Source: an uncultured Verrucomicrobiae bacterium
GTDB taxonomy: Bacteria; Verrucomicrobiota; Verrucomicrobiia; Limisphaerales; Palsa-1400
NCBI GenBank assembly: GCA_963707025.1
Contig: CAVPOM010000017.1
Location: 32,001-96,000 of the forward strand
DNA length: 64,000 nucleotides
Reading direction: 5' to 3'
Shown: one piece after another, positions 1 to 64,000 of the stretch
Layout: each line of letters begins with the position of its first letter
Numbering within the stretch: the stretch's first letter is position 1
Position numbers and translations under genes: made by a program
Notes under the pieces: model-generated
The model's input: the letters and a program-made list of their open reading frames with translations, nothing else
Told to the model about the DNA's origin: nothing
Databases searched by the model: none

Positions 1-1290
<1,290 letters not shown>

Positions 1291-2241
1291 ATATCGCGGA
1301 AACTAATGCCACGCGGGCCGGGCATTGCCAACTCCTTTCTTGTTTTTTTGCACTCCTCCCTTGCCCGGCTTCCGCCGGGGCGGCGAACCGGGCGTCAGAA
1401 AAACTCTTCAAATGGGTCGGCAACGCCTGTGTCCGGGCCAAAGCGGAACCGGCGATCTGCCCTCCCCGAGCCTTCGCCTTCAGGGCGCGCCTTCCGTTTC
1501 GTGGGCGGGGTTGAGGAACTTGCGGCGGGCGGCCTCAACCTCTTCATCGCTCATTCGGACGTATAATCCCCTGCGCACTTTTCCCTCGAATGCTTCCTGC
1601 TGTCTCGCATCAAAGCATCGCGGAGTGATTGGTGATCGGGAAAGCGGCATGGGGCCTCAGTCTTTTGCTTGAGATGTTGCAGGAACCGCTGATAGACAAA
1701 CGCTGCGTCTGTTGACACAAGTCCGACCACAACTCGATGCGGCAGGGAGTCGAAAGCCTTGCGGGCGTTCGTCTAGCGCCCATTTTAATCGCCTGTTTCC
1801 GTGCGCAAACGCACGTGAAATTTTTCTTCCGAAATTTTGCCTGTTCGCGCCTTTGCGTTAAAATGTCCTTCTTTGGCAACCTGCACGGCAGTCCAACACT
1901 CCGTTTGGCCAAAATCAGCCCCCACGGCAGCCAAAACCGCCTTTCCCACAAACTATTTTCACTTTTGCAAATCCGCTTGTTTGGGGGCAAAACCACTTTG
2001 ACCGGGTGTTGACAAGGCTTTTATTGGGGTCGAAGACCCCGTTTTTCGGCATGCATTTTGTACCCACGGTGGGCAGTCGCTTTTTCAAATCCGTGGTTTA
2101 ATAGTCCTATGAACCCTAAATTAACATTAGTCCAGCCGGAACATGCCAGCCACGACACCGATGAGGAAGGGGATGCCACCGCCGCGACCAAGCCCTGCGC
2201 GTCTCCCCAATTGAGAAACAGCGGCGACTTGGGCGCGGCGA

Positions 2242-2355
2242 TTGGGGAGCGCACGCGCCTTCGCGTGCAGTCAGCGACGCCCCCGTCGCTGACATCCGGC
2301 CGTGGGTTCAGCGAGGGCGCTGAACCCGGCACGCGAGGGCGCGTGCGCTCCCCAA
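2242..2355. repeat. REP-like branched palindrome
   Basis: 27-nt arms 2242-2268 and 2329-2355 (one mismatch, G.T) enclose two internal hairpins at 2270-2293 and 2304-2327. Confidence 0.8.
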
Positions 2356-2390
2356 CTACCGGCGAATCGGATGGGGCGCGCCGCCAGCCC

Positions 2391-2450
2391 CAATTTCAGT
2401 TAATTTCACCTGGTTTCACCTGGTTTCACTTGATTTCAGCTAATTTCAGT
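2391..2450. repeat. 6 x 10-bp degenerate tandem repeat with core TTTCA
   Basis: caatttcagt taatttcacc tggtttcacc tggtttcact tgatttcagc taatttcagt. Confidence 0.85.
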
Positions 2451-2704
2451 TCCGGAGGGCAGGGGGGGAGGGCTTCGCGGGAATGTTTTTCACACCGATT
2501 CGGACATTGCTTTCCTTTCAACTTATGATTTGTCCGGCCATTCCAAAACAAAGCGCGGCGAAACCCGCCCTTGACTCTCTCCCGGCCCTGGCCTCATCCT
2601 TGACGATATGAAACCCGCGCCAGTCCTCCAAGTACCGCGTTCCCGCCCCGGCCAGCGGGCCGCGATTCCTCGGGAAAGCACGGTCAAAGCTCCATCCTTT
2701 TAAT

Positions 2705-5242
2705 ATGAAAAAAGTTGCCCTCTTATCTCTCCTCCCGGTCCTCCTGGCCGGCGCGGCTTATGCCCAGGATGCCTCTTCCACCAACACCCCCGCCGCCGAG
2801 GCTCCAGCGCCTCCCCCGCCTTTGTTTGTGGTGGCGGGCGTTGATCGCGATGTGGTGATGCCTGGAAAAACCTACCTCATTGGGTATGCCGGGTATAACA
2901 ATCCCGCCCCGCGCCGCGGCGGCGGCGGCGGCGGACGGCGCAACGGCGGCGGCGCACCGGCCCGCACCGGCCCGGCGGTCACGGTCGCCTGGACCAAGGC
3001 TTCCGGCCCCGGCACGGTGACCTTCGCCGACAAGGACAAGGCGGAAACGACCGCGACCTTCTCCCAAACCGGCGCTTATGTTTTGCAATTGAGCGGCCAG
3101 AACGGCGCGACCAACCTCGCCTCCACCCTGACCGTGCGTGTGGCACAGGCGCCGCCCAAGGACCGCCTGGACGTGGTCTATACGAAGAACTATATAATTG
3201 ACAGCCCGCTCTGGAACGACCGCGCCAAGTCCTTGATCACCGGCTGGATTCCCCATTGCATTGATCAGATCAACCGCACCAACCTGACGCAGGGCCAGGG
3301 CGGGATTGATAATTTCATCGAAGCGGCCAAGGCGTTGCGCGGGGAGCCTTACACGCCCCACAAAGGGTATGTTTTCGCCAACGCCTGGGTCCATCAAACC
3401 GTCGAGGCCATGTCCATCGCACTCATGATTGATCCCCGGGGCGACCCGGACATCATCAAAGCCCAGGAAAAATTCCGCGCCACCCTGGAGGATTGGATTC
3501 CCAAGATTCTCGCCGCCCAGGAGCCGGACGGCTATCTGCAAACCGCTTTCACCGCCCGGCCGCCAAATTCACCCTGGACCGAACACTGGTCTCCGCGGTT
3601 TCGCGGCAATCACGAAGGCTACACCGCGGGCTACTTTATCGAATCCGCCATCAATCATTACACCATGACCGGCGGCAAGGACACCCGCCTCTATGACGCC
3701 GCCAAAAAGCTGGCCGACTGCTGGGTCGCCCACATCGGGCCGGAACCGGGCAAGAAAGTTTGGTTCGACGGCCATCAGGAGATGGAGCAGGCGCTGGTCC
3801 GCTTTGGGCGGTTCGTCAACGACATGGAGGGGAACAGGCGCGGCGACGCCTACGTCAAGCTGGCCAAATTTCTCCTCGATTCACGCCAGGGCGGTTCGGA
3901 ATACGATCAGAGCCACCTGCCCATGATCGAGCAATACGAGGCCGTGGGCCACGCCGTCCGCGCCGCCTACACCTACTCCGGCATGGCCGACGTCGCCGCC
4001 GAAACGCACGACACCGACTACCAGAGCGCGGTCCTTTCCCTGTGGGACAATATCGTCAACAAGAAGTATTATGTGACCGGCGGCATCGGCAGCGGCGAAA
4101 CCTCGGAAGGATTCGGCCCGAACTATTCCCTGCGCAACGGCGCCTACTGCGAATCCTGCTCCACTTGCGGCCTGATCTTCTTCCAATACAAAATGAACCT
4201 GGCCTACCACGACGCCAAGTACGCCGATTTGTACGAGGAATCCCTTTACAATGCCCTGCTCGGCGCGACCGATCTGGACGGCCAGACCTTCTTTTACGAC
4301 AACCCGCTGGTGGACGGCCGGCGCACCTCCTGGCACACCTGCCCCTGCTGCGTCGGCAACATCCCCCGCACCCTCCTCATGCTTCCCACCTGGACCTATG
4401 TCCGGGGCGACGACGGCCTCTACGTCAATCTTTTCATCGGCAGCACCATCAACGTGGAAAAGGTTTCCGGCCCCCCTTCCTTCCGGTTTCGCCCGTTGGG
4501 AAAACAGGCCAGCTACACCGAGCTCGTCCCCACTCCCAAGACCGGAGTGCAAATGGTGCAAAAAACCGATTATCCGTGGAGCGGCAATGTTTCCATCACC
4601 GTCAATCCCAAGGAATCAAAGAAGTTCACCGTTTATGTGCGCGTGCCCAACCGCGGCACCAGCGAGCTTTACACCGATGCTCCCCAGGTTAGCGGCCTGG
4701 TTTCCCTCGCCGTCAACGGCCAAAAAATGACGCCGCAAATTGACAAAGGTTACGCCGTCATCAACCGCACCTGGCGCGCCGGCGACAAGATTGAGGTCGT
4801 GCTGCCCATGCAAGTCCAGCGCGTCACGGCCGACCCGCAAATCGCGGCGGACAGGGGACTGGAGGCGCTGCGCTATGGTCCTCTGCTTTACAATGTGGAA
4901 CGGGCGGACAACGCCGCCATCACCAATGCCATCGGCAACGGGCCATTGACGGCGGTGTGGCGGCCGGACCTCCTGCACGGCGTCATGGCCATCACCGGCA
5001 CCTGGGCTGACGGCAGCCCGCTCCTGGCCATTCCCAATTACGCCCGCCTCAATCGTCTCGCCCAGACCGCCCCCGCCCCCGCGGCCGGCGGCGATGCCTC
5101 CATCAACTATGCCGGCAACACCTCCACCAACGCGCCCGGCTCAACCAACCGGGTCGCCGCGGGTGGCGGCGGTTTCGCCGGCGGCCGTGGCGGCCGTGGC
5201 GGCCCGGTGCGTTCCGAAGTCTGGATCAAGGCGCAGCCTTGA
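2705..5242 (+). CDS. Secreted glycoside hydrolase family 127 (beta-L-arabinofuranosidase-like) with N-terminal PKD-like domain
   Basis: Signal peptide; HEGY, GHAVRAAY, YCESC, CPCCVGN and TDYPWSG motifs typical of GH127. Confidence 0.85.
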   Translation: MKKVALLSLLPVLLAGAAYAQDASSTNTPAAEAPAPPPPLFVVAGVDRDVVMPGKTYLIGYAGYNNPAPRRGGGGGGRRNGGGAPARTGPAVTVAWTKASGPGTVTFADKDKAETTATFSQTGAYVLQLSGQNGATNLASTLTVRVAQAPPKDRLDVVYTKNYIIDSPLWNDRAKSLITGWIPHCIDQINRTNLTQGQGGIDNFIEAAKALRGEPYTPHKGYVFANAWVHQTVEAMSIALMIDPRGDPDIIKAQEKFRATLEDWIPKILAAQEPDGYLQTAFTARPPNSPWTEHWSPRFRGNHEGYTAGYFIESAINHYTMTGGKDTRLYDAAKKLADCWVAHIGPEPGKKVWFDGHQEMEQALVRFGRFVNDMEGNRRGDAYVKLAKFLLDSRQGGSEYDQSHLPMIEQYEAVGHAVRAAYTYSGMADVAAETHDTDYQSAVLSLWDNIVNKKYYVTGGIGSGETSEGFGPNYSLRNGAYCESCSTCGLIFFQYKMNLAYHDAKYADLYEESLYNALLGATDLDGQTFFYDNPLVDGRRTSWHTCPCCVGNIPRTLLMLPTWTYVRGDDGLYVNLFIGSTINVEKVSGPPSFRFRPLGKQASYTELVPTPKTGVQMVQKTDYPWSGNVSITVNPKESKKFTVYVRVPNRGTSELYTDAPQVSGLVSLAVNGQKMTPQIDKGYAVINRTWRAGDKIEVVLPMQVQRVTADPQIAADRGLEALRYGPLLYNVERADNAAITNAIGNGPLTAVWRPDLLHGVMAITGTWADGSPLLAIPNYARLNRLAQTAPAPAAGGDASINYAGNTSTNAPGSTNRVAAGGGGFAGGRGGRGGPVRSEVWIKAQP

Positions 5243-5250
5243 TTGTCCGT

Positions 5251-5275
5251 TGTAGCGGCGGTCTGTGACCGCCGC
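5251..5275 (+). repeat. GTAG-type REP palindrome
   Basis: TGTAGCGGCGGTCTGTGACCGCCGC; inverted near-identical copy at 8641-8665. Confidence 0.75.
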
Positions 5276-5315
5276 ACTCCGAATTGAGGGGGGGGCGTAA
5301 TCGCGGCCTGATCTT

Positions 5316-7136
5316 ATGAAGAGCATATTCTTAGTATTGACTGCGCTGGTGACCACCTCCTGCGCGCCGTTCCTCCAGCCGCCGCCGCAAACATTGTCCT
5401 TCGTCGTCTCCCTGGAGCACCCCGCCGACAGGCTTTGCCATGTGGATTTTCATTGCGACGGGCTGAATGGCGGGACGCACGACTTCATCATGCCAGCCTG
5501 GACGCCCGGGTACTACCGGATGATGAACTACGCCAAAAACGTCACCAATTTCACCGCCCGGGACGGCGCGGGCCGCGCCCTGGCGTGGGCCAGGACCGAC
5601 AGCAACACCTGGCGGGTCCAATCCGGCGGCGCCGCCGTCCTGACCGTCAGCTACGATGTCATCCCCGGCCAGGCGATTTTCCAAAGCAGCCTGAGCGAAG
5701 CCAGCGCCTACATCGCGCCCACCGGCACCTACATGCACTTGGACGGCCAGATTCTGCACCCCGTCACTGTCACCCTCAAGCCCAAGGACGGCTGGACCAC
5801 CATCGCCACCGGCCTGGACCCCGTGCCCGGCCGGAGCAACACCTTTTACGCGCCGAACTTCGATATTCTCTATGACTGCCCGACGTTGCTGGGCAAATTG
5901 GAGGTCCTGCCCTTTGCGGTGCGGGGCATCCACCACGAATTCGACGGCCTGAACCTGGGCGAATTTGATCGCGCGAAATTCGTCAGCGAACTCAAGCGCA
6001 TGGTCGAATCGGCCACCACGATGATGGGTGATATTCCTTACCAACATTATACCTTCATCGTCAGCGGGCGCGGCGGCGGCATTGAGCATCTGGACGAAAC
6101 GACGCTGCCATTTAACGGTTCGAGCATCAGCACGGCGGTGGGGAACAAAAAATGGCTGAGCTTCGTGGCGCACGAGTACTTTCATAATTTCAACGTCAAG
6201 CGCATCCGCCCCATCGTGCTCGGCCCGTTTGATTACGAGCACGAAAACCGCACCAGCATGCTCTGGGTTTCCGAGGGCTTCACCGTCTATTACGAATGGA
6301 TCATCCTCCGCCGCGCCGGCCTGCTGGACGCGGAGGATGTGTTGAACGGTTCGGGCGGGGAGCGGGGCTTTCGCGGTTTGTCCGGGTCCATCGCCGCCTA
6401 TGAAAACTCTCCCGGCCATCTTTACCAGTCGGCGGCGGAGGCGAGCTGGAAGGAATGGGACCAGCCCTCCTTCGGCGGCTCCAACCGCGGCGGCCCCAGG
6501 CTGACCATCAGCTATTATGACAAAGGCCCCGTGCTGGGCGCCTTGCTCGACTTGAAAATCCGCCATGAGTCGCAAAACAGAAAGTCCCTCGATGACGTCA
6601 TGCGCGGCCTCTACAAGGAGTATTACCAGGATAAGAAGTGCGGCTTCACCGACCTGGAATTTCGCCAGATGTGCGAACGCATGGCCGGCGCCAGGCTGGA
6701 GGAGGAGTTCGACCGCGCCTACACCACCAAGCCGGTGGACTATCCCAAGTATTTCGACTATGCCGGCCTGGATATTGTCATGCCCAAACCGCTGCCCGGC
6801 GGCGCTTTTGGCGCGATGGTGCGCGACAGCAACGGCAAACTCACCGTCACCGCCGTGGAACCCCTTTCCTCCGCCGCCCAGGCGGGCCTTCTGGCGCAGG
6901 ACGAAATCGCCACCGCCGACGGTGCAGCCGTCACCGCCGCCTCCTTCAACCAACTCCTCGATTCCAAGAAGCCGGGCGATGAAATTGAAGTCGCCTATTC
7001 CCGCGCCGGCGCAACCCACACCGCCAGGATTGCCTTGGGCCGCAAGATGGACAATGCCACCTTCGCCATCACCCCCCAGCCGCATCCCACCGCCCTGCAA
7101 GCCGCCATCCTAAAAGACTGGCTGCGCGGCCCGTAG
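5316..7136 (+). CDS. M61 family metallopeptidase with C-terminal PDZ domain, probable lipoprotein
   Basis: MPAWTPGYY, GGGIEH, AHEYFHNFNVKRIRP, LWVSEGFTVYY, ISYYDKG; N-terminal Cys lipobox-like. Confidence 0.9.
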   Translation: MKSIFLVLTALVTTSCAPFLQPPPQTLSFVVSLEHPADRLCHVDFHCDGLNGGTHDFIMPAWTPGYYRMMNYAKNVTNFTARDGAGRALAWARTDSNTWRVQSGGAAVLTVSYDVIPGQAIFQSSLSEASAYIAPTGTYMHLDGQILHPVTVTLKPKDGWTTIATGLDPVPGRSNTFYAPNFDILYDCPTLLGKLEVLPFAVRGIHHEFDGLNLGEFDRAKFVSELKRMVESATTMMGDIPYQHYTFIVSGRGGGIEHLDETTLPFNGSSISTAVGNKKWLSFVAHEYFHNFNVKRIRPIVLGPFDYEHENRTSMLWVSEGFTVYYEWIILRRAGLLDAEDVLNGSGGERGFRGLSGSIAAYENSPGHLYQSAAEASWKEWDQPSFGGSNRGGPRLTISYYDKGPVLGALLDLKIRHESQNRKSLDDVMRGLYKEYYQDKKCGFTDLEFRQMCERMAGARLEEEFDRAYTTKPVDYPKYFDYAGLDIVMPKPLPGGAFGAMVRDSNGKLTVTAVEPLSSAAQAGLLAQDEIATADGAAVTAASFNQLLDSKKPGDEIEVAYSRAGATHTARIALGRKMDNATFAITPQPHPTALQAAILKDWLRGP

Positions 7137-7160
7137 CCCCCAAATGAACCTTTAGGATAA

Positions 7161-8522
7161 ATGTCCCCGATCCTTGCAGACGGCATCAACATCCCAATGG
7201 TATTGGAGGGCGGGATCTTAGTTCTGGCACCAGTAATGCTTTTTGAAATCTTGGTGGAAGCGGCCCTCTTGTCGAAGTTGTGGGGGCGACCTTTTCGTCA
7301 ACTCTGCCGATTCACTTTCCGCGCCAACTGCTGGTCGCTTTTGGCGGGAATCCCGGTTCTGTTTCTGAGTTATTGGATACACGACAGGATGGTGCCGGAG
7401 GATTTGCCGGGTTACTCTGTCAAGGAACCGTTGGCCTTCTCCACCGTGGCCTTGATCTATTTCCTTGCCACCGTAATGGTAGAGGGTGCAACTGCCTTCC
7501 GCTGGCTTCGCCGGAGTGAGACCGCGCTGCCTGCCAACACAACGTGGAAAGGAGTTCTGCTCGCAAACCTGGCCACTTACGCCGTGCTTGCGCCGCTGTT
7601 TTACTACACTTCTCACCCGATCTCCCCGATTCGCGAGTTTGCCTCCAACGCCGCGTGGTCGAGCCATCCGAAAGTAAAGGTCGTATTCATTGACGGCCAG
7701 GATGGACGCCTAAAATCGGTATGTGTGGACGGGTCTGACCGGGAGACGGTTGTGCCGATGAAGGTTAGGGATTATCTGGTTTCAGGGGATTTGAAGACCT
7801 GCCTTTTCCGGGATTCGTTCCGCAATCTTTGCCTTTATCGCCGGGATGCCAGTCAGAGCAATTTGGTCAATCTGGTGTTGGGAACCGAGGAGCGATTTCG
7901 GATGAACCAAGTTGCATTCAGCCCCTCTGGGCGATTCGTGGCTTTTGCCAGCGCGCTGGGGAAGTATGTTGAAGTAATTAACGTCGCGTCTGGCAAAGGG
8001 GTGCGCCAATCGTTGGACGCTCAAGCAATCCGCTCCGGCAACCCTTCCATCGCGTGGTCAAGTGAAGAGAGCCGGCTTATTGTGCGTGGCTTCACCGCCG
8101 ATTCCGCGATCACAATCCAGCCGGACTTCACCCTCACCTACCACCCGATTGCCGGCACCAACGGTTTGGTTGTTTTTGTGTGCTACGGTCACTCTGCGGG
8201 CGATGATTCAGAACAGTCTTATGCTCAAGATTCCTACGGAGACGTTGAGGTGGTGGACTTGGATGCTTATGGCAGGAGCATTCTCTCAGTCCATCGGAAG
8301 AATGAAGCGGAAAAGCCCATCCTATACTTGTCGGTGCCAAAAGCTCGCTATCCCTTGCCCAGGTTTTCTTCGGACGCTGCGTTTCTCGAGGGTGGCCGGG
8401 AATGCCTCTTCGAGGCCAATGGCCGAATCTACCTTTTGGACATCACCGCGAAACGAGTCGGAATGGTGGCAAGCGGGGACGCTTTCATCCTCCTGACCGA
8501 CCGTTATCAGAGCCGGCCTTGA
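7161..8522 (+). CDS. Hypothetical membrane protein with C-terminal TolB/WD40-like beta-propeller
   Basis: 453-aa ORF; about four N-terminal hydrophobic segments; VAFSPSGRFVAF motif; codon style less GC-biased than neighbours. Confidence 0.6.
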   Translation: MSPILADGINIPMVLEGGILVLAPVMLFEILVEAALLSKLWGRPFRQLCRFTFRANCWSLLAGIPVLFLSYWIHDRMVPEDLPGYSVKEPLAFSTVALIYFLATVMVEGATAFRWLRRSETALPANTTWKGVLLANLATYAVLAPLFYYTSHPISPIREFASNAAWSSHPKVKVVFIDGQDGRLKSVCVDGSDRETVVPMKVRDYLVSGDLKTCLFRDSFRNLCLYRRDASQSNLVNLVLGTEERFRMNQVAFSPSGRFVAFASALGKYVEVINVASGKGVRQSLDAQAIRSGNPSIAWSSEESRLIVRGFTADSAITIQPDFTLTYHPIAGTNGLVVFVCYGHSAGDDSEQSYAQDSYGDVEVVDLDAYGRSILSVHRKNEAEKPILYLSVPKARYPLPRFSSDAAFLEGGRECLFEANGRIYLLDITAKRVGMVASGDAFILLTDRYQSRP

Positions 8523-8640
8523 GTACATAGTTGTCGTCGGCGCAGGGGTCTCGGCGGGGTCAAACCGAATTATTGGCTTATTGATGTTCGTCGCGCCAAA
8601 ACCCCGGAGAACCGCTGGCCAGGGGGAAGGCGCCATGCTG

Positions 8641-8665
8641 GCGGCGGTCATAGACCGCCGCTACA
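8641..8665 (-). repeat. GTAG-type REP palindrome (inverted copy)
   Basis: Reverse complement TGTAGCGGCGGTCTATGACCGCCGC, 24/25 identical to 5251-5275. Confidence 0.75.
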
Positions 8666-8679
8666 GGGGGGTTTGGGAA

Positions 8680-10311
8680 TCACTGCGGGACGGTGGCGGC
8701 GTCGAGATTGAAGCGGTTGCTCGGGCCGATTTGCACCTGGCCGGTCACGCGCCAGAATGGGCCGGCGGGCGCGGCGCCGGAGGCGTTGGCCGCGTTGTTT
8801 TTATAATTGACGTTGTTGTTGTCCAGAAAGTTCTGATTTTGACTGGCCGGGGGGCGGACTGGCGCCGGCGCCGCGTTTTTCAAGGCCTCATAATTGCCGG
8901 CCAATATCTGGGATTGATTGGACAGATTCCCGCCGGCCAGAGATGCGCCCGGTTGCAACGGCACATTGATGCAGCTTCCCACGATGGTGACGGACTGGTT
9001 GAGCTTCCGGTTCAAGCCGCTGACTTGAAAGGCGAAGCCGCTGCCGTCGCCGGCCTGTGGTGCTCCGGCCAATTTCGCCAGGTCCGCGCCGGGGGCCGGG
9101 GCTTGAATTTGCGCGGCGTTGTCATAAATCGCCGACTTGGGCGGCAACTCGCCGGCGTTGGCCTGGGCATCCACGTATCCATTTTTTTGCGCCGCGACAT
9201 TGCCGCTGTAAGCGTTCTGCTGCGCCACGCCCGCCGCGTTGGCCGCGCCGGGTGGAACACCCGCATCCTTGGCGGCCCGGCGCTCGGCCAGGTCGGCCGC
9301 CTGCAACTTGTCGAGCAGCTCCGGAGTTACCACCCGCCCCTCGTAATCCGAGCCGTCCGCGTCCACGATGCGAACCAACTCTCCAGTCCGTTCAATCTGA
9401 AACGAGGCCAGGACCTGGGACGACGGCGTTTCGATCTTCTTGACACTATCCGCGAGGGCATTTTGGGCCGGCGGCAGTTCTGATCGAAACATGCGTTGCG
9501 CGAAGGTGGCAGAGGCTTGCGCACGGCGGGTTGCGGCCGAAGATTCGGCTTGGCCGGCCACGACCTGTCTTCCGGTTGCGGCCGGTGGAATGGAAGCAAG
9601 TTGCGAAGGCGGTTTTGCGGCTGCCAAGCGCGCACCGCCACCACGGCCGCCACCGCCGCCTCCGCCGAAGCCGCCAGCGACACCGCCTCTGGCTGCGCCG
9701 CCTGCAATTTCGCCGCCGGCAATGCCGGCAGGCTCGTTGGCGGGGAGACCGCCGGTGGTTGCCAGGTTCGGCGGTTCCTTTGATTTCTCGAACGTCGCCT
9801 TCGCGCCGGCCTCGTCCAACGAACGCGACCGATCCATTGCCAGCAGGTCGTTCGTGGCCGGTGCGGAAAGAGCGGCAGCCCCAAGCGGGGTCCTGGCAGC
9901 CTCGGCCAATGGGGCCTCTTTGGCGGCCACCGGCGGCAGCATGGCGGGCGCGGCCGCCGGTTGGCCGGGCGCCGGCGCCGGCGCAGCGGCTGCGAGCGAA
10001 GCTGGGGCGGTTTTTTTATCGGCTTTGGCAAATTGCTTGCTTTTGGCTTTGCCCGGCACGCCCAGCAGGCAGAACATCACCAGCGCGGCGACCGCTCCAC
10101 CCAGGGCCAGACGCAGCCAGCCGGTCAGGGAAAGTCCCCAGCGCGGCGCGGGCGCGGCGGTGGGTTTCCCCAGGGTGCGGCGGACCTCCTCCTGCAAGCG
10201 CGCGCGAACGTCGGGCGACATCTCGAAGGGCGCTCCGGCTTCCTCCCGGCGCTGGCGGGCGTAGGCCCGGAGCAGGTCTTCCATTTTCTTGTTTGGATCC
10301 GGCGGCGGCAT
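8680..10311 (-). CDS. Putative anti-sigma-like single-pass membrane protein
   Basis: Starts 7 nt downstream of the ECF sigma; short cytoplasmic helical N-terminus, one TM helix, long Ala/Pro/Gly-rich extracytoplasmic region. Confidence 0.55.
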   Translation of the reverse strand: MPPPDPNKKMEDLLRAYARQRREEAGAPFEMSPDVRARLQEEVRRTLGKPTAAPAPRWGLSLTGWLRLALGGAVAALVMFCLLGVPGKAKSKQFAKADKKTAPASLAAAAPAPAPGQPAAAPAMLPPVAAKEAPLAEAARTPLGAAALSAPATNDLLAMDRSRSLDEAGAKATFEKSKEPPNLATTGGLPANEPAGIAGGEIAGGAARGGVAGGFGGGGGGGRGGGARLAAAKPPSQLASIPPAATGRQVVAGQAESSAATRRAQASATFAQRMFRSELPPAQNALADSVKKIETPSSQVLASFQIERTGELVRIVDADGSDYEGRVVTPELLDKLQAADLAERRAAKDAGVPPGAANAAGVAQQNAYSGNVAAQKNGYVDAQANAGELPPKSAIYDNAAQIQAPAPGADLAKLAGAPQAGDGSGFAFQVSGLNRKLNQSVTIVGSCINVPLQPGASLAGGNLSNQSQILAGNYEALKNAAPAPVRPPASQNQNFLDNNNVNYKNNAANASGAAPAGPFWRVTGQVQIGPSNRFNLDAATVPQ

Positions 10312-10317
10312 ATAGGA

Positions 10318-10938
10318 TTAGACGGTAAAACGCGCTGATTTCCCGTCGCAAAGCACTTTGTTCATAATTTTCTCCAGGTGGCCGAGGCATTTGCTCAGGC
10401 GCGAACTGACGGTTTTGGAATTCAGACTCAATTCCGCCGCAATCTCATCATAGCTCAAATCGGCGAAATAGCGCAGTTCAATAATCTCGCGGCAGGGCTG
10501 GCCCAATTGTTCCAGGGCCTGGGCCACCTGCGCGCCGCGCTCGGCCTGGAGCAGAAGCGCGTCCGGGCCGGGCAAGGGGCTGGGCGGATCGGGCGCCAGG
10601 CCGGTCTCGGGATGGGCGGCGTGGAGGGAAAGGGGAGCCACTCCGCCGCCGCGCTTGGCCGCCTGCTGGCGCTGGCGGTAATCCCGCGCCTTGTTGGCGG
10701 CGATGCGGAAGACCCAGGTTTGCAGCCGGCTGCCCCCCTTGAAGGAAGGCAGGTTCTTGATGACCGCCAGGAAGGTTTCCTGGCAGATTTCCTCCATGTC
10801 CTCGCGCGACAAGCCCGGCGACAATTGGAAAATGAACCGGCCGGACGCGGCATAATGAAGGTCAAAGAGCCTGTCCCAGGCCTCCCTGTCGCCCTGGCGG
10901 CAGAGCGCGATCAATTGTGCTTCAGTTTCCAGACTCAT
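10318..10938 (-). CDS. ECF RNA polymerase sigma factor
   Basis: QETFLAVIKNLPSFKGGSRLQTWVFRIAAN (region 2) and LSYDEIAAELSLNSKTVSSRL (region 4 HTH). Confidence 0.9.
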   Translation of the reverse strand: MSLETEAQLIALCRQGDREAWDRLFDLHYAASGRFIFQLSPGLSREDMEEICQETFLAVIKNLPSFKGGSRLQTWVFRIAANKARDYRQRQQAAKRGGGVAPLSLHAAHPETGLAPDPPSPLPGPDALLLQAERGAQVAQALEQLGQPCREIIELRYFADLSYDEIAAELSLNSKTVSSRLSKCLGHLEKIMNKVLCDGKSARFTV

Positions 10939-11252
10939 GGTCACTTGGATGCCTTGGCATTGACAGTCCGGCGGCATGGCTTGCTCAATGGCGGCACGCC
11001 CCGTCCCAAGGTTGCGCCAGACACAGGCAAAATACCAACCTCATTGAACAAACAATCGCGCAGTCCCGTCTTTCCACCTTCCCACCACACGGGTGGAATC
11101 CCGATGCAATCGGGACCCGTCCCGCCGGACCGCTGGTCCGGCGGAAGAGAGCGGACATGAAGCAAACCTTCCGGAGAAGCCGGTGGCCGGCGGCCCGGCG
11201 GATTGGCGCGGCGAAGAGTTCAGCGTCGCGACACGCCGGCTGACACTGGTGC

Positions 11253-11280
11253 TTGACAACGCCGCAGACGGGTGTAGTTT
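11253..11280 (+). promoter_or_regulatory. Sigma70-like promoter TTGACA-N16-TAGTTT
   Basis: Perfect -35 hexamer about 100 nt upstream of the ATG at 11354. Confidence 0.45.
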
Positions 11281-11353
11281 GATTAAAATTGCCGGGCGGA
11301 TGGCAAGATTGGAGCATCAGGTTCGGCAACAGAGAACCGCAGAATTAGCAGTT

Positions 11354-13396
11354 ATGAAAGCGAACCGTTCAGTTCCTCTCCGATGTCTGGCCGGAATCGT
11401 CCCGCTGTTTGTCGGGGCGGGCTTGTCCGCCGGGACGTTGACATGGTTTCCCGGGCCGTCCTTGGATGCCCCCGTCAGCGGCGCAGCGACCATCGTTATC
11501 TCCGGCGGCAACAACCTCCTGATTGGCGGCGATTCCTATGATTTCAGTTTACCTCAAAGTTTGGCCGCCACCAACAGCTCTTGGACTTACCTGCCGGCCT
11601 TGCCTGGCGTCCGCATCGCGCCCGGAGTCGTGGCGGGCGGTGATACCATCACCCTTTATGGCGGCAGCGACGGCACTAATTCCACCAGCAGCGTGATCGG
11701 TTATAGTCCTTCCGGCGACGGCACACTCACCCTGGCCTCGATGAGCGTCGCCCGTTCGGACCTCGGTTATGCCCCTGACCGCAACGGCGACGCTTACGCC
11801 ATTGGCGGCTTGGACGACACCGGCCAGCCGCTTTCATCCGCCGAGCGCTACAGCCAGGACTCGACCACTTGGTCCGCCATCGCCAGTCTCCCGACAGCCC
11901 TCTACAGTTTCCCGGCTGTCTTTGACGGCACGAACCATATTTACATTTTTGGCGGACGGACCAACACCTCGTCCGGGCCGGAAACCGCCACGGTGCTCCG
12001 TTACTCCGTCAGCGCCAACACCTGGAGCGCAATGGCTGCAATGCCCACCGCCACCGCCGGCAGCGCGGCGGCGTTGGGGGCCGACGGCAAAATCTATGTG
12101 GTCGGCGGTGTTTCCGGCGGTGTCACGACCAATGTGGTTCAGGTTTACGATCCCGCCGCCAATTCATGGGTGATTTCAACGCCTTTGCCCGAAGGCTTGA
12201 CCGCCTCCGCCATGGGTGTGGACAGCCTGGGCCGGTTGATTGTAATGGGTGGCATGGACACCAACGGCAACGACGTCAGCGATGTCTGGCGCAGCCAGCA
12301 ATTGGGAGTGGCCGAGAGCGTCCCAACCTTCACGCAATACCCCGGCACCAACGGCACCTACCAGACGCCTTACACCTCGTCCATCAGCGCGAGCGGCAAT
12401 CCGCAGCCGGTTTATCTGGTGTTGAGCGGCCCCGCCGGGTTGCAGGTTGACTATTACAGCGGCGCCATTACGTGGACGCCGCAGGCCGAACAGGTAGGTT
12501 CCATTCCGGTGACCATTCGGGCCACCAACGAGGCCGGCTTCGCCGATTGGAGTTTCACCATTACCGTCCCCACCCCGCCGCCAGCGATACCTGCCAACAT
12601 TCATTTGGTCAGCGCAACCGAATATACGCTGACTTTCGGTTGGGATCCCGAAAGCCCGGTGGTTGGGCCGGCAACTTTTAACATTTTCATCCCGCATCCC
12701 TACCACAGTCCCAGGGGCAGCGGGGGCGGTGTCAACTACCAGTTGATCGGTTCCACCACCTCGACCAACATAACCATAAGCAATCTGACACCGAATATTT
12801 CCTATGGCTATTCCCTCAATGCCACAGCGCCCGGCGGCAAGTCGGGCTACGCGGGCGTTTCCGGCACCACCTTGGGGCCGCAGCAGCCGCCTAATCTGCG
12901 GGTAATGGGAATTACCTCCACCAGCATCAGCCTGGCGTGGGATCCTTCACCCGGCCCGGTGCCGATAACTCGTTATGAGATTTGGGGCTGGATTGGCGGT
13001 TTGTTGCCGACCATTGAATATGGGTCGAACTTCACCAGCACGACGGCCACGATCACCGGCCTCACTCCCGGCACCTATGAAGAATGGACCGTGCGCGGTT
13101 ACGATGCGGGGGGCAATGTCTCCGGCTTGGCTGCCGGCGTTTACGCGGTCAATCCCCTGCCTGCGGCCGCGCAATTGAGCAGCGCCACGCCCTCCGCCGG
13201 CGGCGGGTTTCAAATCACCGCGTCCGAAGGCGGCACCGTGCTGCAAACGGTTGTGATTCAGGCGACCACGACCCCGGCGGATCCCAACTCCTGGGTGCAA
13301 ATCGGCTCGCTCCTGCCGACCTCGAACCCATTCACCTTCACCGACACCAACGCTGCTCAATACCCGATGCGCTTCTACCGGATTCTCGCGCCGTAA
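11354..13396 (+). CDS. Secreted Kelch-repeat / putative Ig / fibronectin type III protein with C-terminal FYR-motif domain
   Basis: Kelch blades (IYIFGG, IYVVGG..YDP), PAGL..GAITWTP Ig-like unit, two FnIII units (ISLAWD, ITGLTPG), ends RFYRILAP. Confidence 0.8.
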   Translation: MKANRSVPLRCLAGIVPLFVGAGLSAGTLTWFPGPSLDAPVSGAATIVISGGNNLLIGGDSYDFSLPQSLAATNSSWTYLPALPGVRIAPGVVAGGDTITLYGGSDGTNSTSSVIGYSPSGDGTLTLASMSVARSDLGYAPDRNGDAYAIGGLDDTGQPLSSAERYSQDSTTWSAIASLPTALYSFPAVFDGTNHIYIFGGRTNTSSGPETATVLRYSVSANTWSAMAAMPTATAGSAAALGADGKIYVVGGVSGGVTTNVVQVYDPAANSWVISTPLPEGLTASAMGVDSLGRLIVMGGMDTNGNDVSDVWRSQQLGVAESVPTFTQYPGTNGTYQTPYTSSISASGNPQPVYLVLSGPAGLQVDYYSGAITWTPQAEQVGSIPVTIRATNEAGFADWSFTITVPTPPPAIPANIHLVSATEYTLTFGWDPESPVVGPATFNIFIPHPYHSPRGSGGGVNYQLIGSTTSTNITISNLTPNISYGYSLNATAPGGKSGYAGVSGTTLGPQQPPNLRVMGITSTSISLAWDPSPGPVPITRYEIWGWIGGLLPTIEYGSNFTSTTATITGLTPGTYEEWTVRGYDAGGNVSGLAAGVYAVNPLPAAAQLSSATPSAGGGFQITASEGGTVLQTVVIQATTTPADPNSWVQIGSLLPTSNPFTFTDTNAAQYPMRFYRILAP

Positions 13397-13449
13397 CCCA
13401 GGCAGGCCTCTCCGAATCGGCCAACTCGGCCTTCCGAATCGTGCCGCGT

Positions 13450-13836
13450 TCACCGTCCGTCATCATCGTCGGCAAAAGGCGGAGTCAGGCCAGTGAAGTC
13501 GCCCACGATTTTGGCATCATAGGGCGAGTATAACCCACGCTGGGTGGTGCGCAGGTCATAGCCCGCATTGTTGCCGATGGCGCCGCCCCCGGCCAGGGGC
13601 AGCCCGTAGCTGGCCAGGATATGGCCTTGGTGATTAATGCGAATGACCAGGTTATTGAATTGATCGGCGATGAGAATGTTGCCCTCTTCGTTGAAGCCCC
13701 GTTGCAGCCGAAAGTCTTCCGCCCTGACGCTGGTGACCGCCAGCAGAAAGACAGCGGCGGGGATGGCGATGCCAAGGGAGCCGGCCAGGCGGCGGAGCAC
13801 GCGCCACGAATTGCCAAACAGTTTTTCAGTTGTCAT
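13450..13836 (-). pseudogene. Short, probably internally deleted NHL-repeat secreted protein
   Basis: Signal peptide followed by a single GNILIADQFNNLVI blade and a LYSPYDAK end. Confidence 0.45.
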
Positions 13837-14131
13837 ATTGGACCTTTACATTGATTTGAACTTTGCGCCCGCGCTTGTAAGGGGGTTCGCAGCCAAATTT
13901 GTTCCATCCGGGGCAGGATTCCATGAGCCGGAAGTGTGCCCGGTCACCGCTTTGCTGCGCGCAGCCGTTCCCTCCGCGCATCCCGGCTTGCCAATTCCCC
14001 CCGGCCACAAAGCGGGCCGAGGGTTGGCGTGAGGGGTTTCAATCCGCCAATGGTGGTGGCATCCAGAGGCACCCGGGAATTGCCGCGCAAAGCCGGTTGA
14101 CTTGGCTTTAGAAGTTGAGAACACTCACGCC

Positions 14132-14575
14132 ATGACAACATCAGCAAAAGCCATTCTGGCGCTGGCGGCCGCAAGTTTGATCGGCCTGGCTTACGCCGCG
14201 GAGCAACCCGAAGCGGTCATTCACATTGGGCACGAAAAAGTGGACGCCGCTTTTGCCAAGGGGGGATTGCTGCTTCGGACCAACAATTACAAGATCATGG
14301 CGGGCCGCCGCAGCGGTCCGGGGACGGTCGAAATCCATGAAAAAGACACCGACATCTTCTACATCGTGGACGGCACGGCGACGTTTGTCACGGGCGGGAA
14401 GGCGAATGAGGTGAAGGAGAAATCACCGGGAGAATTTGGGGCCACAGAGATTGTGGGCGGCGACGTGCGGCACCTGGCGAAAGGGGATGTGATCCTGATC
14501 CCCAATGGTGTTCCGCACTGGTTCACCGAAACCAGCACGCCCTTCCTCTACTTCGTGGTCAAGGTGAGCAAGTAA
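14132..14575 (+). CDS. Secreted cupin-domain protein
   Basis: EIHEKDTDIFYIVDG..GDVILIPNGVPHWF. Confidence 0.85.
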   Translation: MTTSAKAILALAAASLIGLAYAAEQPEAVIHIGHEKVDAAFAKGGLLLRTNNYKIMAGRRSGPGTVEIHEKDTDIFYIVDGTATFVTGGKANEVKEKSPGEFGATEIVGGDVRHLAKGDVILIPNGVPHWFTETSTPFLYFVVKVSK

Positions 14576-14582
14576 CCGGGTG

Positions 14583-15545
14583 TCACCGGCCCGGCGCAAT
14601 CGGCTCCATCAGGCCGTTGCGCTCGTCGTGCAGCAGGGCGGTGTTCAGGTTGTCCAGCACCACAATGCCCTGGATGGACGAAATGAGTTCGGCCTTGCTC
14701 CACTGCCAGACGATGGCTCCGGTCTTGTCAAACTCCACGAGCTGAATGCCCGAGTGGCCGTGGTCCGCTCCGTGGCCCTGCCAATTGGCCACGACGACAT
14801 CGCCGTTGGGCAGGAGCTGGAAGGAGGCGAAAAAGTCGGAATTGACGGCGGCGGGAACCTGGTCTTTGCCGCCGAATTTGCGCACGATGTTCTTGGCCGG
14901 ATCCAACTCCACCATAAAGCCGCCATAGCCGGCTGAGGCCAGGGTGTGGCCATTGGCAAGCCGCACCGCCTTCCAGGCATGGCTGAATTTTTCGACCGGC
15001 GCCTCCCAGATGTATTGGCCGGCGCTGTTGCCTTCACGAATCGCGGTGTCGCAGACCATCAAATAGGTGCCTTGGGCGGTTTGGCGCAGGAGCCGGACAT
15101 AATTGCCCGGATAGACGATCTTGTTTTTCACCTCGCCCTGGGCGTCCACGTCCAGCACGACGACCCCTTTGGACCCGCCGATGCTGATGCTGGCCACCAG
15201 GGTGTGGCCGTTGGGCTGGCGCCGGACCGAGGTGACCTCGTCCGTGTCGGTCCTGGCCGAGCCGGGGGCAAAGTTGGTCACATCCACCAACCGTGTGCCG
15301 GTGGCGATGTCGAACTCGGAGTAACCGGTGACATTGCCAATGAGGATGCGGTTGCCGCCCACCAACTGCATGTCGCGGGGATGCGATTTGCCGATGGGCA
15401 CAATCCAGTTCCTGGCGGGATCCTTCTCGTTGACATAAAGGAGGTTGGTTTTCCCTTCGTCAATGGCGATGAATTCGTGTTGGATCGGCCCGGCGTGCGC
15501 GGTGGTGGCGCAGAGGCAGGCGAGCAGGCAAATACTCAGCATCAT
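14583..15545 (-). CDS. Secreted beta-propeller hypothetical protein
   Basis: Signal peptide MMLSICLL..; repeated (R/L)xxNG(H/D)TL(V/A) blades; VVVANWQGHG. Confidence 0.7.
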   Translation of the reverse strand: MMLSICLLACLCATTAHAGPIQHEFIAIDEGKTNLLYVNEKDPARNWIVPIGKSHPRDMQLVGGNRILIGNVTGYSEFDIATGTRLVDVTNFAPGSARTDTDEVTSVRRQPNGHTLVASISIGGSKGVVVLDVDAQGEVKNKIVYPGNYVRLLRQTAQGTYLMVCDTAIREGNSAGQYIWEAPVEKFSHAWKAVRLANGHTLASAGYGGFMVELDPAKNIVRKFGGKDQVPAAVNSDFFASFQLLPNGDVVVANWQGHGADHGHSGIQLVEFDKTGAIVWQWSKAELISSIQGIVVLDNLNTALLHDERNGLMEPIAPGR

Positions 15546-15617
15546 GCCGGAGATTGGCACGCTCTCTCCGCAAAAGTCAATGCCAAGGCAATGCGTCAGT
15601 GACGGCAGCGAAGCCGT

Positions 15618-15645
15618 CGGAGTGCGCCCGTCCCCGGGCGCAGCA
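15618..15645 (+). repeat. REP-like hairpin CGGAGTGCGCCCGTCCCCGGGCGCAGCA
   Basis: Related copy at 17773-17800 with a compensatory stem change. Confidence 0.65.
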
Positions 15646-15798
15646 CCGTCCGGACTTCGGCCGCGGCCGACAAATCTCGACAAAGGGGTCGCCGAAGGCG
15701 CTTAGATAGGGAATTCGGGTTCTTCGCTGTTCTCGGTGGATTTCTTCCGCCAGGACAACCGCTGGAAGTAGCGCAGGGTCCGCTCCCGAGCATTGCTC

Positions 15799-15885
15799 CG
15801 TTACAGCCGTTACATCGTTACACCTGTTGCACCACAAGCACTTACGCATTTTAGAGCCGTTACACCCCCGTTACATGCCGTTACA
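15799..15885. repeat. Six CGTTACA repeats in two triplets (iteron-like)
   Basis: GTTACA at 15800, 15809, 15817, 15859, 15870 and 15880. Confidence 0.75.
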
Positions 15886-16011
15886 TCTTCGGAGGTGTTA
15901 AAACACAGATGCTTTGCACAATATTACCGGCAACCCCTTGCAGCGCTGCCGTTTCCATAATGACGGCCATGCGGCGCTCGTGCTGCCCGGCCTCCAGTTC
16001 AGCCCTCGCCT

Positions 16012-16166
16012 CTTGCCGTTCCAGACCAGTTCCACCTCGCGCTGGTCGGCGAAGAGAGGAAGCGGTATTCTTCCGGGAGCGGCTCGCCTTTGTTGATGAG
16101 CTTGATGAGGTGGCGCTTCTCGCCGTCGGAGACTTCGTAGCGTTCAGAAGCTTGGGTGCGGGCCAT
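16012..16166 (-). pseudogene. N-terminal remnant of a type III Mod-like site-specific DNA methyltransferase
   Basis: MARTQASERYEVSDGEKRHLIKLINKGEPLPEEYRFL / LFADQREVELVWNGK with a 1-nt frameshift near 16057; recognised from memory of Mod N-termini. Confidence 0.55.
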
Positions 16167-16310
16167 AATCAGGATTTTCGGGTTTACAAAACGCTTGGCA
16201 AGTGTATTATATATATGACGACCAGAGTGGGCCGGACCTTTCCGACTCCGTGATTAATTCCTTGGCCGCTCCTTTTTTTGTGCATGGTTGGGTTTTAGGG
16301 TTTTGGATTC

Positions 16311-16353
16311 AATACCTAGTTTAATACCTAGTTTCCGAGTTAATACCTAGTTT
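16311..16353. repeat. 3 x AATACCTAGTTT at the fic 3' end
   Basis: Copies at 16311, 16323 and 16342; the last contains the fic stop codon. Confidence 0.8.
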
Positions 16354-17393
16354 GTGGTTTTCTCCCATTTTGCGTTTCGGCCCGTGCCGAGCGATTTTAT
16401 TTTCTTTCCCTTTTGCAGCCGGGCAAGGAGTTTGCGGATCAAATCCAAGCCGACGCCCGGACACCCGGCCTGCAAATCAGCCACGCGGAAGGTGCTGGTC
16501 TGGCGATCAATCTCAGCGAGCACGGCGGCGGTCTTTTCGCCACGCGGCGATCTGAGGTGCCCGACGCGCTGCTCGAACTCCTTGCAGGCCTGGGTGAGGA
16601 TGAAGAGGAGAAAATTCATGGCCGGCCACGGATCGTGTTTGCCTTGGTGCCAGCCTTGCGAGCTTTGTTCGAGGACTTCGTAGTAGCGCTCCTTGTTGTC
16701 CTCGATAATGCGTTCGAGACTGATGTAGCGCCCCGCTTCGATGCCGCAATGGTAGGAGGCGAGAAGGAACAGGAGGCGGGAGGCGCGGCCATTCCCATCG
16801 CGAAACGGATGGATGCACAGGAAGTCGAGGCTCAGCGCGGCGGCGAGAACCAGCGGGGGAACCCATTTCTCGCGCACGCCGCGCTGCCAAAGCTCGATCA
16901 TTTCGGTCATCGCTTTGGGCGTTTGTTTCGCGGGAAGAGTTTTGAAGCGAACCCGGCTGCGCCCATCGGCAAAGGTCTGGATGATGTCCACGTCCTTTTC
17001 TTTGTAAGCGCCGGCATCCCAGATTTGGCCACGCGAAAGTTTGTGAAGCGTTTTGATGGTGGCTTCGGAGATGGGGAGTTTTGCGCGGTTCTCGTGGATG
17101 AGCTTGAGCGCGTTGCGATAACCGCGCACCTCCTCTTCGTCGCGGTCGCGCAAGGCCGGTTTGCCGAACATCAGCGTGGCGACGCGGGACTTGTCCACTT
17201 CCACGCCTTCGATGCGGTTGGAGGAAACGGCACTTTCGATGAGCGCGTGTTCGCGCAGCACCTTGAGCTTTTGCGGAGACTGACGGGTGAAGAGTTCTTG
17301 CTTGCCGCGCGCCTCGGCCAGATCGGTCAGGTACCACGTCGTTCGCGTGGGCAGCGTGGGCGGTTCGGCGGCGAGTTGGCGGAGCGTCATCAT
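16347..17393 (-). CDS. Fic-domain protein with C-terminal wHTH-like region
   Basis: HPFRDGNGRASR Fic motif; SSNRIEG inhibitory-helix-like motif. Confidence 0.92.
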   Translation of the reverse strand: MMTLRQLAAEPPTLPTRTTWYLTDLAEARGKQELFTRQSPQKLKVLREHALIESAVSSNRIEGVEVDKSRVATLMFGKPALRDRDEEEVRGYRNALKLIHENRAKLPISEATIKTLHKLSRGQIWDAGAYKEKDVDIIQTFADGRSRVRFKTLPAKQTPKAMTEMIELWQRGVREKWVPPLVLAAALSLDFLCIHPFRDGNGRASRLLFLLASYHCGIEAGRYISLERIIEDNKERYYEVLEQSSQGWHQGKHDPWPAMNFLLFILTQACKEFEQRVGHLRSPRGEKTAAVLAEIDRQTSTFRVADLQAGCPGVGLDLIRKLLARLQKGKKIKSLGTGRNAKWEKTTN

Positions 17394-17772
17394 GGTCGGC
17401 TTTTAGATTTAGTAAAACTGGGCGCCAGCGCGGCAAAATTCTTCGGCGCGTGCTTTTCAGAACCAGTCTGATCCACAAAAACAAAATTCTTCATCTGCGT
17501 CAATCCCCGTCCTCCGCAGCCTTGGCGAAGGAGGCTGCGGGCAACTCCGGATTCCGTTGTGGCTGGCCGCGCTGCGGCTTTGCCTTAAAAACCCTTCTGC
17601 AAATCGAAAAACCATCTCAACAGGAGAACGCAGAGAGCACAGAGATGAGAAGTTCCTCAATCCCCTCTCCCTCTTGTCGCGCCATTGCGGAGCGACGGCG
17701 AACGCCTCCATGCACTCTTGTTAAAAAATCCGTTTGTTGATTTTCGAACTATAGGGCGTGTTGCCCAAATCG

Positions 17773-17800
17773 CGGAGTGCGACCGTCCTCGGTCGCAGCA
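17773..17800 (+). repeat. REP-like hairpin CGGAGTGCGACCGTCCTCGGTCGCAGCA
   Basis: Same family as 15618-15645. Confidence 0.65.
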
Positions 17801-18236
17801 TTATCCAAACCTGCTTCGGTTCACAAATTCATGCAGACATCGGACCTGTCCGGCAATGCTTTTCTCCAGTTTTCGGTTTGGGCAACACGCCCTATAACTT
17901 TGTCCCATCCTGCTCAAAGACGGCCATGATTCAACTCCCAATTGGGCAAAGTTATGCTCTGACCCCTATGCCCCCTTTGACTGGCGGCCCGATGTCGTTG
18001 GAGAAAGCAAAAATGGCGCTTGCCAGTGGTGCCTCGTTTGTTAGAATTGGAGCCTTGTGGTAATGACAAGGCGGAAGATTAACCTCTGTGGTGACCTGTG
18101 AATGCCGTGAAAGCAATAAGGAAAGCTGTCTGCACAGTGCCACCTTGCCGGAGAACCAAGGGATCTTTCAAGGCAGCGCATGGTTTCGCGATGGTCACCG
18201 GCCATTATTCGATCAAGTGTCCAAAACCAAAGGTTT

Positions 18237-19687
18237 CACAGCCATCCCACAGGAAATTGGAAAAAAGTGTTGGCTTGACCATTTGAACCTGCCACAAGGC
18301 AGGCATGAAAAACAAAAAAATCAAACCAACACGGTCCCGGTTTAACGTTTTGCGCCAGATTTGCAATCTCATTCCTGCGCATGAAGTCTCCAAAATAGCG
18401 CGGGAGACCGGGGCTCTGGATAAGTCGCGCACCTTCAGTCCGTGGAGTCACACGGTCAGTTTGCTGGACGCGCAACTCACCCATTGCATCGGACTCAACG
18501 ATCTGTGCGACTCGCTGCAATTGCATTCCGGGCCGCTGTCCACTTTGCGCGGCGCCAGCGCCCCCAGCCGCAACGGCCTCTCCCACGCCAACCGGGAGCG
18601 TCCGGCCCAGATGGCCGAACAACTCTTCTGGCGGGTCCTGGAGCATTTGAAAGCACAGACGCCCGGCTTTGCCGCGGGCCAGCGCCGTGGCCCCGCCTTC
18701 CGTTTCAAGATGCCCATCCATGTGATTGATAGCACGACCATGGAACTGGTGGCCAACTGCCTGGACTGGGCCAAGCACCGCCGGCGCAAGGCCGCCGCCA
18801 AAACCCATATGCGGTTGAATCTGCAGAATCTTTTGCCCGGTTTTGTCATTGTGGACACTGCCGCCGAGCACGACAACCGACGGGCGCGGGAACTGTGCGC
18901 CGACTTGAAGAGCGGCGAAATCGCCTTGTTCGACAAGGGTTATGTGGACTTCGGCCACTTGCGGGATTTGGACGGGCGCGGGGTCTTTTGGGTGACGCGG
19001 GCCAAGGAGAACATGGGCTATGAGGTGGTGCGGAAAATGCCCGCCTCCAGAGACCCGAAGATTTTGCGCGACGAAGTGATCGTCCTGAGCAACGAGAACA
19101 AACCCGCGCCGGAGTTGATGCGCCGGGTGGTGGCGCTGGTCGAGATTGATGGAGAGGAACGGGAAATGACCTTCCTGACCAACAACCTGGAGTGGAGTCC
19201 GCGCAGCGTGGCCGACCTTTACCGCTGCCGCTGGCAGATCGAAGTCTTCTTCAAACAAATCAAGCAGACCTTGCAGTTGGCGGATTTTCTGGGCCACAAC
19301 GCCAACGCCGTGCGCTGGCAGGTGTGGACGGCGCTGTTGACCTACGTGCTGTTGCGCTACCTCAGTCACCTCTCCAACTGGGCGCACAGCTTCACCCGGC
19401 TGTTCACGATTTTGCGGGCGGCGCTCTGGGAGAAATATGATCTGCTCAATTTGCTGGCGTGCTATGGGACAGCAGGCGGCAGCTTTCGCCACTTGGCGCG
19501 GCCCGAGCAGGCGTATTTCCCCGGCTTCCAATAAAGCTATGGGACAGCACACGCGCCCAAACAGGCGCATACCAAACCCAAAAGCCAAACTCGGAAAAAT
19601 CAAAATCTCATTTTACCCCGAAGACCAATTAAACCCTTGCAAATGAACAGGTCAGCACCAGACTTTTCCCCTTATGAGACGGGTGTG
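18237..19687 (+). mobile_element. IS4-family insertion sequence, copy 1 (1451 bp)
   Basis: Imperfect TIRs CACAGCCATCCCACAGG / CACACCCGTCTCATAAG; 9-bp TSD CAAAGGTTT at 18228-18236 and 19688-19696. Confidence 0.95.
18305..19534 (+). CDS. IS4-family DDE transposase
   Basis: IDSTT, LFDKGY, YRCRWQIEVFFK (YREK motif). Confidence 0.95.
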   Translation: MKNKKIKPTRSRFNVLRQICNLIPAHEVSKIARETGALDKSRTFSPWSHTVSLLDAQLTHCIGLNDLCDSLQLHSGPLSTLRGASAPSRNGLSHANRERPAQMAEQLFWRVLEHLKAQTPGFAAGQRRGPAFRFKMPIHVIDSTTMELVANCLDWAKHRRRKAAAKTHMRLNLQNLLPGFVIVDTAAEHDNRRARELCADLKSGEIALFDKGYVDFGHLRDLDGRGVFWVTRAKENMGYEVVRKMPASRDPKILRDEVIVLSNENKPAPELMRRVVALVEIDGEEREMTFLTNNLEWSPRSVADLYRCRWQIEVFFKQIKQTLQLADFLGHNANAVRWQVWTALLTYVLLRYLSHLSNWAHSFTRLFTILRAALWEKYDLLNLLACYGTAGGSFRHLARPEQAYFPGFQ

Positions 19688-19808
19688 CAAAGGTTTTATG
19701 AATACAAATCTTGCAATCACCCAATGGCTGGCCTCCGTGCTGGGTTCCCACTTTTATTCCAAACCTGAACTTGCGGCTACAGACTGTCCGCCCATGAAAG
19801 GAGTTCCC

Positions 19809-22800
19809 ATGAAAACGCATCCCCGAAACACCGTTCTATTCACGCTCGCGGCCGCCGCGCTGATGATGGGTTTGCCGGTCAGGGCGACGGCTCAAACGAC
19901 GAATTGGGTCATCACCGGCTCACTGCGTACCCCACGCCAGTCGCACACGGCAACGTTGCTGCCCAATGGCAAGGTGCTCATCGCGGGGGGAAATCCCTCC
20001 TCCGGCGGTGTAACAAACAGCGCTGAGCTATATGATCCGGCCAGTGGGACATGGACCCTGAGCGGCTCGCTGAACGCCGCGCGCTTTTGGCACACGGCAA
20101 CACTGCTGCGTAACGGCAAGGTGCTGGTCGCGGGGGGTGATGGCAACGGCTTCTCTCCGGCCAGCGCCGAGCTGTATGATCCGGCCAGCGGGACGTGGAC
20201 CTTGACAGGCGTGATGGCAAGCGCTCTCCACACGGCAACGTTGCTACCCGATGGAAAGGTGCTCGTCGCCGGGGGGCGGCCTGGCAGCAGCGATACGGCC
20301 TACGCCGAGCTGTATGATCCGGCCAGCGGGACGTGGACGAACACCGGCTCGCTGAACACCGCACGCGATTCGCACACGGCGACGTTGCTGCCCAATGGCC
20401 ATGTGCTGGTAGCAGGAGGCGAAGGTGGCGGCGGTTATCTGGCCAGCGCCGAGCTGTATGATCCGGCCAGCGGGACGTGGACCTTGACCGGCCCAATGAA
20501 CACCGCCCGCCTAGGTCACACGGCGACATTGCTGCCCAACGGCAAGGTGCTGGTCGCGGGTGGGTTTGTCAGCAGCCTTGTGACTAACAGCGCCGAGCTG
20601 TATGATCCGGCCAGCGGGACGTGGACCTTGACCGGTTCAATGAACACTGCCAGGGGAGAGTATTCGGCGACGTTGATACCCAATGGCAAGGTGCTGGTCG
20701 CGGGAGGCTCTGATGCCAACGGCTTCTATCTGGCCAGCACCGAGCTATATGATCCGGCCAGCGGAGCATGGACCCTGACCGGCTCGCTGAATTACCACCG
20801 CCTGGAACATACGGCGACATTGCTGCCCAATGGCAAGGTGCTGGTCGCGGGGGGCACTGCTTATAATCCCGCCGAACTGTATGATCCGACCAGTGGAGCA
20901 TGGACAACGACCAGCCCGATGAACACCGCAGTCCGTTCTCACTCAGCCAATTTGCTGCCCAACGGCGATGTTCTCGTCGCTGGGGGGTACGGCAACAGCG
21001 GAACGACTAACAGCGCCGAAGCATACTTATACTCTCAGACCAGCGGGACGTGGACGAACACCGGCTCAATGAATATCGCACGCTATGCTCACACTGCCAC
21101 TTTGCTGGCCGATGGCAAAGTGCTGGTCGCAGCGGGGCATGGTAACGGCGACAATACTATTCTGGCCAGCGCTGAACTCTACGATCCGACCGGCGGGACG
21201 TGGACCTTGACCGGCTCGCTAAATACTACAAGGGTGGAGCACACTGCGACATTGCTGCCCGATGGCGAAGCGCTCGTCGTGGGGGGGCTTGACATTAACA
21301 ACAATTATCTGGCCGGCGCCGAGCTTTTCAATCCGACCAACGGGACATGGACCCTGACCGGCTCGCTGAATACCGCACGCGAAGGTCACACGGCGACATT
21401 GCTGCCCAATGGCAAGGTGCTCGTCGCGGGGGGCGTTGGCATCTCTCTTTCGGCCAGCGCGGAACTCTACGATTCGGCCAGCGGGACGTGGACCTTGACC
21501 GGCTCGCTAAATACGACAAGGGTGGAGCACACGGCGACATTGCTGCCCGATGGCGAAGTGCTCGTCGTGGGGGGGCTTGACACTAACAACAGTTATCTGG
21601 CCAGCGCCGAACTTTTCAATCCGACCAGCGGGACATGGACGCTGACGGGCTCGTTGAACACCGCGCGCGCTTACCACACGGCGACGTTGCTGCGCAACGG
21701 CAAGGTGCTCGTCGCGGGAGGCCAATGCAGCAGCAGCACCGGTTTGACTAACGGCGCTGAACTGTATGATCCAGGTAGTGGAACATGGATTTTGACCAGC
21801 CCGCTGAACACTGCACGCGAATATCATACGGCGACGTTGCTGCCCAATGGCCATGTGCTGGTAGCAGGAGGCGAAGGTGGCAGCGGTTATCTGGCCAGCG
21901 CCGAGTTATTCTATGTCGTCCGCGGGTTTATCCCTTCCTGGCAGCCACAGATTGCCTCATTAACCCCGGCCCTCGCCTTCGGCGGCAGTCTGGTCGTCAC
22001 CGGTTCCCAATTCCGGGGGTTGTCCGAAGGTTCGGGCGGGAATACTCAGGATTCGCCGGCTGATTATCCGTTGGTGCAAGTGAGACTATTGGGCAACGAG
22101 CAGACCCTGTTCCTGCTTGCCACGAACTGGTCCACCAATTCGTTCATTTCCGCCCCGGTAAGTGGTTTGCCGTTGGGCTATGCGCTGGCGACCGTGATCG
22201 TCAATGGGATCCCCAGCCCGAGCGCCATTTTCAGCATCGGTGTTCCGGGGGTGTATCCACCCAGCATCACCAACTCAACTGCCAACAGCAGCGTTTCCGG
22301 TGGCGGGAATGTGGTTCTGACCGTTGGCGTTCTAGGCACGCCGCCGTTCACCTATCAGTGGTGTTGGAATGGCACGCCGATTACCTGGGCCACCAATGCC
22401 ACCATGACCATCACCAATGTGGGATCGGCCAATGCCGGGGCCTATACCGTCACCGTCAGCAATCCTACGGGCAGCGTCACCAGTCAACCGACCCTGGTGG
22501 CGAGCGTGGACATCAAGCTGTATGCCGGGGTAGTGGTGAACGGCCCGTTGGGGTCGAACTACCTCATCGAAGCCACGTCCAATTTGGCGGGCGGCAATTG
22601 GACGACACTGACGAATGTGGCGCTGCCCACGCAACCTTACATTTACATTGATTACAATTCACAGCCATCCCACAGGAAATTGGAAAAAAGTGTTGGCTTG
22701 ACCATTTGAACCTGCCACAAGGCAGGCATGAAAAACAAAAAAATCAAACCAACACGGTCCCGGTTTAACGTTTTGCGCCAGATTTGCAATCTCATTCCTG

Positions 22801-24162
22801 CGCATGAAGTCTCCAAAATAGCGCGGGAGACCGGGCTCTGGATAAGTCGCGCACCTTCAGTCCGTGGAGTCACACGGTCAGTTTGCTGGACGCGCAACTC
22901 ACCCATTGCATCGGACTCAACGATCTGTGCGACTCGCTGCAATTGCATTCCGGGCCGCTGTCCACTTTGCGCGGCGCCAGCGCCCCCAGCCGCAACGGCC
23001 TCTCCCACGCCAACCGGGAGCGTCCGGCCCAGATGGCCGAACAACTCTTCTGGCGGGTCCTGGAGCATTTGAAAGCACAGACGCCCGGCTTTGCCGCGGG
23101 CCAGCGCCGTGGCCCCGCCTTCCGTTTCAAGATGCCCATCCATGTGATTGATAGCACGACCATGGAACTGGTGGCCAACTGCCTGGACTGGGCCAAGCAC
23201 CGCCGGCGCAAGGCCGCCGCCAAAACCCATATGCGGTTGAATCTGCAGAATCTTTTGCCCGGTTTTGTCATTGTGGACACTGCCGCCGAGCACGACAACC
23301 GACGGGCGCGGGAACTGTGCGCCGACTTGAAGAGCGGCGAAATCGCCTTGTTCGACAAGGGTTATGTGGACTTCGGCCACTTGCGGGATTTGGACGGGCG
23401 CGGGGTCTTTTGGGTGACGCGGGCCAAGGAGAACATGGGCTATGAGGTGGTGCGGAAAATGCCCGCCTCCAGAGACCCGAAGATTTTGCGCGACGAAGTG
23501 ATCGTCCTGAGCAACGAGAACAAACCCGCGCCGGAGTTGATGCGCCGGGTGGTGGCGCTGGTCGAGATTGATGGAGAGGAACGGGAAATGACCTTCCTGA
23601 CCAACAACCTGGAGTGGAGTCCGCGCAGCGTGGCCGACCTTTACCGCTGCCGCTGGCAGATCGAAGTCTTCTTCAAACAAATCAAGCAGACCTTGCAGTT
23701 GGCGGATTTTCTGGGCCACAACGCCAACGCCGTGCGCTGGCAGGTGTGGACGGCGCTGTTGACCTACGTGCTGTTGCGCTACCTCAGTCACCTCTCCAAC
23801 TGGGCGCACAGCTTCACCCGGCTGTTCACGATTTTGCGGGCGGCGCTCTGGGAGAAATATGATCTGCTCAATTTGCTGGCGTGCTATGGGACAGCAGGCG
23901 GCAGCTTTCGCCACTTGGCGCGGCCCGAGCAGGCGTATTTCCCCGGCTTCCAATAAAGCTATGGGACAGCACACGCGCCCAAACAGGCGCATACCAAACC
24001 CAAAAGCCAAACTCGGAAAAATCAAAATCTCATTTTACCCCGAAGACCAATTAAACCCTTGCAAATGAACAGGTCAGCACCAGACTTTTCCCCTTATGAG
24101 ACGGGTGTGATTACAATTCACCGACAAACCGGCAGCAATTCTACCGTGCTGTGCCACAATAA
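19809..24162 (+). pseudogene. Secreted 14-Kelch-repeat + Ig-domain protein; last 15 codons separated by IS4 copy 2
   Basis: 14 HTATLLPNGKVLVAGG-type repeats; Ig domain (YQW..NAGAYTV); removing the IS gives ..YIDYNSPTNRQQFYRAVPQ* ending at 24162. Confidence 0.88.
22660..24109 (+). mobile_element. IS4-family insertion sequence, copy 2 (1450 bp; transposase frameshifted near 22835)
   Basis: Matches copy 1 except CCGGGG>CCGGG; 9-bp TSD ATTACAATT at 22651-22659 and 24110-24118. Confidence 0.95.
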
Positions 24163-24256
24163 CCGGTTGATCTAAAAACGTGCAGGTGCAGATGCAGGTC
24201 TGACCCCTTTGATCTTTGTGTCAATAGTGAGGACTGAAACCGGCACACCGGCACTG

Positions 24257-26507
24257 TCAATTCCCAGAAACGACGCGGAAGAACTTGGCAGGGATCGCAT
24301 TTGAGATGGCTTCGGTATAGAGCGCGGGTTGGCCGCTGCTGGTAGAACTGTAAACGTCGGTCCACTCCAGGAGATTGGTGGAGGCTTGAATGCGATAGGA
24401 GACACCGTCCCACACATTGACAGAGAAGCTGAGCTGATTTGAGGTAATTCGTGGAGAACAAATCGAAGGCGGAATAATTCCGGACTGGAATATCATTCCC
24501 TCCGCGCCGCCAATAAGGAATGTCCCATTGCACGCGCAGATGCTGGAATAACAGCCTGGAAACTGAGACTGGTAGTATCCAAATAGACCCAGCGGCCTAG
24601 AGGCAGGATAACTTTCGTATCCGTCGTAGCCTTGTTGGGTGGAAGGCAACGCCGAGCCGGTGGCCTGCCAATGCACACCGTCACAGGACTCGAAGGTGGC
24701 GCCAGATTGGCCCGAGATGGCAAGGAAAACACCGCAGCAAAATGCGACGCCTGAGAATGCTTCACCGTTCGGATTGGTGTATTGAATTTGCCAGTTCAGA
24801 CCGTCGGATGAGGTTAGAATGACACCAGAGTAGGATGCGCCGACAAACAGGCCGTCGCCGTAGGCCATTTTGCAGATGGGCTCAGGCGAATTGCTTGGTG
24901 CGAGGGACCAGGTAACGCCGTCTGGCGAACTGGCCGCGATGTTTCCAGCGCAGGCATAAACGCCGTTGCCATAGTCCGTGGCGTAGAATGATCCAGCATT
25001 GGTCAATGAGACATTGGTCCAATTGAAGCCATCACCGGATGAATAGATGGCGCCGTTGTCGCCGACGGCAAAGAAGAGGCCGTTGGCATATTTGACTCCG
25101 TGCAGAGAATTGGTTGTGACTGAGTTGGTCTGCCAGTTGTAGCCGTTGGTGGTGGTGCAGATTCCGGCACTGCTGACGCCAACGAAAACCGCGCTGCTGC
25201 AGGCAAGATCGGAAATGCACGTCGGAGCGGGCGCATTGTCGCTGAAAAAAGTCGGCGCATAGCCTGATACCGCCCAATCGGATGCGTTTGTGGACACAAT
25301 GACGCTGAAATCGGGATAGCCCCACGAGTACCAAAAACTGCCCGACGTGGCGATGCAGAGGTTGGAATTGCAGGCCATGGCGACAACGAATCCACGGCGA
25401 TCCGGAAGGACTTCGGTCCAATTGGTCGCGTTGGTTGATACGACGATGGACCCGAAGTCACCAACGCCGACGTACTTCCCATTACCGTAGGCAACCGCGT
25501 TGAGTCCGTCTTCACAAATCGAAGAGGGTAATTCGGTCCACGTCATGCCGTCTGGTGCGGTGAGAACCACCGCGGGGTGATACTCAAGATCATAACCCGT
25601 GTACCCCACCGCAACGAATCCGCCCGCGCCGTGGGCCATGCCGGTGATGATGAAAGACTCGCTGAGGTACCAAAGCGTTTGGTAAGGCGGTGATTGGCCT
25701 ACGCCGTTGAGCCATTTCGTGCTTCCCCACCTATACCCGCCATGCGTTGAATAGAGAATTTCATCGGTCATAGGTGATGAAAATAGAGGCGCGTTCAAGT
25801 CGCCCCCGGCCACAAAAATGAGAACCCCCGTCACTGGCAACAGCGTAGAGATTGTTGGAAGTGCCCACATAAGCTGCGGGAATCTGGCTTATGCCTTGGT
25901 CGGTATTGAGAACAGTCCCCGAGGCGCCGACAACAGTGTAGAACGATTGCCAGGTAATCCCGAACAGGTCATTGGATGTTCCTGATGATATTTGGTACCA
26001 GTTTGTTCCGTAATCGCAGGCGATGGCGGTGCCCGTATCCCCGACGGCAAGAAACTGCATAAGTGGTGCGGCTGGCGGGCCAACAGCACCCCCGGAGATG
26101 GCTCGAAGCGCCGTCGTGGTGATAGCCGGCACTTGGGTCCAATCGTGGCCGTTCGTGGAGGTGATGATGACGCCGTTGTCACCGACGGCCCCATACTCGC
26201 CATTGGCGTAGGCAACGCCTCGAAGGCAGACGGAAGTTCCCGAAATCTGATTGGACCAATGAAAACCGTCGGTCGAAGTGATGATGGTGCCATTGTCGCC
26301 GACGGCGATGAATTGCCCGGCGCCGTAGGTAACGCCTTCAAGAATGTTTCCCTGGGGATGGGGGAATCGCCAAGCCCAATTGTTCAGCGGATCGGCCAGG
26401 CCCTCCATGGCAATCAGAAGAAAACAAATTCTCGACACCCGCCCTAGAAACGTCACAAGGGTAACCAGAAGGCGCAGGCCACAACTATTCCGCCGGTGTT
26501 CATTCAT
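24257..26507 (-). CDS. Secreted beta-propeller repeat protein with C-terminal F[YF]R domain (frameshift near 25830)
   Basis: Repeats L.GV.YG.G.F.AVGDNG.I.TS.DG..W across ORFs 25761-26507 and 24257-25870; ends AKFFRVVSGN. Confidence 0.75.
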
Positions 26508-26741
26508 TCAACTTCCTCCCTGCGTCAAAGGGGTCACGCATATCTTTGCCCAATTTGGATTTGAAGCACGGCTGTCATTCAGCAGCTCTGGAAGAAAGCT
26601 AAAGTGACCCCTCCTAAGCCGTCGAATAATCGTTTTCGATTGCTCTTTCACCTTGACGAACTGTGGTCAGATGATCGTGCCTCTAGTTGCCCACAACTGG
26701 CCTGTTTGCGGGACCAGCCCTCCATCTATCCCCAGCCAATC

Positions 26742-28597
<1,856 letters not shown>

Positions 28598-28749
28598 AAT
28601 ATTCTGACACCTTTTCAGGATTTGGGTTCATTAAAAGACGGCAATTTTTGCCGTTTGCAAATCCCGCAAAAAAAGGCGCGATTTCGCAAATTCGGAACGC
28701 CCCATGAGCCGCATGGCGCCCAAACCAGTCTAACCGCCGCCGCGGCATT

Positions 28750-28777
28750 AGAATACATAGTGTTACGATTATGTCAA
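28750..28777 (-). promoter_or_regulatory. Sigma70-like promoter TTGACA-N16-TATTCT upstream of rpoD
   Basis: Minus-strand hexamers at 28772-28777 and 28750-28755 in an AT-rich intergenic region. Confidence 0.55.
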
Positions 28778-28873
28778 AGACAGAAATGCAATAAATTGGC
28801 GATTTGGCGGCCGATTTGGGCTGTTTTTTATGTAAGTACTTGGAGTCGAAACACTTGCTAATACAAAAAGAAT

Positions 28874-31800
28874 TTAACATTTACAACGATTTTTCATCAC
28901 CTTGGCGGGCTTATTTGGGGCAGAACACAACGGCTTGTGGTCATCCCGGAGCAATACACCACCCAGAGCCTTTCCGGTGTGGCTTTGCGGCGACGCCGCC
29001 ACCTGTTCCGGCGTGCCTTGGACCACTATTCGACCGCCTTCCTCGCCCCCTTCCGGTCCCAGATCAACGACCCAATCCGCCGATTTAATCACATCCAAAT
29101 TGTGCTCGATCACCAGTGCCGAATGGCCCGCCCCGACCAGCCGTTGAAAAACCTTGAGCAGCACCCGCACATCATCAAAATGCAATCCCGTCGTCGGCTC
29201 ATCAAATATGAACAGCGCCGGTTTCTCGGCGCCTTTCTCCATCCTCCCTTTTTCATCCTCCGCACCCGCTTCATTGGCGCCGCATCGCGCCAAGTGGCTG
29301 ACCAGTTTCAACCGCTGGCTCTCCCCGCCGGACAAAGTGTTGATAGGCTGGCCCAGCCGCACATAACCCAGCCCGACTTCCTGCAAAAGTCGCAGACTGG
29401 CCGCCGCGCGCGCTGCGTGGCGGGATGGGCCAAAGTCGTTCAACCATTGGATGGCTTCATCCACCGTCGCTTCCAATAAATCGGCGATGTTCCAACGGCG
29501 GTGGCCGGCCGACTCCGCCGTGACTTGGAGAATGTGCGCACGGTAGCGCCGCCCGTTGCAATCCGGGCAACGGACAAACACATCGCTCAGAAACTGCATT
29601 TCGATTTTTTCAAAACCGGCGCCCCGGCAGCGTTCGCACTGGCCCTGCGCGGAATTGAAACTGAAGGCGCTGGCGCTCAAGCCGCGCTGCAGGGCGCCGG
29701 CCGTCCGGGCAAACAACTCGCGAATTTCGTCAAACGCCCCGATATAAACCGCCGGATTGGAGCGCGGCGTCCGGCCCAGCAAAGATTGGTCCACCGCGAC
29801 GACGCGCCCCAGGTGCTGCCATCCTTCCAGCAAAGGGCCGGCTGCTCTGGCCGCACCGGCCTCAGGCGTTTCGCCGGCTTGGTCTTCCGCGGCGCCCGCG
29901 CCGGCCGGTTCCCCGGCCAGCCGTTCCTGCAAGGCTGGCAGCAGCACCTCGCGCACCAGGGTGCTCTTGCCCGAGCCGCTCACCCCGGTCACACAAACCA
30001 GCCGGCCCAGGGGAATTTCCACGGTCACGTCCCGCAAATTATGCAAATTCGCCCCGCGCAAAATCAGTCCGGGCATGGCTGAGGTTCCGCCTGCGCCCCG
30101 CAAAGAAACCGGCCGCCGCGCGGGGATTTCAATCTGCTTTTTCCCCGCCAGGTATTGCCCCGTCAACGACTGCGGCGCGCGCAGAATTTCCGGGTAAGTC
30201 CCTTGAAAAACCACCCGGCCGCCCGAGGCGCCGTGGCCGGGGCCCAGGTCAATGATGTGATCCGCCGCCCGCAAGACACCCGCCTCGTGTTCCACCAGCG
30301 CGACCGTGTTGCCGGCGTCGCGCAACTGCCGCACGATGCGCACCAGCCGGGCGGTGTCGCGCGGATGCAAGCCCACGCTCGGTTCGTCCAGCACAAACAA
30401 AGTGTTGACGAGCCGCGAACCCAGGCAACTGGTCAGGCTGACCCGCTCGGTTTCGCCGCCGGAGAGCGAACGGGTCGAGCGATCCAGGCCCAGGTAACCC
30501 AGCCCCGCGTCCAGCAAAAAGGCCAGCCGGGAACGGACTTCGTGGAGCGCCAGTTGGCGCGAATCGGACGCCTTGGCCCCGGCAGGCCCGCGATCAGCCC
30601 ATCCACAAAGCGCAGGGCCTCCCGCACTGGCAGCCGGTAAAAATCCGCCAGCGTCAGGCCGCCTCCGCCTTCCGGCGCGTGCATCCGGTACAGCAGCGTC
30701 TCCGGTTGAAACCGGGTGCCGTGGCAAGCGGGGCAGGGATTATACTTGCGATAGCGGGCCAGCAGCACGCGGACGTGCATTTTATAGGCCTTGGATTCCA
30801 GCCAGCGAAAATACCCTTTGACGCCATACCAGGCGCGCGGCCACTCATGGGCCTTGTCCTGGCCATAGCCCGGGTCGCCCTCCACCACCCAGTCCTGCCA
30901 TTTTTTGGGCAAATCCCCGAAAGCCACTTCCACCGGCACTTGGCGCAGCTTGGCGAACTTCAACAAATCCGCCTGGCATTCCAGCCCGGTCTTGGTCTGC
31001 CACGGTTTAACCGCCCCGCCCGCCAAAGTTTTGGAGCGGTCTGGAATGGCGGCGTTGTAATCTATGGCGATGACCCGGCCAAAACCTTTGCAGGCCGGGC
31101 ACGCCCCCGTCGGATGATTGAAACTGAACAAAGCCGGCGACGGCTCGCGATACTCCAGGTCGCACGCCGCGCAGTGCCGGCGGTTGGAAAAATGTTTCAC
31201 CTCCGCAATCCCTCCCTTCTCCGCCAGCAGGTGAACGGCCAGTTTGCCTTTGCCAAAATGATACGCCTGCTCGCACCCCTCGACAAACCGCGCCCGGTTG
31301 GACTCTTTCAATTTCACCCGGTCCTGAATCACCGTCAAGCGGGCGGGCGGCGAACCTTGCAGGCGCGCCAGCGCCTGGTCCAGCGCCACCACTGCCCCGT
31401 CCAGCAGCAGCCGCTGATAGCCCTGGCGCCCGACCAGCGCCAGCGATTCTTCCAGCGAGAATTTCCCGCTCAATTCCAGCGTGAACGTCACCAGCGTTTC
31501 CGCCTCCGCCGCCTGCGCGCGCAGGACCGGCCAGATTTTCTGGGGCGGTTCCTGCTCCACCGGCCGGCCGCAACCGCGGCAATGCAAGCGCGCCAGTTGC
31601 GCCCAGAAAACCTTCGTGTAATCGGCGATCTCCGTCATCGTCCCGACGGTCGAGCGGGTGGACTTGACGCTGTTGCGCTGCTCGATGGCGATGGCCGGCG
31701 GAATCCCCTCGATGCGGCGCGCCTGCGGCTTGTCCATCCGGTCCAAAAACTGCCGCGCGTAGGGCGAAAAAGTTTCGATATAACGCCGCTGCCCCTCCGC

Positions 31801-31953
31801 AAAAAGCGTTTCAAAGGCCAGCGAACTTTTTCCCGACCCGCTCAACCCCGAGATGACCACCAATTTCCGCAAGGGCACGTCCAGGTCAATATTCTTCAAA
31901 TTATTTTGCCGCACCCCCCGGAGGCGGATGCAGTCCGGCGCTTTTTTCCTCAT
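28874..31953 (-). CDS. uvrA: Excinuclease ABC subunit A (frameshift near 30600)
   Basis: GLSGSGKSSLAF, GVSGSGKST, LSGGE x2, zinc-finger CxxC pairs, DEPTTGLH. Confidence 0.92.
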
Positions 31954-31962
31954 GCAGCCCAA

Positions 31963-31990
31963 AACGTAATCCGCCTCCCCGCCCTGTCAA
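31963..31990 (-). promoter_or_regulatory. Sigma70-like promoter TTGACA-N16-TACGTT just upstream of uvrA
   Basis: Hexamers at 31985-31990 and 31963-31968, about 10 nt from the ATG. Confidence 0.45.
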
Positions 31991-32111
31991 ACCGCAACCA
32001 CGGCCAATCCAGCCCAATCCTCATCGGGGAAATTTTGGGATGCGGATTGAAATAATGATGTATAATGGGAAGGAAAAGCGCTACCATCAAACCAACGGCT
32101 CGAATTGTAAT

Positions 32112-32330
32112 ATGACAGCAATCGCCAAGAAGATTGAAGAAGAGATCCAGCATCTGCCATTGGAGGACATGCTGGCTCTCCATGAGCATCTCATCATGTC
32201 CATCCATGAACGCGAAGAAGCCCGGAGTCTTGATCCGGCTTTCAGGAACGACATTCAGCGGCGCATAGACGAAATTGATTCCGGTAAAGTTCAAGGCGTG
32301 GATGCGCTGGAGGCACTCAAAAAGATGTAA
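32112..32330 (+). CDS. Addiction-module antitoxin component
   Basis: 72-aa acidic ORF (LPLED..DPAFRNDIQRRIDEIDSGKV) directly abutting a RelE/ParE toxin. Confidence 0.75.
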   Translation: MTAIAKKIEEEIQHLPLEDMLALHEHLIMSIHEREEARSLDPAFRNDIQRRIDEIDSGKVQGVDALEALKKM

Positions 32331-32575
32331 ATGCCGCGCCCAGGCAAACCAGTTCAACTGCACCCGGAAGCGCGAGCCGAGTTGCAGGAATCGGTCAATT
32401 TTTACCGGAACCGCGGCGGTGAACACAGGGTGGAGCGGTTCAAACAGCGAGTGGCGGACGGCCTGAATATCATCGCGTCCCAACCGGAAGGCCATCCGCC
32501 CGAACCGGGTTTGGTGGGTGTCCAGAGACTGCGGCTCAAGCAATTCCCTTTTTCGGTAGTGGGCTACTTTGAAAT

Positions 32576-32974
32576 TCAGCCATGAAGGCCACATTTGCAA
32601 ACCGGGCATATTCGCACGTCTTTTCCCGCCAGCGGGTTTTTGCATTGGGGGCAGACATATTTGACGGCCAGTTTACTGCCCCAATAAATCAATCCCAAAC
32701 CAAGGAATATCGGAACAATGAGCCAAAACCCAAAAATAATCACCAGAACGCCTACGCCTTGAATCAGGCACCCGCCCCCGGCCATTTCGATCTTTTTTTC
32801 GATTTGATATTCCGGGGCGGTTTGTGGCGTGAAATTTGGCGGGGATTGAGCCTCATCGGCCCACAAGAGGATGTTTTGGCCGCAATGCGGGCATGGTGAT
32901 TCCTGCCCTTTTGCCTCACTTGGAAACTCAATCCAACCACCACAACCCCCGCACTTCATTTTTAGGTAATCCAT
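32576..32974 (-). CDS. Zinc-ribbon membrane protein (transposon cargo)
   Basis: Four CxxC pairs (CGGC, CPHC, CPQC, CPVC) flanking two hydrophobic segments. Confidence 0.7.
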   Translation of the reverse strand: MDYLKMKCGGCGGWIEFPSEAKGQESPCPHCGQNILLWADEAQSPPNFTPQTAPEYQIEKKIEMAGGGCLIQGVGVLVIIFGFWLIVPIFLGLGLIYWGSKLAVKYVCPQCKNPLAGKDVRICPVCKCGLHG

Positions 32975-33136
32975 ATTAGCATGGTTGACATCGGGCGTTT
33001 TGTGAGATGAAAACCCCTAAACCCTTAATGTCTTTGCACTTAAAAAAAGGAAAAACGGTGCTTGTGATTTGCAACAAACGAACCGCCTCAGTTTCCCTTT
33101 CTGAAAGAATGGTTATTGCCTTCATTTGTGGTTTGG

Positions 33137-33328
33137 CTAGTTCCGTATCAAAGTCAGTATCTTTACGACCTTCCGTTTCGGCAGCCCGGTTTGGAGCTTG
33201 GTATCTCGCAGGGCGATTAAAACCTGCTGATATGCCTCGGCATAACTCAATTGGCGGTAAGCCTTAATATGGAAGGTGATATTGTTTTCGTCGTCTTCAA
33301 AAATAGTCAATATAGGCGGCTCAATCAT
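33137..33328 (-). CDS. 63-aa hypothetical protein coupled to the transposase
   Basis: ATG overlaps the transposase TGA (ATGA); MIEPPILTIFEDDENNITFHIKAY.. Confidence 0.5.
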   Translation of the reverse strand: MIEPPILTIFEDDENNITFHIKAYRQLSYAEAYQQVLIALRDTKLQTGLPKRKVVKILTLIRN

Positions 33329-34158
33329 GTGCCAATTAAAGCCACAACCTCTTCCAAAGTCCAGACGTGATCGGTCAAACCGGCTTCCATTGCCGGGGTG
33401 ACGCGCAAGGTTGTGTGAATCCGGCAAAAATTGTAGTGCATGAAGTGGATTGCGGCATGGTGCTTGTGGTTTTCGAGCTTTTTTGAAAAAGCATTCGTAA
33501 GCCGGGTGAACCGCCGATTGCCCATGCGGACGCTCAAGTTTTGCCGTTCAATGTGGCTAGTGGAAACCAAACGGCTGTCTGGATTGCCGCTAATGCGGTT
33601 TTTCCGTGCCCCGATGCAAACGGGCGGGGAATAACGGACTTCTGTGGCCGGGCCGTGTTCGTTGCCGTATAGTTTTACGAGTTGCGCGTAGTCAATCTCA
33701 GAGCCAAAGGCATCCTCCACGGCTTGCACGTAGCATTTCAGCCCGTCTGAGGTCAATTGGACGCGGCTGGCGAGCCTTCCCGCAAGGTCATTGATAAACG
33801 TGTAAGCATCTGTGGCATCCCGCTTCCCGCAATGGAAGCACGGAATCAGCTTTGTGTCGGAATCCATCGCAATCCAAGTCCATGTGTCGCCAAGCCCCTC
33901 CGCGCCTTTCAAATGTTCCGGCACATTGGCTTGCTTGCATCGCGTAAAGCTCCAAAGCTCGTCAACCTGCAAAACCTTGCACGGCAGGCTCCGCATGATT
34001 TTGTCCATGAAAGCGGCACAGGCCGTGCCAGCGGAAACCAGCATTCTTTCCACGGTCTTTTTGGCCGCCCCGGTCAGGCGGGTTGTGGAGCGCATGGAGC
34101 ATCCCTCCACCAGGCAATTGAGGATTTGAGCGCGTTTATCGGTTGCGAGTATATTCAT
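33325..34158 (-). CDS. IS1-family DDE transposase (single ORF with N-terminal HTH)
   Basis: LVEGCSMRSTTRLTG HTH; QVDELWSF, TSDG, STSHIERQN, RRFTRLTNAFSKK. Confidence 0.88.
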   Translation of the reverse strand: MNILATDKRAQILNCLVEGCSMRSTTRLTGAAKKTVERMLVSAGTACAAFMDKIMRSLPCKVLQVDELWSFTRCKQANVPEHLKGAEGLGDTWTWIAMDSDTKLIPCFHCGKRDATDAYTFINDLAGRLASRVQLTSDGLKCYVQAVEDAFGSEIDYAQLVKLYGNEHGPATEVRYSPPVCIGARKNRISGNPDSRLVSTSHIERQNLSVRMGNRRFTRLTNAFSKKLENHKHHAAIHFMHYNFCRIHTTLRVTPAMEAGLTDHVWTLEEVVALIGT

Positions 34159-34178
34159 ATTTTTCTTTCGTTGGATTT

Positions 34179-34207
34179 ACCATACGTGAACCGCTTTACG
34201 TATGCAA
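34179..34207 (-). promoter_or_regulatory. Transposase promoter TTGCAT-N17-TATGGT overlapped by a palindrome
   Basis: CATACGTGAACCGCTTTACGTATG dyad spans the spacer. Confidence 0.5.
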
Positions 34208-34285
34208 CTGGTTTATTTGAGTTTATCTTCACCATTTTAATCGTGTTGGCACGGCTTATGCGACAACCGCTTTACATATTCACGC

Positions 34286-34313
34286 TTGACATTATGCGAA
34301 AAGCGGTTATCGT
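34286..34313 (+). promoter_or_regulatory. Promoter TTGACA-N16-TATCGT for the divergent small ORF
   Basis: ATG at 34321 lies 7 nt after the -10 box (leaderless-like geometry). Confidence 0.5.
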
Positions 34314-34320
34314 GGAGCGT

Positions 34321-34533
34321 ATGAATAGAACAGCCCAAAAATTAGGGCGCATGGCACGCGGCGTTAAAAAGACACTGACGCCAGCCCAACGCCAGGCCGC
34401 CGCTGAACGCGCACGCGGCCTTGCCGCAATACGATGGCGCGGTCATGTCAAAAATACTACCAGAAAAACCTTGCATTCTCACATCCGGCGTGGCAAGATT
34501 GCGCCAGTAAATGGTGGAACCAGTGGGAGTTGA
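34321..34533 (+). CDS. Small basic protein (LGR..LTPAQRQAAAERARGLAAIRW)
   Basis: Has its own promoter; motif resembles small basic proteins seen beside IS1/IS1595-type transposases; 3' end antisense to the tRNA-like gene. Confidence 0.6.
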   Translation: MNRTAQKLGRMARGVKKTLTPAQRQAAAERARGLAAIRWRGHVKNTTRKTLHSHIRRGKIAPVNGGTSGS

Positions 34534-34607
34534 ACCCTCACTGCTCACACAGTGCCCCTCGCGGTCTAAACCCGCATTACGGCATCCGGCCAACGGGGAC
34601 TGGCCCC
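34512..34607 (-). tRNA. Non-canonical tRNA-like gene (9/3 acceptor/T-stem, long variable arm, UUA anticodon loop)
   Basis: GGGGCCAGT pairs with ACTGGTTCC, followed by ACCA; T-arm GGG-TTCAACT-CCC; anticodon arm TGCGG-GTTTAGA-CCGCG; variable arm CACTG-TGTGAG-CAGTG; D-arm atypical. Confidence 0.7.
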
Positions 34608-34736
34608 ACTATGTTACGCCTACGGCGGTCAGGTTGCCTTACGAGCATTATCACCTGACCGCCGTTGCCCTATGTCTGGCGGTCACGTACGGCGTTTTGA
34701 TTTACGTGAGCGCTATCGTTTTAGTTTCATAATCAC

Positions 34737-34805
34737 AAAAAGAAAACCGCCTCAGTTCCAACTCGAAAAACCCAGGCGGGGCATTTTGGAACCAAAGCGG
34801 TTTCT
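34737..34805 (-). terminator. Long hairpin with U-tract in the leader of the tRNA-like gene
   Basis: Minus strand AGAAACCGCTTTGGTTCCAA..TTGGAACTGAGGCGGTTTTCTTTTT. Confidence 0.45.
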
Positions 34806-35000
34806 AGATCAGTTCGCCTGCAAACGGTTTCGAGGCCGTGGGTTTTGACACCCAAAATCAAAGAACAAATTCACCTACACCCGTCGTTTATCAGCGGAGG
34901 CGGGGCAGTCAAGGGTTTTTTATTAAAAACCGAGAGCATCATAAACCGCACCTGGATTTGTGCAAGCACTTATTTTCGTAACATATTGATGTAACAGGTG

Positions 35001-35519
35001 TTACGTATGCTTGATGAGTCTTTTTTTGTGCTTGGTGAGTCCCGTTTGGATGCTTGGTGAGGGCGATTTTATGCTTGGTGAGTGTTTGTTGATGCTAGAT
35101 GAGAATTTTTTGGGTGTTTTTCCCTCTTTTGAAATTTTCTTCAAAACTGGTTTTTTGGTGTGTTTCCACCGTGCTGCCGCCGCAATCTTTGCCCTTCTAT
35201 GGCGTCTGAGTCGTGACCACTGAAAGAATATCCACTCCATATTAAGATATTCATCATTGGTAAACCCGTGTTCGCTGTAATGCTTTACGATTGTTTCCGC
35301 TGTCCAATTTCCATCCCTAAACTTTGGGTTTGTCATCTCTATGATTGCCTCGTGAGGTGGAAGTGTTGGAGGAGTTAAAAGGCGCTGCTTCCACCAGGGA
35401 AGAAAATCCAGAAAGAATTTCATCCGTCGTTTGAGTGTGCGAGCACTTCCGATCTGACCGCCCACAATTCGCCTCAGAAATTCATTGAGGCTCACCGGGA
35501 AGATCAAAGGCTTAGGCAC
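35001..35519 (-). CDS. 172-aa basic hypothetical protein (transposon cargo)
   Basis: Contains RRAKIAAAARW and a Lys/Ser/Pro-rich tail. Confidence 0.6.
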   Translation of the reverse strand: MPKPLIFPVSLNEFLRRIVGGQIGSARTLKRRMKFFLDFLPWWKQRLLTPPTLPPHEAIIEMTNPKFRDGNWTAETIVKHYSEHGFTNDEYLNMEWIFFQWSRLRRHRRAKIAAAARWKHTKKPVLKKISKEGKTPKKFSSSINKHSPSIKSPSPSIQTGLTKHKKRLIKHT

Positions 35520-35562
35520 TCCGAAATAAAGCCCAAATCCCGCCCATGAAGAAAGCCCGAAA

Positions 35563-35697
35563 TTACCGCTTTTTCTTGGGTTTTTTGACGGGCGGGGCGA
35601 TAATTGGCTGGTTGCTCAGGGCGATCACGTCCTGCATGATGGAGTGCATCCGCATGTTGGCGTCTGCCGGGCGACGTTTTTTGGCTTGTTTCGTCAT
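35563..35697 (-). CDS. 44-aa basic peptide MTKQAKKRRPADANMRMHSIMQDVIALSNQPIIAPPVKKPKKKR
   Basis: Read manually (shorter than any ORF in the track); co-oriented with the other cargo just inside the right TIR. Confidence 0.5.
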   Translation of the reverse strand: MTKQAKKRRPADANMRMHSIMQDVIALSNQPIIAPPVKKPKKKR

Positions 35698-36068
35698 GCC
35701 GCCAGCTTACCATGCCAGGGCGGGCGGGCGAAAAGAAAATTCAAAGTAGCCCACTACCCCTTTTTCCCTTATCTTTGTCAACCGAACTGAGTATGTTTGG
35801 GTGGTGGCCGTCGCTCATGGAAGCCAGGCGTCCGGGCTATTGGAAAAATCGAATTGCGGAAGTCGGCCCATGACACAGCGGCCAACGGCACCTTTGGAGT
35901 GAGTCGCCTTTGACGGCGCTAAAACATCCGCCCATAGATGGCATCTTCCGGATTATTCCAGAATTCGAAGGCCGGTTCTGCCAACCGGGACCAGGCCAAA
36001 TCGTCCAGCGAGATCTTCAGATGCCGCGGGAGAATTCGGAGCAACTCCACCTGCTCTTTCACATCCAG

Positions 36069-37544
36069 TGAGGTGGACCCCATCCTTTAGACCACGGAGC
36101 GCGGAGAATAAGATAGACTCTGGAGGTCCGCTGTCATTTGTATTTTTGTTTGTCTGTTGTTCATTCCGCGCTTCCAAACCCTTTCGAAAGAGAGAACGAG
36201 CCGCGCCTGGCACCGCCCGTCCTCCCTCTCCGTTTTCTTAGGGTTTCCAACCTTACCGCCGCAGGCGGTCTGATTTCAAGTTTTTCCGGCCGGCCGAGCC
36301 CTCCTTGGGCTGCATCGCTTCCCATCGGGCCGGTTGGGCTCCGTAGGCCCCGGGATCAGAATACACGGCCGCGGGCGTCGCATAGTGCAAAGCCGCGTGC
36401 GGACGCAACCGGTTGTAATCCTCAAACCAGCGCGCCAGCCCGCGCCCGGCCTCGATCCCGTCCAGGTAATCTTGCAGATATATGTCCTCATGCTTGACGC
36501 TCCGCCACAACCGCTCGATAAACCGGTTGTCCATCCACCGCCCCCGGCCATCCATGCTCACGTCCACCCCCGCCGATTCCACCGCGTCAATATACAGCGG
36601 CGAAGTGAACTGCGACCCCTGGTCGGTGTTGGCGATCAGCGGGGCCTTCCGCCCGCTCTGCAGCGCCGCTTCCCAGGCGTCCACGCAGAAGGCGCTCTCC
36701 AACGTGTTGCTCAAGCGCCACGCCAGCACATACCGGCTCCACCAATCCATCACCGCCACCAGATACATAAACCCCTGTGCCATCGGCACATAGGTGATGT
36801 CCGCGCACCAAGCCTGATCGGGCCCGGTGATCTCCAACTCGCCCAACAGATACGGATAGATCTGATGGCCCGGCCCCGGCAGGCTGGTCCGGGGTTTGCG
36901 GTAGATGGCCTCGATGCCCATGACCCGCAACAGCCGCACCACCCGCTTGCGATTGACTTCCCAGCCCTCCCGGCCCAACAGCACCCGCAACTTGCGGCTG
37001 CCATAGACCGGATGGTCCAAGTGCAACTGGTCCAAACGCCGCATCAGCGCCAGATTCTCCGGCGTCTCGGGGCACGGTTGGTAATAGTAACTGCTCCGGC
37101 ATAAATCCAGCAGGTCGCACTGATGCCGCACGCTCACCTGCGCATCCGGGCCGACCAACTCCGCCAGGCTCTTTAAAGGCCCAGTTGTTTGGATTTTTTT
37201 TTCAGCCAGTCCAGGTCCACCGTCAACTGCCCGATCTTCTGGTGCAATTGCCCGATCAACTCCTCCTGGTCTGCGCTGCCCGCATGCCCCGCCTCAAACA
37301 GGTCGGGCAACCGGTCGCGAATCGTCGCTTTCCATTGCGTGACCTGGGTCGGATGCACCGCGTACTCTCGCGCCAGCTGCGCGACCGTCTTAAGCCCCAC
37401 CAGGGCTTCGAATCCCACTTTGGCCTTGAAGGCCGCACTGTGCCGCTTCCGTTTTGTTTTCATCAGTCTGCTTTCTCTCATTTCCAGCAGACCAACAAAA
37501 GTCTATCTTCTTCAGCAGTGGTCTAGTTTTTGGGGACCCCCTCA
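36069..37544 (-). mobile_element. IS3-family insertion sequence (1476 bp)
   Basis: TG..CA ends; imperfect TIRs TGAGGTGGACCCCATCCTTTAGACCAC / TGAGGGGGTCCCCAAAAACTAGACCAC; 3-bp TSD CAG at 36066-36068 and 37545-37547. Confidence 0.92.
36253..37463 (-). CDS. IS3 transposase OrfAB (orfA 37173-37463; orfB in the -1 frame)
   Basis: orfA HTH; A9 slippery run at 37194-37202 with an open -1 frame into orfB; WCADITY, NTDQGSQF, DNRFIERLWRSVK. Confidence 0.92.
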
Positions 37545-37743
37545 CAGTTTATCAATGGCCGCGCTGATTTCGACGACAGTGCTCATACCGAAACGTTATC
37601 GCTCACTGAGAGTAAAAGCAAGCCGCCAAACCGCTCTCCGCACGAAGTTTAAATCATAACGACGCGCTTCGTTTCCGCTCGCGCCTCCAAAAAAAACTGG
37701 CGCAGCCCGCCCTCTTCACCCAACATCCCTGCGTTCGACTGGC

Positions 37744-37986
37744 ATGAAAGCAAAAATTATTGTCACTCCCAAAAAGGCCGTGCTCGACCCGCAAGGCAAA
37801 ACCGTGGCCAACGCCCTGGAACAAATGGGCTACAAGGGCCTGGGCGCCGTCCACGTCGGCAAATACCTCGAAATCGAGCTGCCCGCCGGCGACCGGGAAT
37901 CCTGGCGCCGGCAGCTCGACGAGGCCTGCCATAGAATCCTTAGCAACCCCGTCATCGAGGATTATCAACTGGAAATCGAGCCATGA
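37744..37986 (+). CDS. purS: FGAM synthase subunit PurS
   Basis: VLDPQG..LSNPVIEDY. Confidence 0.95.
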   Translation: MKAKIIVTPKKAVLDPQGKTVANALEQMGYKGLGAVHVGKYLEIELPAGDRESWRRQLDEACHRILSNPVIEDYQLEIEP

Positions 37987-38693
37987 ATTTCGCCGTCCTG
38001 CAATTCCCCGCCTCCAACTGCGACCAGGACGCCCTCCATGTCCTCCAGAACGTGCTCGGCCATTCCGCCCGGCTGCTCTGGCACAAGGACCATTCCCTGG
38101 CCGGCTGCGACGGCGTGATCATTCCCGGCGGCTTCAGCTACGGCGATTATTTGCGCACCGGGGCGATTGCCCGTTTCAGCCCCATCATGCAGGCCGTGCA
38201 GGCCTTTGCCGCGCAAGGCGGCCCGGTGCTGGGCATCTGCAACGGCTTTCAAATCCTGTGCGAAGCCGGCCTCCTGCCCGGCGCCTTGATCCGCAACCGC
38301 TCCCTCCAATTCCGTTGCGAGCACATTTTCCTGAAAACCGCCGCGCACGACAGTCCCTTCACCGGCAAAATTCCCGAAGGCAAACTGCTGCGCATTCCCA
38401 TTGCCCACGGCGAAGGCTGTTATTTCGCCGACGACGCCACCCTGGAGAAACTCAAGGCCGGCCGTCAAATCCTCTGGCAATACGTCAACGCCGCCGGTGA
38501 ACTCACCGACCAGTCCAATCCCAACGGTTCCCTGCGCAACATCGCCGGCATCTGCAACCCCGCGCGCAACGTGGCCGGCCTCATGCCCCACCCCGAACGC
38601 GCCAGCGAACCGCTCCTGGGCAGCGCCGACGGCCTATTGATTTTCGACAGCCTGGTCTCCTGGCTCCAAGCCAAACTCGCCCAAGCGGCGTGA
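37983..38693 (+). CDS. purQ: FGAM synthase glutaminase subunit PurQ
   Basis: PGGFSYGDYLRTGA, GICNGFQIL, MPHPER. Confidence 0.97.
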   Translation: MNFAVLQFPASNCDQDALHVLQNVLGHSARLLWHKDHSLAGCDGVIIPGGFSYGDYLRTGAIARFSPIMQAVQAFAAQGGPVLGICNGFQILCEAGLLPGALIRNRSLQFRCEHIFLKTAAHDSPFTGKIPEGKLLRIPIAHGEGCYFADDATLEKLKAGRQILWQYVNAAGELTDQSNPNGSLRNIAGICNPARNVAGLMPHPERASEPLLGSADGLLIFDSLVSWLQAKLAQAA

Positions 38694-38720
38694 TAAAAGC
38701 CTGTGAAAATCGACAAGAAT

Positions 38721-38933
38721 ATGCGTTATACAATCCTCCTTGAACACGGGCCGAAAAACTTCAGCGCCTATGCGCCGGATTTCGCCGGCTGTGTCGCTGC
38801 CGCGGCCACGGAACAGGAAACCCTGGCGCTGATGAAAGAAGCCTTGGAAATGCACATCGAAGACATGCGTGAACGGGGCGAACCCATCCCGAAGCCTGGC
38901 GCCATGCGAGAAATCGAGATTGCCGCAAAGTAG
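38721..38933 (+). CDS. hicB: HicB-family antitoxin, orphan copy
   Basis: NFSAYAPDFAGCVA..GEPIPKP; near-identical to 40188-40397. Confidence 0.85.
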   Translation: MRYTILLEHGPKNFSAYAPDFAGCVAAAATEQETLALMKEALEMHIEDMRERGEPIPKPGAMREIEIAAK

Positions 38934-38946
38934 GACCGCCCCGCAA

Positions 38947-39969
38947 ATGAGAATCCCGCATCCCATTCCTTATCAAGGCAGCAAGCGGGGTCTGGCTTCA
39001 GCGATATTGGCTTACTTCCCCGATCCAATGGGCCGCCTGATTGAACCATTTGCCGGTTCCGCCGCGCTCACCCTGGCCGCAGCTTCCCGTGGTCTTGCTT
39101 CCGGCTATGTTATCAACGACTTGAACGAGCCGTTGATGAACCTGTGGCGCGCCATCATCAACTCACCGGAGCGGCTGGCCCGCCAGTACGAATCCCTCTG
39201 GAAAGCTCAACACGCCGAAGACCGCCGCCGCTATTACGATGCGGTCCGCGACGAATTCAATCGCACAGGCCAGCCGGAACACCTGCTCTACTTGCTCGCG
39301 CGTTGCGTGAAAGCCTCCGTGCGCTACAATACCAGCGGTGCATTCAACCAAAGCCCGGACAATCGCCGCATGGGCGCTCTGCCCGCGACCCTGCGCGAGC
39401 ATATTTTCGGCGCGTCCCGTTTGCTTAAAGGGCGCACCGAGTGCCGTTCCCAGGATTACAAGGAAGTGCTCGCCGAAGCCGGGGCCGGCGATCTGATTTA
39501 CATGGATCCCCCTTACCAGGGCGTCTGCGCCAACCGCGACCCGCGATATTTGAAGTCCATTTTATTTGACGATTTTGTTGAGCAATTGGATTCGTTGAAT
39601 TGCCGCAACATGAGCTATCTCGTCAGCTACGACGGCAAAACGGGAGAAAAGACTCATGGTCGCCGGCTTCCGCCGCGGCTCGGTTTGCATCTGGTGGAAC
39701 TCGAAGCTGGCCGCTCCTCGCAAGCAACCTTGCTCGGCCGCCGCGAGGCGACAGTTGAATCCCTCTACATTTCACCGGCCCTTGCTGAACGCTTGCATCC
39801 TGACCGCCATCGCTTCCCGGCGGGCCATCGGTTTATTGGGGCTCCGTGCTCCCGCACCATCCCAAACGGCAGGGTGAGTCTCCGTCGAACCCGGACTAAT
39901 GCCCTTCAGCGTCCGTTCGCAAGCAGTCAGGAATTCACGGCTCGAACTGAGTCTCGCCCTCCCGTCTGA
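38947..39969 (+). CDS. Dam-type (D12 class) N6-adenine DNA methyltransferase, orphan
   Basis: PYQGSKR, IEPFAGS, YMDPPY. Confidence 0.9.
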   Translation: MRIPHPIPYQGSKRGLASAILAYFPDPMGRLIEPFAGSAALTLAAASRGLASGYVINDLNEPLMNLWRAIINSPERLARQYESLWKAQHAEDRRRYYDAVRDEFNRTGQPEHLLYLLARCVKASVRYNTSGAFNQSPDNRRMGALPATLREHIFGASRLLKGRTECRSQDYKEVLAEAGAGDLIYMDPPYQGVCANRDPRYLKSILFDDFVEQLDSLNCRNMSYLVSYDGKTGEKTHGRRLPPRLGLHLVELEAGRSSQATLLGRREATVESLYISPALAERLHPDRHRFPAGHRFIGAPCSRTIPNGRVSLRRTRTNALQRPFASSQEFTARTESRPPV

Positions 39970-39999
39970 AAAAAGCACAAAACATTGTGGTAAAAGCCT

Positions 40000-40185
40000 G
40001 TGAAAATCCGGGAAATCATCCGGCGAATAGAAGAGGACGGCTGGTTCCTGGTGCGGACTCGTGGCAGTCATCGTCAATATCACCATGCAACGAAGCCAGG
40101 CACTGTGACAATTGCCGGACATCCGGGAGAAGATTTGCACCCGAAGACCTTAAATAGTATTCTGAGACAATCAGGACTCAAATAA
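40000..40185 (+). CDS. hicA: HicA-family toxin
   Basis: DGWFLVRTRGSHRQYHHATKPGTVTIAGH..TLNSILRQSGL. Confidence 0.92.
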   Translation: MKIREIIRRIEEDGWFLVRTRGSHRQYHHATKPGTVTIAGHPGEDLHPKTLNSILRQSGLK

Positions 40186-40187
40186 AT

Positions 40188-40397
40188 ATGCGTTATACAA
40201 TCCTCATTGAGCACGGGCCGAAAAACTTCAGCGCCTATGCGCCGGATTTCCCCGGCTGTGTCGCTGCCGCGGCCACCGAACAGGAAACATTGGCACTAAT
40301 GAAGGAAGCCTTGGAAATGCACATCGAAGATATGCGTGAGCGAGGCGAACCCATCCCGCAGCCAAGCGCCATGCGAGAAATCGAAATTGCCGCATGA
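40188..40397 (+). CDS. hicB: HicB-family antitoxin
   Basis: Follows hicA after 2 nt; NFSAYAPDFPGCVA. Confidence 0.9.
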   Translation: MRYTILIEHGPKNFSAYAPDFPGCVAAAATEQETLALMKEALEMHIEDMRERGEPIPQPSAMREIEIAA

Positions 40398-40416
40398 GCT
40401 TGGCATCACACTTTCC

Positions 40417-40596
40417 ATGCAGCGAAAACTCCCAGCGCCACGCAACGAACGCGAGTACCGCCAACTCGTGAAACTCCTCGATCGTCTCGTTGACGAAGTG
40501 GGCGAGGACGAAAACCATCCGCTCGCTTCCATGATGGAAGTTCTTGGCGTCCTTATCGAAGAATACGAGGACGAGCATGTGGCGGAACTGGCGTGA
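40417..40596 (+). CDS. HigA-like antitoxin N-terminal fragment lacking the HTH
   Basis: RNEREY..LDRLVDEVGEDENHPLASMMEVLGVLIEEYEDEH. Confidence 0.6.
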   Translation: MQRKLPAPRNEREYRQLVKLLDRLVDEVGEDENHPLASMMEVLGVLIEEYEDEHVAELA

Positions 40597-40601
40597 TTAT
40601 C

Positions 40602-41282
40602 ATGGCGAACGATTGGTTCAGAAAAACAAGTTGGAGTGAGGCCGACCAAGCTGATTACTTTGCTCGCCTCAAAAGAAGCCGCGGCGCGGGCAACAAAGCA
40701 CAATATTTGCGAATTCAAGCCATTTATCTTGAAGGCGTCGGTTCACCAGAACTTCTGCGGTCGGCGATCACACTTTTGGACAAAATGCTTGGTGAATTTC
40801 CAGATTCAATCGAATTGGCTTCTGCTTACGGCCAGAAAGCAAGCTGTTTGGCTAAACTCGGTGAACTTGATCAGGCCCTTGTTTTTTATCGTTGCGCTCT
40901 TGAGAGGGAGCGCAGATTTCCACATGTGCGAACTCAGGCTTATATTGAGTTTGGAAAACTTGTGGTCGAAAATGAGTTGGCACAGCTTTTCGACGAAACT
41001 TTAGCAGTGCTTGATGAACGTAAGTTAAGTGAATTCCAGTTTCCCGTTGAAATTTATCAAACATTCGGAATTCGCGCGATTATGGCAGCGCAAAAGGGAG
41101 AAACCGAAAAGGCCAGGGCGCTCGCCAACGTTGCCCTTGAAGCTGCGGCCAAAACTCATTCGGGTCTTCGATATCATCCAACGGTCGGACTGGTGCAAGA
41201 CCGAGAGTCCAAATTCGACAAGTCCATTGAAACAATTGCCGCAAATCACATTCAGAGCTTTGCAAAAAGATTTAATCCATGA
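40602..41282 (+). CDS. TPR-like helical hypothetical protein
   Basis: 227-aa lower-GC ORF; KAQYLRIQA and AYGQKASCLAKLGELDQAL helical repeats. Confidence 0.65.
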   Translation: MANDWFRKTSWSEADQADYFARLKRSRGAGNKAQYLRIQAIYLEGVGSPELLRSAITLLDKMLGEFPDSIELASAYGQKASCLAKLGELDQALVFYRCALERERRFPHVRTQAYIEFGKLVVENELAQLFDETLAVLDERKLSEFQFPVEIYQTFGIRAIMAAQKGETEKARALANVALEAAAKTHSGLRYHPTVGLVQDRESKFDKSIETIAANHIQSFAKRFNP

Positions 41283-41336
41283 CCGAACCCGCCATCACCC
41301 CTGAACTGGTCCAACTGCACAGCCTCACCCTGGACG
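41277..41336 (+). repeat. Duplicated purL 5' end (pseudo-start [11 protein letters not shown])
   Basis: CCATGACCGAACCCGCCATCACCCC(T/C)GAACTGGT also at 42648-42681. Confidence 0.85.
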
Positions 41337-41366
41337 GGCGCGCGGTTTCGCGGAAGGTTTGATTCC

Positions 41367-42642
41367 GTGAAAACCCTGTCCCTCCAGCGAAAAAATTCCG
41401 CCGTCCATCGCACCACACAAAGCGGGGGGCGGTCGAGTTACAACGCCTGGTCGGGCGGCATCGCGGCCTTGCTGGAGGAAGCGCGCCGCCAATCCGCCCG
41501 CTCTGTCAACGTCATCCTTACCGCGACCTACTGGGAAATCGGCCGCCGCATCGTGCAGTTCGCGCAGCAAGGCGAGAAGCGGGCGGAGTATGGAGATGAG
41601 GTGTTGGAACGCCTTTCCCGCGATCTAACAAAAAAATTTGGCCGCGGATTCTCCCGGCAAAACCTTCAGCAAATACGCCAGTTCTACGCTTTTAATCCAC
41701 CAGAAAAGATTTGCCAGACACTGTCTGGCAAATTGGTGAAGGATGTGCAAAGCAGCATCGAAAATGTTCAGAACACCGTCTGAACAATTCATGACGCTTC
41801 AAATTTGCCAGACGCTGTCTGGCACCTCCGCCGGGCCAATTCGCGCCACAGCGTCGCGTAAATCTGAACTTGACCTCGCGTTCTACCTCGAAGCCCTGTG
41901 CCACGCCTTTCCGCTATCGTGGTCGCATTACGTTCGTTTGCTCACCGTGGAGAAACCGGAAGCGCGCCAGTTTTACGAAACCGAATCCCTGCGCGGCGGC
42001 TGGAGCGTGCGTCAGTTGGATCGCCAAATCAGCACGCTCTTTTACGAGCGCACCGCGCTGTCGAAGAATAAAGCCAGGCTGCTCACCACCGGCGCAAAGG
42101 CGCGCCCCGAAGACGCCGTGAGCGCGGAGGAGGAAATCAAAAGCCCCTACGTTCTGGAATTCTTGAACCTGCGCGATGACTATGCCGAAAGCGATTTGGA
42201 GGACGCTCTCGTCCGCCATCTCGAAGCGTTTCTGCTGGAGTTGGGAAACGATTTCACCTTCGTCGCGCGGCGGAAGCGGATTCGCGTCGGCAAGCAATGG
42301 TATCGCATTGACCTGTTGCTGTTTCATCGCCGGCTGCGCTGCCTGTTCATTTTCGATTTGAAGCTGGGCCGTTTCACGCACGCGGACGCGGGTCAGATGA
42401 ATTTGTATGTGAATTACGCCGCCGGGCATCTGACATTGCCGGAGGAAAATCCGCCCGTCGGCCTCGTGTTGTGTTCCGAACACGACGAAGCCGTGGCGCG
42501 CTATTCGATGGGCAACCTGACCAACAAAATTCTCGCCGCGCAATACAAGCTGGCCTTGCCTGACCTGCGCCTGCTGGAAAAAGAAATTGAGAAGACGCGC
42601 CGCCTGCTCGAATCTCCCGCACGGCGGATGCGCCAAAAATAA
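41367..42642 (+). CDS. YhcG/DUF1016 PD-(D/E)XK nuclease-domain protein (frameshift near 41750)
   Basis: YWEIGRRIV, GRGFSRQNL, LSWSHY, PYVLEFL, FLLELG, IDLLLFHRRL. Confidence 0.88.
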
Positions 42643-42649
42643 TCAAGCC

Positions 42650-45049
42650 ATGACCGAACCCGCCATCACCCCCGAACTGGTTGCCAAAGCACAACCTCAC
42701 GCCGGAGGAGTACGAGAAGATCAAGGACATTCTCGGCCGCGAGCCGAGCTACACCGAACTGGGCATTTTCTCCGTGATGTGGAGCGAGCATTGCAGCTAC
42801 AAAAACACCCGCCCGCTGCTCAAAACCTTTCCCACCAAGTCGCCGAAAATCCTCGTCGGCGCGGGCGAGGAAAACGCCGGCATCATTGACATCGGCGACG
42901 GCCTGGCCATCGCGTTCAAGATCGAGTCGCACAACCATCCGAGCGCGGTCGAGCCGTTTCAGGGCGCGGCCACCGGCGTCGGCGGCATCATCCGCGACAT
43001 CTTCACCATGGGCGCGCGGCCGATTTGCTCGGTCAATTCGCTGCGCTTCGGGCCGATCACGAGTGCAGCGACGTATCTCATTCGAATCCGACAATCAGAG
43101 CTCGACACATCGCTGCTACGAATCGGCGAACCGCATTGCCAAACAACCGCCGCCTCTTCGCCGGCGTGGTCAGCCGGCATCGCGCATTACGGCAATTGCT
43201 TCGGCATTCCGACCATCGCCGGCGAGGTTTATTTCGACAAATCCTACGAGGGCAATCCGCTGGTCAACGCCTTCTGCCTCGGCGTGCTGCGCCACGAACA
43301 AATCGCGCGCGGCGCGGCCAAGGGCATCGGCAATCCGGTCTTCTACGTCGGCCCGGCCACCGGCCGCGACGGCCTGGCCGGCGCGGCGTTTGCCTCGCAG
43401 GATTTGACCGAGGAATCCGCCGAGCAACAGCGCGGCGCGGTGCAGGTGGGCGATCCGTTCATGGAAAAACTCGTGTGCGAAGCCTGCCTGGAATTGCTCG
43501 CCACCGGCGCGGTCGCCGGCATCCAGGACATGGGCGCGGCGGGCTTGACCTGCTCGACCTGCGAAACCGCCGCCCGCGCCGGCACGGGCATCGAAATCGA
43601 ATTGGACAAGGTCCCGCAACGCGCGCCGAACATGACGCAGCTACGAAATCATGCTCTAGCGAATCGCAGGAGCGGATGCTCATCATCGTCCACAAGGGCC
43701 GCGAGGAGGAAGTGAAACGCATTTTCGACAAATGGGATTTGCCGTGGGCGGAGATCGGCTTCGTCACCGACACCGGCCGCATGGTGGTGAGGCACCATGG
43801 CAAGGTCGTGGCCGACATTCCGGCCAAAAAAATCGCCGACGAATCGCCGGTTTATCAGCGCGAAGCGCAGCGAACCGGAGTATTTGAAGGAAGTCCGCGC
43901 GTTCCGGCTCGACGGAATTGCCGGACACCCAGGACCCCGCCGACGCGATCTCAAGACACTGCTGGCCTGGCCGACCATCGCCTCGAAGAACTGGGTTTAC
44001 CGCCAATACGACCACATGGTGCGCGACGGCTCGGTGGTTTGCCCCGGCAGCGACGCGGCCGTCCTGCGCATCAAGGCCGATTCGCTGCCCGCGCCGGCGC
44101 CGACGCGCCGGACGCCGCCCGCGCCTGGAAAAATTCATCGCCCTGACGGTGGATGGCAACGGCGCCTACGTTTATCTCGATCCCTACGAAGGCGGCAAAA
44201 TCGTCGTGGCCGAAGCGGCCCGCAATCTGGCCTGTTCCGGCGCCGTGCCGCTGGGCGCGACCGACAATCTCAACTTCGCCAGCCCGCTCAAGCCGGAATT
44301 GTTCTGGCAGCTCAAGGAATCCGTGCGCGGCCTGGCCGAAGCCTGCCGGGCGTTCAACGCGCCGGTCACCGGCGGCAATTGCTCGCCTCTACAACCAAAG
44401 CCCCAACGGCCCGATTGATCCCGACGCCCGACGGTCGCCGTGGTCGGCCTGATCGAAAAGCCGGAGCACATCACGACGCAATGGTTCAAGGACGAAGGCG
44501 ACGCGATCATCCTGCTGGGCGACATTGTGGACACAGGCCGATCCGCTGCTCGGTCTGGGCGGCTCGGCTTATTTGCAAGCTGATTCACGGCCTGAAAACC
44601 GGCACGCCGCCGCGTTGCGATCTGGAGAACGAGCGAGGACACTGCACACCACGCTGCTCGGCTTGATTCAATCCGGCCTGGTGAAAAGCGCGCACGATTG
44701 CAGCGAAGGCGGCCTGGCGGTGGCCCTGGCGGAAAGCTGCATCAGCCAGCAGATCGCCCGCGAAACGCCCAGGCTGATCGGCGCGCAAATTGATCTGGCC
44801 GCCTTTGCCGGCGCGCGCCTGGACGCCCTTCTTTTCGGCGAAGCCCAGGGCCGGGTCGTCATTTCCGTCGCCCCGCTGGACGCCGTCAAAGTCCTGGAGC
44901 GCGCCCGGATTATGGAAGTCAGCGCGGCCAGACTCGGTGTCGTGGGAGGCGCGGATCTGTCCATCAAAACCGCCCCCGCCGAGTTCAAATGGCCGGTGGC
45001 GGCGCTGCACGTTCTTTGGTGGAACGCCATTGCCCAGGCGATGCAGTAG
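42650..45049 (+). CDS. purL: FGAM synthase large subunit PurL (many frameshifts)
   Basis: [48 protein letters not shown] spread over several frames. Confidence 0.92.
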
Positions 45050-46433
45050 GCGCCAGCGCCGCAAAAAATCCCTCCGCCTTGGCCAGCGTCTCCTCATATT
45101 CGGCCTCCGCCACCGAGTCGCTCACGATGCCGGCGCCGACCTGGAAATAAAGGCGGTCCTGCCGGCAAATCGCCGCGCGAATGGTGATGCTCAACTGGCT
45201 CTGGCGGTTGAAACCCAGGTAACCCAGCGCCCCCGTGTAAGGCCCGCGGGCCAGCGGCTCCAACTCATCAATGATTTCCATCGCGCGGATTTTCGGCGCG
45301 CCCGTCACGCTGCCGCCGGGAAAACAGGAGGCGAAGGCCGCCAGGTGCGTCTGCCCCGCGCGCAGCCGCCCGCACACCGTCGAAACCAGATGCTGCACCT
45401 GCGCATACCGCTCCAGCCGCGCCAGCTCCGGCACCTCCACCGAGCCGAATTGGCAGACCTTCCCCAGATCGTTGCGCAGCAAATCGGTGATCATGACCAA
45501 CTCCGCCCTTTCCTTCGCGCTGGCTTGCAGCTCGCAGCCCAGTTGCGCGTCGCGCGCCGCATCCCCCGCGCGCGGGCGCGTCCCTTTGATGGGCCGGGTC
45601 TGAACGTGCGTTCCGCTCAGCCGCAGAAAAAGCTCGGGCGAGGAGGAGCAAAGCTGAAAATCGCCGCAATCCAAAAAGGCCGCGAAGGGCGCCGGCGAAA
45701 CCTCGCACAGCCGCTGAAAAAAATCCCGCCCGCCCCAGCTCGTCACCGCCGCGAAACGATGGGACAGGTTCACCTGGTAAATGTCGCCCGCCCGGATGTA
45801 TTCCTGGGTGCGCCGCACCGCCGCCATAAATTCCGCCCGCGACCAATTGGAAACCACCTCACCCCAAACCCGTTCCCCGGCGGGGCGCGGCCTTGCCGGC
45901 GCCGCCGCCAATTGCGCGCGCCAGAACTCCAGTTGCCGCCGGGCGTGGCGGGCTTCGCTGGAACCATCCGCCCGCAGCCCGGTGGAAACAATCCAGGTTT
46001 TGCCCAGGCCATGATCGAACACCACGAGGCTGTCGTAAAAGCCCGCCTGGCAATCCGGCAACTCCAGATCATTGACCGCCCGGCGCGGCAGATGCGGCTC
46101 GACGAAATTCTTCAAGTCGTAGCCCCAATAACCAAAGCAGCCGCCCAGCGGAAAGGGCCGGTCAATTTCGTCCGGCAACTCGTAGCGCGCCATCAGTCCG
46201 TCCAGCACTTTCCAGGGATCGCCGAACTGGGGATGGTCCGGCCCGTCCAGCTCGCAGCGCGAACCAAAGGAGCGAAACGTGAGGAATGGCCGGGCTGCGA
46301 CCAGCGAATAGCGCCCGTGCGGCGGTTGCAACAGCGCGCTGCGCAGCAGGACCAGCCCGCGCTGCCCGCGCAACCGCCCCGCCAGCGATTGGGGCGTGTG
46401 CCGGGTCTGGATTTCCTGGAGCAACGGACGCAT
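44985..46433 (-). CDS. pabB: Aminodeoxychorismate synthase component I
   Basis: [52 protein letters not shown]. Confidence 0.88.
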
Positions 46434-46504
46434 TTTTTCTGATTATACGACATGCGGTTTGCGCGCGCTTCTATTGTCTGCGCAACCGCGTTCTGAAGGC
46501 TTCC

Positions 46505-46532
46505 GCATTCTGCATTCTGCATTCTGCATTCT
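46505..46532. repeat. 4 x GCATTCT heptamer
   Basis: Read directly; related arrays at 52992-53016 and 48623-48650. Confidence 0.85.
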
Positions 46533-47800
46533 CAAAACGCCGCCGCCAGCAACTTTTCCACTGCCCGCGCCGACTTGAGCGGGCTGACCAGCGCCAGGTT
46601 GAATTGTTCCGGCCGGATAAACTCTCGCGCCGCCGCGCGCACCTCCGCGGCGCGCACCTGGCTCCAGCGCTCTTTGAGCGATTCCGGCGCGACGATTTTT
46701 CCGTAGCCCAGCCACTGTTCCCCCACCCACATCATCTGGCTTTCCGTGCTTTCCAAACTTAAATCCAACTGGCCGGTCAGGTAATCGCGCGCCCGCCGCA
46801 ATTCGGCGGCCGGCACCGGTTCCTCCCGCAGCCGCCGCAACTCGCGCAAAATAATCTTCAAGGTTTTGTCCAAATTCGCCAAATCCAGGCCCGCCGAGAT
46901 CACCAGGTCGCCCGTGTCGTCAAAAAAACTGTTGCCGCTGTAAATGGAATAGGCCAGCCCCTGGTCCTCCCGCACCGTCTGGAAAAGCCGCGAGCTCATG
47001 TTCTCCCCCAGCACCGCGTTGAGCAGGCGCAAGGCAAAGCGCCGTTCATGATGGCGCGAACAGGCCCGCATCCCAAAAGCGATTTGCGTTTGTTCGGTTT
47101 TTTTGGTGCGCAGGCGGACCACCGGCCTGGTTTGGACGGCGGTGGCGGGGGCAAAACCGCAGCGCGCCCCGCCATGAAATTCCGCCGCGCAAGCGCGCGC
47201 CGCCTTGACCACCTGGCGATGGGTCAGCCGTCCCGCCGCCGCGATGAGCGTGCCGGCCGCCGTGTAATTTTTCCGTTGAAAGTCGAGGATTTGCCGGCGG
47301 GTCATGGCGTCGAGCGTTCTTTTCGTGCCGGTGATGGAGCGGCCCAGCGGCTGGCCCGGCCAGAGGGTGGCGTTGAGCAACTCTTGCACGTATTGTTGCG
47401 GCTGGTCCAGGTACATGGCCAGTTCCTCCTTGATCACCTCCCGTTCCTTGGCGATTTCCGCCGGATCAAAAGTGGAATGAAGAAACATATCCGCCAGCAC
47501 CTCGAGCAATTCCTCGAAATGGTCATGGCGCGCCCGAGCATAAAAACAAGTATGCTCCTCGCTGGTGAAGGCATTGAGATACCCGCCAAGGCCTTCCACC
47601 GCCTGGGAAATCTCCCGCGCCGAGCGCCGCCGCGTGCCCTTGAAGAGCAGATGCTCGATAAAATGGGAAATGCCGCTGACGGCGGCCCCCTCGCACCGCC
47701 CGCCCACTCCCACCCAAATCCCCAGGCTGACGCTGGCCATGTGCGGCATCTCCGCCGTGGCCACCGTCAATCCGTTCTCCAGCCGCGTGACTTGGTACAT
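46532..47800 (-). CDS. M16 (pitrilysin) family zinc peptidase
   Basis: HFIEHLLFKGT inverted zinc motif; SSRLFQTVRE..GLAYS. Confidence 0.92.
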   Translation of the reverse strand: MYQVTRLENGLTVATAEMPHMASVSLGIWVGVGGRCEGAAVSGISHFIEHLLFKGTRRRSAREISQAVEGLGGYLNAFTSEEHTCFYARARHDHFEELLEVLADMFLHSTFDPAEIAKEREVIKEELAMYLDQPQQYVQELLNATLWPGQPLGRSITGTKRTLDAMTRRQILDFQRKNYTAAGTLIAAAGRLTHRQVVKAARACAAEFHGGARCGFAPATAVQTRPVVRLRTKKTEQTQIAFGMRACSRHHERRFALRLLNAVLGENMSSRLFQTVREDQGLAYSIYSGNSFFDDTGDLVISAGLDLANLDKTLKIILRELRRLREEPVPAAELRRARDYLTGQLDLSLESTESQMMWVGEQWLGYGKIVAPESLKERWSQVRAAEVRAAAREFIRPEQFNLALVSPLKSARAVEKLLAAAF

Positions 47801-47860
47801 GAGGAAGGTCAATAAAACGAATTTGCCCCGCCGGTCATCCAACCGCTTATGCCCGGCTTC

Positions 47861-47902
47861 TTAATCTTAATCTTAAACTTAATCCTAATCCTAATCCTAA
47901 TC
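47861..47902. repeat. 7 x (C/T)TAATC-type hexamer tandem repeat
   Basis: ttaatc ttaatc ttaaac ttaatc ctaatc ctaatc ctaatc. Confidence 0.85.
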
Positions 47903-47923
47903 CCTCCGCTCGCGTCCCGGCCA

Positions 47924-48604
47924 TCATCCCACCGTTTTGGGCACCGCCGCCGGCGGGCCGACCTGCCGCATATAATCGGAAATAAGGCGGATCGCCTCCG
48001 GCGCATCGTCCGTCACCGTGACCAAATCCAGGTCGCCGGGGCTGATGAATTGCCCCTTCTCCACCGTGGTTTTGGCCCAGTGCAACAAGCCGCTCCAATA
48101 TTTTTTCCCGAACAAAATCAAGGGAAAGCGGGGGATGCGCCGGGTTTGCACCAGGGTCAGCACTTCAAAGAACTCGTCCAGGGTGCCGAAGCCGCCGGGC
48201 ATGAAGATGAAGGCGATGCTATACTTGACAAAGCAGACCTTGCGCGAAAAGAAATAATGGAAATGAATCGGGACATTGACGTAAGGGTTGCCCTTCTGCT
48301 CAAAGGGCAGCTCGATGTTCAGGCCCACCGATTTTCCCTTGCCCCGCGCCGCGCCGCGATTGGCCGCCTCCATGATGCCCGGACCGCCCCCGGTGATGAC
48401 CGCCAGGTTGTTTTTGGCCAGCCCCCTGGCCATGGCGGCCGCCGCCTGGTAATACGGATCATCCCGCCGCGTCCGGGCCGACCCGAAGATCGTCACCGCC
48501 GGCCCGACCTGCGAGAGAAGTTCAAACGAATCCACGAATTCCGCCATGATGCGGAACACGCGCCACGGATCTTCTTTGATGAAACCGGTTGCCTGATTGT
48601 TCAT
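47924..48604 (-). CDS. LOG-family Rossmann-fold protein
   Basis: TGGGPGIMEAANRGA, PGGFGTLDE. Confidence 0.92.
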   Translation of the reverse strand: MNNQATGFIKEDPWRVFRIMAEFVDSFELLSQVGPAVTIFGSARTRRDDPYYQAAAAMARGLAKNNLAVITGGGPGIMEAANRGAARGKGKSVGLNIELPFEQKGNPYVNVPIHFHYFFSRKVCFVKYSIAFIFMPGGFGTLDEFFEVLTLVQTRRIPRFPLILFGKKYWSGLLHWAKTTVEKGQFISPGDLDLVTVTDDAPEAIRLISDYMRQVGPPAAVPKTVG

Positions 48605-48741
48605 CCGGAGATTCTAACGGGGAAATGCCAAATACAAAATGCAAAATGACAAGGGTTAAATTCTGGTTGCTCCATCCCCCGGCCTCCTTAACAATCCCGC
48701 CATACGAAAATGAACATGCCTCCACGCCGCAAGCCCGCGCC

Positions 48742-49503
48742 ATGATGAGCCGGCCATTTTTCCAAACCCTGCTGCTGGCCGGCCTCGTTTTCGGCCCGGG
48801 CGCCGCCCGCGCCGGCTCCGTTGTCGTCTTCGCCGCCGCCAGTTTGACCGACAGCTTGCAGGAAATCGCCCGCGGTTACAGCCTGCAATCCGGCCAAAAG
48901 GTCGCCCTCAATTTCGGCTCCTCCGGCACCCTGGCCCGGCAAATTCAGGAAGGCGCCCCCGCCGACATTTTTTTCTCCGCCGACCAGGCGCAAATGGATG
49001 CCCTGGAGAAACGGGGCCTCATCGTCCCGGAGACGCGCCGCAGCCGCTTGTCCAACTCGCTGGTCATCGTCGTGGCCGACGACAGCAAGCTGGCCATCGC
49101 CTCCGCCAAAGATTTGACCCAGCCCGCCGTCAAACGCCTGGCCCTGGCCGACCCGCAGACTGTCCCGGCGGGAATTTATTCCAAACAATATCTGGAAAAG
49201 CTCGGTCTTTGGCCCGCCCTCTCTCCAAAAGTCGTTCCCACCGACAATGTGCGGGCGGCCCTGGCCGCGGTGGAATCCGGCAACGTCCAGGCCGGCATGG
49301 TCTATAAAACCGACGCGGCCATTTCCAAGCACGTCAGAATCGCCTGCGCCGTGCCGCCCGCCGAAGGCCCGGCCATCCTGTATCCCATGGCCCTGGTCCG
49401 GGATGCCAAGGACCCAGTCGCCGCCCGCCAATTCCTCGATTGCCTCAACTCGACGGAAGCAACGCGGGTCTTCGAGAAATTCGGCTTTCTCATTCCAAAA
49501 TAG
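48742..49503 (+). CDS. modA: Molybdate ABC transporter substrate-binding protein
   Basis: FAAASL, FGSSGTLARQI..GAPAD, VPAG, VYKTDA. Confidence 0.93.
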   Translation: MMSRPFFQTLLLAGLVFGPGAARAGSVVVFAAASLTDSLQEIARGYSLQSGQKVALNFGSSGTLARQIQEGAPADIFFSADQAQMDALEKRGLIVPETRRSRLSNSLVIVVADDSKLAIASAKDLTQPAVKRLALADPQTVPAGIYSKQYLEKLGLWPALSPKVVPTDNVRAALAAVESGNVQAGMVYKTDAAISKHVRIACAVPPAEGPAILYPMALVRDAKDPVAARQFLDCLNSTEATRVFEKFGFLIPK

Positions 49504-49510
49504 ACGCCCC

Positions 49511-50182
49511 ATGACCGCCGAGGAATGGCAAATCGTTTGGTTCACCGCGTGGGTTTCGGCCCTGAGCACCTTGCTCATCCTGCCCTTTGGCCTGGCCGCA
49601 GCCTGGCTGCTGTCGCGCCGCGACTGGCCGGGCAAATCGCTGGTGGAAACGCTCGTCACCCTGCCCCTGGTCATGCCCCCGGTGGCCACGGGTTTGATCC
49701 TGCTCAAACTCCTGGGGCGGCACGGCCCGCTCGGGCGGTTTTTCCATGACACCCTTGACCTGGACATTGTTTTTACATGGCGCGGCGTCCTCCTGGCCCT
49801 GGCCGTAATGTCCTTCCCCTTGCTGGTGCTCGGCGCCCGCATCGCTTTCGAGCAAGTCAACCCGCGCTTCGAGCAGATTGCCCGCACCCTGGGCGCGGGC
49901 GAGGCGCGCGTTTTTTTCACCATCACCCTGCCGCTGGCCTGGCGCGGGATTTTGGGCGGCATGACCCTGGCTTTCGCCCGCGCCCTGGGCGAATTTGGCG
50001 CCACCATCATGGTTGCCGGCAACATCACCGGCCAGACCTCCACCCTTTCCCTTTCCATTTATCAGCATGTCCAGCTTGGGCAGGACACCCAGGCCTATCG
50101 TTTGCTCGGCGTCTCCGTGGCCCTGGCCTTCCTCGCCGTCTGGATCACCCAATGCCTGCTCCTGCGCCGCCCCAGGCATTAA
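49511..50182 (+). CDS. modB: Molybdate ABC transporter permease
   Basis: LPLVMPPVATG, FARALGEFGATIMVAGNI. Confidence 0.95.
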   Translation: MTAEEWQIVWFTAWVSALSTLLILPFGLAAAWLLSRRDWPGKSLVETLVTLPLVMPPVATGLILLKLLGRHGPLGRFFHDTLDLDIVFTWRGVLLALAVMSFPLLVLGARIAFEQVNPRFEQIARTLGAGEARVFFTITLPLAWRGILGGMTLAFARALGEFGATIMVAGNITGQTSTLSLSIYQHVQLGQDTQAYRLLGVSVALAFLAVWITQCLLLRRPRH

Positions 50183-50190
50183 AATCCACC

Positions 50191-50883
50191 GTGAACCTCC
50201 TCCTCAAATACATCTCGTTGCCCGTCGCTGATTTCAGCATTGAGGTGGATGTCGAATTGCAGAGCCAGGTCACCGCCATTTTCGGCCCCTCCGGCGCGGG
50301 CAAGACCTCCCTGCTCGATTTGATCGCCGGCTTGCGCAGCCCCGCCTCCGCCTTCATCCAGCTCGACAACCGCGTCCTGACCAGCACCGCCGACAAAACG
50401 CTGGTCCCGCCGCGCCTGCGTGAAATGGGCTACGTCCCGCAGGACCTGGCGTTGTTTCCCCACCTTTCCGTCCGCCAAAATCTGCTTTACGGCAAAAAAC
50501 CGGAAGGGCGCGCCGGCCCCCTCTTCAGCTTGGGCCACATCACCGAAGTTTTGGAAATCCAGGCCCTGGCCCAGCGCCGCGTCACCGATTTGTCCGGCGG
50601 CGAAAAGCAGCGCGTGGCCCTGGCTCGCGCCCTGCTGACCTCGCCGCGCCTGCTGCTGCTCGATGAGCCGCTGCAAAGCCTGGACCAGGCCCTCAAGGTC
50701 AGGATCATCCCCTATCTCCGCCGCGTGCGCGACGAGTTCAAACTGCCGATGCTTTACGTCACCCACGACCGCCAGGAAGTCCTGGCCCTGTGCGACGAAG
50801 TGCTGGAATTGCGCCAAGGCCGCATCACCAAACGCACTCGCGCCACTGCCCAGGACTGGCCTATAATCAACAGCGAGCCATGA
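50191..50883 (+). CDS. modC: Molybdate ABC transporter ATPase (short, no TOBE domain)
   Basis: GPSGAGKT, LFPHLSVRQNL, LSGGEKQRVA, LLDEP; GTG start. Confidence 0.9.
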   Translation: MNLLLKYISLPVADFSIEVDVELQSQVTAIFGPSGAGKTSLLDLIAGLRSPASAFIQLDNRVLTSTADKTLVPPRLREMGYVPQDLALFPHLSVRQNLLYGKKPEGRAGPLFSLGHITEVLEIQALAQRRVTDLSGGEKQRVALARALLTSPRLLLLDEPLQSLDQALKVRIIPYLRRVRDEFKLPMLYVTHDRQEVLALCDEVLELRQGRITKRTRATAQDWPIINSEP

Positions 50884-52142
50884 AGCGTTCATTTATTATC
50901 ACCATTCTGATCGTTCTGGCCGTTCTGGCTTATGTCGTCTGGCGACGGCCAGAGATCAATACCGATAGCACGCCGGCCTCGGGGGCTTTTCGTGAAATAG
51001 CACATTTGATAACTGCCGTTAACATGTTTGAGATTGATTGCGGTCGTTGCCCAACAACCGCGGAGGGCTTGGAGGCTTTGATGAAACGGCCGGCGACAAT
51101 TACTGAAGGCGTCTGGCAAGGCCCTTATCTCAATATAAGCAGCTTGCCGACAGACCCATGGGGAAATCATTACGTCTATCGCTTTCCCGGCCTTCATAAC
51201 CCGGATAGATTCGATATTTATTCTCTGGGACGCCATGGAAAGGGAGGGGATGAAGCCCTCGGCAATTGGGCAAGCTCCGGGTACGTTGACGTCGTCGTGG
51301 TGTACACCTCGCAGGACGAAGTCTATGCCGAGCCGATTCTGAAGGATTTTCAAAAACAAACCCGTATCCAGGTAAAGACGGTCTTTGACAGCGAGGCGGT
51401 GAAAACAGTTGGCCTGGCCAATCGGCTCCTTCAGGAGAAGAGCAATCCGCAATGCGACGTTTTTTGGAACAACGAGGAATTCCGCACCCGCCAACTGGCC
51501 GCCAAGGGCGTCTTCCGCGCCACCGACGGCTGGACGCATCTCGGCTACCGCACCCGCCGCATTGTGGTCAATACTAATTATGTGAAAGCCGCCGCCGCGC
51601 CCCGCGCCTGGACTGATGTCACCAATAAAATCTGGTCCCGCAAAGTCGCCCTGGCCTTCCCGCTCTTTGGCACCACCTCCACCCATTTCCAGGCCCTGCG
51701 CCAGCTTTGGGGCGACGCCGCCTGGCAGACCTGGTGCCGCGCCCTCGTGGCCAACAATCCCTTCGTGGTGGACGGCAACTCCGTGGTCGTCAAGCAAGTC
51801 GCGCGCGGCGAAGCCTGGATCGGCCTGGCCGATTCCGACGACATCGCCGACGCCCAGCAGGAGGGCGCGCCCATCCTGGCCCTGCCCGTCACCGCGGAAA
51901 CGCTCTTTCTTCCCAACACCGTGGCCGTCATCAAAAACTGTCCCCATCCCGAGGCCGCGCAACAACTTTTCGATTTTCTGCGCGACAAAAAAATTTCCCA
52001 GCGCCTGGTGGACGCCCACGCCCTGGAAGGCGCCACGCTTGAGCCGTCCGTCGCCGCCGCCGGCCTGACCGTCAATTGGGACCAATTGCTGCGCGATCTC
52101 GACCAGGCCACCGATGAAACAAAAAAAATCTTCCTGCGCTGA
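50880..52142 (+). CDS. Fusion of a GspG-like pseudopilin domain and an Fe3+-type ABC solute-binding protein
   Basis: PTTAEGLEAL..WQGPYL..DPWGNHYVY..PG..DIYSLG..GNW then VYTSQD..DSEAVKTVGL..CDVFWNNE. Confidence 0.8.
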   Translation: MKRSFIITILIVLAVLAYVVWRRPEINTDSTPASGAFREIAHLITAVNMFEIDCGRCPTTAEGLEALMKRPATITEGVWQGPYLNISSLPTDPWGNHYVYRFPGLHNPDRFDIYSLGRHGKGGDEALGNWASSGYVDVVVVYTSQDEVYAEPILKDFQKQTRIQVKTVFDSEAVKTVGLANRLLQEKSNPQCDVFWNNEEFRTRQLAAKGVFRATDGWTHLGYRTRRIVVNTNYVKAAAAPRAWTDVTNKIWSRKVALAFPLFGTTSTHFQALRQLWGDAAWQTWCRALVANNPFVVDGNSVVVKQVARGEAWIGLADSDDIADAQQEGAPILALPVTAETLFLPNTVAVIKNCPHPEAAQQLFDFLRDKKISQRLVDAHALEGATLEPSVAAAGLTVNWDQLLRDLDQATDETKKIFLR

Positions 52143-52318
52143 ACATGAACCAGAACCGCCTTACCGTGTTATTTCGCAAAGAGAGAATTAGGCCGCGCGA
52201 TGCTACGGATGGAACGGCAGGGCGGGCAGTCCCCTGCCCGCCGGACGAATGTGGTGGCATGTTTTTGAGCCAGGCTTTTTGGCAGGCCGCGCCTTCAAAG
52301 CCCGGCGTCAATCACTTT

Positions 52319-52711
52319 TCAGGGTGTGATCAGTTGCACGGAAGGAAAAAATGTCCTGACACGCCGGGGATCGCGGGTGAGCAACGGGAGGTGGGCGACA
52401 TAGGCGTGCGCCCCGATAAAGAAGTCCGGGAGCGGACGCGCTTTCTTGCCGCCTGCCCGCCTGTACTTTTCAAACGCTTTCCCCGCTTGAAAAGCGGCGT
52501 TGAGCGGGAGTGGCAAATAGGTGAAGGCAGAGAGCCGGTTTTCCAATTCCTTTTGAGTGTCAAACTTGACGGCCAACTCGGCAAAGATCATGGTGTCATA
52601 GGCAACTGGCCCTTGGCTGGCGGCGCGCTCGATTTGGCTGCTGGACCACAGAAACCAGTCAGGATCCCTGGTGAAAATATCGGCGACGACGCTGGTATCA
52701 ACCAGAGTCAT
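52319..52711 (-). CDS. vapC: VapC-type PIN-domain toxin
   Basis: TLVDTSV, PLPDFFIGAHA, LLTRD. Confidence 0.9.
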   Translation of the reverse strand: MTLVDTSVVADIFTRDPDWFLWSSSQIERAASQGPVAYDTMIFAELAVKFDTQKELENRLSAFTYLPLPLNAAFQAGKAFEKYRRAGGKKARPLPDFFIGAHAYVAHLPLLTRDPRRVRTFFPSVQLITP

Positions 52712-52935
52712 CCGCGTGTCAACTCCAGCCAGTCTTGCGTCCGGCCTTTAATTTTGCCGCCGCGTAGCAGAGTCGCCAGGACGCGTTTGCCGCGTGAACT
52801 TGTCGCGGCCTTGACCACCAGCACGCCGTCGGGTTGGTCCACCAACTCCACTTCAGCCTGCGCCTGCAGCCCATGCTTGCGGCGCATCGCCGGAGGTATT
52901 GTGACTTGTCCTGTCCGTGTCATCTTCACCGCCAT
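52708..52935 (-). CDS. AbrB/MazE-type antitoxin
   Basis: MTRTGQVTIPPAMRRKHGL; stop overlaps the vapC start. Confidence 0.88.
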   Translation of the reverse strand: MAVKMTRTGQVTIPPAMRRKHGLQAQAEVELVDQPDGVLVVKAATSSRGKRVLATLLRGGKIKGRTQDWLELTRG

Positions 52936-53064
52936 AATCTCGCCCGGGAACAAACCATTTGTCAACCGTTTTGCGCGACGGTGCGCCGTTTCCATTCTCC
53001 ATTCTCCATTCTCCATCCGCGCTTTGATTGCGTTCCCCGGCGGCCTGGATAACCCTGCATCGCC

Positions 53065-53913
53065 GTGACCGATGACTTTTCAGACGCGGCCCTCGTCCTG
53101 GCCGGGCACGGCTCGACGCTCAACGCCGACTCCGCCGCGCCCACCTATCAGCACGCCGACGAATTGCGCCGGCGCGGCATTTTTGCGCAGGTGCAGGAGA
53201 CCTTCTGGAAACAGGAGCCGTATTTCGCCCAGGTGCTGCGCGGCGTTTTTGCGCCGCGCGTTTTCGTCGTGCCGCTGTTTATCAGCGACGGCTATTTCAC
53301 CCAGGAAGTCCTCCCCCGCGAACTGGGCTTTTGCCGGACGGGGGAAACCGGTTTCTCCCGCGTCCAGCGGCGCGGCGGCCAGACTTTTTTTTACTGCGAC
53401 CCGGTGGGAACGCATCCCAGCATGACCGAAGTGCTCCTGGCCCGCGCCCGCGAGATCGTGGAGAAATTTCCCTTCCCGCGCGCCCCCAAGCCGGCCGAGA
53501 CCACCCTCTTCATCGCCGGCCACGGCACGGGCAACAACGAGAATTCCCGCAAAGCCATCGAGTGCCAGGTGGAATTGATCCGGGCCAAAAACCTTTTTGC
53601 CCAGGTCCACGCCGTCTTCATGGAGGAAGACCCGCGCATCGGCGATTGCTACAAACTGGCGCAAACGAAAATCCTCGTCGTGGCCCCGTTCTTCATCAGC
53701 GACGGTTTGCATTCCTTTGAGGACATCCCGGTGATGCTGGGCGCGCCCAGGGCGGTGGTGCGGGAGCGGTTAAAGCGGGGCCAGCCCACTTGGCGCAACC
53801 CGACCGAGCGCGCAGGCAAACGCCTCTGGTACACCGCCAGCGTCGGCAGCGAACCGCACATGGCGGAGGTCATCCTGGAACGCGTCCGCGAATCTGCCAG
53901 CCCGCTCCAATAA
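53065..53913 (+). CDS. cbiX: CbiX/SirB-family sirohydrochlorin chelatase
   Basis: Two repeats: LAGHGS..VVPLFISDGYF and IAGHGT..APFFISDGLH. Confidence 0.85.
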   Translation: MTDDFSDAALVLAGHGSTLNADSAAPTYQHADELRRRGIFAQVQETFWKQEPYFAQVLRGVFAPRVFVVPLFISDGYFTQEVLPRELGFCRTGETGFSRVQRRGGQTFFYCDPVGTHPSMTEVLLARAREIVEKFPFPRAPKPAETTLFIAGHGTGNNENSRKAIECQVELIRAKNLFAQVHAVFMEEDPRIGDCYKLAQTKILVVAPFFISDGLHSFEDIPVMLGAPRAVVRERLKRGQPTWRNPTERAGKRLWYTASVGSEPHMAEVILERVRESASPLQ

Positions 53914-53929
53914 CCACTTTAATCCCTTT

Positions 53930-54047
53930 CCATGAACCCTCACCTCACCCTAACCCTCTCCCCTCCCATCGGATGGGAGCGGAGAGGGAACAGCAGACGG
54001 ACAGGAATTGTTCCACGGAGGTCCGTCGAGCAGCGGCAGGTTCATGG
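53930..54047. repeat. Intergenic palindromic element with CCTCACCCTAACCCTCTCC..GGAGAGGG core
   Basis: Bounded by CCATGAACC / GGTTCATGG; nested CTCCCATC/GATGGGAG hairpin. Confidence 0.6.
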
Positions 54048-54161
54048 TCCCGATGCGTGCTTTGAGGAGAAAGCAGGCTAATCCTGATCCCAATCCCGTC
54101 CTTGCCTTAAAACCCCGGTCCCGCTAATGATTCCCGCCATCTCATCCCGACACTGATAATA

Positions 54162-56522
54162 ATGATTATGAAAGCATTTCTAAAATCACTCGTTTTTGGA
54201 TTCCTCTTTTTGGCCGCCGCCGCCTTCGCCCAGCCGCCCGGCACCAACACCCCCATCCTGGTCCATCGCGACAACATCGTTGCGCACTGGTTCGCCGGAA
54301 GCGGCGGCCAGTCCAATCAATTCTGGTATCGGGTGGATCTGGCCGATCACCAGCGCGAATTCGTCCTGGTGGATGCGGTGGCCGGGCGGCGCAGCCCCGC
54401 CTTCGATCATGCCCGGCTGGCCAAGGCGCTGGGCGATCTGACCTCTTCGAACGTCGCCCCCACCCGCTTGCCCTTCGACGCCATCAAATTCTCCGACGAC
54501 GGCCAGTCGCTCCGCCTCGTCGCCACCAACGCCGCCTGGGACTGTGATTTGGCCACCTACAAAGTGACCGAGTCCACGCGCACCGCGGCGGATAGCGCCC
54601 TCACCGCCGGGCCGGGCTTGGGCCGGCGCGGAGGAGGAGGTGGTGGTGGTGGTGCCAGACGCGGTCCCCGGGCGGCGGGTCCCGCCATCCCTTCACCGGA
54701 CGGGAAATGGGAAGTGTTGGTCCGCGGCCACAACCTCTTCTTGCGCGATGTCAAATCCAACAACGTCACCCCATTGACCTACGACGGCAATCCCACCAGC
54801 AGCTACGCCCGCACCGCCGAGGAAGAACGCTCTGTCGGAATGAACTTCGAGGTCCGCGATCCGGATATTCCCACCCCGGAGGCTTATTGGTCCCCCGATT
54901 CCCGCCACCTCGTCGCCCTGCGTTATCAGCCGGGCACGGAACGCTCGGTCTATGAGGTCCAGTCTTCCCCCGAAGACCAGTTCCAGCCCAAGTTGGAGTC
55001 TTACCCCTACCTCAAACCGGGAGACACCGTGCCCATCCACAAGCCCCATCTGTTCGACCTCGAATCCAAAAAGGAAATCCCCCTGGACGATGCCCTCTAT
55101 GCCAACCCCTGGTCCATCAGTGATCTGCGTTGGAGTTCCAATTCCGCGGGGTTCTCCTTTCTTTTCAATCAGCGCGGACACCAGGCCCTGCGCATTCTGG
55201 GGGTGGACGCCTCCTCCGGGGCGGTCCGGCCCATCGTGGATGAGGCCAGCAAAACCTTCATCTGTTACTCGGGAAAATTCTTTGCCGAATACCTCGATGC
55301 CACCTCCGAAATCATCTGGATGTCGGAGCGCGACGGCTGGAACCATCTCTACCTCTACGACGCCAAAACCGGCGCGGTCAAGAACCAGATTACCAAGGGC
55401 GAATGGGTCGTGCGCTCGGTGGAGCGCGTGGACCGGGAAAAACGCCAGGTTTAGTTCCAGGCCGGCGGCATCGTCCCCGGCCAGGACCCTTATTACCTCC
55501 AGTATTGCCGGGTGAATTTCGACGGCACGGGGTTGACCGTCTTGACGGAAGGCGACGGCACGCACGTCGTCCAGACTTCCCCGGACCATTCATTTATTAT
55601 TGACACATGGTCCCGCGTGGACCAGCCGCCCGTCAGCGTCCTGCGCAAAACGGCGGATGGCAAAGTGGTTTGCCAACTGGAGGAAGCCGACGCCAGCGAG
55701 CTTTTCGCCACCGGCTGGAAGGCGCCGGAACGCTTCGCCGCCAAGGGGCGCGACGGCCTCACCGATATTTATGGGGTGATCTGGCGGCCGAAGAATTTCG
55801 ACGGGCACGCCAAATATCCGGTCATCGAAGACATTTATGCCGGCCCGCAAGGGTCCTTCGCGCCCAAGCCCTTCCGCGCCGCCTCCCAGCAGCAGAAGCT
55901 GGCCGATCTGGGATTCATCGTCGTGCAAATGGACGGCATGGGCACGGCCAACCGCTCGAAGAAATTCCACGATGTCTGCTGCAAAAACATGGCCGACGCC
56001 GGCTTCCCCGATCGCATCCTCTGGATCAAGGCCGCGGCCGCCAGGGATGCCAGTTTTGATCTGGGCCGCGTCGGCATTTACGGCACTTCGGCCGGCGGCC
56101 AAAACGCCTTGCGGGGCCTGCTCTCCCACGGCGATTTTTACAAGGCGGGCGTTGCCGATTCCGGCTGCCACGACAACCGCATGGACAAGATCTGGTGGAA
56201 CGAGCAATGGATGGGCTGGCCGCTGGATGAGAGTTACCCACGCTCCTCCAATGTCACCGACGCCCATCTCCTGCAAGGCCGTCTCCTCCTCATGGTGGGG
56301 GAGTTGGACAAAAACGTGGACCCCTCCAGCACCATGCAAGTGGTCAACGCCCTGATCAAAGCCAAAAAAGATTTCGAGTTGCTCTACATGCCCGGCGCCG
56401 GCCACGGCGTGGCCAGCACGCCCTATGGCGCGCATCGCCTCGAAGAATTCTTCGTCCGCACTTTCCTCGGCAAATCCCAACTCGGCGACGCCAACGCCCT
56501 CACCGCCACTCCCGCGCCCTGA
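54162..56522 (+). CDS. S9 (DPP IV-like) peptidase with an in-frame TAG at 55452-55454
   Basis: [27 protein letters not shown] nucleophile, GELD, GAGH; both ORFs are in the same frame. Confidence 0.88.
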
Positions 56523-56535
56523 CCCAATCCCACTC

Positions 56536-56700
56536 ATGCAATTTTCCCATTATATCACTCTCGGCGCGGCCCTCTTTGCCTTGACCTCCGCCTCCGCCTC
56601 ACGCAGCAAGAATTCTACCTCCGCGCCGTGGCCAACGCCATGCTGGACCATAACATGCACCGCGCCGGTTGGAGCGACGATGACGCGCTGAAATTGATCC
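56536..56700 (+). pseudogene. Remnant resembling a DUF885-family gene
   Basis: Signal-peptide start MQFSHYITLGAALFAL then, in another frame, EFYLRAVANAMLDHNMHRAGWSDDDALKLI. Confidence 0.4.
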
Positions 56701-56701
56701 C

Positions 56702-58033
56702 ATGAGCCTACCTGCCGCCCCGTCGCCCGCGCCTGCCGCCGGGGGAAGCCCGGAGCGTTTCCCGCCCCAGATCAAATACATCGTCGGCAACGAAGCCTGC
56801 GAGCGCTTCAGCTATTACGGGCTGATGGGGATCATGGAGATGTACCTGGTCAACCGGCTGCACATGAGCGGCGGGCATGCCACGCAAGTTCTGCATCTGT
56901 TCGGCATGGCGGTCTATTTTCTGCCGCTGCTGGGAGGCTGGCTCGCGGATTGGTGGGTTGGCCGGTACTGGACGATCTTCAGCCTTTCGCTGGTTTATTG
57001 TCTGGGCCAGGTGACGCTGGCGGCGAGCGAGGGGACGAGGACCGGACTTTTCGCCGGGCTGGCGCTCATCGCCCTGGGGGCGGGGGGAATCAAGTCAAGT
57101 GTGGCGGCGTTTGTGGGAGACCAATTTGGTGCCGACCAGGAGCATTTGATGACGAAGGTTTACGGCTGGTTCTACTGGGCAGTCAACGTAGGGGCGGCGG
57201 GGGCGTTTTTCATTGTGCCGTGGTTGCACAGCGAAAAGCTGGGCATAGGCTACTGGCTGGCGTTTGCCGTGCCGGGATTTTTCATGGGGCTGGCCACCCT
57301 GGTATTCTGGATGGGGCGGCGCTATTACGTTCACAAACCGCCGGCGCGGCAGGAGAAGCGCGTCCGCCCGGCGGGAGAGAAACAGGAGGATCTTAAAGCG
57401 GTGCTGGGCATCCTCATGATCTTCGCACCCATTCCGATGTTTTGGGCGTTGTTCAATCAGGTCAATTCAACCTGGGTCCTGCAAGGCAACTCCATGAGGG
57501 CGTTTCATCTGCTGAACGGAGAAACGATGCAAGGATCCGGGGCGCTCCTGGTCATGATTTGGGTGCCGGTGCTGACGCTGGGCATCTATCCGCTGGCGCG
57601 CCGGCTGGGGCTGAATCCGACGCCGTTGCGCCGGATGTCGGCGGGGATGTTGCTGGCAGCAGCGTCATTCATAGTTTCCGGCATGGTGCAGGATGAACTT
57701 GACCGGGGCCGGCAATTAAGCGTGCTGTGGCAGTTGGCGCCTTACACGGTGCTGGAAGCGGGCGAAGTCCTGCTCTCGGCCTCGGCGCTGGAGTTTGCGT
57801 TTGAGCAGGCGCCGCTGCACTTGAAGAGCGTGATCATGGCGCTTTGGTATCTGGCCAACGCGGCCGGGCAGTTGCTGATCGTCATCATCACGGGGCTGAA
57901 TCACCGCAACTTCAAAGCGGAAGGCGGGTCGGTTTTTTATTTCTATTCGATCATGATGATCGTCTGCGCCGGGCTGTTCGTGGTGTGCGTTTCACTGTTC
58001 CGCGACCGCCGGGCCGGGCTGGCGCGCCCGTAG
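56702..58033 (+). CDS. POT/PTR-family proton-dependent oligopeptide transporter
   Basis: EACERFSYYG, GAGGIKS, FYWAVNVGA. Confidence 0.92.
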   Translation: MSLPAAPSPAPAAGGSPERFPPQIKYIVGNEACERFSYYGLMGIMEMYLVNRLHMSGGHATQVLHLFGMAVYFLPLLGGWLADWWVGRYWTIFSLSLVYCLGQVTLAASEGTRTGLFAGLALIALGAGGIKSSVAAFVGDQFGADQEHLMTKVYGWFYWAVNVGAAGAFFIVPWLHSEKLGIGYWLAFAVPGFFMGLATLVFWMGRRYYVHKPPARQEKRVRPAGEKQEDLKAVLGILMIFAPIPMFWALFNQVNSTWVLQGNSMRAFHLLNGETMQGSGALLVMIWVPVLTLGIYPLARRLGLNPTPLRRMSAGMLLAAASFIVSGMVQDELDRGRQLSVLWQLAPYTVLEAGEVLLSASALEFAFEQAPLHLKSVIMALWYLANAAGQLLIVIITGLNHRNFKAEGGSVFYFYSIMMIVCAGLFVVCVSLFRDRRAGLARP

Positions 58034-58052
58034 ATGACACCGGCGCCGCCGC

Positions 58053-59330
58053 TCAGACCGGCTCGGCGAAAACGCGCGCGCCGGGCGGCTCCCGGGCGGC
58101 GGGCTTGAGAAACCGCGCCAGCCAGATGCAGGAGAACACGCACAACAGGGAGACCACACCCACGAGCGAAAAGCGCGTGATTTCCCGGTTGGGACCCTGG
58201 CCCACAATCACCCCGCTCAGCCACGCCGCCAGACCGCAGGAAAATTGCTGGACCGACGAATTGACGCTCATGAATCCGCCCCGGTAGCGCGCTTCCACCG
58301 TCGCCGTCATCATCGCCATGGCCGGCACGAACCGGCCGGACATGCAGATCATGAGCAGGGTGGAGGTGGCCAGCGCGACCGGCAGCGGCACGCGCGGCAG
58401 ATTGGTCAGCGCGAGGATGGGAACGGCGGCGGACAGGGACATGAGAGTGAAGACGCGCAACTTGCCGGCGCGATCCGCCCAGCGGCCAATCCAGTTCATG
58501 CTGAAAACCGTGCAGATTCCGCCGGTCAAGTAAATGAGCGGGAGTTGTTTTTGGCTCAAGCCGACGTTGGAGACCATGTAATTGGCCAGATTCGTGAAGA
58601 TGGTTATCCCGGCGCACGTCAGCGCCGCCATGAAGACAAAAGCCATTTGATGGTTCGGCTCGAGCAATACCGCCCACAAACGGGCCGCAGGATGTTGGCC
58701 GCGGCCGTGCCGCAAATGGCCGCGCAGGGAGGGCACGCGCAGGGCAACGGCCAGGAGAATCGGCACACAAACTCCGGCAATAATAAAAAACGGCACATGC
58801 CAGGAAAACTGGGCCGCCAGCCACAGACCGAGCGGCACGCCGATAATGGAAGCAACCGAGAAGGAAGACATGACCAGGCCCATGGCTTCGCCCCGGTGTT
58901 CCTCCGGGATAACGTCGCCCACAATGGAGAGAACGAGCGCGCCGGTCACGCCGCCAAACGCGCCGGCCGCCGCCCGCGCGGCCACCAGCATGGGGTAGGT
59001 TGGGGCCAGCGCGCAGAGCAGCGTGCCCGCTGCAAAACCGGAGAACAGCCAGAGCAGCGCGGTCTTGCGGTCAAACAAGTCGAGAAGAAATCCCGCCGCC
59101 ACGCCGGTTATTCCCGCCGCGATGGCATAAGCGGAGACGATGGCGCTGAACTGCGCCGGGCTCAGCCCCATGACATCCCTGAATTGCGGGCCCAGCGGCA
59201 GGATAATGACAAAATCCAGGGTGGTGCAAAACTGGATGGCGGCCAGGATCAGCAGCAACAGTCGTTCGCTTTTTAATTTCAATTGGGGATGAGGCTGAAG
59301 ATGAGGAGACAGCAAGCGCCGGGCCGTCAA
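58053..59330 (-). CDS. MFS transporter
   Basis: Multi-TM profile; DLFDRK, GRWADRAGK; GDVIPEEHRGEAMG. Confidence 0.88.
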   Translation of the reverse strand: MTARRLLSPHLQPHPQLKLKSERLLLLILAAIQFCTTLDFVIILPLGPQFRDVMGLSPAQFSAIVSAYAIAAGITGVAAGFLLDLFDRKTALLWLFSGFAAGTLLCALAPTYPMLVAARAAAGAFGGVTGALVLSIVGDVIPEEHRGEAMGLVMSSFSVASIIGVPLGLWLAAQFSWHVPFFIIAGVCVPILLAVALRVPSLRGHLRHGRGQHPAARLWAVLLEPNHQMAFVFMAALTCAGITIFTNLANYMVSNVGLSQKQLPLIYLTGGICTVFSMNWIGRWADRAGKLRVFTLMSLSAAVPILALTNLPRVPLPVALATSTLLMICMSGRFVPAMAMMTATVEARYRGGFMSVNSSVQQFSCGLAAWLSGVIVGQGPNREITRFSLVGVVSLLCVFSCIWLARFLKPAAREPPGARVFAEPV

Positions 59331-61393
59331 CGGGGGGCGGCGGCCGGGGCGATGAATTCTATTTGACTCCGGCGCGGCGCCGCGTCCGGGGGATTGCGGC
59401 GCACGTACTGGCCGTCCGCCTGAAGCAGCCAGGCCTTGACATTGTCGGCCAGGCAGGTTTCCAGCACTTCGTTCCTCACCCGCTCCCGCAAAGGGCGGTC
59501 TTCCACCGGAAAGACGGCCTCGATGCGCCGGAAAAAATTTCGGGGCATCCAGTCCGGGCTGCCCAGGAAGATCTCCGGCTGGCCGGCGTTTTCAAAATAG
59601 TAGATCCGGCTGTGCTCCAGGAACCGGTCCACCACGCTGCGCACGGTGATGTGGTCGCTCACGCCCGGCCATTGCGGGCGCAGACAACAGATGCCGCGCA
59701 CCAACAGATCAATCTGCACCCCGGCTTGCGAGGCCCGGTAAAGCTCCTGGATGACCTGGCCGTCCAGCAGCGCGTTCATCTTGGCGATGATGCGGGCCGG
59801 GCGGCCGTGCCGGGCGTTTTCCGCCTCGCGCAGGATGAATTGCAGGATGCGCCCGTGCAATTCAAAGGGCGACACCAGGAGCTTGCGCGTGGCCTGAAAC
59901 CGTCCGATGCCTGTCAAGAAATTAAACAGACTGGTCGCGTCTTCGCCAAAATCAGGCTGGCAGGTGAGCAGGCCGATGTCGGTGTAAAGCCGGGCGGTGG
60001 TGGGGTTGTAATTGCCCGTGCTCAAGTGAACGTAGCGCCGGATGCCGTCCTCCTCCTTGCGGACGACGAGGCCCATTTTGCAATGGATCTTATAGCCGAC
60101 CAGCCCATAGACCACATGCACGCCCGCCTCCTCCAGCTTGCGGCTCCACTCGATGTTGTTGGCTTCGTCGAACCGCGCCCGCAATTCCACCACCGCCGTG
60201 ACTTGTTTGCCGCGGGTCGCCGCCTGCATGAGGGCGCCGATGATGCGGGTGTCGCCCCCGGTGCGGTAGAGGGTGAGTTTGATCGCCAGGACGGCGGGGT
60301 CCTGCGCCGCCTGTTGCAGAAAATCAACCACCGTGGCGAAACTCTCATAGGGATGGTGCAGCAGGATGTCCCGCTGCCGGATGGCGTGGAAGAGGTCGGG
60401 ATGATTTCGCACCGCCGCCGGGGGGAGCGGGGCAAAGGGTTTTTCCCGCAACTCCGGGGAGTGATCGCCTTCATAGATGGCCATCAGGCGCGCCGGCGAG
60501 AGGGGACCGTCAATCAGATAAGCGTCCTCCTCCGTCAGCCGCAAAGTTCCCAGCAGCGCCTTGCGGATGCCCTCCGGGCAATCCTGGTCAATCTCCAGGC
60601 GGACGGCGTCCCCCTTGCGCCGGTTGTGCAGTTCGTTCTCGACGGCCTTGAGCAAATTGCCCGTGTCCTGCTCGTCAATGTAAAGCTCGCTGTTGCGCGT
60701 CACGCGAAAATGCCAGTGGCCCAGGATTTTGGTGCCGGGAAAAATCTCCGGCAAAAACCAGCCGATGAGGCGGCCCAGAAAAACATAATCCCGCCCCTCC
60801 CGCGCCAGGCGCACCACGGGCGGCAGCACGCGCGGCGCCTGCACCACCGCCAGATGCCGCAGGGTTTCCGCGCCGGTTTTCATTTCCACCTGGACGATGA
60901 TGTTGAGCGACTTGTTGAGCAATTGGGGGAAGGGATGTTTGGGATCAATGGCCAGGGGCGTCAGGACGGGCAGGACCTGGGTGCGATAATAATTCTCCAG
61001 CCATTTCAAATCCGCCCGCGCCAATTGCGCGGGTTGGAGAAAGCGGATGCCGTGTTTGGCCAGGGCCGGCGCCAATTCCCGCCGCCAGCAGATATATTGG
61101 TCGCGCACCATGCGCCGGATGCGGGTCCGGACGGCGCGCAAGGTCTCCGCCGGCGTCAAGCCGTCCATGCCGCGCCCGGCGGCCCCGCTTTCGATTTGCT
61201 GCTTCAGCCCGGCGACGCGCACCTCGAAGAATTCATCCAAATTGGAGGCGGTGATGCAAAGAAACTTGAGCCGTTCCAGCAGCGGATTGCCGGGCTCTCG
61301 CGCCTCGTTGAGCACGCGCTGGTTAAATTCGAGCCAGCTCAACTCGCGATTGATAAAATGGGCCGGCTCAAAATGCGTGACTGGGGCTGGCAT
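59327..61393 (-). CDS. ppk1: Polyphosphate kinase 1
   Basis: NRELSWLEFNQRVL, LLHHPYESF, ELRARFDE, DRFLEHSR. Confidence 0.97.
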   Translation of the reverse strand: MPAPVTHFEPAHFINRELSWLEFNQRVLNEAREPGNPLLERLKFLCITASNLDEFFEVRVAGLKQQIESGAAGRGMDGLTPAETLRAVRTRIRRMVRDQYICWRRELAPALAKHGIRFLQPAQLARADLKWLENYYRTQVLPVLTPLAIDPKHPFPQLLNKSLNIIVQVEMKTGAETLRHLAVVQAPRVLPPVVRLAREGRDYVFLGRLIGWFLPEIFPGTKILGHWHFRVTRNSELYIDEQDTGNLLKAVENELHNRRKGDAVRLEIDQDCPEGIRKALLGTLRLTEEDAYLIDGPLSPARLMAIYEGDHSPELREKPFAPLPPAAVRNHPDLFHAIRQRDILLHHPYESFATVVDFLQQAAQDPAVLAIKLTLYRTGGDTRIIGALMQAATRGKQVTAVVELRARFDEANNIEWSRKLEEAGVHVVYGLVGYKIHCKMGLVVRKEEDGIRRYVHLSTGNYNPTTARLYTDIGLLTCQPDFGEDATSLFNFLTGIGRFQATRKLLVSPFELHGRILQFILREAENARHGRPARIIAKMNALLDGQVIQELYRASQAGVQIDLLVRGICCLRPQWPGVSDHITVRSVVDRFLEHSRIYYFENAGQPEIFLGSPDWMPRNFFRRIEAVFPVEDRPLRERVRNEVLETCLADNVKAWLLQADGQYVRRNPPDAAPRRSQIEFIAPAAAPR

Positions 61394-61405
61394 GGCAAGG
61401 AGGAC

Positions 61406-62488
61406 CTACACAATAAGCCCGGTGGCGACGGAATAGACGGGCGGCAGATTGTCGGCGAGCAAACGCCAGGTGTCGCCTTCGTCGGCGGAACGGAAAATTT
61501 TTCCGGTGTTGGTGCCGAAATAAATTCCGGCCGGGTCCAGCGAGTCCGTGGCCATGCCTTCCCGGTAAATTCCGGCATAGACGTTTTCCTGCGGCAGGCC
61601 GGCGGCCAGCGGCTGCCAGGTTTCGCCGGCGTCGCGGCTGCGGAAGACGCGCAGTTTGCCTTCGGGCGGGCAACGGAATTCGGCGCCTTTGAGCGGCAGC
61701 ACGTAGATGGTGCCGGGCTGGCGCGGATGGATGGCCAGCGGGAAGCCGAAATCCGAAGGGAGTCCCGCCGAAATCTCGCGCCAGCTTTTCCCGGCGTCGG
61801 AACTGCGATAGACGCCGCAATGATTTTGCTGAAAAAGCAGGGGCGACTCGCCGCCGCTGAGGAGGAGCTTGTGAACGCACTGGCCGAATTCGGGATATTT
61901 ATCAGGGAGAAATTCGGCGCGGGTGCCTTTGTTGGCCACCTCCCAGGTGGCCCCGTCGTCCTCGCTGCGGAAGACGCCGACGGCGGAAATGCCGACGAAC
62001 ATGCGCTGGGCGCTGTTGTTGTCAATAACAATGGAATGCAGGCAAAGGCCGCCCGCGCCGGGATGCCAGTACTGCCGGGTGGGGTGCCGGGTCAAACTGG
62101 CGACTTCGTTCCAGCTTTGGCCGCCATCCTCGCTGCGAAAGAGGGCGGCGGGGGCGACCCCGGCATAGAGCACGCGGGGCTGGCTGGGGCGGCCCGCTTC
62201 GAGGTGCCAGATGCGGTCCAGTTTGGCGCCGGACTGCTCGGGGAACTTGAGGGGAGTGTTGTTCCAGGTTTTGCCCAAATCGGAGGAACAGGCCAGTTCG
62301 CAGCCGAACCAGGAGTCGTTGGCGGCGGCCCAGATGCGGCCGTCGCGCGCGTCGTAAATGGCGTGGTTGATTTCGCGGCCGGGCTGGAACGGGCCGCTGC
62401 GTTTCCAGCGGCGGCGGTCGGTGCTGGCAAACAGAAAAAGGCCTTTTTTGGTGCCAGCGAGGAGGAGGATTTTTTTTGTCGAGTTCAT
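61406..62488 (-). CDS. BNR/Asp-box repeat (sialidase-like fold) protein
   Basis: Multiple S-x-D-x-G-x-T/S-W boxes; QQNHCGVYRS, LPSDFGFP. Confidence 0.85.
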   Translation of the reverse strand: MNSTKKILLLAGTKKGLFLFASTDRRRWKRSGPFQPGREINHAIYDARDGRIWAAANDSWFGCELACSSDLGKTWNNTPLKFPEQSGAKLDRIWHLEAGRPSQPRVLYAGVAPAALFRSEDGGQSWNEVASLTRHPTRQYWHPGAGGLCLHSIVIDNNSAQRMFVGISAVGVFRSEDDGATWEVANKGTRAEFLPDKYPEFGQCVHKLLLSGGESPLLFQQNHCGVYRSSDAGKSWREISAGLPSDFGFPLAIHPRQPGTIYVLPLKGAEFRCPPEGKLRVFRSRDAGETWQPLAAGLPQENVYAGIYREGMATDSLDPAGIYFGTNTGKIFRSADEGDTWRLLADNLPPVYSVATGLIV

Positions 62489-62522
62489 AGGTTATTTGAG
62501 TTTATTTGCCGGAGGCCGCGGA

Positions 62523-63570
62523 TCAGCAATCGCGGTGGATCTTAATGCCGGCGTGATCCAGTTGTTTTTTGGCGCCTTCGAGAAGGTCGCTCTTCATGTC
62601 GGACGCGGCCTGGGGATTGGCCCCCCAGGCCGTGAGGGTCACGGTCACGCCCGCGCCGGATAAATTGGTGATGCGGCAAGTGGGAGTGCCCAGCGCCTTG
62701 GGAGGCTGCTTGGCGACCTCGAGGAGGATTTGGCGGGCCTTGTCCACATCCGCATCGTGTTCCAGGGTAATGGCCACCACGCAAGGGACGGGCTGGCTGG
62801 ACATGGAGAGGTTGATGATGGTCTGGCTGGCGATGAGGTTGTTGGGAATGACCAGGCGGCGCTCGTCTGGCGTGCGCAAAATCGTGTAGCCGAGACTGAT
62901 GTTCTCCACTATGCCGGTTTCCAAACCGCCGGGGGCGCTGACCTGGAGCTTGTCACCCAGATGGAAGGGCCGGTAGAGCACCAGGGAAACCCCGGCGATC
63001 AAGTTGCCGAGGGTGTTTTGCGCGGCCATGCCCACTACGACGGAAACAACGCCCACGCTGGCCAGCCAGGCGGTGCCCAAATCTTTGAGCCTCCGGCACG
63101 AGATGGGCATAGGAAACAAAGGCCAGAACCCAAACGCCCACCCGGACCAATTGACTGAGGAAACGGACGGCGGTCTGGTCAACCGACTCGCCCCGCCTTT
63201 GCAGGATGCGATGCAAGGTCAGGTGCAAGGCCCCGCTGGCCAGCCAGGCCACCACTCCGACGACGGCGGCATAAAAGGCCGCCCGCACAAAAGGATTTTC
63301 AGTGAGCAAGTTCTTCAGGGCAGGAACCAGGTCGGCATAAGCACGAAGCGCCACCATCCAGACTCCCGCCCGCGCCAAGTGTCCGAGGAAGATAACGCCA
63401 CTCTGGTTCGCCTTGCCGCCGCGCTTTTCGATGATTTGAAGCACCACCAGGCGAACGGCTTCGCCCAGCAGCCAGGCCAGCAGCCCGATAATCAGCCCCA
63501 AAAAACACGCCCCCACCCAGGTTTGTGGATTGACCAGGGAAAGACCCGCGATCCAGAAATTATTCATCAT
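62523..63570 (-). CDS. mscS: Small-conductance mechanosensitive channel family protein (frameshift near 63090)
   Basis: GMAAQNTLGNLIAG..RPFHLGD..G.VENI..IPN. Confidence 0.82.
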
Positions 63571-63600
63571 ATTGACAAGGCGTGGGGCTGGCCGCGGTTT

Positions 63601-64000
63601 TCACAGTTTTGCGCCGCCCAGCGCGGCCAGCAGTTTTTCGTGGATGTTGCCGAAACCGCCGTTGCTGAAAATGCAAATCACGTCGCCGCCGCCGGCTTCC
63701 TTTTTGAGATGGGCGACAATAGCATCCGCATGGGGCAGGCAGGCGGCCGTTTTCCCGGCGGCCTTAATGTCTTGCAGGAGCTGGTCCAGATTGAGCCGTT
63801 CTTCCGGCTTGAGCAATTCCAGGCGGGCGGCCTGGGCGACGACCACGGCGTCGGCCTCGGCGAAGGATTCGGCCAGCTCGCGCTGAAAAACATTGCGGCG
63901 GGTGGTGTTGCTGCGCGGCTCGAAGACGGCCCAGAGGCGCTCATGGGCGTAGCGGCGGCGCAGGGCGCGCAAGGTTTCGCGGATGGCGGTGGGATGATGG
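63601..64000 (-). CDS. mpl: Murein peptide ligase Mpl, 3' part (runs off window)
   Basis: HHPTAIRETL, AVFEPRSNT, SNGGFGNIHEKLL. Confidence 0.88.
   Translation of the reverse strand, partial: HHPTAIRETLRALRRRYAHERLWAVFEPRSNTTRRNVFQRELAESFAEADAVVVAQAARLELLKPEERLNLDQLLQDIKAAGKTAACLPHADAIVAHLKKEAGGGDVICIFSNGGFGNIHEKLLAALGGAKL

What the first reader, a model, noticed from the sequence alone, without database searches (positions are those of the whole stretch)
34512..34607. Non-canonical 9/3 tRNA-like gene with a stop-reading anticodon inside an IS1-family transposon
Seen: the minus strand reads GGGGCCAGT CCCCGTTGGCCGGATGCCGTAA TGCGG GTTTAGA CCGCG AGGGG CACTG TGTGAG CAGTG A GGG TTCAACT CCC ACTGGTTCC ACCA (96 nt). 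It has a 9-bp acceptor stem stacked on a 3-bp T-stem (12 bp total instead of 7/5), a canonical-looking T-loop, discriminator A, encoded CCA, G3.U70, a long variable arm and a 7-nt loop centred on UUA. Known: G3.U70 is the AlaRS identity element; 8/4 and 9/3 allo-tRNAs are a described rare class; a UUA anticodon would pair with UAA (and UAG by wobble). Inference: a transposon-borne nonsense suppressor, tRNA decoy or regulatory RNA. Caveats: the D-arm is not canonical, position 32 is G, CCCC/GGGG allows an alternative fold, and a one-base register shift would give a UAG (Leu) anticodon.
Basis: partly seen in the sequence, partly recalled or inferred. Interest (0 to 1): 0.92.

Follow-up and report, generated by a model that had tools for sequence, protein, structure and literature searches.

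The report
Transposon-borne alanine-type stop-reading tRNA look-alike
A jumping gene of the IS1 family in this soil bacterium carries a conserved, oddly folded tRNA-like gene that looks built to accept alanine and to face the UAA stop codon; this kind of RNA is already published, but this variant of its fold and its fixed place inside a transposon are not.

Summary
The 96-nt sequence is exactly as quoted. It is a real, conserved RNA. Twelve distinct homologues were aligned: this window, three other genomes of the same family and eight metagenome contigs. They keep the fold with 96.6% of cells paired, against 37-48% in slid controls. Eight pairs show changes on both sides, which 0 of 500 shuffles reached.

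The acceptor/T split is 9/3. G3.U70, A73 and the loop UUUA (anticodon UUA) are invariant in 12 of 12.

It is not a canonical tRNA. A covarying 4-bp helix (positions 10-13 with 50-53) replaces the D-stem. The anticodon-like stem has 4 bp. Position 32 is G and position 37 is C or G. ARAGORN finds nothing and no Rfam score reaches a gathering threshold.

It lies inside a 3,204-bp IS1-family element, window 32555-35758, with 22-nt terminal inverted repeats and an 8-bp target duplication. Related elements bounded by the same kind of repeats carry the same RNA. Others carry a second, 73-nt tRNA-like type with the same alanine-type acceptor and a UUA loop.

The closest known kind is the (9/3) allo-tRNA-UUA with G3:U70 of Mukai et al. 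2017. Function is untested. My best guess is an alanine-charged tRNA mimic or weak UAA reader that serves the transposon.

Earlier unchecked notes of this scan report similar transposon-borne allo-tRNA-like genes on other DNA.

The parts
34512..34607 (-). The tRNA-like RNA gene, 96 nt with the encoded CCA. RNA position p corresponds to window coordinate 34608-p. Acceptor: p1-9 with p84-92. Helix P2: p10-13 with p50-53. GG-loop hairpin A: p16-28. Anticodon-like hairpin B: p33-47, loop GUUUAGA, with UUA at 34569-34567. Variable-arm-like hairpin C: p54-69. T arm: p71-83. Discriminator A at 34515. CCA at 34514-34512.
   Evidence: Sequence; MFE fold; covariation in 12 homologues; covariance model R1 scores this copy 93.6 bits.
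34622..34665 (-). Upstream hairpin H2: a 13-bp uninterrupted GC-rich stem with an 18-nt loop, 15 nt before RNA position 1.
   Evidence: (pair I3). Eleven of 12 copies have a stem of 12-15 bp at this place with different arm sequences; 0-1 of 100 mononucleotide shuffles reach that length.
34679..34713 (-). Upstream hairpin H1, imperfect.
   Evidence: Per-sequence folds of the 140 nt upstream show a hairpin at this place in most of the 12 copies (clearly in 9). No covariation was counted because the alignment was not good enough.
34713..34730 (-). Start of the conserved RNA module. The block ATGAA(A/G)(C/T)TA... could begin a mini-ORF (MKLKR* in this copy).
   Evidence: Alignments. The mini-ORF was read by eye only and not tested.
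34321..34533 (+). Antisense 70-aa ORF that overlaps the RNA's 3' end by 22 nt. It occupies the slot where related elements have a 62-64-aa NikA-like ribbon-helix-helix (RHH) gene lying tail-to-tail with the RNA.
   Evidence: The window ORF has no family match (LPD37, 15.8 bits) and is not conserved in L103. For the RHH ORFs of relatives, Pfam PF21983 gives L110 29.1 bits (cut-off 27), L111 22.9 and L134 23.6.
34365..34395 (-). Terminator-like hairpin plus T-run between the RNA and the transposase.
   Evidence: Consensus scan only.
33325..34158 (-). IS1-family DDE transposase, 277 aa, single ORF with an N-terminal HTH.
   Evidence: NCBIfam transpos_IS1 49.4 bits (cut-off 100). Pfam DDE_Tnp_IS1 19.3 bits here, and 27.0 and 33.7 bits in the G018 and G029 orthologues (cut-off 24.1). 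At least 582 relatives in genome contigs.
35001..35519 (-). 172-aa ORF with a very basic C-terminal tail; transposon cargo or backbone.
   Evidence: No match in Pfam, NCBIfam or PADLOC. A homologue lies at the same place in L103, and a 147-aa basic ORF lies at the same place in C14.
32576..32974 (-). 132-aa ORF with two zinc-ribbon-like CxxC pairs flanking a hydrophobic stretch; the last gene before the right TIR.
   Evidence: Translation; 87% DNA identity to L103 3849-4226.
32555..32576 (.). Terminal inverted repeat, one end of the transposon: GGTAGTGGGCTACTTTGAAATT.
   Evidence: pair I1: 22 nt, 95% complementary. It coincides with the homology boundary to L103.
35737..35758 (.). Terminal inverted repeat, the other end of the transposon.
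   Evidence: pair I1. It coincides with the homology boundaries to C14 and L103.
32547..32554 (.). 8-bp target-site duplication, CCTTTTTC, left copy.
35759..35766 (.). 8-bp target-site duplication, CCTTTTTC, right copy.

Best explanation
The stretch is a genuine structured tRNA-like RNA gene. It is a derived relative of the published (9/3) allo-tRNA-UUA with alanine identity. It is carried as an internal module of a cargo-carrying IS1-family transposon (window 32555-35758).

Shown:
- The fold and its conservation.
- An invariant alanine-tRNA-type acceptor end (G1-C72, G2-C71, G3.U70, A73).
- A canonical T-loop.
- A GG-containing small hairpin where a D-loop would sit.
- An invariant UUUA in a 7-nt loop.
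- Its position between terminal inverted repeats with a target duplication.
- Persistence of the RNA in copies whose transposase is truncated or gone.

Inferred:
- It is transcribed on the minus strand. The G.U pairs work only on this strand.
- It is cut out by RNase P and 3' processing enzymes.
- It is charged with alanine by AlaRS.

Most likely mechanism (about 40%): it acts for the transposon as an alanylated tRNA mimic that reads UAA weakly or not at all, and so has a regulatory role rather than that of a general suppressor. The reasons are that the anticodon arm and the core depart from decoding tRNAs and that UAA is a common host stop codon.

What selection keeps is the Ala acceptor end and the loop UUA(C/G)A. 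A structurally different 73-nt tRNA-like gene in sister transposons keeps the same two features.

The confidence of 0.5 is a blend: about 0.85 that it is a real allo-tRNA-type RNA gene carried inside the transposon, and about 0.4 for the mechanism named here.
For: Sequence and fold:
- Exact sequence.
- Covariation in 12 homologues: 96.6% of cells paired against 37-48% in slid controls, 8 pairs with double changes, 0 of 500 shuffles as high, G3.U70 in 12 of 12, P2 paired in 100% of cells with two covarying pairs.
- In 3 copies the GG-loop hairpin is shifted by one base; these score as unpaired in the alignment but pair in their own register.

Transposon:
- TIRs and TSD.
- The same TIR motif brackets C14, L103 and G008, and forms inverted pairs in 15 of 80 broader transposase loci.
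- Clade-A elements in G029, G018 and L134 have their own GGTAGTG/GGTAGTC-type TIRs that enclose the RNA and the transposase.
- A transposase or its remnant lies next to the RNA in 9 of 11 informative loci. It is full-length in 4 and truncated, deleted or inverted in 5. The RNA is intact in all 12.
- The G008 element has TIRs and the RNA but no transposase.

Second type:
- It has a GGGTGCG...CGCATCC-A acceptor (G3.U70 in 8 of 9) and the loop CCUUACA.
- One copy has CCUUAGA, the same C/G toggle at position 37.
- It is found in 10 of 31 family genomes, including this one.
- One copy reaches Rfam's tRNA threshold (29.9 bits against 29).
- ARAGORN at 90% thresholds calls it tRNA-Stop(tta).

Literature and distribution:
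- Mukai et al. 2017 (PMC5389517; Results and Discussion read nearly whole, part 1 and section 16, plus the supplementary table) describe (9/3) allo-tRNAs with UUA, G3:U70 and A73. Their CUA-anticodon variants inserted Ala in E. coli.
- The distribution is patchy: 4 of 31 family genomes and 0 of 150 others of the phylum.
Against: - No transcript evidence. Only fragments of relatives' upstream regions appear in contigs of two metatranscriptomes.
- ARAGORN at default thresholds finds nothing.
- Rfam: tRNA-Sec 17.6 bits (gathering 47), tmRNA 12 bits (gathering 47), and no hit to the tRNA model.
- The single-sequence folding energy is not exceptional (z = -1.06).
- Charging by AlaRS is inferred from identity elements only.
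- The invariance of UUA in two RNA types argues that the loop does read something. A real, weak suppressor is therefore not much less likely than a non-decoding mimic.
- No in-frame TAA was found that the element would need read through.
- CCA is encoded in only 4 of 12 copies.
Confidence: 0.5

Rival explanations
1. It is a working ochre suppressor tRNA. It is charged with alanine, delivered by EF-Tu, and decodes UAA (and perhaps UAG) on the ribosome. It either acts as a general low-level suppressor or reads the element's own UAA codons, for example the stop of the adjacent RHH repressor gene.
For: - UUA is invariant in 12 of 12 copies of this type.
- In the second type UUA stands at the aligned loop position in 8 of 9 copies.
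- The loop has 7 nt, with U at position 33 in this type.
- The Ala identity set, the 12-bp acceptor/T branch, the canonical T-loop and the GG loop are present.
- Related 9/3 species worked in E. coli translation once given a CUA anticodon (PMC5389517).
- The RHH gene that lies tail-to-tail with the RNA ends in TAA in all 9 copies I read by eye (from the outputs).
- Earlier unchecked scan notes report transposon tRNAs matched to codons of their own transposase.
Against: - G32 in 12 of 12 copies, against 1 of 74 host tRNAs.
- C37 in 8 of 12 copies, against a pyrimidine at 37 in 2 of 74 host tRNAs.
- C33 in the second type.
- A 4-bp anticodon-like stem whose fifth pair is not conserved.
- The D-stem is replaced by P2, which encloses two hairpins.
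- TAA ends 958 of 3317 long ORFs.
- The read-through extensions of the RHH gene are not conserved (read by eye).
- No in-frame TAA was found upstream of the transposase.
- Allo-tRNA-UAU species with altered junctions were inactive in E. coli (PMC5389517, section 16).
Confidence: 0.3
2. It works in cis as an RNA processing or 3'-end element of the transposon. As a tRNA-shaped structure it would be cut by RNase P and RNase Z. This would separate read-through transcripts from the element's own messages. On the other strand it would also end or stabilise the convergent RHH transcript.
For: - It has a fixed place and orientation: upstream of the transposase and tail-to-tail with the RHH gene, 5-10 nt from that gene's stop codon.
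- Conserved hairpins lie upstream of it.
- A terminator-like site follows it.
Against: - Processing needs only an acceptor/T minihelix. It explains neither the invariant G3.U70 and A73 nor the invariant UUA loop in two unrelated bodies.
- The many G.U pairs mean the opposite strand would fold poorly.
- The RNA is kept in elements without a transposase or an intact RHH gene.
Confidence: 0.1
3. It is a decaying passenger: a former allo-tRNA gene that hitch-hikes in the cargo region and has no present function.
For: - It has a non-canonical anticodon loop and core.
- Distribution is patchy and single-copy.
- The C14 sister element has a different, singleton tRNA-like unit at the same place.
- Mukai et al. 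describe allo-tRNA pseudogenes at a transposon-related ORF.
Against: - Compensatory changes in five of the six helices and 100% pairing of the acceptor and P2 across copies as little as about 80% identical.
- The RNA is intact where the neighbouring transposase is broken.
- The identity elements are invariant.
Confidence: 0.08
4. It is an integration-site remnant, or a miniature tmRNA-like tRNA domain.
For: - The acceptor and T-loop resemble tmRNA. Rfam's tmRNA model aligns its two ends to the 96 nt (12 bits).
- G3.U70 and the encoded CCA fit.
Against: - The host tmRNA 3' end is not matched beyond the T-loop core.
- Both halves are present and covary.
- There is no reading frame or tag.
- It lies in the middle of a TIR-bounded element, not at a junction.
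Confidence: 0.02

Closest known systems
(9/3) allo-tRNA with anticodon UUA, G3:U70 and A73 (Mukai et al., Nucleic Acids Res 2017, PMC5389517; sequences in the supplementary table)
   Same: - 9-bp acceptor and 3-bp T stem, 12 bp in all.
- Long variable hairpin.
- G3.U70 with A73.
- 7-nt loop with UUA.
- Soil and peat metagenome origin.
- By eye, the published sequences share the segment around the anticodon stem and the AGG(G)ACGCUG start of the variable arm.
   Different: - The published species have a Sec-like D-arm (5-bp stem, tetraloop), a 5-6-bp anticodon stem and the loop CUUUAAA (C32, A37).
- This RNA has a 4-bp hairpin with the pentaloop CGGAU, the extra covarying helix P2, a 4-bp anticodon-like stem, G32 and C/G37.
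- Four core strings of this subfamily gave 0 hits in the published table.
- I did not put the published sequences through any tool, so the comparison is by inspection only.
Allo-tRNA-UAU group with 'five-stem-junction' structures (same paper; review by Krahn et al. 2020, PMC7609411, passages read)
   Same: - Altered junctions.
- Doubtful translation activity.
[quoted passage not shown]
   Different: - Different anticodon (UAU) and mostly Ser identity.
- The transposon link is only a suggestion in the paper. Here the TIRs, the TSD and the backbone position are shown.
- Their figures are not held, so I could not compare the junctions.
tRNA-Ala and the tRNA-like domain of tmRNA
   Same: - GGGGC... 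acceptor with G3.U70, A73 and CCA.
- UUCRACU T-loop.
- Presumably substrates of AlaRS.
   Different: - No 7/5 split, no D-stem, and no GC-type Ala anticodon.
- No mRNA-like part and no pseudoknots.
- Rfam tmRNA gives 12 bits against a gathering score of 47.
IS1-family insertion sequences, single-ORF and cargo-carrying members (ISfinder grouping and the end consensus GGnnnTG are recalled, not from a call)
   Same: - DDE transposase with weak IS1 profile matches.
- TIRs that start GGTAGTG.
- 8-bp target duplication.
   Different: - The elements are 2.2-4.5 kb and carry passenger genes.
- A tRNA-like gene and a NikA-like RHH gene lie between the TIRs.
- The transposase scores below NCBIfam's IS1 cut-off (49.4 against 100).

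Membership tests
allo-tRNA (9/3) | 12-bp acceptor branch split 9/3 | tested here: met
   Nine acceptor pairs and 3 T-stem pairs are paired in 100% of cells in 12 sequences. A 7/5 reading is impossible in the 9 copies that lack the linker base.
allo-tRNA (9/3) | Long variable arm | tested here: met
   A 5-6-bp hairpin at p54-69, 95% of cells paired, two covarying pairs.
allo-tRNA (9/3) | Sec-like D-arm (long stem, tetraloop) and a longer anticodon stem (PMC5389517, section 13) | tested here: not met
   The D-position hairpin has a 4-bp stem and a 5-nt loop. It is enclosed, together with the anticodon-like hairpin, by the extra helix P2. The anticodon-like stem has 4 invariant bp.
allo-tRNA (9/3) | [quoted passage not shown] | tested here: not met
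   RF01852 gives 17.6 bits against a gathering score of 47, E = 0.25 on 141 nt.
allo-tRNA (9/3) | Activity in translation | not testable with these tools
   Needs a reporter assay.
canonical elongator tRNA / suppressor tRNA | Cloverleaf recognised by tRNA finders; Y32, U33, R37 | tested here: not met
   ARAGORN finds no gene and there is no Rfam tRNA hit. Position 32 is G in 12 of 12 copies and position 37 is C in 8 of 12. In host tRNAs, G32 occurs in 1 of 74 and a pyrimidine at 37 in 2 of 74. At 80% thresholds ARAGORN of 12 copies tRNA-Stop(tta), but noise is high there: 14 calls in upstream regions of non-positive loci and 20 in downstream control regions.
alanine acceptor identity (AlaRS substrate) | G3.U70, with A73 and G2-C71 as minor elements (established knowledge; cited in PMC5389517) | tested here: met
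   All are invariant in 12 of 12 copies. Charging itself was not tested.
tmRNA | tRNA-like domain plus a tag reading frame and pseudoknots | tested here: not met
   The RNA has only 96 nt. RF00023 gives 12 bits against 47. The host has its own tmRNA elsewhere.
IS1-family transposon | DDE transposase of the IS1 type | tested here: inconclusive
   NCBIfam transpos_IS1 gives 49.4 bits against a cut-off of 100. Pfam DDE_Tnp_IS1 gives 19.3 bits here, and 27.0 and 33.7 bits in the G018 and G029 orthologues (cut-off 24.1).
IS1-family transposon | Terminal inverted repeats and a target-site duplication | tested here: met
   22-nt TIRs (21 of 22 complementary) at 32555-32576 and 35737-35758. 8-bp TSD CCTTTTTC. 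The segment is absent at this site in same-genus genomes G003 and G002.

The most novel reading that the evidence does not exclude
The transposon family encodes its own alanine-charged, UAA-facing adaptor as a switch for its own expression. One version: the RNA reads through the invariant UAA stop of the adjacent RHH repressor gene, or a stop in the short leader frame upstream, so that the level or charging of the RNA sets when the transposase is made. This would be a mobile element that controls itself by private recoding of a stop codon, with a tRNA whose core is built on a different junction plan.
Probability: 0.12. Interest if true: 0.85.

Novelty: new variant of a known kind. Interest (0 to 1): 0.6.

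Why it matters
Allo-tRNAs were described in 2017 mostly from metagenomes. Their natural role is open, and a link to transposable elements was only suspected.

Here the link is concrete. The RNA sits at a fixed place between the inverted repeats of IS1-family cargo transposons, next to a small RHH regulator gene. It survives when the transposase decays. A second RNA with a different body but the same alanine acceptor end and UUA loop occupies the same slot.

This gives a defined, testable system (one 3.2-kb element) for asking what a stop-codon-facing alanine tRNA look-alike does for a mobile element.

It also shows a tRNA-like core in which a helix between positions 10-13 and the region after the anticodon arm replaces the D-stem. 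That is of interest for tRNA engineering, since 9/3 allo-tRNAs are already used as chassis (PMC7590224; search listing and abstract only).

By unchecked earlier notes, the host is a Verrucomicrobial genome. That phylum is not among those listed for allo-tRNAs in the two papers I read.

Tried and rejected
Inverted-repeat searches that looked too near:
- Searches close to the RNA or the transposase ORF found nothing convincing. I provisionally concluded that there were no TIRs.
- That conclusion was wrong. The TIRs lie 0.8-1.2 kb away and were found once the whole segment was searched.

Tree of transposases:
- This is a quick tree; the careful search did not finish. It covers 80 rows: 74 of the 80 broader loci (6 were dropped for length or truncation) plus 6 extra rows.
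- The RNA-linked transposases fall into two separated clades. I first read this as repeated independent association or as insertion next to the RNA.
- The shared TIR-bounded architecture makes inheritance of a common backbone with cargo exchange the simpler reading.

Other tests:
- att-scar test: rejected.
- Generic scan for Ala-type acceptor helices upstream of 76 broader transposases: 5 hits, against 1 and 4 in the controls, so no enrichment.
- R1 model on 83 other loci and the window: no other member.
- Viral contigs and plasmids: no match.
- The C14-type unit has no homologue in 30 family genomes.
- Whole-module consensus folding predicted only the tRNA-like part, because the hairpin arms were misaligned.
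- In-frame TAA upstream of the transposase: the frame holds several stops in the window and G018, and none at all in L134; in no case is it interrupted only by a TAA.
- The simple sigma-70 scan did not call the TTGACA block upstream of the type-2 RNA as a promoter.

RNA-seq:
- Two metatranscriptome runs held only small shares (0.06) of the words.
- Contigs 90-95% alike touch 34623-34664 and 34733-34837. None covers the RNA, so there is no evidence either way on expression.

Reinterpretations:
- The 'RE-like fragment' at 35546-35749 turned out to be a frame across the transposon end, not part of a restriction gene.
- The conserved ATTTACG and AGCAAG blocks downstream of the RNA are the 3' part of an antisense RHH gene, not RNA motifs.

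Literature searches that found nothing on point.
Full report
**Observation**

ARAGORN finds no tRNA or tmRNA in the window, and no Rfam family reaches its gathering score. With relaxed thresholds only two models span the element. tmRNA scores 12 bits with its two ends only. tRNA-Sec scores 17.6 bits against a gathering score of 47. The MFE fold shows a 9-bp acceptor, a CCCC/GGGG helix, three hairpins and a 3-bp T stem, but the energy is ordinary (z = -1.06). The case therefore rests on comparison with other copies.

**Homologues and structure**

BLAST over 60 relatives found full-length copies in three other genera of the same family: G008, G018 and G029. A pattern scan of metagenome contigs gave 13 loci, nine of them distinct; one of these duplicates the G008 copy, and for G029 the metagenome contig L102 was used instead of the genome copy. 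Twelve distinct sequences were aligned.
- For the structure I named, 95.4% of cells pair on the MAFFT alignment and 96.6% on the model-guided alignment. Slid controls give 37-49%.
- Eight pairs have changes on both sides, reached by 0 of 500 shuffles. RNAalifold predicts the same fold.
- The acceptor and the helix I call P2 (positions 10-13 with 50-53) pair in 100% of cells. Pair 10:53 is U-A in 7 and C-G in 5.
- G3.U70, A73, the GCGG/CCGC stem and the loop G-U-U-U-A-(G/C)-A are invariant apart from the one toggling base.
- The hairpin in the D-loop position carries a GG in its loop. It is shifted by one base in three copies, which the alignments score as unpaired.
- G8-C and U9-A never vary. 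A 7/5 reading fails in the nine copies that lack the linker base.
- The G.U pairs fix the coding strand.

**How tRNA-like it is**

The acceptor end is that of tRNA-Ala or tmRNA, and the T-loop is canonical. The anticodon arm is not.
- The stem has 4 bp.
- Position 32 is G in 12 of 12 copies. Among 74 ARAGORN tRNAs of this genome, G32 occurs once.
- Position 37 is C in 8 of 12 copies. A pyrimidine at 37 occurs twice among the 74 host tRNAs.
- TAA ends 958 of 3317 long ORFs, so an efficient ochre suppressor would be costly.
- The host tmRNA 3' end shares only the T-loop core and TCCACCA with the element. The att-scar idea fails.

**Literature**

Mukai et al. 2017 (PMC5389517) was read as follows: Results and Discussion, part 1 and section 16, and part 20 of the supplementary table. 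Krahn et al. 2020 (PMC7609411) was read in passages.
- Mukai et al. describe 8/4 and 9/3 allo-tRNAs, including 9/3 species with anticodon UUA, G3:U70 and A73. Their CUA variants inserted Ala in E. coli.
- The published 9/3 UUA sequences have a Sec-like D-arm and the loop CUUUAAA.
- Four core strings of the present subfamily are absent from their table.
- I compared the published sequences by eye only.

**Genomic setting**

Relative to same-genus genomes G003 and G002, window segment ~31999-35882 is missing at this site. A separate IS3 copy, 36069-37544, is one of about 45 full-length matches in this genome.

My first searches for inverted repeats near the RNA or the transposase failed. Earlier unchecked notes of this scan describe IS1-type cargo transposons with a built-in odd tRNA and an RHH repressor. 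Prompted by them, I searched the whole segment.
- It has 22-nt TIRs (21 of 22 complementary), GGTAGTGGGCTACTTTGAAATT, at 32555-32576 and 35737-35758.
- It has an 8-bp duplication, CCTTTTTC.
- These ends coincide with the homology boundaries to the paralogue on contig C14 and to metagenome locus L103.

In the transposase's orientation the 3,204-bp element holds, in order:
- a TIR;
- a 172-aa basic ORF;
- hairpins H1 and H2;
- the RNA;
- an antisense small ORF;
- the IS1-family transposase;
- a 132-aa zinc-ribbon/membrane ORF;
- a TIR.

The TIR motif occurs as inverted pairs in 15 of 80 broader transposase loci (elements of 1.8-4.5 kb). It also brackets C14, L103 and the G008 locus. The G008 element is about 2.2 kb, has a TSD matching at 6 of 8 positions, and keeps the RNA but has no transposase. 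The more distant elements have their own TIRs that enclose the RNA and the transposase:
- G029: 22 nt, perfect;
- G018: 20 nt;
- L134: 17 nt.

**Linkage**

A transposase or its remnant lies beside the RNA in 9 of 11 informative loci. It is full-length in 4. In the other 5 it is N-terminal only, internally deleted or inverted. L111 ends 278 nt after the RNA and is uninformative. G008 and L109 have none. The RNA is intact in all 12.

The blocks conserved just downstream of the RNA (ATTTACG, AGCAAG...) are the 3' part of a 62-64-aa antisense ORF whose TAA stop lies 5-10 nt from the RNA's 3' end.
- It is a NikA-like ribbon-helix-helix protein. Pfam gives L110 29.1 bits against a cut-off of 27; two others score just below.
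- It is transcribed divergently from the transposase.
- In this window that slot holds a different, unconserved 70-aa ORF.

Upstream, H2 is a stem of 12-15 bp in 11 of 12 copies, with differing arms.

**A second RNA in the same slot**

G029's second transposon copy carries a 73-nt tRNA-like gene.
- It has a 7/5 split, the acceptor GGGTGCG...CGCATCC-A with G3.U70, and the loop CCUUACA.
- ARAGORN at 90% thresholds calls it tRNA-Stop(tta).
- Rfam's tRNA model gives 29.9 bits against 29.
- Relatives occur in 10 of 31 family genomes, including this one at C12:349503-349695.
- One copy has CCUUAGA, the same C/G toggle.
- The consensus fold keeps the acceptor (G3.U70 in 8 of 9), a 5-bp stem and an odd 6-bp T arm with a 5-nt loop.
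- The transposase follows in 3 of 12 loci.

The C14 sister element has yet another unit: a 7/5 split, G3.U70, A73 and CCA, but no UUA. It has no homologue in 30 family genomes.

**Distribution**

The 9/3 type is in 4 of 31 genomes of the family, in 4 of 10 genera and single-copy in each. It was not found in 150 other genomes of the phylum, in viral contigs or in plasmids. That patchiness fits a mobile element.

In a quick tree (careful search unfinished) the RNA-linked transposases form two clades.

**Reading**

Shown:
- a conserved structured RNA with alanine-type identity elements and a UUA loop;
- its place as a fixed internal part of TIR-bounded IS1-family cargo transposons.

Inferred:
- transcription, processing and alanylation.

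Open:
- whether it decodes UAA.

Two different bodies keep the Ala end and UUA(C/G)A. This argues that these two features are what is selected. The un-tRNA-like positions 32, 33 and 37, the short stem and the rebuilt core argue against efficient decoding. I found no in-frame TAA that the element would need read through. Expression data are lacking.

I file it as a new variant of a known kind. The transposon architecture was not found in print by my searches, and the scan has seen the same theme before on other DNA.

Noticed in passing
G000 contig C12:349503-349695 (locus L136): This genome also carries a copy of the second, 73-nt tRNA-like type (G3.U70 acceptor, loop GCUUACA). No transposase lies within 1.5 kb downstream, and the copy sits between IS3 copies.
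   Followed up: partly
G000 contig C14:279242-282258 (loci L003, L010): A paralogous 3.0-kb element with the same TIR motif and a transposase about 80% identical in protein (79% in DNA). In the RNA slot it has a different 70-nt 7/5 tRNA-like unit (G3.U70, A73, CCA, 10-nt loop, no UUA). It is inserted at the 5' end of a type IIG restriction-methyltransferase gene (PADLOC PDLC03604).
   Followed up: partly
window 36069-37544: An IS3-family element (HTH_Tnp_1 ORF at 37173-37481, rve integrase ORF at 36253-37158). The genome holds 7 further full-length copies at 100% identity and about 36 at 79%. It is absent at this site in G003.
   Followed up: partly
window 34713-34730 (-) and the same place in 8 of 12 homologues: The conserved module begins with ATGAA(A/G)(C/T)TA. 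This could start a short leader frame (MKL...) of 5-20 codons that ends at varying stop codons. It was read by eye only.
   Followed up: no
G000 contigs C2:97-112 kb and C8:72-82 kb: Two dense arrays of 11 and 13 tRNA genes. They include a 92-nt tRNA-Ile(tat) and units with odd anticodon loops. Earlier scan notes describe these arrays.
   Followed up: no
window 28874-31962 (-): UvrA-like sequence split into two overlapping ORFs (617 aa and 509 aa), suggesting a frameshift or an unusual paralogue.
   Followed up: no
loci L019-L098, about 10-100 nt before the transposase start: At least 8 of the 62 loci scanned have a palindrome built on ATGCTTGAC...GTCAAGCAT that overlaps a TTGACA hexamer. It is probably the operator and promoter of the transposase.
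   Followed up: no
L069 2276-2370 and L084 2249-2322: Two distant members (Nitrospira and Smithella MAG contigs) carry other irregular tRNA genes at the same place. One is a 95-nt tRNA with anticodon CGC and a long arm; the other is a 74-nt tRNA with GCU. Each is preceded by a long hairpin. In L069 the tRNA lies inside the TIR pair.
   Followed up: partly
L022 4812-4830 and 4893-4968: In this locus the element's right TIR lies about 60 nt from an ordinary tRNA-Thr gene. The element may have inserted beside a host tRNA gene.
   Followed up: no
window 35883-35932 and 35933-36069, compared with G003 C129:8771-8820 and 8306-8442: G003 has 328 nt between these two blocks that are missing in the window. 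This is a second, independent difference at this variable spot.
   Followed up: no
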